A DNA stretch of 64,000 nucleotides, taken from positions 325,859-389,858 of the forward strand of contig SMSO01000006.1 of assembly GCA_004764695.1 (NCBI GenBank), read 5' to 3'. Of the stretch, positions 1 to 64,000 are shown one piece after another. The position numbers and the translations under genes were made by a program. Below the pieces are notes generated by a model. That model did not search any database and was not told the origin of the DNA. It worked only from the letters and a program-made list of their open reading frames with translations. Positions within the stretch are counted from its first letter, which is position 1. The number at the start of each line of letters is the position of its first letter. The DNA is from Schizochytrium sp. TIO01. Lineage: Eukaryota; Protista; Bigyra: Labyrinthulomycetes.

Positions 1-1
1 C

Positions 2-175
2 ATGTGGAACGACGGGTTTAGTGGACAACAAAGGACTATGACGACCTGTCCCACTGCGAGCTCGGGATTCTACGGTCCGAAGAGTCTGCAGAAACCGATG
101 TACATCGTGGCGGAGCACAGGCCTTCGCGCAGAGTTTACAGCAGCAGCAACCCTAGATCTCCTAGTGGCAGGTGA
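2..175 (+). CDS. Possible 3' end of a gene entering from the left edge (…MWNDGFSGQQRT…SPSGR*)
   Basis: Frame 2 is open from the window start to TGA at 173-175. The segment is GC-rich, and AT-rich sequence follows. No recognisable motif. Confidence 0.3.
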   Translation: MWNDGFSGQQRTMTTCPTASSGFYGPKSLQKPMYIVAEHRPSRRVYSSSNPRSPSGR

Positions 176-2182
176 CGCAGTTGCGGTCCGCTGTTGCTGA
201 GCTCATTGAATTGTCAATAATATCCCTTTATTACCAAAAGGCTGGCGACTTGATTCTCGTTCTTTTGTCTGGTTTGATTGTTAAAGTAACCTTACAAGTT
301 GAAGAAACAAAGGTAGTTCTGATCTTCAAGGAATATTTCGATGGAATAGAGTCACAAAACAAAGATAATCGAAAAAAGACACATCCCCTTGGTGCAGCAT
401 CATACCTGCGGCGCGTTCAAGATGCGAGTGCCATGAGCGGAAACCGCGGGCTGGGCACGCAGCCTTCCTTGAAGAACTGGCTGGTAGTGGGAAGCACGAC
501 TACCGGAAGCAGCTTCACAGCGTTTCAGGTTGCAACGTCGCGAGACCGTTCTCGCAAGAACGGCCAAGCGTTGTCATATTCTTTCGCTTCAGAATTTTGG
601 AACACAAGAATTGAAAACCTCAGGCATTTCGTTTTTTTTTTAAGGGGAACTTTAACCAGTAGTAGTCTCCAAAGAATTGAAAACATAAGCTCTTCGCTAC
701 TCTGTCTCGCTCATGTGATAATAGGGTAGTTATTTATACTAGAAAAGGCAGGGTTCTTCGTTTGTGGAGAAAACAATGATGGGAACAGCGCAACATGCAA
801 TTCTCATTGTTAAAGCGCATCTGTGCTGATTCTACACGCGTCGCTCGTAGTGCCTATCTAATGCCTTCAGGATATATAGCACAATTTATTTTCATTCCAC
901 ACCTACGCTTATAGACATAAATTAACAATTGATTCGTCCATGCCCTCCGATTTTTAGCCAAAATATATGATTTTACTTTTGTGCCAATACTGTAGAGAAC
1001 AATCATCATCATCGAACCCTCCGTGCTGGAATTCTAGCTGTTAAATTTTGTTGGTCTTGGTCAGAATGCTAAGAAAATCTCAAACCTCTAGATCTAAAAC
1101 TCGCCGCATTGCATTAACGCTGCATAAGTTATTCAGGGACAAACAGCAGATTCAGGACAAAGCAATCTAGCACAGGGATGTTCAGACAAACGTGCAATAT
1201 GTAAGAATATAAGAAATCACATCGTTCGAGCTAAAACTCTTTTCTGACAGAAATTATATTGAAGAATCTATGTTTCAATGCACTGAAGGTCTTGTCAACT
1301 GTGCCAAAATTTACGTTCGACTTGATATAACCAGTTATCTCCAGCCTATCGAAGAGGGTTTTTCATAATGCGGATGATAATTAGTATTAACAAACGGAGC
1401 ACCTGATTTGGCCATATCAGTTTAGTATAGATTGCTGTTGTGAGCTCAGCAGGAATGTATAGATAGATTCTTGTTGAATCTTTGTTAAAAAGTCATCCCG
1501 TAACGAATTTTATGAGGAAGCAAGTCCTAGCGCAATGCCAATCCACTACTCGCCATTCTTGAAGAGTATCATAAGTTATGTTCGCCATACCAACCAACAC
1601 AAAACTAAGGAAAGGTCATACTATACCAGCGCGACAGTTATGTATTAATAAACTTTTTCCCCAAAATAATTCACGGCAAGAGAGACTTGAGAAATTACAT
1701 GCTACTACAGCCCACCATATGAGGCATGTCCTTTGAGTGAAAGAGCTTTTCAGTCGAACTTATGAAATATCTATATCTTCTCACACTTACTTCACCAAAC
1801 CTGGCGATATTGGCCTGAAATGCGTGAAACACATAGCGATGATTTTGTATACTTTGAAAAGAAATTATGTTTTTGCTAAATTGATTAACAGTATGACACT
1901 ACACAACAAATATTCATTCATAATTTAGAGGATATTAGAGGATATGCAATGACCTTTCAATGGTTTGATTTTCATACTCACCATGAAGTAAATGAGAGTC
2001 CCTTAAGGACTGGATTTCTCAGGTAGAACTAATACGATTAGGCATCCCTACCTTGTAATTGCAGTGAACAATGACATTGTTCTCCTGTAAACAAGATACG
2101 TCATATCAATCCAAGTACGAAGTAAAGACAACTTTTCCCTTCACGATGTGAAGAATGCTCCACTTGTGGTAAATGCTAGAGC

Positions 2183-3904
2183 TTATGGTAAAACAGTTCG
2201 CGGAGGTTTCCAGCCAACGATACCGATATTTTCTAAATGCATGGCTGTTGCAATTGTTAAATGATCATTACCATTCGCGGCAACTAGCTGCACACCTGTG
2301 GGCAAATGCTTGTCACGAGATAATCCTGTGGGCACTGCTGTGGCCGGTACCTCCATAACATTCAAAATAGCAGTCGCAGCGCAATCCGCAAAGAACAAAA
2401 GGTTAGGTAAGGGACCGTGCAAGGGAGCTGGTGTTGGCAAGCTCGGGAAGATCAGCACACCATTGTCGCCAAGTAAATCATTCATTTCCAAACGCAAATC
2501 TGATCCCTTTGAAAGGTTTGAGAGATGTTCCTTCGGCACCAAATCTTTGAAACGCTCCACAAGTGCAAGCCCAAGAGCAGGAAACGTATGTCTTGTCCCC
2601 AGTCCGCAAGTTGCGAGCCCTTTGAAAATCTCCCATATCGGAGTCAGAACATAGCCAAGCCCTTCGGAGATGATTTCCACAAACGGCACTTCTTGGGCTT
2701 CTTGTAACATTGCTGACCAAATGTTGAATGCTCTCTTGAGCCCCTTGAATTCAACAGGATGCACCTCCACACCAAGAGATGCCTCCAAAGCTTGAACAAC
2801 CCGTTCCTGAGCTTCTTGCATAGCTGGGTCTCGAGATCGTAGCACCCCTAGAACAGTGCCAGGTTGGTCCCAAACTACATAAAACTTGAGTTTGCGCATG
2901 TCCACGCTACATGGATCAGGCCAAGACAATGACTTCATGAAAGGCCGCTGCTTAGCTAGATAGCTGACTTCATCACTTGTTGGCTCAATCAGTTCATTTG
3001 ATTCGACAGGCCCTGCCATAATACGTAACAAGGGAAATAAATCCCGAGCATACCGAGCTGTAGGTCCCAATTGGCAGTAGCTTTCAACTTTCCCATGTAC
3101 AATTGGTAATGTACGCATATTTGGAACGGCTCCGCCCGTTGGCTTGTGACCAAAAACTCCATTGTAGAGCGCAGGAATTCTTGTGCTTCCACCCACATCC
3201 GATGTCACACCAAAGGAACCACACAAAGAGGAGACCAAAGCAGAAGTACCACCGCTACTTCCTCCACACGTTCGACGTAGGTCATATGGCATATTTGTGA
3301 CACCATGCACTGGATTGCTTGACTCAAACCACATGCAAGCTTCACTAGTATTACCGCATGCCAAAATAATCGCTCCTTTGGTTAAAAGACGGTTGAGCAC
3401 TGGGTTAATTTTCTTGCCCTTTTGATGTCGACGGCCAAAAATTCCACCAGTGAAGGGAAAATCAGGATACTCAAAAACCTCTTTGCTAATGAATGGAACA
3501 CCCATCAGTTCTGGTAGTGTATTTATATTGCCATTGCTGCTGCATCGGGCAATCTCAGCATCTACCCATTGTGCCTGGCGACGTGCTGCCTCAAAGGATT
3601 GTCCTACAGCAGCATTGAGTGCTGGGTTCACTGCATTAATCTGATTAATGTAAAGGTCCACCATTTCTTCAGAGGTCACCTCTCTATTACGCAACTTCTC
3701 TGCAAGCTCCATCGTAGACCATCTTAGTCGAAGATCGCTCTCGGCGATTGCATGCACAACACCTTCATGTGCCAACCGCAAAGCTTTATCGATGCGAGCT
3801 TGCCTTAAAAGATATAGAGCAGCCACGAGGCACACCAACATCAACCCTGGATAAGAAGCGAGCACCTGAGCAGAGACATCGTCCACGCTGGGAAACTGCA
3901 CCAT
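2183..3904 (-). CDS. Amidase-signature family enzyme, fatty-acid amide hydrolase 2 (FAAH2)-like, with N-terminal membrane anchor
   Basis: Ser-cisSer-Lys triad motifs GVPFISKE, GGSSGG and SDVGGSTRIPA; C-terminal LPTGVQLVA; hydrophobic GLMLVCLVAALYLL near the N-terminus. First ATG is at 3904 (the ORF track starts at a GTG at 3952). Confidence 0.9.
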   Translation of the reverse strand: MVQFPSVDDVSAQVLASYPGLMLVCLVAALYLLRQARIDKALRLAHEGVVHAIAESDLRLRWSTMELAEKLRNREVTSEEMVDLYINQINAVNPALNAAVGQSFEAARRQAQWVDAEIARCSSNGNINTLPELMGVPFISKEVFEYPDFPFTGGIFGRRHQKGKKINPVLNRLLTKGAIILACGNTSEACMWFESSNPVHGVTNMPYDLRRTCGGSSGGTSALVSSLCGSFGVTSDVGGSTRIPALYNGVFGHKPTGGAVPNMRTLPIVHGKVESYCQLGPTARYARDLFPLLRIMAGPVESNELIEPTSDEVSYLAKQRPFMKSLSWPDPCSVDMRKLKFYVVWDQPGTVLGVLRSRDPAMQEAQERVVQALEASLGVEVHPVEFKGLKRAFNIWSAMLQEAQEVPFVEIISEGLGYVLTPIWEIFKGLATCGLGTRHTFPALGLALVERFKDLVPKEHLSNLSKGSDLRLEMNDLLGDNGVLIFPSLPTPAPLHGPLPNLLFFADCAATAILNVMEVPATAVPTGLSRDKHLPTGVQLVAANGNDHLTIATAMHLENIGIVGWKPPRTVLP

Positions 3905-4780
3905 TGAAATATAGGGAAGTGCCACCACACTAGACTCTAGTTTGACAACCACTACTTGAGCACAATCAACCAGCTTGAGGATCCACTGTTGATTTTAGTT
4001 TGGGATCCTGGTTTGAAGTGTTTGAAGTCTTCCCTTTGCTAAACCTGTTAGATGGCACTACCATACTCGGATGAGTCCTACATAGGTAGGTACCTAGTAC
4101 TACAGTAGCAGTTAATGGAGAGTTGAGAGCGAATGATTGAGAGCAGTCAGCTGGCGTGGAGACGGGCCTTCAAGACAGAGGTTGACACTTTGCAAGTAAT
4201 AATTCACTGGGAAGATAGTATTAAACCATAATATTATGAGCCCTTCTCAGCTTGTGCTCTTTGAAACCATGACACTGCTGGCTTTTCTACGCAAATAGCG
4301 ACAAGCACCTTCAAGGTATCAATAATACCAATTACAAATTACAGAAAGGGGAGGCTTAGATTCATGAAAATACCATGCTTGGGAAGCACAATATAATATA
4401 AGCCCCTACTACGATGTTCTTGATATAAAATTGAAGTGATGCTATCAAGGTATGTAATTGCGGCTGAAAGATATCACAAAAAGAGCAAAAGCTTCACAGC
4501 GGTTTTTATAATAAGGAAACTACGATCAGAACAATATATTTCCCTGCTAGGTTTGCGCAACCAACTTCAAACGAACCAAGGGAAATTGTAGAAACCACTG
4601 TTCATGTATGTCAAGGTAGGCTACTAAAAAGGGGAGGAGAGAAAGGAAAACACAGCAATTGGCGGTCATGCCTCGATCTTCATTTGGATTCTGCAGCTGT
4701 TCGTCCAGAACCTGCCTGTCAAGAATTGTAAAAATCCGTTATCCGAGGAGGAGATTCTCCTGGCGAGCTAGAGAAGGGAT

Positions 4781-5368
4781 TTACTTAGACTTGCCTGTAT
4801 CCGCGTTGTCAAGAGGCACGTGAGATCCAGCGATATAGCTTGGCGACGGGTTCTGCAGGTCCAGCAAGTCCTCTCGGGACTCCTTGATGAGCGTGGCATT
4901 ACCCCGCATGTAGCGCAAAGCAATAATGACAACCATGAGGTAGAACAAAGTCATGGGAATAAGCTCCGAGTTGATTCTACCCTGCTCAGCCAAAGCGAAT
5001 GCGAAAAAACCAATCTGTGTGGCGAGCGGAATCAAAGACATCCTGAAGAAGTTGTCACTTGTAAAGTTGTCAAAGGAACTCTCTTGCTTGTTCAACCATG
5101 CTGCCGAGAGACCGTAAAACACAGCACTAAGCGCATCAAACGCGGCAAAATCAAGATTATCTTTGTGCGCCAAAGCAGCATAAGCAGCAAAAAATACCAG
5201 AGCACAGGTCAGCCGAAAGAGAAATGTACGCCACATTAAATTAAACGCTTCCGTCTGGACATGGAGAGTTTGCAGAGGTCGGTCTGCGCGCTCAATGAAC
5301 TGTTGCTCAAAGTCGCTACGAGCTTCCTGCCGCTCCCGCCCTCCGGCCTTGCGTGACCGAAGCCCCAT
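4781..5368 (-). CDS. Uncharacterised 195-aa membrane protein, about 4 TM helices
   Basis: ATG-initiated ORF with four hydrophobic segments (TFLFRLTCALVFFAAYAALA, FAAFDALSAVFYGLSAAWL, MSLIPLATQIGFFAFALA, LIPMTLFYLMVVIIALRY). Divergent from the golgin gene. Confidence 0.7.
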   Translation of the reverse strand: MGLRSRKAGGRERQEARSDFEQQFIERADRPLQTLHVQTEAFNLMWRTFLFRLTCALVFFAAYAALAHKDNLDFAAFDALSAVFYGLSAAWLNKQESSFDNFTSDNFFRMSLIPLATQIGFFAFALAEQGRINSELIPMTLFYLMVVIIALRYMRGNATLIKESREDLLDLQNPSPSYIAGSHVPLDNADTGKSK

Positions 5369-6326
5369 CGTGCTCTCTATGGAGTCTACTTAAAGCCCCA
5401 AACTAAACAAACAAAAAACGGCAAGCTCACGAAAAGCCCTCCGTGGTTATAAATATGTTGTGCGTCAACCCTCAGTGATGCTTTGGCTGAATGAATGGAT
5501 CAAAAATCGCGTTGATCGTGCTTCTAGAGCCCTCAAAAATATATGCTCTCGTCCACGTCACTGAGCGGCAGCTGATTCTCTACTTGCAGCACAATATATT
5601 GTTTACCTTGTAAGTCAATTATTAAACTTACATAATAAACTATTCCTCCCAACAAGTGAGCTATTTTTGCGCCAAGTAGACGATTCACAAGTTCCATGCG
5701 AAAGTGGCACAAAGGGGAACTCGCAAGTAGAACAAAGAGTTTAGTCCATAGTAGCACTTGCGGATATGAATAGGCTATATGGAGAAAGTTCTAGTGTAGC
5801 CAGTATTACTGGCACTTTACCGAGAAGGGAGACGCTTTCTTTCCCTCTTACATCTCTTCTAGCATTTCTTTGCGCAGAGCTTGCTTGCTCCACCCAGATC
5901 GAAAACGCGGTACGGTGCTGGTTGAGTTTGGGAAAGAGGCAAAGGGACTGCAGGGACGCGACAAGTCCTTCTGCAGGCGTCCTTTCTTGCAGCAATTATC
6001 GCCAAAGCAACGTGTCTTCGTTCACGCCGCGGTTTTTGGCGGGCCTGTTGAGCACCATCGTACCGGTGTGTTCGAGCTTACATACAAACATAGACGTACA
6101 AATAGATCCTTCGAAGGTACAAAGGGTTTACATGGCAAGATAAGCTCTTGGGAGGACTGTACAGCTTAGGGACGCAACTGAGAGGACTCGACTCAGCGAG
6201 GACTTTTGTTGACAAAGCTTTTTCTCCCTCGAAGAGCCGTATTCAGGGTCTACAGAATTGTAAGAGTGCAATCTGAGGTCGATAAATTTTGCTTCAGGGG
6301 TGACCCTAAACTAATATTTGTCCACA

Positions 6327-9300
6327 ATGAACTGGCTTGAGAGCGTGAAAAGCAACGCCCAGAAGCTGGTGGAAGAGGGCAAACAATATGCAGAAAAGAT
6401 GGAGCAGGCGCTCATGGAGGGCGAAGAGGACTCCAGCGATGATTCCAATGAAAGTGACGAAGGAGATGACGTCGACTCCAACGTTGATGATCATGAAACT
6501 CAGGGAGATCAAGGAGAAGAGCACTCTACCAAAGTTTCAAAATCTCAAAGAAAGTCGAGACCAAAAGACCGGGAACAAGACGATGACGAGGTGAGCTGGT
6601 CTGACGATGGCAATGGCGAATGGGGTGAAGAAGATGCGGATAGTATCACCAGTTCTAAAAAAGTTGACGCTGGTACGGATGAAGATCCACCAAAAGATCA
6701 TGCTCAGGCTGCAAGTAGCTCTGCAGCAGGCCTTTTTGGCTTGGTCAGCAGTGGGTTACACAATCTGTTAGACGATGAAGGGGATGAAGAGGATTCTGAA
6801 AGTGACAGCGGCCCTCAAGGAAGTGGCTGGGGTGATGCTGAAGAAAGCCTTGATGAGGGAGACGTTGAGGAGGAGAGTGGGCGCCAAAGATCATCATCTA
6901 AATCTGATGCAACTCAATCTAAGGCTGGTGGTGCTTCTCGCTCAAACCCCATGTTCAATTTTATGAACCAAATGGGACGTATGATTGCCACGGCAGATGA
7001 AGAAGAGGGTGAAGAACAAAAGACAGCACAGATGCAGCATCTCTTAACAGAAGCAGAAAATCTGAAATCGCACATGCTGCTTCTGACTGAGGAGAAGAAG
7101 TTCTTTGAACAACGGATTCGGGAATATGAGCAAGAACGGGAAACCATGGAGAAGGAAATGCAAGCTCTTCGAGACGCAAATCCCGCAGCGTCTTCTGACG
7201 TGGATACACAAGAGTCCCTGAAGAAGCTTCAAGATCAACTCCACGAAGCGCTAACCGAAGCAGCAGCTCATCAAGCAGAAATTGACACACTTCGCGCTGA
7301 ATTGGACTCTAAGCCAAACCTCGAGGCCGAGGGAAAGGGCCGCGAGCAGCTCCGCAGTGAACGCGAGGCATTTGAAGCAAGCAAAGCACGCATTGCTCAA
7401 GAAAATGCTGACTTACAAAATAAACTTTCTGAAGTTACTGAAACATCACGCTCGCAGCAAGCTGAACTGGATGATTTGCGCGCACAAGTCGAGCGATTGG
7501 TCCCACTTGCAGACAAGGCAGAGACACTGCAGCAAGAGCTTGACCAAGCCTCTGAAAATGCTGCAACTGAAAGCCATTCCCAACTTGAAGCGCTCCAAAG
7601 TGAACTTGAGGCGCTGAAAGAGAAACTAGTTCAGGCTGAACAGGCTCTTGCAGAAGCTACCCATGACGAAGAAATCGAAGATCTTCAAAGCAAACTTCAA
7701 GATGCAAATGAAAAGCTGCAGGAAGCACAAAATGCAACTGCTATGGCTAAGGAACTACAGGAACAAGCAAACGCCTATAATGAGGAAATCCATCGCCTCA
7801 CAGAGGAGCTTGAAAATACAAAAGCAGGGGGTGAGACAGAAATGGACTCTCTTCGTGAGGAATTGTCTTCAAAGAATGCAGAACTTGGTCGTCTTGCCGA
7901 GGAACTCCAATCTGCCAAGGCTGATGGTGAGACAGAAATGGGCTCTCTTCGTGAGGAATTGTCTTCAAAGAATGCAGAACTTGATCGTCTTGCCGAGGAA
8001 CTCAAATCCGCAGAGGTCGGAGGTGCGACGGAGATGGAAACACTGCGTGAGGAGTTGACCTCGAAGAATGCTGAACTTGAGCGTCTCACTGAGGAGCTTG
8101 CATCTGCGAAGACTGGCGATGATACGGAGATGGAAACGCTGCGTGACGAGCTATCTTCAAAGAATATCGAGCTTGAACGTCTTACCGATGAACTCGAATC
8201 TGCCAAGGCAGGAGGTGAGTCAGAGATGGAAAAACTGCGCGAGGAGCTATCTACGAAGAATGCCGAGCTTGAACGACTTGCCGAGGAACTCGAATCTGCC
8301 AAGGCAGGAGGTGAGTCAGAGATGGAATCACTGCGCGAGGAGCTGTCTACGAAGAATGCTGAGCTTGAACGTCTTGCCGAGGAACTCGAATCCTCCAAGG
8401 CAGGAGGTGAGTCAGAGATGGATTCACTTCGGGAGGAATTGTCAACAAAGAATGCCGAACTCGAGCGTCTCGCTGAGGAAATTGAATCAACTAAGACTGG
8501 TGGTGAGAACGAGGCAAGTTCTCTTCGTGATGAGCTTTTAAGCAAGACTACAGAGCTTGAGCGCCTCAGGGAGGAGCTTGAAAGCTCCAAACTTGGTGGA
8601 GAGAGTGAATTAGCCACTCTTCGTGGAGAGCTTGCTAGCAAGTCTTCCGAGCTTGATCGCCTGATTGAGGAGCTCGAGACCACAAAAGCTGGTGGCGAAA
8701 GCGAGGCTTTGTCACTCCGTGAAGAACTGGCCAATAAAGATGCCGAACTTGAGAAGCTTCTTACAGAACTTGAGACCACCAAGGAACAGCGCGAAAGCGA
8801 GGTTGAATCAATGCGAGGTACTTTTGAGTCTAGAACGGCTGAATTGGAGCAACGCGAAAAGGAGCTCGAGCGCGAGCTAGCAACTCAGTCTGAGGTCCTT
8901 CACGACGCTCAAGAAGCGCTCACGATTGCCCGCTCCAGCGGAGACGAAGAACTCATATCTCTCCGTACAATGCTTGATGAAAAGAACCATGAGTTGCGCG
9001 AAGCCCAAGAGTCGTCTGAATTGCGAGCTTCCGAGGTAACTGATCTTCGAGCACAACTTGAGCAAGTTCGCGTCAGCCTTGAGCAGTCGACAGAGGAACA
9101 GCAAAAGACTCGCGAGGATGCTAGTGCTGAGACAGCAAAATTACAGGAGCGTCTCGAAGAAGTTGAAACCAAACTGGCAGCTGCACAGACTGATGTTGCA
9201 GAGGCCGAACACCTCCGTGAGCAATTCGATGAGTTGCGCAAAAAGTATGGCAAGGGAGAACATGGGAAGGCTCTCGTCGATCATGTCGAACGTCTCGCTG

Positions 9301-12300
9301 AAGAGCGTCTCAAGGGATATCTTGCTGCCCGTGGACTTGTACAAGACCAGGACGATGAAGACGAAGATGCCGAGGCTGCCTTGGACCGAGGTCTTGCCGC
9401 AGATCGTAGCAAGCTCATATCCTTGGAGGCAGAGCTTGAAAGTGCGCGTACAACTCTAGAGGAGTCTTGGCGTAACCTGGAAAATGAACAAGCTAAACAC
9501 GAAGCCAAGGAACAAGAGCTTGTGCAAGCGCAAAAGCATATCGAAGAGCTACAAGTGAGCCAAGCTAATTTGCAGGCCACAACACAAAAGGAACTTGAAG
9601 AAGCTTTACAAAAAGTCAAAGATTTGGAGCAGGAGCTTGAAACTGGAAAATCATCTCGGGAATCAGAAGCTGGCCAACTGCAGGAAGCCGAACAGAGTCT
9701 GGAGGTACTCCGTGTGGATCTCAACAAGGCACAGGAATACTCAAAGGGTGTTGAAGAGAAGATGGCGAAGCTCAAGGGACAGTACCTTGAACTGTTACGC
9801 AGCCGGTCAAGCGAAAAGGATGAGACTTCATCTGCACTTTCCGATAAAAGTGAACAATTGGAGGCTGCTCTTGCAGATTTGAAGAAGGCCAGCGATGATT
9901 TGGAGGCCTTGCAAACAGCAAAGGATACAGCTGAAGAAAGGCTCAGAGTTCTGGAGAAGGCAAATGTAGACGCGTTGGAGGCTGCTGAATCCGACCAAGC
10001 AAACATTCAAGCAGAATTGGAAGAAGTCCGAGCGGCTTTGAACAGTGAACGTCAGGCTTGGGAGGCAAAGGAGGCTGAACTAGAAGCCAAGATCTCTGCT
10101 CAAGAATCTCAAGATGAGAGTCACCAACAGGTTGTACAGGCGGAGCTTGACGATTTGCGTGCAGCAAACAACAAGCTGAAGGAAGAATTAGAGACCAAAG
10201 AGACCGAATTTAAGGCCAAAGTCTCAGAGCAAGAATCCCAGGCTGAGTCAGACAAGCAATCTCTACTAAGCGAGCTTGAAGAAGCTCGTGTGCAGCTTCA
10301 GAAGGCTACTGAAGAGTGGGAGTCGAAATTGGCAAAACTTGAAGCCAGCTCTGCGGCACAAGGAGAACAGGTCGAAGCTGGCAAGCAAGCTTTGCAAACT
10401 GAACTTGAAGACATCCGATCAGCTTACGAGAGAGACAAGAGCAAGTGGGAGTCCAAGGAGGTTGACTGGGAAAACAATATGTCAGATCAAATATCCGCTA
10501 TGGACAACGAGAAGCAGGCACTGGAGGCAGAGCTAGAGCAGCTGCGCTCCAGCCATTCACAAGCTGTTGCTGAGTGGGAATCTAAGGAAGCTGACTGGAA
10601 TACACGTATTTCAGAGCGCGACTCTGAGACTAAAGATAAGTTGCAAGCTGCAGAGACGGAGCTAGAGGAACTTCGGAAATTGCCCGAGCTTCTTGAGGGC
10701 GAAAAGGCTCGCGCGCAGAGCGCAGAAGAACAAGCGTCAGAACTTGAAGGAAAACTTGAGCAAGCTTTGAACTCCAAGAATGACGAGGTGGAGTCGCTCG
10801 AGACAAAGCTTGAGTCGCTGCGCCAGGAGCTTGAGAAGACCCAAGGTGAACGTGAGGAATTGGAGACATCTAGTGCACAGGCCTGGCAAGAGGAAAAAAC
10901 TGCTTTGATGGCGGAGTTGGACGCAACCAAAGAAAAGGTTCAAGATCTTGAACGAATGCAACGCGAGCTTGCAGAAGCTCATGAAACGTTTGCGGAAGAG
11001 CGTGCTGCTCTCCAACATGAGCTGGCTGAGAAGGAGACATCTTTGGCCAATCTCGCCGACGCAAAAGAGGAGCTTCTCGCTCTCAAACAGCAAAGCCAAT
11101 CTGACCTTGCAGCCCTTGAAGACGAGATTTCCGTTTTAAAGGCCGCTGTTGATCGCGCAGAGGAGCGTGCGAGCGTGTCTGCAGAAGAGCGCGTCGCTGA
11201 ACTAGAGGCTGTGAATGCAGAACACAACGCCGAGGTCAGCAAGCTCCGAAGCGAACTTGCTGAGATCAAGAGTGCTGGTAAGAAGCAAAAGCTGCATACC
11301 GAAACACGTGTGCAAGAGTTAAACGAGAAGCACGCTCAAGAGCTTGCTGAGATGGAGGCCCGTCTTTCGACCGCGCACGCTACTGAAGCAGCCGAAACCC
11401 AGGCCCGCATTCAGGAGTTTGAGTCTAAACTCAAAGAAAGTGAGACTAAACTGCAAGAGAGCTCCGCTCGCGTACAGGAACTTGAAGATGCCCTTTCTAA
11501 GGCGCGTAGTGAGAGTGAAGAATTAGCGCGTAGTGAGAGTGAAGCCTTGGAGGCCAAGTTGCGTGGGGAGTTGAACGAAGCTGTGGCCAAAGCCGCGGAA
11601 GAGGCACGCGAGGCTGCTCAAGCTGAGGCCGAAGCTGAAGCGGCGACTTCTACCGGCGAATTGCAAAAGTACAAACGCAAGGCACAGGCTGCAATGAAGG
11701 CTTCACAAGCCAAGCTCAAGGCTCGCGATGAACAGATTGCCAAGTTGTCCCAAGATCTTTCGACTGCCCGTCAGCAGATAATTGATCTTGAGCGAGAACC
11801 TGTCGAGCGTGTCGTAGTGAAGGAAATTCACACAGACACACCTGCACAGGCAGCAGCACCTGGTCCTGATGTCATTGCTCTCGAGGCAGAAAAGGCTAAG
11901 CTAGAGGAAGCACTTGAGGCGGAGCGTGCGGCAGCCGAGGCAGCACGCACGGAGGTCTTAACAATTCAAGCTCAGCTCCAAGCCCAAGCCGAGGATTTGC
12001 AGTCCTTGCGTGAGCTAGCCCAAGAACAGGGAAGCGTGGCACAGAGCAACCAAGCTCAAGCTGAAGCAGAAAGGCAGCGCTGGCGTTCTGATATGGAGGC
12101 CGCATTGCAGAATGAACGACAAGAACATGCTCGTGCCCTGGCTGATTTACGTACAAACTTACAGAGTGCCCAGGAGGAAGCCGCTCGTCACCGCTCAGAA
12201 GCCGAGTCTCTGCGAGCAGAGAAGCAACATCGAATGTCAGAACTTGTGCTTAACGTTATTGAAGAGCCGACTTCTCGGAGCTCTACTCCACCTGTTGCCA

Positions 12301-12584
12301 CAGAGAGAATCAAAAGAAAATCTTCTCTTAGTGGTGCAGGTAGCATCACCAATGATCCAGAAATGGGGATGCCACTGCCGCGTCTTGCTTCCTCGAAATT
12401 ACACCCGAGCCCGATGCCCCCTCTTAAATCTTTGCTTCGCCGTCGCGAGGTAATTGTTGCTCTCGTTTATGTTGCTATTATTCACCTTGCAATGATGTCA
12501 ATGTACCGAAGCTGCATTGCTTCGAGTGGAGCACTTGCAGATATTGGCAACGATGACCTCATTCTTGACGATAACAGTCTTTAA
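6327..12584 (+). CDS. Very long coiled-coil, tail-anchored golgin (golgin-84/CASP/giantin-type TMD), ~2085 aa
   Basis: N-terminal MNWLESVKS, then an acidic disordered region and ~1750 aa of E/L/A/K-rich heptads. Single C-terminal TMD REVIVALVYVAIIHLAMMSMY carries the Y-x4-H pattern of golgin-84/CASP/giantin TMDs. First ATG at 6327. Confidence 0.75.
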   Translation: MNWLESVKSNAQKLVEEGKQYAEKMEQALMEGEEDSSDDSNESDEGDDVDSNVDDHETQGDQGEEHSTKVSKSQRKSRPKDREQDDDEVSWSDDGNGEWGEEDADSITSSKKVDAGTDEDPPKDHAQAASSSAAGLFGLVSSGLHNLLDDEGDEEDSESDSGPQGSGWGDAEESLDEGDVEEESGRQRSSSKSDATQSKAGGASRSNPMFNFMNQMGRMIATADEEEGEEQKTAQMQHLLTEAENLKSHMLLLTEEKKFFEQRIREYEQERETMEKEMQALRDANPAASSDVDTQESLKKLQDQLHEALTEAAAHQAEIDTLRAELDSKPNLEAEGKGREQLRSEREAFEASKARIAQENADLQNKLSEVTETSRSQQAELDDLRAQVERLVPLADKAETLQQELDQASENAATESHSQLEALQSELEALKEKLVQAEQALAEATHDEEIEDLQSKLQDANEKLQEAQNATAMAKELQEQANAYNEEIHRLTEELENTKAGGETEMDSLREELSSKNAELGRLAEELQSAKADGETEMGSLREELSSKNAELDRLAEELKSAEVGGATEMETLREELTSKNAELERLTEELASAKTGDDTEMETLRDELSSKNIELERLTDELESAKAGGESEMEKLREELSTKNAELERLAEELESAKAGGESEMESLREELSTKNAELERLAEELESSKAGGESEMDSLREELSTKNAELERLAEEIESTKTGGENEASSLRDELLSKTTELERLREELESSKLGGESELATLRGELASKSSELDRLIEELETTKAGGESEALSLREELANKDAELEKLLTELETTKEQRESEVESMRGTFESRTAELEQREKELERELATQSEVLHDAQEALTIARSSGDEELISLRTMLDEKNHELREAQESSELRASEVTDLRAQLEQVRVSLEQSTEEQQKTREDASAETAKLQERLEEVETKLAAAQTDVAEAEHLREQFDELRKKYGKGEHGKALVDHVERLAEERLKGYLAARGLVQDQDDEDEDAEAALDRGLAADRSKLISLEAELESARTTLEESWRNLENEQAKHEAKEQELVQAQKHIEELQVSQANLQATTQKELEEALQKVKDLEQELETGKSSRESEAGQLQEAEQSLEVLRVDLNKAQEYSKGVEEKMAKLKGQYLELLRSRSSEKDETSSALSDKSEQLEAALADLKKASDDLEALQTAKDTAEERLRVLEKANVDALEAAESDQANIQAELEEVRAALNSERQAWEAKEAELEAKISAQESQDESHQQVVQAELDDLRAANNKLKEELETKETEFKAKVSEQESQAESDKQSLLSELEEARVQLQKATEEWESKLAKLEASSAAQGEQVEAGKQALQTELEDIRSAYERDKSKWESKEVDWENNMSDQISAMDNEKQALEAELEQLRSSHSQAVAEWESKEADWNTRISERDSETKDKLQAAETELEELRKLPELLEGEKARAQSAEEQASELEGKLEQALNSKNDEVESLETKLESLRQELEKTQGEREELETSSAQAWQEEKTALMAELDATKEKVQDLERMQRELAEAHETFAEERAALQHELAEKETSLANLADAKEELLALKQQSQSDLAALEDEISVLKAAVDRAEERASVSAEERVAELEAVNAEHNAEVSKLRSELAEIKSAGKKQKLHTETRVQELNEKHAQELAEMEARLSTAHATEAAETQARIQEFESKLKESETKLQESSARVQELEDALSKARSESEELARSESEALEAKLRGELNEAVAKAAEEAREAAQAEAEAEAATSTGELQKYKRKAQAAMKASQAKLKARDEQIAKLSQDLSTARQQIIDLEREPVERVVVKEIHTDTPAQAAAPGPDVIALEAEKAKLEEALEAERAAAEAARTEVLTIQAQLQAQAEDLQSLRELAQEQGSVAQSNQAQAEAERQRWRSDMEAALQNERQEHARALADLRTNLQSAQEEAARHRSEAESLRAEKQHRMSELVLNVIEEPTSRSSTPPVATERIKRKSSLSGAGSITNDPEMGMPLPRLASSKLHPSPMPPLKSLLRRREVIVALVYVAIIHLAMMSMYRSCIASSGALADIGNDDLILDDNSL
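7755..8810 (+). repeat. Coding tandem repeat, 96 bp / 32 aa, ~11 copies (consensus LREELSxKNAELERLAEELESAKAGGESEMES)
   Basis: The unit start CTTCGTGAGGAATTGTCTTCAAAGAATGCAGAACTTG recurs at 7851 and 7947 (96-bp spacing). Translated copies align without gaps. Confidence 0.95.
10008..10652 (+). repeat. Degenerate coding tandem repeat, 129 bp / 43 aa, ~5 copies (QAELEE.R…WE.KE…)
   Basis: QAEL starts at 10008 and 10137 (129 bp apart). WEAK/WESK/WESK/WESK recurs at multiples of 43 aa. Confidence 0.8.
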
Positions 12585-13992
12585 ATCATAATAACTATGA
12601 CATCGAACCTCCCGATTGTGTAGGTACGTACAGGCACTTGAGAATTCTTGTAGAGTGCATTCGGCATCTCTGAATACCTCTTATAATTTTTATAATAAGA
12701 AGATTATACGGAGTTTGATGAACTTCTAAACACTGCATTGGATCTCACCTTTTCTTTTTTCTTCTGCTCTTGAAAATGAGATGATAACAGTATGTACCTA
12801 TATCTACTTCACTCTCATGCTCTAGAGTCAGAGGCGACTACTATCAATCCTGTTACTTGGGTGCAAAAGTCAAGCCAAAACAATCAGATCACTCATTTGG
12901 CAGCACACAATAAACACACAAGAACCTAGATTCGCGAGTGTTATGCTTGGAGTACCCAAGTAACAGGATTCATAGGAGTAGCCTTTGACTAGTGCGAGTC
13001 GAGTTGATACCAGATTGTACAAACCATGGAGAGCTTTTGCATGAGGTTCTCAACTCTTGTAGCTGCTGAGTCTTTGTCACACGCACTTCCCCTTAAGTTT
13101 CCCAATATGATGAAATGGTTAGTGGACTCAAGAGGCCACCTGCAACTCATGCAATGATATTGATCTGGTCGGAGTGCGTGAGAGAGACTGTCCAAGATAG
13201 GCAGTCTCTTTTATAAACTTCTATGCCTCCTATTGAAATATCATACCAAATGATGACTCACTGACAAAATAAAATAGAATTAAAGGTGTGATCGATCATA
13301 CATCGCTTTAAAATTTTTTTAAAGCGTCTGTCCCAGTGTCTGCAGTCTAGCTAAAGAGCTGCATGAATTAGTTTCTTGTCAAAGGTTTTAAAATCTTGAC
13401 AATAAATAATAAGTTTCGTATCCGGGTCAGAACTTAAGTATTGCTGCAAGAACTCACCGCGAATAGGTACTTAATTGTTTTCCCCGCAGGAGTTTGCATC
13501 GTGAAACTCAATCAAAATATAGGAAAACACTCAAAGTCGCCTCGTACGTTACTCTTGTTATTAGGTAAAGTACCTACCTACCTAGTACACACCGCATTCT
13601 TCATTTCTAGGGGTACTACTATTTGAATTATGGGACTCGTTAATGTAGAAGCTCTAAAGGCTTGCGTCATCATGCTGCGGGGTTGGGGCCGAGTCCGACC
13701 AAGTCCGATCAAAAGATTTCAGATCTTCAATTTGAGAATCACAATGAATGTAAGAGTTTTGTTGTTAATAAGTTCTAGCAATGAAGTCTTCAACATCGCA
13801 CTTTTTTTCTGATGATAAACTGCTACGTTGGCTAGAACAGCTCACAAGTCCATTGATGGTTTTCTTATGCACAATGGTGGCGAGCTCTATTTTAAAAACC
13901 ACAGTCCAAATTAAGCTTGAGACAAAGTATGCTTTGCTTTCCTCAGCCAGAGAGGAATCTCAGATATTCTGCGTGCTCGGTTTATTTCTTCC

Positions 13993-13993
<1 letters not shown>

Positions 13994-14031
<38 letters not shown>

Positions 14032-14049
14032 AAATTAAATTAAATTAAA
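13994..14049. repeat. Poly(T)34 followed by (AATTA)n
   Basis: Read directly from the sequence. Confidence 0.95.
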
Positions 14050-14632
14050 CAACAAAACAATAAAATAATAATAAAGAGAAGATGAAGTCGCAGCAATCCA
14101 ATCAATACCAAGTGTTCGTTTCCAAATAAAAATCAGACCCACCAGAGATATGTCTTGCCAAAACAAGGTACTAGCAGGGGGTAAGTTGATTGGATGCGAA
14201 CTGATAGCGCTTGCGAAGGGGAGAAGTCTGACCCTCTAAGTCACTAATCTCGAGGCATTGGAATGCACCACCACTGCGTCTTTGGCATGCCTCAACTTAA
14301 ACGAAGCGCGCCATCCTTCAACCTACCTACCTTTTTATTCGTGCAGATAACGAGACCAACGTATAGATTAGCGCGATCCGGTGAACCCAGCTAGTCCTTC
14401 ATCGCAGGGCTGCAGCAGCAAACCTATGCAGCACATTGTAATGCGAGAAAACCGATTGTAATGCGCTCCTGCGGGCAAAGAAAGTAAAGTCTCCAATGTT
14501 TGCAAGCCATCGTCACAGGTCCATCCACGATAGTACCATCCTCCATACAACAGAAGAGGCCCATCAATCTCGCTAAAGGTGAAGATGGCAGTGGAGACAG
14601 CAACATAAAAGTCGCACGTCTTGCCTTGGACT

Positions 14633-14716
14633 AAGCACCCAAGCACCCAAGCAAGCAAGCTAGCAACCAAGCTAGCAACCAAGCTAGCAAGCTAGCAAAG
14701 TAGCAAGCAACCAAGC
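14633..14716. repeat. Degenerate (CAAG)/(CAAGCTAGCAAC)n simple repeat
   Basis: aagcacccaagcacccaagcaagcaagctagcaaccaagctagcaaccaagctagcaagctagc…. Confidence 0.85.
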
Positions 14717-15837
14717 GTCTTCGCTGATTCTTTGTTGTGCGGCACGAGCCTCGACGACGCAAGCGGCAACGTGTTCTTCGTTCCAACTCTGTCTTCCTGC
14801 AAGCCCATCTTCGAACACTAACTCCATTCTTCCTCCCGCCGTTTGCCGAGTTTCTCTACCTCTGCCACGGTCTGTCTGTGCCAACGCGAAAGGCGGCAGC
14901 TCGCTCGCGCCCTTCGGGTCCAGCGTGTCGAGTTCCCTCGACCGACGGAGGCCTTGGCCGTGCGCGAGCTGAGCTGAGAACCGGTTTGCGGCAGAGGACA
15001 ATCAATCAGGCAGGACAAGCAAGCCAAGGCACCTTGAAGACCGCATTACCTGGGCTCGTTTTTGCGCCCTTTTCTGCAGCAAAATAAGGTCCCACATTCC
15101 GGTACCTGGCTTCTTCCTGCTCCGCAGAACACGCCTGCTCATGATGCAATCGCTCGCCCAAGCTGGATCGATCCCGTCCAGTAAGTGCTTCAAAGCTCCT
15201 GCTGCTTGGATGGGTGCTCGGCCAATCAGCTGCTGCAGCGCTCCGCATCGCGTGATCGATCGATCGATCGAGGGAGTGCATGCGATGATGATACGTGCCG
15301 CAGCCAGCTAGCTTCAAGTTGAATGAATGAACTACTTACTTTGCATTCATTTCTGCCGCAGTTCTGAGCACATTCATTCTCCGTCGAGTCTTGTTTTAGG
15401 GCACGGCCGTGGAGATGCTGTCCTCGCTAGCGAGCCTCTAATCTCTCTGCTACCCCTTGGCGCCTCTCGCCTCGGGTTCTCTATTACCTACCCGGCGCAT
15501 GGCTTGTGATCGTCCTCATAGTGAGTGCGTGAGTGCGTGAGCTTGTTTATAATTAATTGTTATATTTACACGCAGATACGTGCAAACTTTCCTCATGACA
15601 GCTCATTGAGCCTGCAGAGCATGGCATCCATTGCATTGCATCGGAGTCTCGTGCTGTGCGTGCTGACCGTGAATCAAGACGTCGATCGATACATCGTTGT
15701 CTTCACACGCTTTCTAACTAGCTAGCTAGCTATAGCTTCCAGGTACTAGTCTAGTACCCCCTAGTAGTTGCTTATAGCTACGTAGCCACTACGCACCTAC
15801 TAACTACCTATAGCTAGCTAGTACCGATTAGCCGTGG

Positions 15838-15880
15838 GTAAGTAAGTAAGTAATAAGTAAGTAATAAGTAAGTAAGTAAG
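15838..15880. repeat. Interrupted (GTAA)n microsatellite
   Basis: gtaagtaagtaagtaataagtaagtaataagtaagtaagtaag. Confidence 0.9.
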
Positions 15881-16079
15881 GGATTGAAAGGGCACGGAAA
15901 TAACAAATACAGACAGCATAGTATTGCATAATACAATCGTTCTTTGGATCATTGAAGCATTGTTTGATTCATTCTCGCATTCTCCTGCTCACGACTCGAC
16001 GTTGCGTGCTGCGTCGCGGGACCGCTGCTGCAAAACTCGCTCTCACAAAGGCAGCGCTCGCAGGTCACGTGCTTGCAGC

Positions 16080-17493
16080 ATGGCGCGCAACGTGCTGGCC
16101 TTCGTGGCCCTCTACTGCTACGTGCAGTTTGTGGTGTGGTAAGTACCCGAGGGACGACGACCGTCATCAATCAATCAAATCGAGCAATGAAATGGCCACG
16201 GCGCACCTATCTTTGGCAATCTCTCGCTTGCCCTAGCCAGCTTCTCTTGAGTCGAGCTTGTTGAGCTTTCGGTCCAGAGGGATGGGGTACAAGGGGATGG
16301 GCCTTTGCTGACTCCGGAAGCCCGTGACAACGACTGTCCTGTACGTTGCTACTCAGGAAAGTAGTGCCGGACAGCCTGTGCGCCAGTGTACCAAAAGGTC
16401 CATAGAAGTTCTACGAAAGAGAGATGGTGGCCATGAACTCGACCTGACTGAGATCATGCATGGTGAGAGATTGAATACCACCCATGACCCAGCTCTAGCA
16501 TTAAGAATAGACGAGTACCGTGATTGTAATTGATTGTGCATATTTTGCAAGGGCAAGATGACGATCATGAACGAACGATCTGATTGATTAGCTCGTCTTT
16601 GGTTTAGTACACGCAGAGCACCTTCGAGACAACGAAAGGAAAAAATGGAACAACTGACGAAATTGGAATATTGTGACAAACTTCATATTGCACGTACTAA
16701 TTGCAGCCCTTTTCACACTCTGATCGCAATTGTCTCCGGGACGGCGAATGCGTATGCGCTGACCAAGTCCATCTGTGATGCAATGGGCATCAAGTTCAAG
16801 CACACGCCCAACTCGCAAGCTTTGCATAAGAATGCAATGTACTTGTGCAACCACAGAAGTTGGGGTGACTTCTTCATGGACCAGACCATCTGCAACGGTG
16901 GAGCTTACCTTTCGCGGCTTCTGGTGATCCTCGGCTGCCCTATGTCGAGCTTGTATGCATATCTAACTCACGCAACATGGTTTTTCAACCGTAAGAAGGG
17001 TATTGACCGCGAAGCGCTTGGCAACTACATCCAGACCCAGTGGATGGCGCGTCCTAGCAAAGGACTGATTGTGTACCCTGAGGGTACACGTAACTTGGTC
17101 ATGGAGCCATTGCGCCTCAAAACCGGTGTTCTCAAGATGGCCTACGATTACCAGCGACCTGTACAAACTGTCGTAACCACCAACAAGGAGCTTGTGGCCA
17201 ATGAGAAGGACATGCAGATGCAGAGGAATGTTGAGTGCATCACTAGCATCTCTGTGGTCATCAAGCCCGAGGACTTCAAGACCTTCGAGGAATTCGTGGA
17301 GGCTGTGCGTGAGCAGTTCGTCGAGACTTGGAAGGATGCTTATGGATGTGACCCGAAGGAAGCCATCTCCTATCTGCCACCATTTGGGCTCAGTAAGCCA
17401 GAATTCGAGCCTGTGCCCTACTCCAGGAGAATTTGGTACGCTCGAATTATTGTTGTCCTCTTCTCGCTTATGCTGTATGCTTCGCGCAAATAA
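16080..17493 (+). CDS. Lysophospholipid/1-acyl-sn-glycerol-3-phosphate acyltransferase (PlsC/LPAAT family); two exons 16080-16138 and 16707-17493, ~281 aa
   Basis: Catalytic NHRSWGD (HX4D) and YPEGTRN motifs plus a C-terminal TMD. Exon 1 (MARNVLAFVALYCYVQFVV) joins exon 2 in frame (TG+C = Cys, then PFHTLIAIV) and gives a hydrophobic N-terminus. Confidence 0.85.
16139..16706 (+). other. Spliceosomal intron (568 nt)
   Basis: GTAAGT donor at 16139, TACTAAT branch-point motif at 16695-16701, TGCAG acceptor ending at 16706. Splicing preserves the frame. Confidence 0.8.
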
Positions 17494-18405
17494 TTTGGTC
17501 AGCAACCCACTCAAAGTGGTCAAAACTGCCCTCTTCCTGATATGACACCTGCCTGCATCAACTGATGATTGATTCAGGTATGCGCATGGACATTAATCCT
17601 ATGTCTGTCTTGACACAGACATTTACATGCGTGGTAAATAAGTCACCGCGCACAGGATACCTTTGATGACGATACCTAGCAATTCTTACATGACTTCTTG
17701 TCTATTTCCTCGCGGTTCTCCTTTTGATAATTTGTGTTTTGTTCAACCGGTGTGCTATGTCTCTCCCCCCTCACACCTCTCCTTATTGTTTTTCACTCCT
17801 TTCTAATCTCCTTCACTCAAGTAGTATAGCATTGGCCTGGCTTTCCTGGCACCTCAAAACTTCCGTAGTAGACTCCCAAACCTTTAGCTTTGCGAGGAAC
17901 TTGCAGAAGGCGAGTATCATCAATCAGGAGCTGATGAAAGACGCAGAACAACTTCGACAAGGGGTCTGTCTCCACAATTTAGATGATGCGAAAACAACAA
18001 CAACAAAAGATATTTTTATTCATATTTCTGTCTGCAAAAATAAATGTTCGCCATACCAATAACCAACTCTCCTTGCATTTGACACAAGTGAAAACAGTAA
18101 ATCTTCTTTTCTCTGAATACACTAGACGCAGATAATCACTTACCTTCAATATGAAGCGAAAAGTCTATAACAAGTTAATTGTTAGGGCTTGGAATTTAGT
18201 TGAGTTGCAGGGTGTACTGTAAGCATGAAGGCTGCTGACGAGTATATATATATGCTTGCTTGTAGTCGGAGAAAAAAATGAAAAAATAGTGCTTGAGTAT
18301 AAGAAGTGGTTCTACACAACACACAATCATCCATCTCATTCACTTCATTTCAACAAGAACCGCTGATGACTAGTTTAATGTTGTCACAGGCCGAATGAAT
18401 AATTC

Positions 18406-21069
18406 TCAAAATGTAGTTCGTGTCTTTGGCGAAACACAGTCGTATCGGCCTGGGTTTCTTCCAGCAGCAGAAGATGCAAAGCGCGGCACACTAGAACCAA
18501 ATCCTGAAGGCACCTGATGCTGATGCTGATGCTGCTGCTGCTGCTGCTGTTGTTGTTGCTGTTGCTGCTGCTGCTGCTGCTGTTGGGATACCGCCGAAAT
18601 GTCAATAAAGCTCGGACCCGAGTGTGCAGGGGCGTTGGCCGTAAATACCCTCCGTGGCTTCGTAGGTGTTTGGGGTGCTTGTGATGAGGATGTTGGGCTT
18701 TGGCTATCCTTGTTTCCCTTTGCAGTCGATCTGCTCGACGCAGATGTTGAAGTTGCTATGGATGCCGCGGTGTCTGTTGATGCAGACGTAAACACTCGAT
18801 TGCGCGAAGCTCTCCGCGAATGTGCAATTCCGTCACCAGCAGCTTTCCACTTCGTCTCGTCTGAAGACTTCTCTGATTCCCGCACCCGCTCCCGCAACGC
18901 AGATTCCTGAGCAGCTTTGAATTGCTCCGTAGATGCCAACGTTGCTTCGGCACGCGCACGATGAGTAAAAGTTGGCTGAAGATAGCGCGATGATGTCTCT
19001 TTCTTTTCACGAGAAGAAGAGGAAAACTTCGGACCTGAAGATGACGTACTGTTTGTTCGTAATTTATTTGTGCTTGAAGTTGGAGCGCCTGCTTTACTTG
19101 ATTTAGAAGTTGTACGACGTGGCGCCACGCGTGAAGTGTTGATGCGAACACCGCTTGTTTCGCGACGGCGTGTTGCTCCTGTGGCACTTCGAGTGTTGGT
19201 TTCACTTGAGCGGTTGGGGGAAACGTTTTGGTCAGAAACCAGCCTCGTAGTCTTAGTTTTGGTGCGTGATGTGTCCTTCTTTTCGCGCTCTTGATATTTA
19301 TCTAGTGCATCTCGGAGATCTTGGATTTCGCGATCCTTGGTACTCAATAAACGCATACCTTCTTGAATCATGCGCCGTAGACTCTTGTTTTCAGAATCCA
19401 TATCATGATGGCGACGCACTGAGACAGAATTAAGTCGCATAGTTCCATTGGCTCGAAATAAGCAGACAGTGTCAACATGGTCAGGGTCTACCCCGTGGGG
19501 ATGAGTAGGATGCAACCCCGACCCAGGATGCGGGCGATGGTGCGATGCACCAGCAGCGCCGGCGCCGAAACGACTGGGATGGTGATTATAGTGAGTCATT
19601 GCCGAAGTATTTGGAGGCCCTGGTCGCTGATGAACTGCTTTGCGGCGATCGTTGACAGACATACGGTGTTTCCCTTCGAGATAAGCACGCTCAATACTCT
19701 TTCCGTAAGCTAGCGCTTCGTAAAATCCCTTGGAAAAGTGCAATGCGCTTGAGTCTGACATTTTGCCTTTGGCACAAATAGCCATTGGAATGCCGACTCC
19801 AAGCAGCTGCTCACAAGCAAGCTGGGAGTGGCAGGCATTCAGTAAAATACACCGCAAATCAAGAGCATAAGGTGACATCATCTCTGCAAATGCTTTGGTG
19901 CTTACAAAGTTCATCCCTGGTCGTCCACCCATTTCGAAGGCAAGGGATCCAACTCCGGCCTCGAGAATCTGTTTTTTTGTGAGAACTATATCTTTTGTAC
20001 AGTTAGGCCCACCGTCTGGAAGACGGAGAACCAGCGGGTCATGGTCGCTGCACACATCCATGGCTGTTGAATCAGGAGTGCTGGGCCTTGACGGTGGACC
20101 TGGACTTAGTGATGGGTCTGTAGGTCCGTCGGTGGCTTGTGTGAAAACGAGCAAGCGACGCTCATCTACACGCTCCTCAGCATCCGCTTGCAGTACAATT
20201 TTTGTTGTAGATCGCCGGATCATCCGAAAGTCTGGCGTGAGTGAGCGTGCTTTGCTAGTTTCCACAACCTCAGCTAAGCTACCTGTGGCTTCGTTCGCCT
20301 CACAACGTTTTGTCAATGTACGGCCACGCTCACCACTGGATGTAGTGCTTGGCGAGAGCTGTGGTACATCGCTACAGCTCCTGCTACGTTCGCGTGTTTC
20401 ATAGTTGGACATATCTAAGAATCCATCCTCTTTCTCATCCTCATCATATCTTTCTACAGAATCCTCACCGCGCGTAGGAACTGGTCTTGATGCTGCTGGT
20501 GGTGGCATTGCCTTCCGTTTGTCAGGTGTACCGGGAGGTCCAGGTCCACTGTTTCCTGTGTTATTGTTGCCGCTTCCTGCATTCCCAGGAGAATCTATTT
20601 CATCCATGAAGTTCATAGCTTGCACTTCGAGGTGTTTGCTTACCTGTGCTGCAAGTTCGTGGATACCAGAAACACTTGCACTACTGGACTGGAACCTGCG
20701 CGCAACATCGGGTCCATGTTGACGGTGAAGTTCCGAGAAGATAAGTCGTACCAGATGATTATCCACGTCACAGTGTCCACTAAAGTGAATCACATCGTAT
20801 GAGGAACCTTGCGATGATTTCCACAGCAGCCTTTGCGCCAAATCATCCACGGTTGCTGCAGGGAGCACATCCAGAGAGATATCCACGCGTCCAGAATGTT
20901 CTGCAAGTGATATTGATTGTCGAATTGCCCTCTCCTCTGCTTGAAGATGTAATCTTTGATGTGAACTTGGATCTGAAGAGACCATCAGCACCTCCCATTT
21001 CTTCGCAAGGTCGGCCTTATGTTCACCTCCACCAGACTCAAGTCGCACGGGTCCCTGGATTTGTACCAT
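18406..21069 (-). CDS. CHAT-domain (caspase/HetF-like, clan CD) protein with a large internal insertion, coiled coil and S/T/R-rich polyQ tail
   Basis: VLMVSSDP…LHLQAEERAI…AATVDDL…YDVIHFSGH, then GSLAFE…CILLNACHS…MSDSSALHFSKGFYEALAYGKSIERAY. This is the usual order of CHAT motifs. Confidence 0.8.
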   Translation of the reverse strand: MVQIQGPVRLESGGGEHKADLAKKWEVLMVSSDPSSHQRLHLQAEERAIRQSISLAEHSGRVDISLDVLPAATVDDLAQRLLWKSSQGSSYDVIHFSGHCDVDNHLVRLIFSELHRQHGPDVARRFQSSSASVSGIHELAAQVSKHLEVQAMNFMDEIDSPGNAGSGNNNTGNSGPGPPGTPDKRKAMPPPAASRPVPTRGEDSVERYDEDEKEDGFLDMSNYETRERSRSCSDVPQLSPSTTSSGERGRTLTKRCEANEATGSLAEVVETSKARSLTPDFRMIRRSTTKIVLQADAEERVDERRLLVFTQATDGPTDPSLSPGPPSRPSTPDSTAMDVCSDHDPLVLRLPDGGPNCTKDIVLTKKQILEAGVGSLAFEMGGRPGMNFVSTKAFAEMMSPYALDLRCILLNACHSQLACEQLLGVGIPMAICAKGKMSDSSALHFSKGFYEALAYGKSIERAYLEGKHRMSVNDRRKAVHQRPGPPNTSAMTHYNHHPSRFGAGAAGASHHRPHPGSGLHPTHPHGVDPDHVDTVCLFRANGTMRLNSVSVRRHHDMDSENKSLRRMIQEGMRLLSTKDREIQDLRDALDKYQEREKKDTSRTKTKTTRLVSDQNVSPNRSSETNTRSATGATRRRETSGVRINTSRVAPRRTTSKSSKAGAPTSSTNKLRTNSTSSSGPKFSSSSREKKETSSRYLQPTFTHRARAEATLASTEQFKAAQESALRERVRESEKSSDETKWKAAGDGIAHSRRASRNRVFTSASTDTAASIATSTSASSRSTAKGNKDSQSPTSSSQAPQTPTKPRRVFTANAPAHSGPSFIDISAVSQQQQQQQQQQQQQQQQQQHQHQHQVPSGFGSSVPRFASSAAGRNPGRYDCVSPKTRTTF
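18515..18584 (-). repeat. (CAG/CAA)n polyglutamine and (QH)n tract in the CHAT protein tail
   Basis: Translates as SQ…QHQHQHQ. Confidence 0.9.
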
Positions 21070-22728
21070 TCTCTTTTGTGTACAGTATAGCTTCGCAGAA
21101 ATTTATAGAGCTACAACGAGGCCTTTCTCTCCGTTTGAAAGCGGGTTCTGCGGAATTCTGCTTGAATTCTACGTAAATCTAGCTCGAAAATGCGCAAACT
21201 TGGACAGAGCTGGTGCCAAAGGCGTCAGTTGCACGCAATGATGGCCCAGCGATGGCCCCAACTCCGTTGCCTCCGCCGCTGGCTACGCCGGCGGTGGCGC
21301 CGAGGCGGCCGGGCTCGCGCTCCTGCGCTGCGCCGCAATTGCTGCGCCGGTACACCTACCCGGTATCAGGCGTAAACGGGATCTGCGGCCACTAAGTTTA
21401 CTTTCGCTCGCTCTTCGATTCTCGAAGTAAGTCTTCATTCATTCATTCATTTATTCACTCATTTATTCATTCGTTCGACGACTATAGCCCACTTATTAAT
21501 TCCTGAATCAATAGGTTATTCCCTCTCACCTACTGTGATTTACAATAGGCTTTTAAGTGAACAAGTAACCAAGAACTGCTTATTATGTCCCCATTGGCGG
21601 CCAAGTTTTGTTTCACTTCTGTCAGAATATGTGCAGTAAGTTATATAGGTTATAGAAGCTTGGGAATAATAGCACACTCCAGATTGGAAGACTGCGATGT
21701 GTAAATAAAGGAGTCGCGTGCGCACCATAAGCCTGGGCTGGTTGGCACAGCTATCGATCTGTATGGAGTAGTTGAGCAGACTAGATCATGGTAGAGTGAA
21801 ATAGGCGGCTAGTTGGGTTTCCCCGCGACGCGACTGCATAAAGCTCGGGTTCTTGGCCAGCCAATTGTCATCGAGTTACTCGATGGGCTTCCTAGTAGCA
21901 CCCTATATAATATTATACCTAGGGGTACAGGGGTCGCCGAGGACCTTGTCGTTGAAAACCATATACTAACTTAGTAAGGGCATCCAGGAATAGATGTTGA
22001 GCTGGGGCTGCAAGGGGAATCAAGCTAGCGCAGAATCTATTTGGTTTGAGAATGTAGCTCCAGGTTGCCGTTTTTATTGAAGTTTTTATATAGCTCTGGA
22101 CCTACTGATGTTGTTTGAGAAAGTCCTTAGGAGCCCGAAGCAAGGAGTTGAAGCTGAATACATTTTCCCCAAACTAGCAGGCCATACCACACCATTTGCC
22201 TTGCAGTCGTCTTTTCAGAGTGTCGTCGATTGTGCTAACAATGAAAAAGCTGAGTAAATAAGATATACGAAAATAGATCACCAATTTGAGAAGAAACTCC
22301 CTTGCTTTTGTTTAGATAGGACAAACATCGACGAGTGACCCTCCACTGCTCTTTGTTCTGCTACTGGTCGAAAAAACTTGAGAGTTCTGATTCTTCTCTG
22401 ACTTTAGGCACAGTTACGTACATGTGTCACCCATCCATTACTGTAAAGTAATCTCAAGCGTCTGGCGTGATCGTTGCATGTTGAGGTATTGTATTTCCTG
22501 GAAGAATGATGATAGCACAAACTAAGATGTTGGATGCCACTTGTGTGAAATACAACAGGTAGAAAACCTTTTTGAACTTAAATCCCTTAAGGCCAAAAGC
22601 CCTAAGGGGAAAATCTTTTGGAGTGAACTCGCGGATGTAGGACTGTGGTACTCTGCCCCTACTGGATGATAAAGAGGAAAAAGATCAGTTTTTTTATAAA
22701 GATTTTCTTTTTTTTGGTATTAGAAGAG

Positions 22729-24231
22729 TTATACACGACCTTTGCCAAGACCATGCATGAGGCCAACGTAGCTAGCTTCATCAAAGTTATTGTTGAAGAA
22801 ACGACGCCGAAGTGCAAAGAACACAGATGCAGTGAGCAAAGAATCAGACCCAGCCTGGTGCATTGGTCCGACGCGCTCAACTTCAAGTTCTTCCGCAAGC
22901 TTCGAGAGACCGCTCTTGAAGGGCGCGCCTTCGAGCTTTGTCATGATGGCCTTGACATCAAACATGGCAGGAAAGTACAAAAGCAGCAAGTTGAAGAACT
23001 CGACTTCCTTGTCTGGCAGCGGCGCACAGGTCAGCACCTTAAGCAGGTAGGCGACGTCGAAGCCACCGTGAAAAGTCACCCACTTCACCTCCTTCATGAG
23101 CACCAGGCCAGAAGACATAAGTTGCTCACCAAAATCCTGCACATCAATGCCCATTTTTTCATGCAAATCAAAGTCAATGCCACTGCGCACAAGCAAGTCA
23201 ATGGAGTCCTGCGCATACATATCATCTGTGAGGCTAAATTTAAAGTGAAACTGCCAGCATGGGCAGTCCTCCGCGAAATTACCCTCATCATCCGTAAGTG
23301 CAATACCGAGTTGGATCAATTTAAGCAGGTCTACGTTGCAACGAAGAGTCTGATATTGAAAGTCATCCGTGCTTTCAAATGAGCCGATTGGTCGAGCTAC
23401 AACACCCGGAAATTCTGTGTCCATCGCAATGTAATTGTATTTTTGCACGACGCTGCGAATAACAGCCATTTCCTGGTCCAAGTTGTCCCGCCACACGTCA
23501 CGAATCTCCACCTTCTTTCCCTTGTACTCGTAAACGTGGCCACGGGTTTTGATGAGCTTACTCATCTCTGGGTCTTCCAAGCCTGGGCGCGCTCCTGGGG
23601 GTGGCGGCAGGTTTTGTTGTTGTTGCTGGTGTTGCTGGTGTTGTTGGTGTTGCTGCAGATGCTGTTGTTGAAGGTGTTGCTGGTGTTGTTGGTGTTGCTG
23701 CTGGTGGTGCTGCGGTTGTTGCTGGTGTTGTTGGTGTTGCTGCTGTGCTGCAAACGGTGATGCGTGAGACTGGTAGTGGTGCATTGGTCTGTTCTGTGGC
23801 GCTGACTGATGTTGCTGGAGCATGCTTTGGTGCGCATGGTGCATTGAGGGTTGTTGATGCATTTGTTGGTAGTGTTGTTGTTGGCCATGCTGCATGCCCG
23901 AGCCAAGGTGTTGGCTCTGCTGACCATATGGCTGTTGAGGGCCACCACGCTGTGATTGCATTGAGTGCATCTGATTTAGCATACCACCACCCATGTTGCC
24001 GCCCATGCTGCCGTCTGGCCCACCGTATCTATTGTCGGAACCGCTGAGGCCTGGCATCTGGTAACCTGAATTGTGACCACCAATGTAGCCCTGGTAGGCT
24101 CCCGAGTCACCGCCTCCGCCGTTGTACGAGCCTCCGTCCATGCCAAGGCCACTGAGACCGCCACCGCCCCCGCCTACATAGTTTCCATAGTCTCCTCCGC
24201 TACCGAGACCGTTCAGTTGATTACTGTGCAT
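22729..24231 (-). CDS. CAF1: CCR4-NOT deadenylase subunit CAF1/POP2 (CNOT7/8) with long G/Q/H-rich N-terminal extension
   Basis: Intact DEDDh motifs AMDTEFPGVVARP, FHGGFDVAYL and HQAGSDSLLT; also YQTLRCNVDLLKLIQLG and WQFHFKF…DMYAQDSIDLL. A possible 11-nt upstream exon lies at 24638-24648. Confidence 0.95.
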   Translation of the reverse strand: MHSNQLNGLGSGGDYGNYVGGGGGGLSGLGMDGGSYNGGGGDSGAYQGYIGGHNSGYQMPGLSGSDNRYGGPDGSMGGNMGGGMLNQMHSMQSQRGGPQQPYGQQSQHLGSGMQHGQQQHYQQMHQQPSMHHAHQSMLQQHQSAPQNRPMHHYQSHASPFAAQQQHQQHQQQPQHHQQQHQQHQQHLQQQHLQQHQQHQQHQQQQQNLPPPPGARPGLEDPEMSKLIKTRGHVYEYKGKKVEIRDVWRDNLDQEMAVIRSVVQKYNYIAMDTEFPGVVARPIGSFESTDDFQYQTLRCNVDLLKLIQLGIALTDDEGNFAEDCPCWQFHFKFSLTDDMYAQDSIDLLVRSGIDFDLHEKMGIDVQDFGEQLMSSGLVLMKEVKWVTFHGGFDVAYLLKVLTCAPLPDKEVEFFNLLLLYFPAMFDVKAIMTKLEGAPFKSGLSKLAEELEVERVGPMHQAGSDSLLTASVFFALRRRFFNNNFDEASYVGLMHGLGKGRV

Positions 24232-24232
24232 G

Positions 24233-24637
24233 CTTAAGCAAAATCACCATGGATCATTTTAAAGTTTGCAAGAGTATACATAAGCAGGATATGAAGGTTT
24301 AAGAAAATAAAGAATTCGAGGATTTTCATTTTCAGTCGTTTCGTCGAGATCAAAAGCACCAAAAGCCAACAATTCACAGAGCATGCCGCAAGATCAATCC
24401 CAAACACCGACGATCCCAAAATGTCCATTCCCAGTTGCATAATATTGATCCACATATCAAATATTGCCCAATCAGTATTGAAGAATAAACCAGCGAATCC
24501 ACCGTCCACACACGCCACAAATGAAAGTGATAGCCCCGCGCGGACATCAGCAAATCAAAGCACAAAATCATTTTAAAACCCGTCAGCTGCCATGATTTCC
24601 AAAGGATTAACCATTGCGACAATAACCAAAAACTTAC
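24233..24637 (-). other. Probable intron (405 nt) after a micro-exon of CAF1
   Basis: On the minus strand, ATG TTG TCA GG|GTAAGT … TTAAG|C ATG CAC gives in-frame MLSG-MHSNQ. The AAG acceptor is the less common type. Confidence 0.55.
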
Positions 24638-25460
24638 CCTGACAACATAGCGCCTCCTCGTCGCGCCTACAAAAAGAAGGCCCTATCCTCGCAAGCTCGG
24701 CTACAGTTGACGAGGTCTCTGAGGAAGAGAGATACAGAGAGATAAAGAGATACAAAGAGAGAGAGAGATAGAGAAGAATGAAGGAGCAAGAAAGACAAGA
24801 ACAGCCAAGCTCGAGGTGCTCCAGCTGAGGCGCTGAAAATGCGAGGTTCAATGCTAGGGCCTAGTTCAGGTCTCTCGCCGGGCCACCAAAGTCCAACAAG
24901 ATAAGCTTTGCGCGGTCGCAGGAGTTGCGCAAGAAACAAACTTGCAAAGGCTCGAAAGAGAAAGAAAGAGAGAGAGAGGGAGTCTAATCTGCCGCTGTGT
25001 CTCACTTCTGCCGCCTGGCCCGGCGCCAGTGCGCGCGGGGGAGGCGGGCGGGCCCCGGGAGCGCAGCCAGCTGTGCTGCTGCAGCCGCCGCAATCAAGAA
25101 CGCCGCCGCTCGCCGCGCAGTCGCCGCTATGAGCGAATGATCGCCTGCCTTCTGTTTGCCCCGTGACAAATCACATCAATCGTCATAGACTGTGCTCGAA
25201 TAGTGCGTCCATCTACTAGTAACTCTAGCAGTGCTAGATGATATTTTAGGCACGAAGTTCATACAATCAATCGAAGATAAGAAAGCAGACTGAAAGAAGA
25301 TAATTGCACGCATGATTCATGGTGCCTTCGAGCAGAGCCAAAATGTGAGACCTCTCCGCGCTGTACGAGTGGCAATTGAAATGCGTTTTGGCTTGCTTAT
25401 TCCCATGAATCGCAAGCCCTGCGTCTCGATCTTCTTCGAATCCGTCAAGATGTGGATGCG

Positions 25461-25513
25461 CTTTCTTTCTTTCTTTCTTTCTTCCTTTCTTTCTTTCTTT
25501 CTTTCTTTCTTTT
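25461..25513. repeat. (CTTT)n microsatellite
   Basis: Read directly from the sequence. Confidence 0.9.
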
Positions 25514-28036
25514 CTCCGCCTTTATAAATCTCTCGTTTTTCCCACATAGAAATTGGTAGCACCCAGCTACGCTCTACACTAGCCCCGGGCTCTCTAGGGG
25601 CCCCTAGAAGATAAGCTATGGATCCCTCAACAATACTATTCCTCCTCCTTTTTCTCGTTGAGCTTGTTGTTCTTCTGCTAATATCTATGACCACTGGAGA
25701 CTACTGCTATCGTTTGTGGTATATACCTGGTAGAGTCGAGCGAGGCTAGTTGCGGCGTGAGGAGGTCAAATAAATATCTTACTTCGCCCTTCGAGGAGAG
25801 ACCATTCCATTCGACAAATCGCTGCTTTGCGATGACTTCGGGCGGCCGGGTGGAGAATCCTTGGGATGAGAGCTTCAACTTTAGAGCTTCGAAGCATGGG
25901 TAGAATCTGGGCGAACGTATGTGCGTGGAAATTGTCATAATAAAATGGCGATGGGGAATTTGACGTGCGTGAACTATTGCGATCATGGCAATCTGCAGTC
26001 GAATGTAATTTGGGAGCATGTGACCATGCACTGGGTTCGATGAAGAGGATGATGACTGGAATATACATGCACATGAACGTCAGATTAGGTCAAGAGCATT
26101 GGGCTGTGAAGGTTCTTACTTGCGAAGCTGTATGTGTGAATTCCCCAATCTGAACGAATAGCAAGCTAACTCAAAGCGGGACCCAAAAGTCGCTTATAGT
26201 TCATCAGGTGACTGTGTTTTTCATTAAAGATAGTAGCATCGTTCTGCGGCAGATTTACTTGATAACATACCAGTACTAGGCACAGTTTCCGAATAAACAT
26301 GTTTGCCTCTGACCTTTTTTTAAAGGTGTAAATGTTAAGGTAAACCACATCAAATCGAGACTCGAGCCTTCGAAAGCCCACTATGGTATATGGTATGGGC
26401 CACACACACTTCAGCTAGGCTTCAACAGTAAAACCGAGGTTCTCTGGGACATCAAAGTTCTATAAAGTTTTGCTTGTCTGACCCTATACAGAGTATCCCA
26501 ATACTCCAAGTTTAATTTCAGCGTAGCACCTTTCTGTGCATATCTGCGCATACTACGTTAGCATCGAAGCACCAAGAGCCGCCATTTGCTTCATTCAAAC
26601 TGAAGACGCATGTTATTAATTTAAAGCAAAATGGTGTTTCTACCCTTTGATTTCTTTAAACCTCCTTTCTCCAATAGCCTAAAATTCATCTGCGTACCCA
26701 AGCCTCCAGTATTCTCATCCTGCAAGAGTCTATGTTTCTCTCTGCCGTCTCCGAGTGTCCTTGGCTGCTACACACAAGAGCAGGGTCGCCTGGCTAGCCG
26801 CGGACGCTCTGTGGTGAGGTCTCGTTAGCGGGACTTTATCTCGTGCATTTACCCTTTCTTCCCAAATTCTAGTTTTCATGATTTTCTTCCGTTCCGCTTT
26901 CGGGAGCTTACCTTTGGACCACTTCAACTTCTCTCAAGCTCAAGTCATCTACCTACTTCAAGCTCAAGTTCAACTTCGCCTCTCATCGCAGAAGCTGCTC
27001 AAGAGACATAGACATGAACGAAGCATTCCCGGTCCTGAGCAAGTGAGTACTACGAACAAGAGCTGGAAAAACGAGAGACGAATGTAATGCAGGCCATTGA
27101 AAATGTTTTACAACATGTAAATGCAATTCAACGTAATGTAGTGCAATTCAGTATGATACCATACAATGCAATGCAATGCAATGCAAGACTGACCTGAAGG
27201 CCTTGAGCAAAAGAACGTACTGCAGGAACCACGGCGAACTTCTGGCTTCGATGCAACTCTGTTTGCCCGCTTCTGTGTGGTCCATACATTCAGCTGCCGC
27301 AATCTTCGCTCGAGCTACGCGACCTTTGGTATGCGAGCACCACGTTGACCTACAATCAATCTTGAGTTTTGGGAATCAATAAATTGCGTTGATAAATTCA
27401 TAATCTTTGAACAAATTCGTGAGCGGCCCAAGAAAGCGGAAGAAATGAGAAGAAATGAGTGTAATACATGGGCCTATGCAATAAGCTAGAAGAGCATAAG
27501 GCTGGCAGCCAGTAACAGTGGATAGGACAGGGATAGGATCACTGGCACGTCCTTAGACATCTTCAGAACAAGAGTGGCTTAGAAACCATAAAAGCTGGTC
27601 GGTTTTATCTAAAACTGTGCAGCTGCTAGCTCCTGGGCCAGCAGAGCAGCTGCAAAATCGTATGCTGCAGCTAACACATCCCTCTGCGGCCATCGAACAA
27701 AGAATTGCGTATAGTTAGTTTCCTGACTTCCAAAGGTTCTTATTATGGTAAGGATGGCTGTTTGTTTTGCTAGAATCAATGAAGTGAAATAACTACAAGT
27801 GAACAATAGGCCCAACAAGTGAAGTATTTTTCGAATATAGAAGTCTACCTACATGAGCAAAGTAGAGCAAACTCAGGGAAGTGAAACAAATATGAAAAGT
27901 CAAGCAAGCCAAAAGTAAATGAAAAGCACTGCAGACTTGCAACGCGTCCGCAGCGTCGCTGCCCAACCCTCTGCTTCTCCTCTCGCCGTTTGTGCGAGCT
28001 TATAGCCACCAATTTAGTCAGTCGGCGTCAGGAGCA

Positions 28037-29293
28037 ATGCTAGCAGCTCTTGCCACGCGGCGTCTGGCCCCTGGCCTTCGCCCGCGTCCCGGCGCAGCCT
28101 CACTTGCAGCGGCCTCAATGCGGCGGCTGGCAGCAGCGCCGAGGACCCTCGCGGTGACGGCGACGCCCGCAGCAAAAACTGTGAGCCCACCCTTGGGAAC
28201 AAGCGGTGTGAACTCAACCGTCATGCGCGACCGTGGGGTAGGATATTGGCTTTTGGGCACATCTGCGGCAGTCTTCGGCATGGTGGTCTTGGGCGGCGTA
28301 ACTCGGTTGACAAGGTCCGGACTGTCCATGGTAGACTGGCGGCCCCAGGGATCTATGTTGCCGAAAGATGATGCTGCTTGGACTATTGAGTTTGAGAAGT
28401 ACAAACAGTTCCCGGAGTACAAGCGTATGAACCAGGGCATGACGCTCGAGGAGTTCAAGTACATTTACTTTATGGAATGGTTTCACCGCATGTGGGGCCG
28501 TGGCCTTGGTGTAGTCTTCGGACTGCCGTTTATGTACTTCATGGCCCGCGGTCGTATCCAGAAGTTGCCCGGAATGACTCCTAAGCTCTTTGGTCTGCTG
28601 GCTCTCGGTGGCGGCCAGGGTCTCGTGGGTTGGTGGATGGTTAAGAGTGGCCTTGAGGAGCCCGCCCATGACTGGAAGGAGCCCCGCGTGAGCCCATACC
28701 GCCTGGCAGCTCACTTGACTGTGGCTCTGGGTGTTTTCACTGGCCTTGTGTGGACTGGACTCACTGCTCTCAACCCCCAGCCCCTCTTGGCCACTGCTGT
28801 GGACCCGAAGATCCTCAAGTTCCGCAAGTGGGGCGCTGGAGTCCTCGCGCTCGTTGGTGTGACTTTCGTCTCGGGCGCCTTTGTCGCTGGAAACGATGCT
28901 GGACGCGCTTACAATGATTGGCCACTCTACGCTGGAGACTGGATCCCCAAGGAAATTTGGGACAACACCCTCGAGCCGGCCTGGCGCAACATCTTTGAGA
29001 ACACCGGTACCGTCCAATTTGACCACCGTAACCTCGCCTACACCACATTCCTCTCCACTATGGCTCTCTTCCATATCGCACGTCGCCAGGCTAACTGGAA
29101 GCTTCTCAGCCCTTCTATGAAGAACGGCTACCGTGCTATGGTGATCGTTGTAACTTGCCAGGTCCTCCTCGGTATCTCCACACTCATGATGTTTGTCCCT
29201 GTCTCTCTTGGCTCTGCTCACCAGGCTGGTGCTCTTACCTTGTGGACTGCGATGCTCTACTCTCAGCACTCTCTCAGGTATTTGCGTCTTTAA
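28037..29293 (+). CDS. COX15: Heme A synthase COX15, with mitochondrial presequence
   Basis: GGVTRLTRSGLSMVDW, EFEKYKQFPEY, EWFHRMWGR, GWWMVKSGL, PRVSPYRLAAHL, GAFVAGNDAG, QFDHR and SAHQ (four His ligands). The N-terminus from ATG 28037 is R/A-rich and lacks acidic residues. Confidence 0.97.
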   Translation: MLAALATRRLAPGLRPRPGAASLAAASMRRLAAAPRTLAVTATPAAKTVSPPLGTSGVNSTVMRDRGVGYWLLGTSAAVFGMVVLGGVTRLTRSGLSMVDWRPQGSMLPKDDAAWTIEFEKYKQFPEYKRMNQGMTLEEFKYIYFMEWFHRMWGRGLGVVFGLPFMYFMARGRIQKLPGMTPKLFGLLALGGGQGLVGWWMVKSGLEEPAHDWKEPRVSPYRLAAHLTVALGVFTGLVWTGLTALNPQPLLATAVDPKILKFRKWGAGVLALVGVTFVSGAFVAGNDAGRAYNDWPLYAGDWIPKEIWDNTLEPAWRNIFENTGTVQFDHRNLAYTTFLSTMALFHIARRQANWKLLSPSMKNGYRAMVIVVTCQVLLGISTLMMFVPVSLGSAHQAGALTLWTAMLYSQHSLRYLRL

Positions 29294-30472
29294 AAAGCTT
29301 TGCGCCTTTACCTAATTTCGAATAGGACAAGCTTGATGAATGTCAGGCTAACAAGAGAATAAACCCTCATCATTCTCATGTCTGGCACCATCGTATCTTC
29401 CTTTTCTTTCTTGTGCAACCGTAAATGATATGACCTTACCATACACAAGATATCAATCGACAAATATTACAACATCAAACAAAGTCAAAGAGTTGTCAAC
29501 CAGTCACATCATTCCCAGCGAATGTGACAGCACTTTTAATTCAAAAATCACCTCACATCATTGCTCTAAACTTCGATGCGCGTAGTGATGGCCTCGCGTA
29601 TAGCTACCCTAGTCCTTGCTTGCACATGTTAGTTTACAAATCAATCATAAATCATGCCTTTGTCTGTCACACAGCATCCATCGTACTTGTTTCCCTTGTC
29701 TAACGTCAGAAAAGGTAACCGACGCGAGTCGTAATCTCGCACGAGTTGACAGTACTACCTACCGACGTTGCTCTGCTGCGAGAAATTTGATCATTTCGTT
29801 TTACATCACCAAATGTCGAATTTCCCAAACTTGTATCTGGAATATGGTAGGTTTGACGAGTCCATATCTTGTCCAACACCGTCAACGGCTTCAATATGTA
29901 GCGATATAGCATTCGATTATTTTCACATTTTGACCCGGGCAGCTTATCTTCCATGAACGTTGTGGTTCGCTACATTGCTTCGCTTGAAGTTGCACAACTT
30001 GATCTCATCTTTTTCTAAAACGAAGAAGATTGAGAAAGTCGGACTTGCCACCTTTTGCACTGCTCTAATGATAGTTAGTGTAGTCTTACTTTTATACTGC
30101 CCGAGCGGGAGCATTTGACATTCGTTTCGTGCTGGCCTGAGTACGGTGCCTACTACCACCAGCCCACTCGCTTTGTGGGGCGGCTTGATTCAAGGTATAA
30201 CTTTTAAAATGAATCGAGGCTCCTACGAATCCTTTATCTTGCAATTCTATAAGTAGATAACTAGCCTCTTCCTACTGTTTCTAAGTAATTTAGATTTTAG
30301 ACGATTGTGAAGAATCATGATCACATCAGTCTAGGCTAGGCATTTGCTGACTTCAAACCTCATTCGTTCGAACAGCGTTCACTGTAGGCGCTTTCGCGGT
30401 AGCGAACACCCCGCCGAAGTCAAATTCTCTTTGCATCAGTTTAAAAACACAGTCTGTCACAAGAGAGACGAG

Positions 30473-32617
30473 ATGAGCTTAGCAGAGGTTCTCGAGCAGT
30501 GGCCTGAGGATGTTATGGGCGCAGTGCCTACAGCTGGGAGCTTGCCAGAAGGATTCCAGGCCCTCAGCGAGGACTCTGTCGAGTCTTTCTTGGTCGCAAG
30601 GCATGCAAATCTTGTCGCAGACTTCCTTGGAGGCTTGGTAACGAGTGTGCGGGAAATCTCAGATGGGAACCTGAACCATGTTTTTGAGGTAACAGGCAAG
30701 GATGGGAAACGTATTTGTGTCAAACAGGCGCTTCCGTTCATGCGGATGAACGAGGATATTAAGATGGCAGCCCAGCGCATCTACTTTGAGAACGCCTCCC
30801 TGCGTATATTCAGCCACGTCGCAGCCGAAGAGAGAACAAAAATTGTTCCTGATATTTACGCTTTTGACAAAGACATGATGGTGGTGATCATGGAATTCGT
30901 TGCACCACACCAGGTGCTTCGATCCTTGCTTGTAAACGGGTTTGAAACAAAAGGCCTTGGTTCGGCTGTTGGTAGATCGCTAGCTAGGATTTTGTTCGCC
31001 ACCTCAATATATGGTCTCGAGGGACCGCACCGCCGACGATTAATGAATTATTTTGCGCAAAACAACGACCTCTGTGTTGCAACTGAAGAAGCCGTATTCA
31101 CTTCTCCTCTGGTTGACAAACCTAGTTTCACCAGTCGGTGGACCTCTCCTGCCCTTGATGAAATTGTCACAGAGCTACGCGCAGATAAGGAAGTTCTCCT
31201 CGCTGTGGCGGACCTCAAGACAAAGTTCAGCTCTCAGGCAGACTGTCTTCTTCATGGCGATACCCATACAGGGTCTATTCTTGCAAATCCAGAATCGCAA
31301 GACCTTGCAGAGGCTGGTGGGTCTGTTCTGTTCATTGATTCAGAATTCACCCTCATGGGACCCATTGCTTTTGACGTAGGTTCGTTCATGGGAAATTTAG
31401 TGATTTCTGCGTGCGCTCGCCGCTCAGTATACCCTTTAACTGAACTACAAGAATTCTGGCAAGCCTTTGCACAGACTTTCAAGGATATGTGGACTCGATC
31501 AAGAAAAGAATTTCTTGCATCTCTCGAGAATTCTCCTGAAAGACTCGAGACAGGGCGCATCAGTGTATATTTTAGAAAAGAAGTTGATGTAGATGCTTCG
31601 CAAGCTCTCAAAACCTTCTTCCGTGACCTTTGGTTTGATGCTGTAGGCTTCGCAGCTGTTGAACTGATTCGCCGTACAATAGGTGTGGCCCATGTAGAAG
31701 ACTTTGAATCAATTAGAGACATTGAAGAACGAGCTTATTCCGAATCGACTGCATTGAAGATTGCACAAACACTTTTGCATGATCGACGAAGTGAACAACA
31801 GATAAAAAATCCTGAGGACCTTTTAGCACTCTGCAAATTGAAGCTTGGCCTCCAACCTGCTGTTGTGACCAAAACTGCAACAATTTTTCTTGTTGCCCGG
31901 CTTCCGCGTCTCGGAAGTTGCAAGACTCGACTGGCGAGCACGATTGGAAATGAAGCAGCGCTTGATTTTGCGCAGGCGTGCATTGGAGATCTGATCGAAA
32001 GTCTTGGAGACTCAGCTCTCGAGGAATCTCTGCAAGCTAACATACAAAGAGTCATACTTTTTAGTCCCGGAGAAGATAAACAGGACTACCGTACTTGGCT
32101 CGATGCTGCTTTCCCAAAGCATGGCCCACGCTGGGAGCTACAGTCAATGTCAACACAACAAGGAGAACCAGACGTACGTCTTGGTAAACTAGGAAACGCC
32201 TTAGGAGGGTCACTTCAGAGGTGTCACTCAGATGCTGTTGCATTTATTGGAATGGACACTCCAAACCTTGGTATCAATGAGCTATCTAAGGCTCTTGCTA
32301 TTCCCCTCGCTGAACCCTCCAAGGCTTTTCTCTCACCTGCTCTCGATGGAGGCTATGTACTTTTGGCACTACCTGGGCATTGTGGCAAGGAAGCTTTCTG
32401 GGACGTTGCATGGTCAACTGGAGCTGCATTTGCTACGCAGCTCAATGCACTAACGGAATGCGGGCTTCGAGTTACGATAGGAAAAAAAGTTTTTCGTGAT
32501 GTAGATGAGGAAGATGACTATCTGGCTCTTGCGAAAGATCTCAAAGAGAACCAGACCTATTCTTGTGAACGTTTGCGAAATCACTTCACCAGTCATTGCA
32601 CAAGTATCAGTTCGTGA
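30473..32617 (+). CDS. Fusion: 5-methylthioribose kinase (MtnK)-like domain + DUF2064/TIGR04282 (CofC-like, GT-A fold) domain
   Basis: Kinase: EISDGNLNHVF, VKQALP, HGDTHTGS, IDSEF, GPIAFDVG, RRTIGVAHVEDFESI. C-terminal domain from ~31874: VARLPRLGSCKTRLA, FIGMDTPNL, PALDGGYVLLAL, FWDVAWST, RDVDEEDD. One uninterrupted ORF; first ATG at 30473. Confidence 0.88.
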   Translation: MSLAEVLEQWPEDVMGAVPTAGSLPEGFQALSEDSVESFLVARHANLVADFLGGLVTSVREISDGNLNHVFEVTGKDGKRICVKQALPFMRMNEDIKMAAQRIYFENASLRIFSHVAAEERTKIVPDIYAFDKDMMVVIMEFVAPHQVLRSLLVNGFETKGLGSAVGRSLARILFATSIYGLEGPHRRRLMNYFAQNNDLCVATEEAVFTSPLVDKPSFTSRWTSPALDEIVTELRADKEVLLAVADLKTKFSSQADCLLHGDTHTGSILANPESQDLAEAGGSVLFIDSEFTLMGPIAFDVGSFMGNLVISACARRSVYPLTELQEFWQAFAQTFKDMWTRSRKEFLASLENSPERLETGRISVYFRKEVDVDASQALKTFFRDLWFDAVGFAAVELIRRTIGVAHVEDFESIRDIEERAYSESTALKIAQTLLHDRRSEQQIKNPEDLLALCKLKLGLQPAVVTKTATIFLVARLPRLGSCKTRLASTIGNEAALDFAQACIGDLIESLGDSALEESLQANIQRVILFSPGEDKQDYRTWLDAAFPKHGPRWELQSMSTQQGEPDVRLGKLGNALGGSLQRCHSDAVAFIGMDTPNLGINELSKALAIPLAEPSKAFLSPALDGGYVLLALPGHCGKEAFWDVAWSTGAAFATQLNALTECGLRVTIGKKVFRDVDEEDDYLALAKDLKENQTYSCERLRNHFTSHCTSISS

Positions 32618-33561
32618 TGCGAGCCCTGTCTTTACAAGGAATACATAAGCTGTATCTTACCTCACCACGTACAACCTCGTCTCAAAGAAAAGTTAAATCT
32701 AAAATGTAGGAAACATAACAGATCATCAACGGTTTGCGTTTCAAGTAGCTTGGGAAAGAGTTAAGATAGAATGAAGAAACAACTAAACATTGGCAACAAG
32801 TAGAGAGCAATAATACTCCTATTCTCAAATCAGGCCGAAGCTTAGGCCTTTAAATCATAATAACAATATTATTGTTCTCTTTTTTATTCTGTTTTTTAAA
32901 TGACACAGGTCAATAACTACATTATCGTCAGGCTAATACGTGAGACATGACGATCAACTCGAGGTGATTTTGGCTTTAATGCTACTTATCATCCTCTTGC
33001 TTCTGTGCAGGAGCAGTCATGAACCAAAAAACAAAGCATAGCATGGGATGAATTGCAAAGAAGAAGGCTGGACCAAGAAGCGACTACCTCAAGAGCCTCT
33101 GATAAAAATGATCATGAGACAGTTTGACGGAATGGTTTCCAAAGTAAAGAACCACGAAGTATATGAAAGTGGAAGAGAAAGCTTATGCAAACCACTGTTA
33201 GCAATGGTTTTATTATTGCAATCGACGGCAAGAATAACCGATTTTAAAAGAAAACAATCAAAAGACAAAATATTAAAATAACTACAACAACAGAAACAGT
33301 GATTGACGGGCGCAGCCATACCAATACACACTAGAGACAGTACAACCACTTAAACACAGACAGTGTGTTGAACATGTTTTGTTTGCTGAAACCTTGCAAT
33401 TGTGGGCTGGAGTAGAAGAATATAAGCATTTCCTCGAAGCTCAAGTAACAATTCTATCATACAAAAACAAATTTTAGGATTCCATGACACAGAACAACTG
33501 TGTATAATCAATAGACAATAGACCCGTTCCATAAGTTTTGCTGCCTGCAAGAGTTGACAGA

Positions 33562-36500
33562 TTATACATTTGCCTCTGATCCAGTGCGAGCGAGAGCATC
33601 GGGGTGAGTAGAAACATCGGGGTGAGTGGATGCATCCTTCTTGTTGTATTTGCAAGCTTCAGCATAAATCTGCATAGAATCAGGCATAAAAAGCTGTGTG
33701 TAGTTCTTGAGAACGAGTTGCGGCAAAACAGAGGCAAAAATGGCTAGGAAAGAAGTGAGCCAGAAAAACCAAGTTGGGCCTATATAAAAAAGAATGTAGC
33801 CATTATCAGTCTGCGCAGGGCTGAAACTCGCGTTAATGTAAACGTGCGCGAGCCCAAAGATTGCCAGAATAAAGATTGCAAATCCGATGAAAGACAAAAC
33901 TACGTGGCACCATGTAAATGCATGAAAACGCAACATCAATGATACCATAATGCTCATGACAATTACAAAAGTAACCGCTGTTCCCTCACTCCATAAATCA
34001 GCAGCAATGCCATTCCTATTCCATGTCATACCAAACGCAAAGCCAGCGACCATTGACCAGGCTGCCATCCAGACAGCTTGGCAGGTCTCGACAAAAAATT
34101 CCCGAAGTCCGAAGTCCACATTGTAAGGGTCATAAAACTCAGGGTGACTCACCAGCGCATCCACAGGAAGCTTACGATCAAACATAGCAATGGCCATGAG
34201 AAATGGAGATGTCATAACTGCGTTGAAAAATGTTAACACATAATTTACCTCGATGGTTTGTCCCGAGTACGCACTGACAAAACCATAGGCAATCTGTGGC
34301 AAATTAAAGGCAATATTAACTCCTAGAGAAGCACGTGCCGCATTGACAATTCGCAGCCTTGCGCCAGCGCCATGTACAAACAAAAGACGTTTGAGATCTG
34401 CAAATTTATGAATCGCAAAGTCTGAGGCATTTACAGCCTGAGAGCCCTCCTTACCGAAAATGCCAACGCCAACATCAGCCTCACGAATCATGGACACATC
34501 ATTAGCACCATCACCAATTGATAGTGTAATCTTATTAAAATTCGCACGCACCAGTTTTGTCACGGAGGCTTTTTGATGAGGAGTCATACGTGTGCATACC
34601 GTAGTATAGCACTTATTCATGACAAGAGCGAGAAGTTTGGAGAGTTCAGGGTCACGAAGGCAGATGCGCAGGCACTCGCCAGAGAGAACAAGCGCATCGA
34701 GACCTGTTGAGCGTTTGCTTGTCTGGCTCTCTAGTGTACTCAGATCATTTGCAGTGTTTTGGTCGTCATCGGAAACACCACTAGGATGGCCTACAGGGTT
34801 CGAGAGCAATGCGTTTTCCAAGTCCACCCGGATCGTCGATTCGAGGGAGTCTGTGATAATATGAAACGTGCTTCCTGGCCTAAATAGACCACACGTGGTG
34901 CAGATGCTCATTGCTGTTTCAGTCTTATCACCAGTCAAAACAGCCACCTGAATGCCGGCCTTGATGAGACTTTGCAGAGCGTCTTCAACACCTTCTGACA
35001 GTTTATCTTCGACACCTGTGCATCCCACAGGGCGCAACATACCTTCAAGTAGCTCAAACGCAGTGCCAATCTGTTCATCACGAGATGTCATAGAGACCTG
35101 GGCTTCCTGATATTCACTTTCGAACTGCAAAAATAGTTCACTTGTCACGTCAATTTCGCTGGAACCCATGACCAATGTGCGCAAACCCAATTTTGAGAGA
35201 TCGTGGACTTGTTTGTTGAGAGACGTAAGGTCGAAGCGCTCTCCAAATAGTTCATTCATAACGTTGTCAGCTCCCTTGTACCAGATGAGAGCCTTTTGGC
35301 TCACAGGTTTTCCTGAAGATATGGACTCTTCCTGAAGTATGATACCCATTCGCTTCCTAGAGGAGTTAAAGGGAAGAAGGGCAAGAATTCTGTATTGGCG
35401 TAGAACACCCTCTGCCTCAAGCTGTAAGCTACCAGGGCTTCGATTTTTTAACACAAAACCCAAGTCTCGCGCAGTCAAAGCTAAGGCGACTTCATCTGGA
35501 GACTCACCGGAATACGTCAGCTCCGGACCCTTAGACCGCCTGTTGGAGTCCTCAGTGACACCCCCAATGTCCTCCTCAAGCTCCACTTCCACAGTGTTGC
35601 ACGCTGCCATGATTTTCACCAAAGTGACAAGGTCTGTATCCTGAGATGCTCGGGAAGCGCTTGCCGGAAGAACACGCTTTTGGGACCCATTTCTGCTCCG
35701 AAGTGCGCCACTATCATCAATCTCATATATGCCCTTGTTCGTGGAGCAATGCGAAAATCTCATTTCGTTGTCTGTCAGTGTACCTGTTTTGTCGCTGAGA
35801 ACATACTCGACGCTCCCAAGCTCCTCAACGAGACTAGTTGTATTCGCAATCGCAGGGCGGTTCAAACCATCCCTGGAATACATGGCCTTATCCCAGTAAA
35901 TGTACAAGCCACCCACTAACTTGCCACCAATTTCAAGGATAACATAGAGGGCCATGGGCACTAAGTAACTCATGAGGATAAACCAGGTCATGAAAGCAAA
36001 GATCCATTCTTTCCCATTGGTACTTGAAGCAATGTCCCAACCGTATTGGTCTCGGAAGAGGGGCATCTTGCTGACCTCAAGACTTGCCATGACAATGCAA
36101 AGAATTGTTTGCACCACGATGATCAGGAGAATAGTGACGTTCATTTTTCTTTCCAGATGGCTAAACTTGAATTGCGGGAGCTGCTGATTCATCCGCAATT
36201 TTGTGGTCTTGCCAGCACCGACAATCACGCCCCAAGCTTGCTTAGTGTTTCGAAGAGTCGCACCACGTAATATCATATTCTCTCGCTGAAGTGCAACGGC
36301 AGAAGAATCATTTGGGTCCTCCGCGTCCATCCGACCGCTGAAAACCTCGAGGTACGGATTCGGGGCATCTGCGGTAATAACTGTTTTCACAGCAGTTAGG
36401 TCCTTCTGAGTGGGTTGCTCACCTCGCTGTAAATCATTCAGAAACGGGCGCAGGTCAACTGCACGGCGGACCTTTAGCCTCGTTTCACCATCGAGGTTAG

Positions 36501-37266
36501 CTGTGTCAACCCAGCACACCGGGCTTCCCGCACTTGATGAGCCTGGTAGGTGCTCCACAGAGAGAACCACGATATCGGCTGGACAGACTTCGTCGCGCCC
36601 GACCGCAATAATTTCACCAACACGAAGCTCTCGACTTTTCACAGTCTCACTGCTGCCATCGCTCGTTAATCGCATCACTTTGGCATTATTGACATGTGCA
36701 TCTGACACGTGCCTCAAATAGTCTTCATAACCCTCCTTGATGGCCACCACGCCAAGAATGAACACAAGCGGGGCTACGGTAATATACACAGGAAATGGTG
36801 AAACATCTGGCACAAATTGCAGCGCCGTGATGAAGATGAAGTACGAGTTGGCTACTCGCCTTGCCTGTTCAAATAGGTTCTTTGGCAAAAATGTGATAAT
36901 GTTATACCTCGAAGTAATAAACAAATTTGCTGGTGATCCAGCGTTGAGCTCTGCGTTATTTAGATGCACCACAAGATCCTCCTCTAGAGGAATCGCCGCA
37001 TTTGGGGCAGAATTTGAATCATCTCCAGTATCCACGCTGTTATTCTGATTTCTCTTCGAAGAAGATGTCCGCAATGATTTGGGGAGGAACTTCTGGAACA
37101 CGCGTGCCCTGCGGAAGCGTCTTGGTAGAGGGTCTTGCCGCACTGGATGCGATGACGACCACCTAACCAGGGAAGGCCGTGATGGCGGCAAGTCGGCCTC
37201 GGTCACAGAGTCCTCGCCCTCTTCCCGAACCACGAATGGCTGCACAGTTCCGCTGCTTCGCGTCAT
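33562..37266 (-). CDS. P4-type ATPase (phospholipid flippase)
   Basis: TSRYNIITFLPKNLFEQ, LDGET, EELG…SDKTGTLTDNEM, ESPDEVAL, FNSSRKRM, GLRTL, LTGDKTETA, GDGANDVSMI, GKEGSQA; TM segments at both ends. Confidence 0.96.
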   Translation of the reverse strand: MTRSSGTVQPFVVREEGEDSVTEADLPPSRPSLVRWSSSHPVRQDPLPRRFRRARVFQKFLPKSLRTSSSKRNQNNSVDTGDDSNSAPNAAIPLEEDLVVHLNNAELNAGSPANLFITSRYNIITFLPKNLFEQARRVANSYFIFITALQFVPDVSPFPVYITVAPLVFILGVVAIKEGYEDYLRHVSDAHVNNAKVMRLTSDGSSETVKSRELRVGEIIAVGRDEVCPADIVVLSVEHLPGSSSAGSPVCWVDTANLDGETRLKVRRAVDLRPFLNDLQRGEQPTQKDLTAVKTVITADAPNPYLEVFSGRMDAEDPNDSSAVALQRENMILRGATLRNTKQAWGVIVGAGKTTKLRMNQQLPQFKFSHLERKMNVTILLIIVVQTILCIVMASLEVSKMPLFRDQYGWDIASSTNGKEWIFAFMTWFILMSYLVPMALYVILEIGGKLVGGLYIYWDKAMYSRDGLNRPAIANTTSLVEELGSVEYVLSDKTGTLTDNEMRFSHCSTNKGIYEIDDSGALRSRNGSQKRVLPASASRASQDTDLVTLVKIMAACNTVEVELEEDIGGVTEDSNRRSKGPELTYSGESPDEVALALTARDLGFVLKNRSPGSLQLEAEGVLRQYRILALLPFNSSRKRMGIILQEESISSGKPVSQKALIWYKGADNVMNELFGERFDLTSLNKQVHDLSKLGLRTLVMGSSEIDVTSELFLQFESEYQEAQVSMTSRDEQIGTAFELLEGMLRPVGCTGVEDKLSEGVEDALQSLIKAGIQVAVLTGDKTETAMSICTTCGLFRPGSTFHIITDSLESTIRVDLENALLSNPVGHPSGVSDDDQNTANDLSTLESQTSKRSTGLDALVLSGECLRICLRDPELSKLLALVMNKCYTTVCTRMTPHQKASVTKLVRANFNKITLSIGDGANDVSMIREADVGVGIFGKEGSQAVNASDFAIHKFADLKRLLFVHGAGARLRIVNAARASLGVNIAFNLPQIAYGFVSAYSGQTIEVNYVLTFFNAVMTSPFLMAIAMFDRKLPVDALVSHPEFYDPYNVDFGLREFFVETCQAVWMAAWSMVAGFAFGMTWNRNGIAADLWSEGTAVTFVIVMSIMVSLMLRFHAFTWCHVVLSFIGFAIFILAIFGLAHVYINASFSPAQTDNGYILFYIGPTWFFWLTSFLAIFASVLPQLVLKNYTQLFMPDSMQIYAEACKYNKKDASTHPDVSTHPDALARTGSEANV

Positions 37267-40200
37267 CTTGCCTCAATGCGAATGCCCCGCCCCCTGCCTT
37301 CGGGAATTGCTCAGCTCGAGAACTCGTGACAAGTGGAGTCACGAGAGTCAAACTACTACTCCAAAGAATTTGGCAGTGACTCGAAGCCCCAGTTGAGTGA
37401 ATGCCTCCCGAAGGGGCGGCCACAGTCGGCTGCCGCACAATAATGGATATGCTATGAGAAGGCGAGCGAGCGAGCGAGTGACAGAGAAAGTCAATACACG
37501 GAGCTGCTCTTGTGGTTGATATTCGAATTATTGAGTTCGACTTCGTTTTCGACATCTCTTTTATCCGAGTTTCTTTCCAAATTGTTTAGACCCGGACTAA
37601 AAAGAAAAAAAGGTGATTTCTTTTAGTTAATGGCTTTGAACAATAGGAGAACTAGAGATTTTACTATATGCAAGCAGGTGGCGGAAGTTCAACTACTTCC
37701 AAACCATATCACTTTCTCTTCAGATGTTAAACAATATATTCAAATTAACTTATCACCACCGGGTACTACCTACTTACTTACCTGCTAGCCTTATTCTCTA
37801 GAAACTCCATCAAAAGAAACTTTCTTTTTCCCAGGTTGTAAGCTAATCAAGCTGGTAGTAGCGTTCTGCTCGCGTGGAAAATACTGTCGTTTGTCGTACT
37901 GAGATTTCTACTTATGGGTTTGTTTGCAGTAGTTTTTTTTGGTGCCTCATGAACTCCCGTAGACCAATTTTGAACTCCCTCATCAAGGCTCGCCTGCCCT
38001 GAGGAGGTGCCAACTACTGCTGTGTTCTTGATATTGTTGCTCTAGTTTTGAGTGGCTAATTGTCGCTACAAATAACCACTCTATACAGCAATCTTTATTG
38101 CATGGTCGGTCTTCGAAGGGAACGAAACGACCATGCAATAATTTTACCATGGCATAAACAAACCAACACCATTCTCGTTATTGAAGTTCATTTACTCTTT
38201 GTGTCAGTGAGTTATCTACTACTATCACATCCCACCCGAAATCATGGTCGGTCGTGCTGCTGGAGGCTCTACAATTTTCAACCTTCTTTGCTAACTAGGG
38301 TCGCGAAATTAATCAATGCGGGGAAGGAGGGATCAGGAGAATGAAGAGAGACCATGAGGACTTAAGATAGGTGTCTCTGCATCAGTCTCTGCATCAGTCT
38401 TGATGGAGACTTTCTTAGCGTTGATTCCTCCCGCCATTTCGCCTAGGCGTGAGCTTATTCCCCACGTTCCCATAAATCCGTTTCTATGAAAGAACGTTAC
38501 GTTTAATGAGGTTTGGCACTGAGTTAGCTTTACAACTTGAAGCTGCAGGCACGTTTTAAGGAAGCTAGATAACCACACAAAAAACCTCGAGGGAAGATCA
38601 ATCAAATTCGTTGTATCTGAACCAAACTAGCGCCTTCTCCCATCCATATCGTGTTAAGGGCTATCCAAGCAGCGAACGCAGTCGCCAACACTCCAAAATT
38701 CACTGCTTTAGATAATTTGTTTTTAACACTTTTTTTTTTTAATCATGTGCAGACTCTGTCTCTCTCTGTCTCTCTATATATATATAATCTTTTTTCTTTT
38801 CTTTTTTTTTCCCTAAAATAAAACGTTTTAATTAAAAAAATATTAAGAAAAATTACAGCACTTTTTATAAAAACTTAACTCACGTTGTAGTGAGCAATTT
38901 GGAGAAGCCGAGGTCCTATTTCAAGATTTGCTTGGTAGATGATACCTCGCTATCATCTTACATTGGGGAGTTACCCGAACTCCCATGAATAAACTTCTTG
39001 TTGTCTCTACAAGCTTAACGCGGAGAGAACAAGCTGCCTGCCGACTATCTCTGGCTTTACCTCTAGAGGAAGGCAGACCTAGGTATTTCTTTTGCCTTTC
39101 ATCTTTTATAATAGTTACATTTCATTCACTTGCGCTTTCCCCTTCACTTCTGCATGAATCAGCTTGAGCAATGCTGAATGACAAATGGTCAGCGTGGCCA
39201 ATTCATCCAGCAAAATTCCTGCGTGCTCCACTGCTCAAAGCATCTCAGCGCTAGGTACCTACGTACCTGCCTATGCCCTCGCCCGCGTGTGAAGAAGTAC
39301 TCCATGTTTTCACAACCTCACAGAGCACCGACAAGTCAGGAGAGCCTGGCGCGGTGGCTGAAGAGCGCCGGAAGACAATCGGAAACAGTACTTACTACAA
39401 AACTACGAAAGCTAGCTAGACAGTGCTACAGAGGCGGGTAGCAAGCACCTGGCTTGAGCACTTCGAAGAGGATAAGCTCGTACTGCTACGAAAGAGAATC
39501 GATGTGGAAGTAGAGCCTTGGTGGGAAAGAGGTGCCAGATAACAATGCCTAGAAGTAGAGGACTTGAGATGATCTGTCGTGGCCTACTACAAAATATTTT
39601 GCTCCAAGGTCGCCGCCGAAAGGCTACCATACTACTGCTTTATCAATCACAATCAGTACATCAATCAATAAATCAATAAATCATCGCTTTTACTCGCTGG
39701 GGTAGAGCAAACGCATAAGACAAACACGCGCCGGGGCCTCAAACGAACCTGCATGTACGTCGTTTTAATGGCGACCACGATAGTTGCGGCAGTTTACCAT
39801 CGCCAATGGCGCATGAATCACATCCTGCTTTGATACAAGTGTCTTGAGACTCGGGTGAGCAATATTTATAGTTCAAGTTATGCAAGTATTGGTTAATTAA
39901 CGAAGCACATTTCTCAGCGATTGAGCCACTTTGATCCAACATCTCAAAAAAATACACTATATACATATATATGTTGTTGTTGTTGTTACAATAATAATAA
40001 TTATTATTATTACCATTACTATTAGAACTACTGTAGTACAATTTTTAATGAAATGCAAATTAATGTTTAGTTTAAAAACTTTGTTAAAACTTTTTTAATT
40101 GTAGGCTACCTAAATAAAACTTTGAATGGATTCAGACGATTGCAGCAAGCCTCTCGAGCACGTGCAAGCGAGCAAAACAACTTTATTCTCTACAAATTTG

Positions 40201-41946
40201 GACCTCGAAATATTTGGGAAATCACCTTGTCCGCTTCTTTCGCGAGGTACCGCCCAAGTGTCGCGAGTTGAGCCACCATTTTCATCCTGGCCTTGTAGTT
40301 TCATCAGAAATCGCGAGAGTGAGGGATCTCATATTACAACTCATCTTCTCCGCAGCGTATCGTTCAAGATCCCTTTCTCATCGCACCCCTTATCGAAGCT
40401 GGCTCGAAGCTGGCCGGCGCTACAGGGCGCCAGACGTTGCAGTTATCAGATCGCCTGAAGACCGGCATCTTGGTGGTGGCATCGAGGTGGATGCATTCGG
40501 ATGGCCTCGAGGCGGAAGCTGAAAATTGATATGTAATGTAATACACCACTCTAATCAAAGATTAGAACTTGATTAGGAAGTAGCTGTACCTCCTTTCTAC
40601 CTACTCCAAAATATACTTGTGTTTTCAATTTTTATTTATAAATTATTGTAACAATTGATTTGATTGCCTATTCTCAGGGTGATTGCGGATCTATGCTGCG
40701 ATGCGAAAGCGCTCCCTGTCAGATACCTCTGGGGTGGTTGATGTGAAGTACTTTCCCGATGCAGAAATTAGCCGAGTAGAATACGGAGTGGTTCTACCTG
40801 CCTAGACCTAGCGCTTTGTATTACTTTTTTTTCATTTAAGGACCAACTGGCCGATGCACAGACTATCCTTAGTTGTGCAATTCTGCGCTGAGCTGCAACT
40901 TGCAGGCAGGTGAGGTACTTACCTGCCCAAAGCGGCTGTCTGGGACGTCTGCATCCGGCACAGCTCGAATACACCCGCTCGAGTGAGCCAGCTGTGTTAC
41001 ATTTTCACGCTGACGGTACCTAGCACTCCCGAGTCGGGCTGCTCAAGTTCAGAACGCAGCCCATTTTCAACGCAATGCGATTGAATCCACAAAAGAATTA
41101 GCAGCTACTAGAATATGACGAGGTTGTCCATTATTCGTCAGCACGTGCACTGGTTACAACTTGGCAACAAACTGTTTCAACCGAGACCTCAAGTTGCCCA
41201 CGAATATCGCGATGTTTTAAACCATGCCCAAAGAATTGTCATTCAATTGCTGATCCTGTATGCTACTCACTACTAAGTACTGACTCAGAAGATGCTAACT
41301 TCAACTCAATGTTATCCGAGTAGCTCACATCCTTTAACCCCGACTATCTAAACACTCTACTACTATAATAAATGTTAGATACCAACTTAAACGAACCATG
41401 AGTCGTGAATCGCAGGTGTGTACTATGGTAGAGATGAGAAGAGACGATGTGGAAAGAAAGAATTTGGGAACGGTGGATGACGGCATAGTATTGAGAAGGG
41501 GTGTGTTCTCACTGCAAAGTTTATGGTTGCTATCTGATAATCTTGGGAACAGGTTCCTGGTTTTGATGCTGCAAGGCGCAGCACGAAGAGACCAAGGCAG
41601 AGGCAGAGATTGCAGTACTTCTCGCTAAGGTGAAATCTTGGTTCAACAACGCTGAACTACACGACTTGGAGAAGGTTTTCAAGATTTAGAGGAGAGAAAG
41701 AAGAAACAAGAAGCTCTTTTGCGTTTCTTTTCGGGGCCGAGGCGAGCGCTTTCTTATTATTTTACGCACGCGCTGTCTGCGCTAGCCGTGAAAAAAGTGG
41801 CGTCTAGATAAAACTTCAGACGTTGACCAGGCAACGCGTGCGTTTCATTTATTATAATTTGCACTATATGCAATCTCTGTGCTAGGAATATACCGGCTCG
41901 CCAAAAGGATAGTTTTAGCCTCAGTAAGGGTGAACTTTGCACCAGG

Positions 41947-44289
41947 ATGCAGCGTCGTAAAACACACGAACTCCAAGCACTTGAAAAATGGCTTGAGGAG
42001 ATGTTAACAGAGGATGTACTTGCACCTCAAGCTCGCTCAGAAGCTGCTCGAAAACGAAGGGAAGATCTTGAACAAAGAGCAAAACTTGCGCAAACATGTC
42101 TTGGGCCGCTGCTTGATCAGGCGTCTGTAGCTTCCCCAAAACTTGGTTGCCTTCTCGAAAAGGTCTTTGCAAACCAATCGAAGGTGTTGCACGATAGTCT
42201 TCAGGCGTATAGAAACCAACTACACTGTACTGAGGATTTGGCCGAACGAATGCAAAAGCTTATTACATTTGCAGAGCGACAGTTGAGGCGAGGTCAATTC
42301 AGAGCAGAACTCGCCTCTGAGCGGGCAGCCAATGCTCAAGAAGAGTGTGATGACACTACTGTATCTATGCGTATTCTACGCGAAGAACATGCTCAACTAC
42401 GAAAACAAGCCAATGAATATGCTTCTGTTGTACAAAAAGTTATTGATACAGGTGCACAGGAATTGGAATGGAGCATTGCAGCCTATTCAGATAACGCTCT
42501 TGACGACGCCTTAGGCAACCTCGAACAAGAGCAAAGACGCAAACTCAAAAGTCTTCGAGATTTAGATCGTTTAGTCGCTAAACTAGAGCTCGATGAACTT
42601 ACTGCCGTTGACCGGGGCTATCGCAGGGCTGTTTCAACAAAGGACGCAGAAACAATGATAGAAGGTAACCACACCTATTGCATTTTAGAGGAACTATCGC
42701 TTGCGCGTGGTCGTGTGTCCCAAGCATCCAAGGACTTAGACCCACCCTTGATTATACCTCGCCGCTGGCGAGCAGGATGGAACATCCCATTTCCAATCAG
42801 AGAAAACATGACCACGTTCCAAGTGAACAAGCGGATCCTTCCTCTGCCAGTTGTTCGCAAGCATATTTTCACGATTTATGCTAGCCGTAATATCACGAAC
42901 AATACCAACGGAAACAAGCCAAATAAGAGCTCTAGTCGGACTGCTGCGCCATCAGGAACACTTATTCCGCCGACAATTTATGCTCTCCTGCATCAATATT
43001 TTTCAAATTTATATGGACTCGAAAAGCTTACAGACTGGCATCTATTCGAGCTGTTAAATAGCATGGAAAACCACCGTGCAGATCCTCGTGTCGCAGTTTT
43101 TGGTTACTTAATGACTGCCATTCGCCCTAGAGACTTTCGAAGAATGCCATGTCGTATTCAGCAGGCAAGCATGAGTGGTAAAGTGCCTATGCTCTCTCCT
43201 GCATCGACTAAAAAATTGAAACGCCATCGTTCACATAAAAATATGAGCAAAAAGGAGCTTGCGGAGCAATCATTTGATCGTGACGAGCTTCCTGCTGTAA
43301 GATTTCTCTTCGCACTCCTTGATCGCATTGCAGAGTCTGGTGAGGCAGGCGTTGGGGCTTTACAAGCTCCTGACGATAGCCGTGCAGCAATTCCGCGTTC
43401 TCTTATATTGCAGATCGTACAAAATCACACTCTCGATTGGCACCTTGTGAACTCCAGCGAGATTGTTCGTATTGTAGGTTCACTTGAGCTCATTCACCCA
43501 CCTTCATCTACACCCGGTAAATCAGGAAAAAGCAAAGTCTCCGCTGGAACAGTTGACCCTTTAGCTGCAACGCCTTCAAAACCTTCCAAATCTGTTTCAG
43601 TCACCCCGCCAACAATTTCTTCGAACAAAGACCAAAATGGGAATACCACTGCCGCGGAACCCGATGTACTATCACCACCGAGCGCTGGAACAACCCGGAA
43701 CGGCATCAATAATGAGCGAGAACCTTCGCACATAGATCTTGATGAGGCCATCATGGTTACAATGCAAGGGTGGGCTGCCCACGAAGCAGCATGGCGAGAT
43801 CGACTTCTCGAAGTCTATTTGACCTACTGCAAAGTAATGCGATTTAATTTTGGACAAGTTCAGACCTGCACTACGATCACAAAAAACGGGCTTGACGAAA
43901 AGAGGGATGTTCTTTTGAGCAATGATGCTGAAGACAATGGATACTTCTCCGTCATGGATCTCGAAGGTTTTCGTGGGTCACTTCGAAGCTTGGGTGTCAC
44001 GGCAAATAAACGTCAGGTTTCAAACTTGTTCTCCTCAGCGCGCACCGCTTTAGCGACTCGCCGCAAGGTGCGTTCTGACGCCGTGTGGACCCGAGCTACA
44101 AGCGTACGCCCAGAAGACAAAGGCCGGACGTACTTTATCAATCAAATCACTAACGAACGTGTGTGGGATGATCAGCCGCTATTTGATACTGAGCTTGATG
44201 AGGTTATGTCGGCCAATTCGGACATAGAGATTGACTCTGACAGCTTCATCAGAACTGCCATACAAAATAAATGGGACAAGATAGATTAA
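41947..44289 (+). CDS. Uncharacterised protein: N-terminal coiled coil, helical core, C-terminal degenerate EF-hand-like region with a WW domain; 5' end uncertain
   Basis: 780-aa ORF. WW signature W-TRATSVRPEDKGRTYFINQITNERV-W-DDQP (44086-44178). The frame stays open upstream of the ATG past a possible acceptor at 41885, so more exons may exist. Confidence 0.7.
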   Translation: MQRRKTHELQALEKWLEEMLTEDVLAPQARSEAARKRREDLEQRAKLAQTCLGPLLDQASVASPKLGCLLEKVFANQSKVLHDSLQAYRNQLHCTEDLAERMQKLITFAERQLRRGQFRAELASERAANAQEECDDTTVSMRILREEHAQLRKQANEYASVVQKVIDTGAQELEWSIAAYSDNALDDALGNLEQEQRRKLKSLRDLDRLVAKLELDELTAVDRGYRRAVSTKDAETMIEGNHTYCILEELSLARGRVSQASKDLDPPLIIPRRWRAGWNIPFPIRENMTTFQVNKRILPLPVVRKHIFTIYASRNITNNTNGNKPNKSSSRTAAPSGTLIPPTIYALLHQYFSNLYGLEKLTDWHLFELLNSMENHRADPRVAVFGYLMTAIRPRDFRRMPCRIQQASMSGKVPMLSPASTKKLKRHRSHKNMSKKELAEQSFDRDELPAVRFLFALLDRIAESGEAGVGALQAPDDSRAAIPRSLILQIVQNHTLDWHLVNSSEIVRIVGSLELIHPPSSTPGKSGKSKVSAGTVDPLAATPSKPSKSVSVTPPTISSNKDQNGNTTAAEPDVLSPPSAGTTRNGINNEREPSHIDLDEAIMVTMQGWAAHEAAWRDRLLEVYLTYCKVMRFNFGQVQTCTTITKNGLDEKRDVLLSNDAEDNGYFSVMDLEGFRGSLRSLGVTANKRQVSNLFSSARTALATRRKVRSDAVWTRATSVRPEDKGRTYFINQITNERVWDDQPLFDTELDEVMSANSDIEIDSDSFIRTAIQNKWDKID

Positions 44290-45245
44290 CGAATCTTTCA
44301 TGAAACAGGGAGTGCTTCCTACATTTGCTGACATCTGCCTTTTTGGTTGCTTACTTGTAAATTTATATTCAGAAACAAGACATAATATATATATACATAT
44401 ATACATATAGGCTAAGAACGTAAATACTTTTGACTGAGTTATAATGTGATTTTGTTCATAAATATTACTGATAGACAATAGCAGGATACTGAATCTTGAA
44501 CGGGTTCGCACAACAAATAAGAAATAATGAATGGCACTTTTTGACATCATACATTCTGAACGCTCTGGCAACTGTTATGTTTTTGCCTCTGTTATATACT
44601 TTCATTTGTAACGTAATGATCTGTTGTGATTTCTCTCCTAAATAATTGAGCAGGTAGTCGAATTCAAAGTGAGGAGCTGCCGGGACCGGCATGATGATTA
44701 GTTTAACTCAACTGTCTACAACATATAAGTAGGCTATACTGATACAATGAATTGAAGCCACTTTATTTAGTGAAAACAATTATTCTATCTGCTGTAAGGA
44801 GCATTTATCTCATTTCATAAAAGAAAGCAAAGATTAAAGTAGGTAAACTTGAGCACGCTTTTGGGTTCTCCAAAAAGCGGTCCCTTGGCCTCTTGATGAT
44901 AATCTGCTGAAAGTATTCCAGCCAGGCGCTTTTAAGTTGGAGAGTTTAACAATAGCTAACAAATGCGTGCATATGCTTCTACGTTGGTCGTCTTCTGTTG
45001 CTAACAAAATGAAGTAGTAGGAAACCTTGTACAGCCAACATATCCCCATGGAGGAAAAGACAGCCAACATACTGTCCGTTTCACAGATACAATTGATTGT
45101 CACGCTCATCTGGAGATATATATTGCTCTAATAGTCGATATGTTACTAGTAAAAAGAGAAAGAGAAGGGGCCCAGCCTCAAATTATTCTCGCAAAATTAC
45201 AGAAAAATGGTCAATTACACAGTAATAAAAGGTTTCTTTCGTTGA

Positions 45246-48093
45246 TCAAATGTGGCGAGCGATGATTGCCTTTGCCGATTCCAGGGTCACCTGGTAGTCC
45301 TGTGCATTTCCATCAAAAGCATCAAGAAGGAGATCCTCGCTCTTACCCTCTTCGTCAGCCTCGAGCTCTGCCGGCAAGGCAAAGCCCCATAGGTCTTCTT
45401 GGTCTTCAACATCAGGTTCACTCGGGGTTGCAGACCAAGTCAAGCAATCTTGAAGAAAAGGTTTAAGAGATGGATCCTCCCACATGTTCGGTGCGTGTTT
45501 AGCGACAAGGCATAGAAAGGCACCGAAAACGATGCCGATCGGGGAGTCCCCGCGGCCTCCAGAGGAGATAACGAAGCTTATGAGGTCCGCCCAATTGATC
45601 TCTTGAAGGTGAGCAAGCCAAGAAATATCGTTCACAGCAAGGCTAGCAAGAGCAACCTCTAAGAGTACATCTGCTGTACACGGGAAATCGCACGATATCC
45701 TTCCCAAGCAATCCGAGCAAATTATGGATGGAAGACATGCGTGCAGCGCGAAGACAGTTAACCAGAGCTGCCGAGTACGCAGATGGATCGTTTGGAAGCT
45801 GGTCACGGAGCCATACCAAACGGTTTGCTGCGTCAACAGGCTGGACACGAGATACCACACGCAGGCAGTCAGCCATACATAACAGGCGGTCTTCCTGCGC
45901 ATCTGGGTCAACGTGAGGCATAGAGGCGTGCATACCATCAAAGAGCGCACGAGCTTGTGCGTGCAGACGACCGTCAATATCAGCGCGACAGATTTGACCC
46001 GCGAGAGAAGGACTAGCCTCAGACACTTGTTGAAGAAGGTCAGTGACACGACGTGAAACATGAAGAAGAATACGCCCGCAGGCTTCGCTCAGCATAGGAT
46101 CATTGCGAATGCCTAAAGACCAGAGGCGGATTATGTAACGCACAAGGTCCTGACATGGCGCACTCGCTGGAACACCGCCGGCAGTGTCAAGTGCAACCTC
46201 AATGGCCTGAATTGGAATGTGTGCCGTTCCAGGAGAGCTGGACGAGAGGATGCCAACGAGACCAACAAAGGCCTGCATACCTCCACGGCCATCCATGAGA
46301 TCTGGTTCGCGACGCAAAATCTGGCTGAACGCTTGAGCAGCATGAAGTCCGACGCAAGGGAGAAGTCCGCCACTTGCGACTGCAGCTTCTGCCATGCTCC
46401 GAAGTACAAGAGCACGTTCTGAGTGTGTAGATGATGCTTCAGGTCTCCGCACGCGAAGCCAGATGCACCACAGGAGACGCGCATGCAGGAAAGGGTCCAG
46501 ACGCATCTGCCCCGCCAATGCTTCACACCATATGTCAAGCGATCGCATGAGTTCTGATGCACATATGTTATGCACACCTCCATACGAGTCTTCGAGCGTG
46601 GGCAGCAGACAACCGGTGCTCCACAAGAGGGCCTCGATATCCCCCTCACTTGCATGCTCCATCCGAATCGACGTGAGTTTGCTCGCGACTTGTTTCGGTG
46701 CTAGTTCAAAAAGCGATTCTAGCAGTCCCACCGCCGCATGTCTCGGTTCATTCACCGCTGTTTCATCTTCATGGACTGCCACAAACTCATTGGGGTCTTC
46801 ATTGAACAGCTCCCTCAAGTTCTTCCTCAACCTGCTCGCTTGCAGTCCTAGTTCCACTAACGGTCCCACATCAACATCAGCCCTTCCTTCATCCAATAAT
46901 TCTTCAACCACATCCCTTAAAATCTCACATGAGACAGCCGCTGATGCAACAGCGCCTCTTGGCTCTCCATCATCTGAGTCATAATCCACGCTGTCTTCCT
47001 CTTCTTGTCCTTGCATCCCGCTAATAACAGCCCCCAAAGTGGCAGTCGCCAGCGCGCTTGCTTCCTCCCTTAGTCCGCTATTCTGTCTTACAGTGCGTCT
47101 CTGTTTCCAGACCATATGAACTAAGCGCAGAGCATTACACCTTGCGAAGAGTGCGACCTCGCGGTGAGCTGCACACCGAACAATCGCGGAAAGCCACCAG
47201 GCGGGAACTTCTGTGAAGGAATGCATGAGAGCGGTGTTAGCGAGGAGGGTCATAGCTCTTGCGACGACTGAGATGGTCCAAGAGGCCTCTGCAGCGCGAA
47301 GGCGGTCTTCGCAGCCAATTTGTGCGAGTGCAGTCTTGAAGAGCGGTGAGAGTCTCTGTGGGAGGGCTACGGCCTTGGAGTCCGCAGCCTTGGATTGGAG
47401 CGCGAGCAGCTTAGCGCACTTGAGTGTCGCCTTGCGAGTGTCTGGAGACGCCCCAGAAGATGAACCAAGAGCCACGAGGGCGTCAACGCGGGCGCACACG
47501 TCAGACTCTGGACCGCAAAGAATGAGTTGTGTGGCCAGAGCAGACACAGCGGCGCGAAGACGAGAGTCCGGAGTGGCCAGAACCTCGTTTTGTAGCAGAA
47601 CGGCCAACACATCAGCAGAAGAACCGGCATCCCGAACCGCTCTACGCAAGGTAAGAGCAGCAAGAAGTGCTTCAGGGCCAGCATGCGGAGTGCGGGAGCG
47701 GTCTACCACAAAGCAAACCAGTGCGGCAACAAGACCTGATCCTGATATACTCGCCTTGCTGGAGTTCATGCCCTTGCATAGGCTCGAATTTGAATTTGAA
47801 TTCATCCCCATTCCCATGCCCGAGGCAGAGCAACTCGAGCCCACGCCACTCGATGAGAGACCTGAAGCAGAGCCACTTCCGCTGTGTGAGTGAATCCCGT
47901 GGTGGTGGTGGTGGTGAAGCTGGTGGTGAGAATGCTGAAGATGCTGCCCGTGCTGGAGATGCGGCTCGAGGCCGTGGGCGAGCTCCGCCTCGCCGGCACG
48001 GCGCACGCTCTCATCGGGGGAAAGGGAGGCGCGAAGCACGCGAAGCAGGCGGTCTGCGTCCCACGCCTGGGCCGCCAGCTGCTGCTGCTGCAT
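45246..48093 (-). CDS. Divergent importin-beta family HEAT protein (importin-9-like), apparently split over two frames near 45650-45720
   Basis: IBN_N-like LLRVLRASLSPDESVRRAGEAEL; FNEDPNEFVAVHEDE..PRHAA; PFLHARLLW; NDPML. The first frame stops at 45643. A second frame (…ADVLLEVALASLA…acidic tail) runs to 45246. Confidence 0.7.
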
Positions 48094-50377
48094 GCTCGAT
48101 TACTTGCTCGCGCAGGTTGCGGAATTGATCGACCGATTTTCTTTCCTTCTTCTTTCTTATCTCACCTTTCATTGATTTTTTATTATGGTTGGTACCGAGT
48201 AACTCTTAAGAGTAAATGATAGTAGAGTCTAAGTAGCAAATTTAGAACGCCGGTTCGCAGGATTTAGGACACGAGGCACATTTAGGACGAAGATGTCTAC
48301 TAGTACTGTTGTTAGCACTAGTAGCAAAAGCTACGTCGTAGAAACCAAGATGGATATACATACTTCTTGTTTATTAGTGATTTTGGGAGAAGTTAGAGAC
48401 GTTTGTCTTCGCATGTGAGAATGCTGGGCGAAGAATGCTTTTAACTTACGACGATGGTGCACTGGAAGGAGGACTTGGATATGACTGCAAGATCTCTGAA
48501 AACGTACTTTTAGTTATCTGCTTTGGGTTGTGATTTTTCTTTCTTGTTTTGGTCTGGAAACCTTGGGAAATGGAGTTCATCGATGCTGGTGATGCGTAAG
48601 ATCTCGCGCTTTGAGAAATTCTGTCTGTCAAGAGGAACGAAGGCGCTGGTGGATTTGGATGTGATTATTGTGAGGGTACTTAAGCTCTGACTATGATACC
48701 GAAATTAAAATTACTCATAGTAGTTAGAAACCTGGACGGCAGATTCGAATACCTCACCCCACACCTAGTCGAAGATATTTGATTCAGGCCAAAGTAATAA
48801 TGCTCATGATAAAGCCAGACAACTCTATGTGAAAAAGAAGAGCCTTTCATTGTATTTGATATGACAATAGTGAAAGTTAAAGAAGAGATCATTGTCGAAA
48901 TGATGAAATGAGGAGATTATTCAGAAAACACGAGTTGATCTATTTGGTTCAGATGAAATATTGCCAACCTCTACGTTCATATGTTCACAAGCACTGTGGC
49001 TCGCTCCCTCCTCAATCTTGCTCCATATTCGGGAATATAACATGTTGTCATTGACCCCATTTCCAATCTAGGAGAACTGAGTTGAAGAACTTCAAATCAC
49101 TATACAGAAGTAGGTACTATTTCATAGGAGCACTAACAAGTAGCAATGCCAGTCAAGACGCCGATCTCTTCTCTATGGTGGGTTTCACTACCTGACCCAA
49201 AAACCTAAATCACTATATCAGTTGTTTTATTCACTGAGGTGCCGACACAGGTATTTTCCAAGTTCTATATTTTTCTCTTGCTGCTTATAGACTAGGTAGT
49301 ACTATGCTACTCTTATTCGATTCGTAAAGAAGGTAGGTGTCTACTGCTAACACTCGAAGAAGTGACGAAACTTGGGAGACCGAGCATCATGAAACGGCAG
49401 GTGCTCCAAGCTAAGCTTTCTCCTTGCTCTACTTCATTGTTGTTCATGGGTCCACTATCCTCACTGACAAATTGCTACAAAGTAAAGTTGGTTCATTCAT
49501 GCTCCCTTGCCTCTTTCCTTGAGAACTTTCCATCTTTTATTGTTTTATTGACGTATTGACGTAGCGCGGCTAGCGGCCTTACAGAAAAACGAATAGCACT
49601 ACAGCAAATCACCAATAGTTTGTTGTCACAAAAGCCGATTACTCAAGAAAACTAGTGAAGAGTTCTATGACATATCTTTGGGGATTGGTCAAAGCGAGCA
49701 TACTTACGGACTATGCAGCAAACCACAAAGCAAAGTACTACCTTCATCCAATTCTGCATCAAAACACAGCTTAATACCTCTAGAGTTACTTCAACTAGGC
49801 TACAAATGATGTCATGACTCCTACGTGTCTTCTATCCCTTTTCTTTAGTAGTGCTCTCTAGGATCTCCTATTTATTCTTTCCTGCAAATCAATCAATCCA
49901 TCGATACGCGAGCAGGATAGAAGTAGAAAAGTGAAGGCAAAGCTCCATCGGCACCGACGCCGCTCGGTTGGGGGCGCTCGCAGCTGGCTAGCTGGCTGAG
50001 CTGGCTCGAGCTGCGAAGGGAGCTGTTCTGCGCGCACCCTGCTTCGCTCCCTCTCGCTTCTTTGCCGCAATCAGTCGGCCGCTCAGTGAGCGAGCAAGTG
50101 CGCGATTACGAGCAAGTGCGATCGCAGAAGATTCCACAAAAGCCCAGGCAGGCCAGGCGTGGAAAAAATCACAAGAACGTGGGACCAGCAGGCCTGCCTG
50201 ATAAATCCAAAACTACAGGTATCCTAGAGCCTGCCTCCCAAATCCATCGGATCTCGAGGTCTTCAATTCTTCAAATCAACCATATCTGCAAATTTCGAGG
50301 TGTTCTATTTCCACAATCACTCCTGAGGACCTTCTTATATTTCTAGACTCTTGCAAGACGAATTCATACACATAAAC

Positions 50378-53300
50378 ATGGCCGCAGCTGACCTGAGCGA
50401 GACCCTCGCCGCCTTGGGTGATGGCTCCGACGAGAGTGCCCAGCTCGAGGCCGCTTGCTTGCTCCGTGAGTTGGTTGAGGCAGAGCACCGTGTGCTTTCA
50501 AATGAGCAGTTTGTCAAATTTATGAACGAAGTCTACGAGGGAATTTTCTCTCTTGTGTCCTCTGCCTCTGACTCTCGTCGCGTCCGTGGTGGTGTGCTGG
50601 CTATACGCGAGCTTATCGAGATCTCTTATGAGGAGAACGAGGTCAAGGTCATCCGCTTCGCCAACTACATCCGTATTGTTTTTCAACAACCCCCAGAACG
50701 TGTCGACGTTCAAACCCTTGTGCTCGCTGCCCTCGCGCTTGGCGCCCTTGCCCGTGCTGGGGGCCCCCTTACCGTTGACTTTGTCGAGTTCGAGGCCAAG
50801 CGCGCCTTTGAGTGGCTTCTTGCCGCCTCTGAACTTGACGACGCTGCGGCTGTTGCTGTAGCCGCAGCCTCAAAGTCCGATGCCACCGCGCGCCTCGCTC
50901 TCCTTGGACCACTCCCAACACCGCGGCGGAATCAATTTCGGCGCACCACCAGCAAACGCACTGGGAGCCCAGCGTTGTTGAGGCGGCGGAAGCTGGCCGC
51001 AGTATTAGTGTTGCGGGAGTTGGCATTGAACAGCCCAGGCGTATTCATGAGTCATGTGTCGGCGGTTCTGGAACATATTCGGACGTGCTTGCACGATGAC
51101 AGCGAGCTGACACGGGGCGCAGCGATGTTAACGCTGAGGTCGACGCTGGAGCTGATCCTCCAGCGGGAATCAAGGCTGTGCGTGCAGTGGTACTACAGGG
51201 TGTTTGAGATTGCGAGGCTTGGTTTCTCACAGGGGTCACCAGCAACTATTCACGGCTCGTTGTTGACGCTCGGAGAGCTACTTAATCACTCCGGACACTT
51301 TATGCTGCCTCGGTTTGCTGAGGCATGTGAAACAATTCTGGAGTACAGGAATCATAAGCGCGATGCGCTTATTAGACGAACCGTCATTCGCTTACTACCA
51401 GAGCTTGCAAATTACTGTCCTGATGAGTTCGTGCGTAGCTATTTGGATACCTGTATTCAGCACCTTTTCTCAGCGGTGGAAAAGAAGACAGAGCGTGATG
51501 CAGCCTTCCTCGCGCTAGGAAAGCTCGCAAATGCTGTTACCTTTCACATTTTGCCTCATCTGCCAGAAATCATGCTTCGCGTACGCGAGGGGCTTGCACC
51601 TGATGCCTTTGGCGCACCAAAATCTGCCAGGGATAGTTCGCGGCAAGTAAGCGCCATTAACACAGCCTCAGCAAAATCCGAGGCCGCCGCAAGGGCTGCG
51701 CTAGGCCTCGACCAAGCAACGTCACTTGAGACCCCGTCACATTACGAAGCCGCCCTCGCTTGCATCTCGATGCTTGCGCAAGCCGTCGGTCCTGCTCTTC
51801 TTGAACACAACATGACTAATGGTCTTCTAGGCGAGATGTTTCGAAACGGACTCAGTCTTGCACTCATCAACGCTGTAGCCGACCTCCAGAGGCGCATTCC
51901 TTCACTCCGTGGTCTAATTATGTCGCACCTTCTACACTCGCTATCATACACTCTCGCTGGAAGGCCCTTCCGTGCCCCGCCTGGTGGAGGTGTTCTTAAC
52001 TGCGTGTCCTTTACCCACCTCGACATGCTTGAAGCCCTTGAGGTCAGAATCCCTGGTGCACGCCCACTTCTAGCTCGCGAAGGACCTGTTGCTCAGGCGG
52101 TCGCCCTTTCGCCCTCCACACTTGGGGAAGACGATGAACTAGAGCGTCTCAACTGGCCGGAGGAGCTCACTCCTGCAGAGGCTTCCATGCACTCGGCGTC
52201 CTTCTTCCTGTATTTTGCTGGTGGCGTGCAACGCCGCGAGGCAGGATCTAATGCGCCTCCATCGCTTGCAGCAAATGTTTCTAAACGAAAGAAGAACTAT
52301 ACTTCTCTCTTTGAAAACAATTTTGCAGAATCTACTACTGCATTTATCGGTGGATCTGTACGTTCGCTGCGCCAGCGTGAGCTTATCCTTCTGGCACTTC
52401 AGACACTGCGCCAGTTTGACTTTAACAAGATCAATCTGCTCCCCTTCCTACACGACAGTGTCATACCCTACATGGACGATTCTGATCCGCTCATCCGCAA
52501 GGAGGTTGCCCTCACTTGCGGTGCATTGCTAATCCCAACCTACCCAGGCTTTGAGGCAACCTCGCGCCTGGCAAACTGGGGCGTGAGCGCGAAACTTACC
52601 TCCGAAGGTGTTCGACGCCTCCTTATGCTTGGTGTCTCTGACCCAGAACCTGCTATCCGTGCTGCTGTCCTCACTTGTCTCAAGGAAAATGATCGCTTTG
52701 ACAATTTTCTCATGCACGAAGATACCCTGCAAGCTTTGTTTGTGGCTCTCCACGACGAAGACTTTTATGTTCGTAGGATAGGTATGGATGTTGCTTCTCG
52801 CCTTTCGCCGCGTAATCCAGCTCATATCTTTCCTGCTGTCAGAAAGTGTATTCTGGCTTCCATGGCACAACTTCGTTTCTCTCCAACACAAACTCAGCGG
52901 GAGGAAGGCGCAGTGATTCTGCTCGGCGACGTTGTCGCCGGCTTCAACCGATCTCGACTCATGAAAGGAGGAATTAGCCACGCAACGCCTTTGATTTCTC
53001 CCATCATTGTTCCGCTCATCAAAATTCTCCTCGGAAAACTCCGTGAAGCCCGCAGTACAATGTCTACTGCAATTTTGCGCACGCTAGGTGAGGTTGCAAG
53101 CATGCATGGCGTCGACATGCAAGATTATATGGCAGATCTGTTACCTCTTCTCATCGACCTCTTGCAGGATTTGGGTTCCCCTGAAAAACGAAAGTGGGCA
53201 TTGTGGACTCTCGGGCAGCTTGTACGTAGTACTGGACATGTTATCACTCCTCTACTCGATTACCCTGAGCTTTTGGACACTCTCCTTGGTATTATCAAGG

Positions 53301-55795
53301 GTGGTAGTACCGTACCGTGGGAGTTACGGGAGGAAGCTTTAAAGGCGCTAGGCTCTCTTGGTGCACTGGATCCCTTCGAAACAAAACAGCGTTCTCGTTC
53401 GCGCTCCAGGCAGTTAAAGATGTCTCGTGGTGGTGGCGCCCTGCAACGTGCAGCTATTGCTGAAACTGTCGACACCGCTTCCACGATGTCTTCACATGCA
53501 ACGACCCAAAATCAGTACTACCAACAGCAACACCACCATCAACAACATCAACAGCAACAACAAAACGCAGCGACACACTGGCCTCATCTTGACGACGACG
53601 CAGAACCCCTTGGTCCCAAAGATGATGACTACTACCCAACCGTAGCAATTCATGCCTTGATTCGAATTCTCCAGGACAGCACTCTGGCAACGCACCATTC
53701 CATGGTTATTCAGGCCTTAACACATATCTTTCGCAGTCTAGGGTTAGCGTGTGTCACTTTTTTGTCACAAATTATGCCATGTATCTTGCAAGTCGCAACT
53801 AATTGTGAACAAGAACTTCGTAAAGTTCTTTTCTATAATATTAGTGTGCTGGTCTCCATTTCTAAGCAGCACATTCGTCCTTACCTCGACGACATCTTTC
53901 GTCTTATTCATACCTATTGGTACGAAAACCTTGATCAGGTTTTTGTTCTTATTGAAGAAATCTCTGGAGCACTGCGAGAGGAGTTTGTACCCTATGCGAA
54001 GTCAATCCTGCCAAATATTCTTTCTGTCCTAGAAATGATGCGAACAAATAATATGGACCCCAGCAAGGTTTCTACAGGCGCATCAGGTAAGGTTGCATAT
54101 GGAATGCAAGGTGGCTATGGGTCACTATCACTCCGAGCACCAGAACGACGCTTGAATAGGGATGCCTATGCATCAGAACTGAATGGGGGCGGTGCGAGTC
54201 TACGAAATGGAGCACCTGTCCTTTCATATGCCTCATCCATTACTGCCGGTCAAATGGGTGCTCGTCGTTCTCCTCGAGGGCCAGCTTTGGATGGCGTTAC
54301 TGCAGGGGGGATGTCACCGTCTGCGTCGATGGCTAATCTGACGGTTCCAGCTATCGGCGGTCCTATGGGAGGTGTTTCTGCAGTGGGTGGAAACCAAAGT
54401 TCCCGTCCACACTCTGGGTCGCCATTCGCAGCACCATCAAGGTCAGCACCGCAAGGTAATGCTCATCGTGTGCAGGCGACTGCTGAGCAGAAACTCTCCA
54501 TGGACAAATATGCGACGCCAGCATCCGCACGACGTGTTTTCAAGACCATTGAGTTTTTGGGCTTTACTTTGACGGGCTATTTTTACCTCGTTATTCCAGC
54601 TCTAATTGAGCTTGTGGAAACTGAGGCTGCTGACGGACAAGTTCGTATTTATGCTGTTCACGCCCTTGGACATCTTAGCAGCCACGCATTTTTCGCTGAC
54701 TACGCCCTGCATGCAATGCAATGCTTGCTACGTTTGTTGCGCCGCCCCGTCGTCCCGCCATTAAAATGTCAAGCTGTAGACACCTTGTGTATATTTGCTC
54801 TCCGTTTTCCTTCCATTTTCTCCATGTTTGAGCAAACTGTGGAGAACACTGTACGCGGAAGATCCCTTCTTCCTGTTGCCGTGGATCACTTCAAGACTAC
54901 TCTCGGCTTCCTTCGTGCAGAAGCCGCTGAGAGTGGACGCGGATACTCCAATGAAACAGGCGATTCCCATTCTTTCGCACGTGATAGATACCTGGAGCAG
55001 CTTTTAAAGTCCTTCTACGGGGAAGCTTCGTCCACTGATCCTAGTCTCCCGATGCTTGGTCTTGGATCTCGAAATGGAGGTGGCCTTGGTGGTTTAGCTG
55101 GTCTTGGATCACCTGATGCAGACATTGGCGCCCCTCAAAAAATGCTGCAAGTCAATGAAAATAAGCTTCAAAAGTCTTGGGAGGCCAGTGACCGAGCCTC
55201 TGCAGAAGAATGGAAGGAATGGATGCGGCGCTTGTCTGTTGAGCTCTTGCGTGAATCACCAAGCCCAGCACTACGTGCATGCTCAGCTGTAGCCCAAGTC
55301 TACAACCCGCTTGCAAAAGAGCTATTCAACCCAGCCTTTGTCTCATGCTGGTCTTCCTTGAGTGAGGAGTATCAAATGAGCCTTATTCTTGCGCTTGAGG
55401 TTGCTCTTCAATCTTCTCGGACTCCCCCTGAGACCTTGCAAACGCTTCTCGATTTAGCTGAGTTTATGGAGCATGATGATCGTGTTTTGCCAATCGGTAT
55501 TCGTGATTTAGGAAATTATGCACAACGTTGCCATGCCTACGCCAAGGCATTGCATTATCAAGAGATGGTCTTTCGCAACTTACCAGGAGCATGTACCGAA
55601 GGTTTAATCTCAATTAACAACAAACTCGAGCAACCTGAAGCTGCTGTTGGAATTTTGCACTATGTGCAGCAGCTCCAACGGAGACAGTATCAGATGACAT
55701 TTTCTCAGCCAGCGTCAAGACGAATTCCAGAAGTCAACATGCTTGATTTCGGTGTTGCAGCTGCAGCTCTCTCACCTTTACAATCACAGGTACAC

Positions 55796-55827
<32 letters not shown>

Positions 55828-58800
55828 ACTCCAGATGCAAATGCTTCAGCGTCAGCAACAACAACTCCAGATGCAACAACGACAGCAGCAACACGTTTCA
55901 CCTGACTCGCAAGGCAGTGGGTATCCGCTAGAACGCCATCCCAGTGTAGCCTTCGAAGAGCACCAAGGTGAGGTTCTTGGTACATCGCCGTCATCAGACC
56001 ATCTTGAAATGGACGATCTCGTGGAACAAGGCACAATCAAGCTCAAAGAAACATGGTTCGAGAAGTTAGGCCGTTGGGAGGAAGCCTTGGAGTCTTATCA
56101 GGAGAAACTCGAGCACCTTGAGGAGGATCCAAATGCTCCAGTCTCAAATGAGGATTTGAATAGCACCATGGGTAAGGTTCGCTGTCTCATCAATCTTGGA
56201 GAATATGATCAACTGATGGACCTCGCCAACAACATTTGGAAGCGTGTGGAAAACAAAGAAGCCCTTGCAACAATGGCTCCGATGTTTTGTCAAAGTGCAT
56301 GGTCATGCGGTGACTGGAATGCAATGGATAACTATGCTCGTTACATCCCTGAGAAAAACCTTGACGGATACATGCTCCGTGCAGTGCTTGCCTTACAACA
56401 AAATGACTTTGTAAGATCACGTGAAATGATTGATTTAGGGCGCGGCCTGCTTGGCGAAGAGTTAGGAGCCCTTGTTGGCGAGTCATATAACCGAGCTTAT
56501 CGTCAAATTGTTACTGTGCAGCAATTTGCAGAACTTGATGAAATCTATGAATTTAAGCAACGCATGACTTCGCCCCAACATAGTGAAGATGAGCTTGCAG
56601 AGATGAAATCAAAATTGCAACGCATTTGGTCGAAGCGTATTCGCGGATGTCAAGAAAATGTCGCGGTATGGCAATTTATTCTTGGTGCGCACTCTCTCGT
56701 ACTACATCCTCGTGAAGATCTTCTGACATATATCAAATTCTCAACCATTTGCCGCAAGAGCAACCGGCTCCGGATTTGCTTTATGACCTTGCAGCGCCTA
56801 GGCGTGACCAACGAGAACTTTGATGATTTTGATAGGATAGATGCAAACACATCATTTGCATTTCTTAAATATCGATGGGCTCTTCTCAAGGAAGAGACAA
56901 TTCAGTCTCATCAGGAAGACCAACTGCGCAACAGTCACTATATGGTGACCGGATATAACTCATCCTACCGCACAAGTTTTACTGTTGTCCCTGTGGAACA
57001 GCCTAGTATTGGACTGGACTTGTCTCCCCGAAGCCAGACCGAGCACAATAACTTGCGTGTACGCGAGGAACGAAGCAAAACTATTGAGAATCTGGAACAT
57101 GTAATCGGTTTGTTAGAAAACCGTCACAGAGCAAGCCCCTTAATCTTCGACGACTGCAAGCTACTAGTTCGCTGCTACCTCAAGCTTGGTATGTGGAAGC
57201 TGGCCATTGAAGACTATAAGCTGCGGCAAGATATTATCGAGAGTGTGCTTCGTATCTTCCGCTCAGCGACAGAAATGGAGGGTGACAACTACAAGGCCTG
57301 GCATGCATGGGCTTTGATGAACTTTCGTGCTGTAGAATTTTACAACCGCGCACTGTTGACTCTTTCGCCTGGTTCGTCAGAACACATGAGTACGGCTGCA
57401 TCCTTTGTAGATCTGGCGTCTGCGCATGATGCCATTCAAGAGGAGACTGATAGTATTCTTCTCGAGGAAGATGAAGAGGAGGAAGAAGAGGAGGAGGATG
57501 GGGAAGAAGTAGATACCTTACCGGCAATCCCTCCGCTACATAGGGCATCTGGTGACCGCCCACGGTCGAGCTCTGTAGGAAATGTGGGCATGAGATCACC
57601 ATCAACAGGTTTTGATAGCCTTGCGTCAAGTGGTCAGGAGGAGTCGCATCTTGATGAGTACAAGGCAGGTTCCGGCCAAGAGGAGGATTCACCTGTAGAT
57701 GAAGATGAAGAAGTGGAGGAGCAGGGAGACGAAGAGGCTGTAGATGAAAACGATGCAAGCCATACTGAAAACAGCTCTGAAATTCAAGAAGAGCAAGAAG
57801 ATCAAGAAAAACATGAAGAACATGAAGAAGCGGATGGAGATGATGGAAATGAAGATCTTCAAGATCAAGGTCAGGAGAATGGCACTAGTGAAGTAGACGA
57901 AGGCGAAGCTAATGCGCACTCAACTAATGATCAAGGAGCATTGTCCAAGGCTGATGATCAGTCAGAAAACTCCCATAAAACTGAGACTATTAATGAACAT
58001 TGTGATCAGGACGAGGGGAAGGAGGAACATCCGGATAATAGCCATGATGAAAATCATGCCCCAGAAGGTGAACCACATGAACTTCATGTCGAGTCAACTT
58101 CACAAATCGAAGGTGAAGTGCTTGACGAAAAGACTCAGTCACAGGAAGAATTCAGGGAGGGAGAGGATCAGGGTGACAATACTAGAAACCGTATTGAAGA
58201 TAATCGTCCTGAATCTTTGGAAATTCAACGCGAGGAGTCTAGACGGAGTGTTACCTTCGAGCCGACTGATCGGCAAACTCAGCTTCGAGAAGCCAAAGCA
58301 CGCAGTGCTCAAGCTAGAAAGGCCCGGCAGCGTAAGAAACGTCTGCGACAACGCGCATTAGAGCGTAAGCGTCAGCTTCTTTCTGAGAAAATGCATCAGT
58401 ATGTGGTGCCAGCCATTCACGGCTTTTTCCGATCAATTGCGTTAGGCCAAACGTCAGACTCGCGTAATGTTTTGCAGGACATTTTGCGTCTCCTGACTCT
58501 GTGGTTTGCTCATGGTGCCCGGCGTGATGTCGAGATTGCTATTCAAGAAGGCTTTGAAATGGTTAGTATCGGTACCTGGCTTGATGTGGTGCCTCAGCTC
58601 ATTGCACGCATTCATACCAAGGTCCCGAGTATCAAAAAGGCACTGCATCACCTTCTCGTCACTCTTGGCGAACAACATCCCCATGCGCTCGTGTATCCTC
58701 TTACTGTGGCCGCCAAGTCAATCAATCCGTCCCGCCAACGAGCCGCTGAAAACATTCTTGATGAGTTACGTCGTACTCCTGGTAATGCTGCTCTCGTAGA

Positions 58801-60859
58801 CCAAGCGCAGCTCGTAAGTCATGAATTGATTCGAGTTGCCATCCTCTGGCCTGAGCAATGGTTCGAAGCCATTGAGGAAGCTTCAAGGGCTTACTTTAAT
58901 GATGAAGATCTTGACGCTATGAATGAGATTCTTGATGCCCGTCATGCTACTCTGCGCGAGCCATTTGAGACCATTCATGAGCATGAGTTCAGTCGGAACT
59001 ATGGCCGAGAGCTGGAGGACGCTGAAAGATATAAAGAGCGTTTTCGCACTTCAAACAGCGGAGTGGACCTCAATCAAGCTTGGGAGCTTTACTATTTAGT
59101 GTTCCGCAAGATCCAACGTGATCTTCAATCTCTTAAACATTTGGAGCTTGATAAGGTATCACAAGCTCTTCTTGAGGCCCACGATATGCAGTTGGCCGTC
59201 CCTGGTACTTATGTTGCTGGTAAACCTGTGGTACGGATTGACAGTTTTGCCCCATCGATTCGTGTCATTGTTTCAAAACAGCGCCCACGTCAAATTACAA
59301 TGCGCGGAAGTGACGGAAAAGACTACCTCTTCTTACTCAAGGGCCATGAAGATTTGCGTCAAGATGAACGTGTTATGCAATTGTTTGGACTTGTGAATCG
59401 TCTCCTTAAAAAGGAACGTGAAACCAACCGATATGATCTAAGTATCGAGCGCTTTGCTGTGATCCCACTTTCGCACAATGTCGGTATCTCCGAATGGCTG
59501 CCAAATACTGACACTTTCCATGCATTGATTGAACGTTTTAGAAACTCACGAAGTGTTCTTCTTGATATTGAGCAACGCTTAATTAAGAAGGTTGCGCCTG
59601 ATTACAACTCATTGACCGTGATCCAAAAAGTCGAGGCCTTCTGCCACGCGCTCACCCATACCAATGGAGGTGACCTTGGTAAAGTTCTCTGGCTCAAGAG
59701 TCGGAATTCTGAAATATGGCTCGATCGTCGTACAAACTACACTCGGTCACTTGCCACGATGTCGATGGTAGGATACGTTCTTGGTCTTGGCGACCGCCAC
59801 CCGAGCAACCTGATGTTAGACCGTTCCTCTGGTAAGGTTATCCACATTGATTTTGGCGACTGCTTTGAGGTAGCTATGCACCGAGAAAAATTTCCAGAAA
59901 AGGTCCCGTTCCGTCTGACACGTATGCTTATCGCTGCTATGGAGGTTTCAGGTGTCGAAGGTAACTTTAGATACACGTGTGAATCAGTGATGCGCGTTCT
60001 TCGTGCCAACCGTGACTCCGTTATGGCAATGCTTGAAGCTTTTGTTCACGACCCCTTAATTAACTGGCGTCTACTGCAAAACACAAGTGGTTCCAACGGC
60101 GGAGAGAACTCTTCATCAATCATGTCAATGTCATCCGCATCAACAGGGCAATCCGACTTGACGCGCGAAGGTGAGAGTGCTACGTCTTCGGAGATGTCCC
60201 GGTCGTACCAACGCGACATGACAGATTCTCTTGGTTCGAGCATCATTCGTGGGCCTGTGCCATCTCGCGGAGAGGATCCATCATTCAATGATAGACGTGA
60301 ACCTGTTCGGAGGCGAAACCCGTCGGTAGCCATGCCGATCGGCGATCGTCATTTTGATGCTGACATGGCGCTGCGACCGCGTGCACGTACTGAAGGACGC
60401 ATTAACTTGCATGAGTCTACGCAAGAAGTTGGGTCTGCGACGCCATCGCGAAGCCGCACGTCCCGTGAATCTAACCTGGCACAGTTTCGTGCTGATGCAA
60501 ACGCTGAGGCACTCAATCAACGTGCTCTTGCAGTTCTACAGCGGGTGCACGATAAACTAACAGGACGAGATTTTGCTGTGAAGAAGCGGAAGCAAAGTAG
60601 TGTTGACGAAATCCGTAGTCCTGAAGATCTATCCGGCTCGATGTCCCAGCAGCAACAGCAGCAGCAATCGCAACAGTCAGTGCGGAGCTCGCCTCGTACC
60701 GGCAGTTCATCCAATCTGTTTTCAGAGCAACACGATTCAGAGGAAGATATGGAGGAATCGCCGGCTCCTGTTGCGCTGCAAGTTCAACGTCTCATCGTTC
60801 AGGCTACCTCTCATGAAAATCTCAGCCAGGCATATGTAGGTTGGTGCAGTGTCTGGTAG
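50378..60859 (+). CDS. TOR: Target of rapamycin kinase (HEAT-FAT-FRB-PIKK-FATC), ~3493 aa, intronless
   Basis: GALDP, LLRESPSPALRAC, AYAKALHY, WLDVVPQLIARI; FRB RVAILW…EEASRAYF…QAWELYYLVF; kinase LLKGHEDLRQDER, GDRHPSN, HIDFGDCF; FATC ATSHENL…GWCSVW*. First ATG at 50378. Confidence 0.98.
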
Positions 60860-61311
60860 ACGCAAGAAAGAAATGTTTTAGAAGGAAAGAATGCATACGC
60901 AAAGCGTCGCTACTTTAACTACGGAAGCGCTTATACTATTGATGATGATGATCAAGGCCGTTGACTCTGCCCTGAGTTTCTGAAGAGCTCCTCGCTGAAC
61001 GAAATTATTTGTACAAATTATTTTGACTTTTTTTCTTCTGTTTTTTCAAAATCTCCAATATTTTCTATTTCACCCCTCGTTTGCATTTTTTTCTTGTCCT
61101 CAATTGTACAATTCGAGACCAACTAAGACCAACTACAAATTGAGATTATGAGTTGCCCTACCAAAACCGTATTTTCAACAGGTTTCTTTAAAAATACCAT
61201 GTTAGGATATTTCAAACATTTGCTTTCTAAAATTAAGGCTAGAATAAGATAGATTACTATACTATGATACAATAAAATGATAATATAGGGAACGAGTGCT
61301 GCATCTTCTCT

Positions 61312-63150
61312 CTATCCAACATAGTTTGGGTCATCAATCGTATTGTTAAAGCGAAGTTTGCAAAGCTTAGCGAGCTCAGTGGCAAGCTCATGGATTCGGA
61401 ACGTCCCACGTTTAGTATCTCCAGGAAAGCGAGTTCGTAAATGTTGAATCAGGTCCGTGAGATCAGCTCCGTCCTTTCGAGGGTAAATGCGCCGGAAACC
61501 TCCCATAACATACTCCTCGCGTTTGAGTTCAATAAAATATTCCACATCGAGAGCTGAAAGGCAGAAGTCGTGAATATCGTTGTCGCACCCCCCTGCTTCC
61601 TCATCCTCAAAGCCAATTTGAAGGCCTTCAAGTTCCAGCTCCATGAAATCCGCTGCAAGACGATCTGACACATCTGTGGTGCCATAAATTAGTGCTACAA
61701 GGTCATGTGCCATACTTTTTTTCGTGCGGTCATACTGCGAGCCGTCTTGACCCGAGAGTTGCATAGAAGGTTCTCCGTTAACCTCAATGACGCGGGGCAC
61801 AAGCTCGTCATCTACAATCACATCCACGCCAAGAAGCTGATAACAATTTGCGCAAGTGTAGCCCCGTTTCAGATTTTGAAATTCCTTCACAAAGCCAGGT
61901 TCAGCACTCAAAAGCATTTGAGAAACTGCGTGCTCGATTCTCTTCCAAAGTAAGTCTGGCTGGCCATCATTATTCTGCATCCAACGATATACCTTCGGAA
62001 AAGGCCATGTAAGATCTTCCACAGACATGCCCTTCTTCTTGTTCAAAGATGTATTGGTAAGGGCTCCGTCTTTTCCTTTTGGATTATACTTTGTACTCGC
62101 AAAACGCACAAGGCCGTCTCGAAACATGTACGCTCGCAAGGGGTGGATAGAAGTCACAAGTACGTATGTGCGCATGTCCCATTTGAAACCATTAATGAGG
62201 AATGGGTTGGGCAAGTATGTTTGCACAACGACCTCCTCAAGGTCAGGAAACTGCTCCTTCCAGCGAGGGAGTTGCCTCCAGTCATTCATAATCTTGATAC
62301 CGTTACCTTCACCTCGATCTGTGGGTTTAAGGATGAACGACCTGGATGTGTATTTTGTGCGTGCCTGGTTTATCAGGATTGGATAGTCCCGGGGCAGCAT
62401 CCAGCAGGGAAACACAAATTCCATCGACACATCGAACCCTCTCAAGGAGTTACTCATGGTCTCACAAAACCTATCTTTGCTCCATAGTGTATTTCGCAAT
62501 CCGAATAATCTTGATACACGCTGATGTCTCTTGAATGTAAGTAAAAGACTTGGATCAAAGCAGTTGGGCTTTCCATCAAACAGGTCCAGGCACTTGATCG
62601 CGCGAAAATCACTGTCATCACCGCGCATAATTTTCTTCTTGGTGCTATGCACAGTCGTAAGGCCGGCACCTGGAAGCGTGTAGTCCCAGATTGGAGCATC
62701 GCGCTCCATTATAAACGACTTGCCAACAATAATTACCTTTTTTGCATCATCAGGAGGTCTCATCGTTTGTTCTACACGTGTGAGGATGAAAGAGGTTGTC
62801 GCCAGATCTAGACTTTCTGATTTCTTTTCTCCACCATGTTTTCGCTTATGGCCTGCGCTCCGCAGCCGAGAGGATTCCACGATCTCACGACGCGTGTTAT
62901 TGAGTGCTAGAGCAACGTTTTCTGTCGTCCTTTGTAGTGAGTTACGCGTTTCTTGCCAAGCCGTCTTCGAATCATCAAGGGTCGCCACCAGCCGCATATA
63001 CTCCCTGACATTGAGTGCACATACAAATAGACATGCAGCAATAACCACCGCTCGAGACCACTTTGTGCTGTCGCTGCCCTTGCGCCGGTTCTTCTTGGGA
63101 GACTTGCCCATCGCGAGATGCCAGTTTGCTTGTTGTTTCTCGTGGGCCAT
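61312..63150 (-). CDS. Tubulin-tyrosine-ligase-like (TTL/TTLL, ATP-grasp) protein with N-terminal signal-anchor
   Basis: FILKP..GEGNGI, VVQTYLPNPFLINGFKWDMRTYVLV, GLVRFA, LTNTSLNK, YQLLGVDVIVD…IEVNGEPS, GGFRRIYP. A basic N-tail precedes the hydrophobic AVVIAACLFVCALNV. Alternative ATG at 63111. Confidence 0.88.
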   Translation of the reverse strand: MAHEKQQANWHLAMGKSPKKNRRKGSDSTKWSRAVVIAACLFVCALNVREYMRLVATLDDSKTAWQETRNSLQRTTENVALALNNTRREIVESSRLRSAGHKRKHGGEKKSESLDLATTSFILTRVEQTMRPPDDAKKVIIVGKSFIMERDAPIWDYTLPGAGLTTVHSTKKKIMRGDDSDFRAIKCLDLFDGKPNCFDPSLLLTFKRHQRVSRLFGLRNTLWSKDRFCETMSNSLRGFDVSMEFVFPCWMLPRDYPILINQARTKYTSRSFILKPTDRGEGNGIKIMNDWRQLPRWKEQFPDLEEVVVQTYLPNPFLINGFKWDMRTYVLVTSIHPLRAYMFRDGLVRFASTKYNPKGKDGALTNTSLNKKKGMSVEDLTWPFPKVYRWMQNNDGQPDLLWKRIEHAVSQMLLSAEPGFVKEFQNLKRGYTCANCYQLLGVDVIVDDELVPRVIEVNGEPSMQLSGQDGSQYDRTKKSMAHDLVALIYGTTDVSDRLAADFMELELEGLQIGFEDEEAGGCDNDIHDFCLSALDVEYFIELKREEYVMGGFRRIYPRKDGADLTDLIQHLRTRFPGDTKRGTFRIHELATELAKLCKLRFNNTIDDPNYVG

Positions 63151-63705
63151 TTCATACCTAGGTACTGGGTACTCCTTAATTCATTTTCAGCTACTCTTGT
63201 TACGTAGACTACGGTAGGTAAGTAGATCCCTACTAGTAGGGATTTACATAGCTAGAGTTTAGTTCGATATCGCAACAACAATGAGTTTTGACCGGAGAAC
63301 ATACAAACAACCTACTTTTACGTCGGCCAAAACAAGTAAGGAAGTTATCCCAAGCTTCCTTTGGGTTCTCTGGAAATATGGTATGTCAAGCTAAGGTGAA
63401 GGTGAAGAAGTTGTTTTGCAGCGGTACCACGGTAACCTTAATTACATGTTATCTTTAAAAGCACATTTTGGTATTCGTATCTCGTATTGCGCAGAGCAAA
63501 GTCTGCAAAAGGCAGTCCGGAGCTCAGACATACGACAAGATTACAAAGAATATTAATTGGAAACACACATGAACACATTCAAGAGAAGGCAACGTCTGAG
63601 GTTGATTCGTGATGCTATTTTGCCCTTCTACAAAGCCATTTATCAAACTACTTTGAGAGCACAGTATTGGGCCATAGCTTTTATATAGAGTCAGAACGAG
63701 GATTT

Positions 63706-64000
63706 TTAGGCCTCACTGAGCAGTCGAATACCTGAGCCCTCGTCATTGCGAACATTGGGAGGAGCTGCAGTCACCGCGGCCACAGCAGGCTCATGTGCAA
63801 TGAATGACTGCTCGAAGCCAGCTGGAGAAAGCTCAGACTCAGACATAGCTGGTCCGCGTCTTTCCTCGAGGTCGGGGTCGTTCGAAAGAGCAGCAATTGA
63901 AATAGCGCAAAGTAGAATGCCGAGAGGTACGAAGATGCGAGACTTCCACTCCCAGCGCTCAACCTCGCGGAAGAAAACTGCAGAATAAAGGCTGCCCACG
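63706..64000 (-). CDS. 3' end of a multi-pass membrane protein, possibly NIPA/DMT-family transporter (partial)
   Basis: GSLYSAVFFREV…IFVPLGILLCAISIAALS resembles the last two TMs of NIPA-type proteins (F-x-E, then a G-containing TM). The frame runs off the right edge. Confidence 0.5.
   Translation of the reverse strand, partial: VGSLYSAVFFREVERWEWKSRIFVPLGILLCAISIAALSNDPDLEERRGPAMSESELSPAGFEQSFIAHEPAVAAVTAAPPNVRNDEGSGIRLLSEA

Follow-up and report, generated by a model that had tools for sequence, protein, structure and literature searches.

A methylthioribose kinase fused to a CofC-like TIGR04282 domain in thraustochytrids: a candidate two-step activator of 5-substituted ribose with a possible role in arsenosugar synthesis

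A single open reading frame of Schizochytrium sp. TIO01 joins a methylthioribose kinase (MtnK)-like domain to a TIGR04282/DUF2064 domain, which raises the question whether the two halves form one bifunctional enzyme and, if so, which sugar it would activate. The frame lies in a window of 64,000 nucleotides (contig SMSO01000006.1, positions 325,859 to 389,858 of the forward strand), the whole stretch of DNA analysed here and the reference for all coordinates. It runs uninterrupted from 30344 to 32617 on the plus strand and, from its first in-frame ATG at 30473, encodes 714 amino acids and a stop codon, with no internal stops. The complete MtnK-like kinase and the C-terminal domain that the original prediction had placed in one frame are both found there, and every motif named in it could be located (Table 1), including WST at residues 647-649. 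The prediction had also allowed for two separate transcripts or an assembly join; instead, a single transcript-like contig covers the gene in three strains (30315-32805 in run X6, 30325-32834 in run X3 and 30315-32778 in run X9), and neither joints nor introns were seen in the contigs over the gene. The fusion junction is spanned by independent transcript-like contigs of ~2.5 kb, from at least three strains and studies, which end at the gene borders, and transcript-like coverage is zero at 32900-33187 in all runs and at 29732-30307 in runs X1, X3 and X6. Strain differences listed in the gene comprise 15 synonymous and 8 non-synonymous changes, distributed over both domains. The fusion of MtnK with TIGR04282 is confirmed as real and expressed.

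Table 1. Features of the fusion gene, in window coordinates
Feature	Position	Strand	Basis or remark
Transcript-like contig covering the whole gene, approximate extent	30315..32805	+	5' leader ~158 nt, 3' trailer ~190 nt
CDS of the 714-aa MtnK-TIGR04282 fusion, stop codon included	30473..32617	+	Profile matches
MtnK domain, residues 29-446	30557..31810	+	TIGR01767, PDB 2pyw
G-loop DGNLN, residues 64-68, putative nucleotide positioning	30662..30676	+	Motif as defined in PMC2194712
HGDTH catalytic loop, residues 261-265; Asp predicted to polarise ribose O1	31253..31267	+	PMC2194712
IDSEF, residues 288-292, predicted Mg-binding DxE and substrate-contacting Phe	31334..31348	+	PMC2194712
RR motif RRTIG, residues 400-404, putative ribose substrate binding	31670..31684	+	PMC2194712
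Linker between domains, ~25 residues	31811..31885	+	Gap between NCBIfam envelopes
TIGR04282/DUF2064 domain, predicted CofC-like nucleotidyltransferase fold, residues 472-682	31886..32518	+	Pfam, NCBIfam, AlphaFold, Foldseek
KTRL, residues 484-487, K484 and R486 invariant	31922..31933	+	Aligns with FbiD AAKTRL, CofC AKSRL
IGMDTP, residues 592-597, D595 invariant	32246..32263	+	Aligns with FbiD D116
DGGYVL, residues 625-630, D625-G-G invariant in family	32345..32362	+	Alignment
DVD, residues 676-678, D676 and D678 invariant, putative Mg2+/phosphate anchor	32498..32506	+	Aligns with FbiD D188, D190

MtnKs are recognised by a GxGNxN G-loop, an HGD, a DxE followed by a Phe and an RR motif; they bind the alpha-anomer, tolerate bulky 5-substituents and place a semi-conserved cap (W76, V184 and V370 in the Arabidopsis enzyme) on the 5-methylthio group (PMC2194712). 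Kinases of this family reportedly accept 5-deoxyribose as well (PMC6079011). The N-terminal half of the fusion matches TIGR01767 above its cut-off, as predicted (319.8 bits against 275; residues 29-446 on positions 2-395 of the 401 in the NCBIfam profile), and Pfam APH at residues 59-306 (E 9e-8); against PDB sequences it finds A. thaliana MTK (2pyw; E 6.8e-66) and B. subtilis MtnK (2olc). Its DGNLN, HGDTH, IDSEF and RRTIG align with the motifs of plant and bacterial MtnKs, all catalytic residues being kept, and in a tree the domain nests within the canonical plant and bacterial enzymes. Judged by sequence, residues 29-446 are a true MtnK, with an equivalog score within the N-terminal 446 residues. 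The domain differs from the known enzymes in being fused to a second enzyme, in residing in a genome devoid of an MTA nucleosidase partner and in its methylthio cap, the three positions of which are I, A and V in the fusion and F, A and V in Hondaea and Mucochytrium. Across the labyrinthulomycete clade two of the three cap residues are smaller (W76 to I/F/M and V184 to A), the alignment of the W loop being the less certain, and the 5-substituent pocket of the fusion kinase is predicted to be enlarged.

The C-terminal half matches DUF2064/TIGR04282, as predicted, and like those of the kinase half its scores lie far outside what chance would give. Pfam DUF2064 is matched at residues 522-649 with 44.3 bits, well above its gathering score (25.8), and TIGR04282 aligns over residues 472-682 and positions 2-188 of its 189-position NCBIfam profile with an E-value of 8.5e-25, but its score of 87.6 bits lies under the curated cut-off of 134. 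Proteins within true ArsS-ArsM-MTAP operons also score below 134 (113.8, 121 and 123 bits). TIGR04282 is nonetheless the best family over the full profile, a PDB sequence search finds the DUF2064 structure 3cgx, and K484, R486, D595, D625-G-G, D676 and D678 are invariant in an alignment of 64 sequences that includes the bacterial in-operon proteins. A word-based search with the C-domain alone returned nine matches with little taxonomy.

The AlphaFold model of the C-domain (pLDDT 94.3) resembles 3cgx in Foldseek (E 4.3e-15, TM 0.72/0.79), and a profile comparison with 3cgx gives an E-value of 2e-51. Next after 3cgx come 7p97, 6bwg/6bwh and 2i5e (CofC/FbiD), in agreement with the CofC-like fold anticipated for this family, followed by KdsB, RmlA, IspD, GlmU and UGPase; the first true glycosyltransferase appears at rank 35, and the neighbours above it, after 3cgx, are nucleotidyltransferases. 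In FbiD, D116, D188 and D190 anchor the substrate phosphate via two Mg2+ ions, and the enzyme showed no activity without FbiA (PMC6450877). KTRL, D595 and D676-x-D678 of the fusion align with AAKTRL, D116, D188 and D190 of FbiD, so that the two share a MobA-like fold, a K-T/S-R-L motif and a D...DxD triad; the transferase partner of TIGR04282, often adjacent or fused, offers a further parallel to the need of FbiD for FbiA. The domain differs from CofC/FbiD, which are 2-phospho-L-lactate, PEP or 3-phosphoglycerate guanylyltransferases, in that its presumed substrate is a sugar-1-phosphate rather than a three-carbon acid phosphate. The CofC profile TIGR03552 has no match in the fusion, and relatives score no more than 27-32 bits (cut-off 105). 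In our reading the C-domain is not a glycosyltransferase but a nucleotidyltransferase of the MobA/CofC type, predicted to work like CofC without CofC membership. The NCBIfam name of TIGR04282, 'arsenosugar biosynthesis glycosyltransferase', is on this reading probably wrong in its chemistry. The predicted nucleotidyltransferase fold and the conserved catalytic residues fit the idea of a kinase step followed by the formation of an NDP-sugar.

The 64-Mb genome also contains the arsenic-related genes for which the original prediction asked. It encodes ArsS above its cut-off (409 bits against 300, TIGR04167), a 353-aa glycosyltransferase whose best family is TIGR04283 (134 bits) and an ArsM-like gene (best family NF008823) at a distance of 35 kb from the fusion (p ~0.003); the arsenosugar-type genes are dispersed over four contigs, and the arsenosugar-associated peroxidase-like protein TIGR04169 was not found in the genome. 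The fusion is the sole match in it to TIGR01767 and to TIGR04282, and MtnA, the consumer of MTR-1-P in methionine salvage, is present (387 bits). The original prediction had asked after a separate MtnK or MTA phosphorylase: there is no second MtnK, but an MTAP-like domain fused to a deaminase exists. This protein, a PNP and a uridine phosphorylase are the only PNP_UDP_1 members of the genome, which has no match to MTA nucleosidase (TIGR01704).

Other protists have this architecture too: five more clusters (Hondaea, a Mucochytrium MMETSP transcript, P0044, P0078 and P0150) carry the kinase followed by DUF2064, with an identity among fusion clusters of only 34-61% in the C-domain. Hondaea and Mucochytrium, the two named fusion-bearing relatives, also encode ArsS. 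A metagenome scan with the fusion alignment returned canonical MtnK loci only and no fusions.

In bacteria, the co-occurrence of TIGR04282 with ArsS and TIGR04283 stated in the original prediction was reproduced among 80 ArsS loci, 32 of which contain DUF2064 and 30 a glycosyltransferase, and among Verrucomicrobiota genomes, where TIGR04282 is present in all 15 that have ArsS (p 4e-17). ArsS is not recognisable in 16 of the 31 TIGR04282-positive Verrucomicrobiota genomes, and the TIGR04282 loci of such apparently ArsS-negative genomes have ArsM and the same FAD reductase close by. A TIGR04283 GT2-type enzyme is a near-constant partner of TIGR04282 and often fused to it, and the existence of such fusion proteins suggests that the two catalyse consecutive steps. 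MTAP stands beside ArsS in 10 of the 80 loci against 0.42 expected (p 3e-11), on the ArsS strand in nine of the ten and above the TIGR01694 cut-off in six of the eight scanned; most of these loci form an ArsS-(ArsM)-MTAP-GT-TIGR04282 operon. Two candidate fusion proteins, ArsS-MTAP (L043) and ArsS-DUF2064 (L078), were rejected when a frame check resolved them into adjacent genes in different frames. The operons (for example L028, L038 and L060), which supply the gene-context evidence for the order of the pathway, have the same activities as the protist except for ribose-1-phosphate formation. In bacteria this step would fall to MTAP, a phosphorylase with the nucleoside as its substrate, and in the protist to a kinase that takes the free sugar; the protist genes are moreover scattered rather than clustered. 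MTAP and MtnK both make a 5-substituted ribose-1-phosphate, which is thus the likely substrate of TIGR04282. The bacterial link between a kinase and arsenosugar genes is thin: one Verrucomicrobiae operon has a glycosyltransferase, an MtnK-like kinase and then ArsS, and the link as a whole consists of two loci (L071 and L028) with kinases of a divergent MtnK-like clade, 43% identical across phyla. Six homologues of the L071 kinase occur in 301 Verrucomicrobiota genomes, none of them near arsenosugar genes, and in a negative control with the 80 canonical MtnK loci from the metagenome scan no arsenosugar-type neighbours were found.

A quick tree of the C-domain places all 25 bacterial ArsS-locus proteins in one clade and the fusions in its sister clade, each with 99% SH-aLRT support. 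The closest bacterial relatives of the C-domain, from six Planctomycetota genomes, have no adjacent ArsS or glycosyltransferase; their neighbours include an upstream SAM methyltransferase in two genomes and an APH-family kinase 2 kb away in one. With the fusions in the sister clade and no ArsS beside the bacterial members of that clade, the C-domain is an uncertain orthologue of the ArsS-operon proteins. ArsS is nevertheless encoded in five of these six genomes, against a background of 81 in 301 (p 0.006), and for the closest bacterial relatives only this genome-level co-occurrence holds. The fusion domain thus shares with the ArsS-locus proteins its invariant residues, its predicted fold and a host genome with ArsS and a TIGR04283-like glycosyltransferase, and differs from them in clade, in profile score and in being fused to a kinase.

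We hypothesize that the fusion converts a 5-substituted ribose to its 1-phosphate and then to an NDP-sugar, most likely in arsenosugar synthesis, a reading that we favour at just short of an even chance. The original prediction of a two-step activator in an arsenosugar pathway is supported, all computational checks proposed with it having agreed with it, while the enzymatic activities, the identity of the 5-substituent and the source of the free sugar are what we infer. The protein would be a cytosolic bifunctional enzyme of thraustochytrids (Labyrinthulomycetes), the MtnK domain of which, as the conservation of its catalytic motifs suggests, would use ATP to phosphorylate a 5-substituted alpha-D-ribofuranose on its anomeric hydroxyl, at C1. 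The 5-substituted ribose-1-phosphate would be handed to the fused TIGR04282 domain, where D595, D676 and D678 may bind the phosphate of the sugar by way of two Mg2+ ions, like the triad of FbiD, while it attacks an NTP (GTP by analogy) to give an NDP-5-substituted ribose and PPi, a step suggested by the fold and the conserved residues. The most likely substituent is dimethylarsinoyl: ArsM would provide DMAs(III), ArsS would form 5'-deoxy-5'-dimethylarsinoyl-adenosine, adenine would be removed, the fusion would activate the arseno-ribose, and the membrane-anchored TIGR04283-like GT2 would move it to a glycerol or lipid acceptor. Bacteria would obtain the same ribose-1-phosphate through the operon-encoded MTAP, without a kinase. 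GT2 enzymes invert configuration and arsenosugars are beta-ribosides, so that an alpha-donor would give the beta-ribosides. L-fucokinase/GDP-fucose pyrophosphorylase is a bifunctional sugar-1-kinase and NDP-sugar pyrophosphorylase composed of a GHMP kinase and a different nucleotidyltransferase. In the fusion, too, a single protein would phosphorylate a salvaged free sugar at the anomeric position and then nucleotidylate it to a glycosyl donor, but it would do so with a protein-kinase-like MtnK and a CofC-like domain, and the likeness is by analogy. Points against the proposed route are the TIGR04282 score below cut-off, the sister-clade placement and the missing MTA nucleosidase, which makes the origin of the kinase's free sugar its weak point; the MTAP-like domain fused to a deaminase could produce ribose-1-phosphates with no kinase involved.

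In marine algae arsenic occurs mainly as arsenosugars, which are also a route of dietary exposure. ArsS has been shown to make 5'-deoxy-5'-dimethylarsinoyl-adenosine (PMC13598754), and within the searchable literature the steps after it have no assignment beyond a hypothetical 'adenosyl nucleosidase' and the subsequent formation of the glycoside (PMC10456119). Our literature searches found no mention of DUF2064, nothing relevant on arsenosugars together with glycosyltransferases and no paper on arsenosugars or other arsenic compounds in thraustochytrids. A common intermediate, 5-arseno-ribose-1-phosphate, is indicated both by the protist fusion and by the MTAP found in ArsS operons of bacteria, and so is a common next enzyme, TIGR04282 as a nucleotidyltransferase, which offers an ordered pathway for the late steps from 5-arseno-ribose through its 1-phosphate and the NDP-sugar to the glycoside. 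More generally, TIGR04282 may convert 5-deoxy-5-dimethylarsinoyl-alpha-D-ribose-1-phosphate, supplied by MTAP in bacteria or by the fused MtnK in labyrinthulomycetes, to a 1-linked NDP-ribofuranose, a new kind of sugar nucleotide from which the TIGR04283 GT2 would form beta-arsenoribosides; we advance this tentatively, as possible but appreciably short of even. We know of no precedent for a 1-linked NDP-ribofuranose donor. If true, the arsenosugar pathway after ArsS would be complete, and de novo synthesis of arsenosugars or arsenosugar lipids would extend to heterotrophic thraustochytrids, including relatives of DHA-oil strains. The thraustochytrids, a source of food-grade oils, are thereby flagged as possible organoarsenic producers.

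The same chemistry could instead serve a non-arsenic by-product of SAM, with 5-methylthioribose or 5-deoxyribose converted to an NDP-5-thio- or NDP-5-deoxy-ribose, either as a glycoside precursor or for disposal and with no connection to ArsS. The equivalog MtnK score, the reported acceptance of 5-deoxyribose by MtnK-family kinases, the separation of the fusion clade from the ArsS-operon proteins, the Planctomycetota relatives away from ArsS and the TIGR04282-positive genomes that lack it would all agree with this, as would the fusion of DUF2064 elsewhere to MazG, CoaC-like, ankyrin and AAA domains. We nevertheless consider it unlikely, given ArsS, the ArsM-like gene and the TIGR04283-like enzyme in the same genome, ArsS in both named relatives and in most of the Planctomycetota genomes concerned, ArsM and the FAD reductase near the apparently ArsS-negative loci, and the predicted larger pocket.

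It is rather more doubtful that TIGR04282 acts in arsenosugar synthesis as a transferase using the ribose-1-phosphate directly, or in some other step, so that no NDP-sugar would form. The NCBIfam family name and the deposition of 3cgx as a putative nucleotide-diphospho-sugar transferase speak for it, and GT-A and nucleotidyltransferase folds are related, with glycosyltransferases lower in the Foldseek list; but after 3cgx the 34 best structural matches are nucleotidyltransferases, the conserved K-x-R and the set of three Asp residues are those of FbiD, and with TIGR04283 as a near-constant partner two glycosyl transfers would not be needed.

An ordinary MtnK of methionine salvage, whose C-terminal DUF2064 has a regulatory role or one unconnected with the product of the kinase, is improbable, although the fusion is the only MtnK of the genome and MtnA is present, which leaves room for such a function, and although the kinase nests among canonical MtnKs. 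No MTA nucleosidase is there to supply MTR, a phosphorylase-type route to MTR-1-P exists, every family catalytic residue of the C-domain is kept under purifying selection, and the fusion has been conserved across clusters whose C-domains have otherwise diverged widely. The reading of the locus as an arsenosugar-related activator is preferred over these alternatives.

A false merger of two separate genes, in the assembly or in the gene model, is exceedingly improbable as the origin of the fusion: the Hondaea model of 1330 aa, with ~690 C-terminal residues unexplained, suggests that some public gene models are probably over-merged, but here one frame is open throughout, contigs of several strains cross the junction and stop at the gene borders, and the Mucochytrium transcriptome contains an ORF of 676 aa with the same two domains.

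The original prediction that one open frame joins an MtnK-like kinase to a DUF2064/TIGR04282 domain is borne out by the frame itself and by concordant Pfam, NCBIfam and PDB matches. Pfam places an APH domain at residues 59-306 of the fusion protein and DUF2064 at residues 522-649, the latter with 44.3 bits (threshold 25.8). Residues 29-446 score 319.8 bits with the MTR kinase model TIGR01767, whose equivalog cut-off of 275 is thereby exceeded, and TIGR04282 matches residues 472-682 with 87.6 bits (E 8.5e-25, profile positions 2-188 of 189), below its cut-off of 134. PDB sequence searches match the kinase half to A. thaliana MTK (2pyw; E 6.8e-66) and B. subtilis MtnK (2olc), and the C-terminal half to the DUF2064 structure 3cgx. 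Every motif named earlier for the two domains is found in the protein, and the kinase is complete, retaining the G-loop Asn, HGD Asp, DxE, the Phe after DxE and the RR motif. The fusion is the sole match to either TIGR01767 or TIGR04282 in the 64-Mb, 37-contig genome, which thus encodes no separate canonical MtnK.

Features of the Schizochytrium sp. TIO01 genome (G000) and of two bacterial genomes discussed in the text
Feature	Location	Strand	Description
Fusion gene, single open frame	window 30344-32617	+	first in-frame ATG at 30473; 714-aa protein
Flanking gene	window 27992-29293	+	intronless long ORF; COX15-type heme A synthase by eye; without obvious link to the fusion
Flanking gene	window 33562-37266	-	intronless long ORF; P4-type (DKTGTLT) phospholipid-transporting ATPase by eye; without obvious link to the fusion
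ArsS	G000 contig 34		469-aa ORF, N-terminal hydrophobic anchor; TIGR04167 409 bits (cut-off 300)
GT2	G000 contig 24		353 aa, membrane-anchored; best family TIGR04283 134 bits (cut-off 182), next family 39 bits
ArsM-like gene	G000 C5:393567-395062 (locus L016:782-2277)	-	best family NF008823, 139.9 bits
MTAP/MTIP-like domain fused to deaminase	G000 C34:3207149-3209395 (locus L026:1650-3896)	-	748-aa ORF; TIGR01694 168 bits; TRZ/ATZ-family deaminase NF006549 571 bits, above cut-off
Radical-SAM protein, Verrucomicrobiota	L209:9691-12843	-	1051-aa open frame with ArsM-type methyltransferase (210 bits) and MbdU-like metal-binding parts
ArsS-DUF2064 sites, Planctomycetaceae (G307)	C130:18540-20197; C14:73622-75282; C5:95223-96902

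The public sequencing runs that cover the window are available as contigs rather than raw reads and are not recorded as RNA, and over the fusion gene they behave like transcripts. Three runs each contribute one contig of 2464-2510 nt, starting at 30315 or 30325 and ending at 32778-32834; the intergenic stretches on both sides are uncovered, depth differs several-fold between the fusion gene and its two neighbours, and the mRNA of the minus-strand ATPase gene has its 3' end marked by a poly-T loose end at 33258. These contigs show no joints within the gene. The strain differences listed inside the ORF (15 synonymous, 8 non-synonymous) are spread across both domains. An exhaustive HMMER search for relatives of the C-terminal domain, clustered at 50% identity, recovered the same architecture in five further clusters. 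One is Hondaea fermentalgiana GBG34165.1, another a 676-aa ORF in the transcriptome MMETSP0098 of Mucochytrium quahogii, and the other three are metagenome or Logan proteins (P0044, P0078, P0150). The architecture thus recurs in other protists, and these relatives identify the organism as a labyrinthulomycete of thraustochytrid type. With single transcript-like contigs spanning the gene and the architecture recurring, two separate transcripts are not what is seen, an assembly join can for practical purposes be dismissed, and the fusion is almost certainly a genuine expressed gene.

In a tree of kinase domains (like the other tree here, a quick search supported by SH-aLRT alone), the fusion, its Hondaea and Mucochytrium relatives and P0044 form a clade (91-99%) within the canonical MtnK radiation. 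P0078 and P0150 lie nearby, and since their placement is unsettled, the tree is compatible with single as well as multiple origins of the fusions. Three Logan proteins of 814-858 aa (P0008, P0009, P0010), with kinase domains that group with plant MtnKs, combine MtnA (PF01008) with MtnK, a second fusion of consecutive methionine-salvage steps. DUF2064 is itself also fused to MazG pyrophosphohydrolase, a CoaC-like flavoprotein, ankyrin repeats and an AAA ATPase (P0049, P0158, P0051, P0113, P0136, P0132, P0163), which makes it probable that the family also serves functions other than arsenosugar synthesis.

The AlphaFold model of the C-terminal domain (pLDDT 94.3, pTM 0.91) retrieves 3cgx first in Foldseek searches of the PDB, followed by the CofC/FbiD-type guanylyltransferases 7p97, 6bwg/6bwh and 2i5e and then by KdsB, RmlA, IspD, GlmU and UDP-glucose pyrophosphorylase; the earliest true glycosyltransferase, ArnC, is at rank 35. 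An alignment of 64 DUF2064-domain sequences, including bacterial proteins encoded beside ArsS, has K484, R486, D595, D625-G-G, D676 and D678 (fusion numbering) as invariant residues. Its profile matches FbiD, 7p97 and CofC by sequence, pairing KTRL with AAKTRL/AKSRL, GMD(T/S)P with GDLP, and DVD with CDVDTPADL. Once the numbering of the 6bwg chain is corrected for its 14-residue tag, the aligned aspartates are D116, D188 and D190 of FbiD, which bind the PEP phosphate via two Mg2+ ions (PMC6450877). The predicted CofC-like nucleotidyltransferase fold is thus upheld by both the Foldseek ranking and the aligned residues. In modelled fold and catalytic set the domain therefore resembles enzymes linking a phosphate ester with an NTP, with which the 'glycosyltransferase' in the NCBIfam name of TIGR04282 conflicts. 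On balance, we favour a nucleotidyltransferase that works on the kinase product.

ArsS adenosylates DMAs(III) to 5'-deoxy-5'-dimethylarsinoyl-adenosine (PMC13598754; also Cheng et al. 2021, according to PMC12159101). For the fate of this product, a review offers no more than a hypothetical adenosyl nucleosidase and subsequent glycoside formation (PMC10456119). The literature searched yielded no mention of DUF2064 and no paper on arsenosugars in thraustochytrids. The genome encodes the anticipated partners: an ArsS above its family cut-off and, by best family, ArsM-like and TIGR04283-like genes. The ArsM-like gene, which carries YYGCG, NACC and SNCVINLCPDK cysteine motifs, appears to comprise two ORF pieces, the second without a family match, and is probably split by an intron. 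It lies on the contig of the fusion, 35 kb away and just past the window end; the probability of any one of the three partner genes lying that near by chance is about 0.003. Hondaea and Mucochytrium have ArsS homologues as well (69% and 63% identity, respectively), and further ones are spread across the brown algae, green algae and cryptophytes. Two others with 45-50% identity, annotated in Apostichopus japonicus (sea cucumber) and Oithona nana (copepod) (P0316, P0317), could be true animal genes or contamination.

Within 10-kb flanks of 80 bacterial ArsS genes, where neighbours were called with HMMs built ad hoc from retrieved sequences and key loci verified with NCBIfam, DUF2064 is found in 32 loci, a TIGR04283-like GT in 30, ArsM in about 32 and MTAP in 10; NCBIfam assigns the GT ORFs of the operon to TIGR04283 and its DUF2064 ORFs to TIGR04282. 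The MTAP genes all lie <3 kb from ArsS, nine of the ten on its strand, most commonly in the order ArsS-(ArsM)-MTAP-GT-DUF2064, against about 0.4 genes expected by chance (p 3e-11). Of eight scanned, six reach 285-333 bits, above the cut-off of 274.85, and two lie below it at 263 and 271, which at the level of profile scores confirms them as true MTAPs; three of the five genomes checked have no MTAP besides the in-operon copy. Also found repeatedly near ArsS are an NF004991-type FAD disulfide reductase (22 loci), a member of the OlsE-like fatty-acid hydroxylase family (18 loci), TIGR04169 and a PitA-like phosphate transporter (six loci). A Verrucomicrobiae operon has the order GT (184 bits), MtnK-like kinase (119 bits on TIGR01767, no other family match), minus-strand ORF and ArsS, with TIGR04282 (170 bits) divergent upstream, and in a Bacteriovoracia locus a related kinase lies 5 kb from ArsS. 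This bacterial kinase link is thin, because the kinases concerned branch as a highly divergent clade whose homologues elsewhere have no arsenic genes beside them. None of 80 control loci around canonical bacterial MtnK has arsenosugar-type genes nearby.

The previously stated co-occurrence of TIGR04282 with ArsS and TIGR04283 is seen in these loci and in 301 Verrucomicrobiota genomes, where TIGR04282 is present in 31 and ArsS in 15, all 15 of which have TIGR04282 (Fisher p 4e-17). Nine of the 16 TIGR04282-positive genomes without recognisable ArsS encode TIGR04282-TIGR04283 fusion proteins, which suggests that these two GT-A-like domains catalyse consecutive steps; in the only one scanned (L204), both halves exceed their cut-offs. 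Such fusions often adjoin the same FAD reductase, and three have ArsM 6-7 kb off; the arsenic association therefore reaches beyond ArsS-positive genomes. The DUF2064-domain tree has two well-supported clades, a split partly due to sampling. All 25 bacterial ArsS-locus proteins fall in the first, among them a tight subclade from MTAP operons; the second has the six fusions, three standalone marine-eukaryote transcriptome proteins and the best database matches of unspecified context. Orthology of the fusion domain with the ArsS-operon proteins does not follow from this tree. Close relatives of the fusion domain (31-37% identity) are present in six of 301 Planctomycetota genomes, with no ArsS or GT among their neighbours; five of these six genomes encode ArsS, against 81 of 301 overall (p 0.006).

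MTAP works on MTA, of which the ArsS product is an analogue, and to our knowledge MTAP and MtnK are the two known routes to 5-substituted ribose-1-phosphate. The MTAP of the bacterial operons and the MtnK fused to TIGR04282 in protists are independent lines of evidence that therefore point to this compound as the probable TIGR04282 substrate. An alpha-1-phosphate is stereochemically compatible with beta-riboside formation by an inverting GT2; the kinase would supply the former and the GT2 would then yield the latter. A 1-linked NDP-ribofuranose intermediate would be labile, which may be why activating and transferring enzymes are so frequently fused or adjacent, an arrangement that we liken to FbiD and FbiA.

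Methionine salvage is the other role to be weighed for the kinase. The genome encodes MtnA (387 bits), and no MTA nucleosidase was found in it; its PNP_UDP_1 complement is limited to one purine nucleoside phosphorylase, one uridine phosphorylase and one MTAP-like domain fused to a deaminase, so that the candidate MTA phosphorylase is part of this 748-aa fusion. Judged by its domains, the latter looks like an MTA deaminase and methylthioinosine phosphorylase in one protein, a kinase-free route to MTR-1-P, and the fusion kinase would therefore not obviously be needed for salvage. A. thaliana MTK binds MTR as the alpha-anomer, caps its 5-methylthio group with W76, V184 and V370, and still accepts analogues with bulky 5-substituents (PMC2194712). 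At these positions canonical MtnKs have W, V/L/M and mostly V/L/I, whereas the labyrinthulomycete clade has I/F/M, A and V, differing at the first two. A pocket enlarged in this way would suit a bulkier 5-substituent, but with a W-loop that is just semi-conserved the evidence is weak. The main unexplained point in the scheme is the enzyme that releases free 5-substituted ribose for the fusion kinase; the genome has one IU-type nucleoside hydrolase. The interpretation originally proposed is the best-supported one. An organoarsenic pathway is slightly favoured for the fusion, and the full statement, a bifunctional kinase/nucleotidyltransferase in that pathway, is tentative, at a little under even chances.

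Two further bacterial arrangements were observed. The 1051-aa frame of L209, in a Verrucomicrobiota genome without recognisable ArsS, directly adjoins a TIGR04282-TIGR04283 fusion gene and, from its domain composition, may be an alternative to ArsS. The 9.9-Mb genome of a Planctomycetaceae member (G307) has three ArsS genes, each immediately adjoining its own DUF2064 paralogue.
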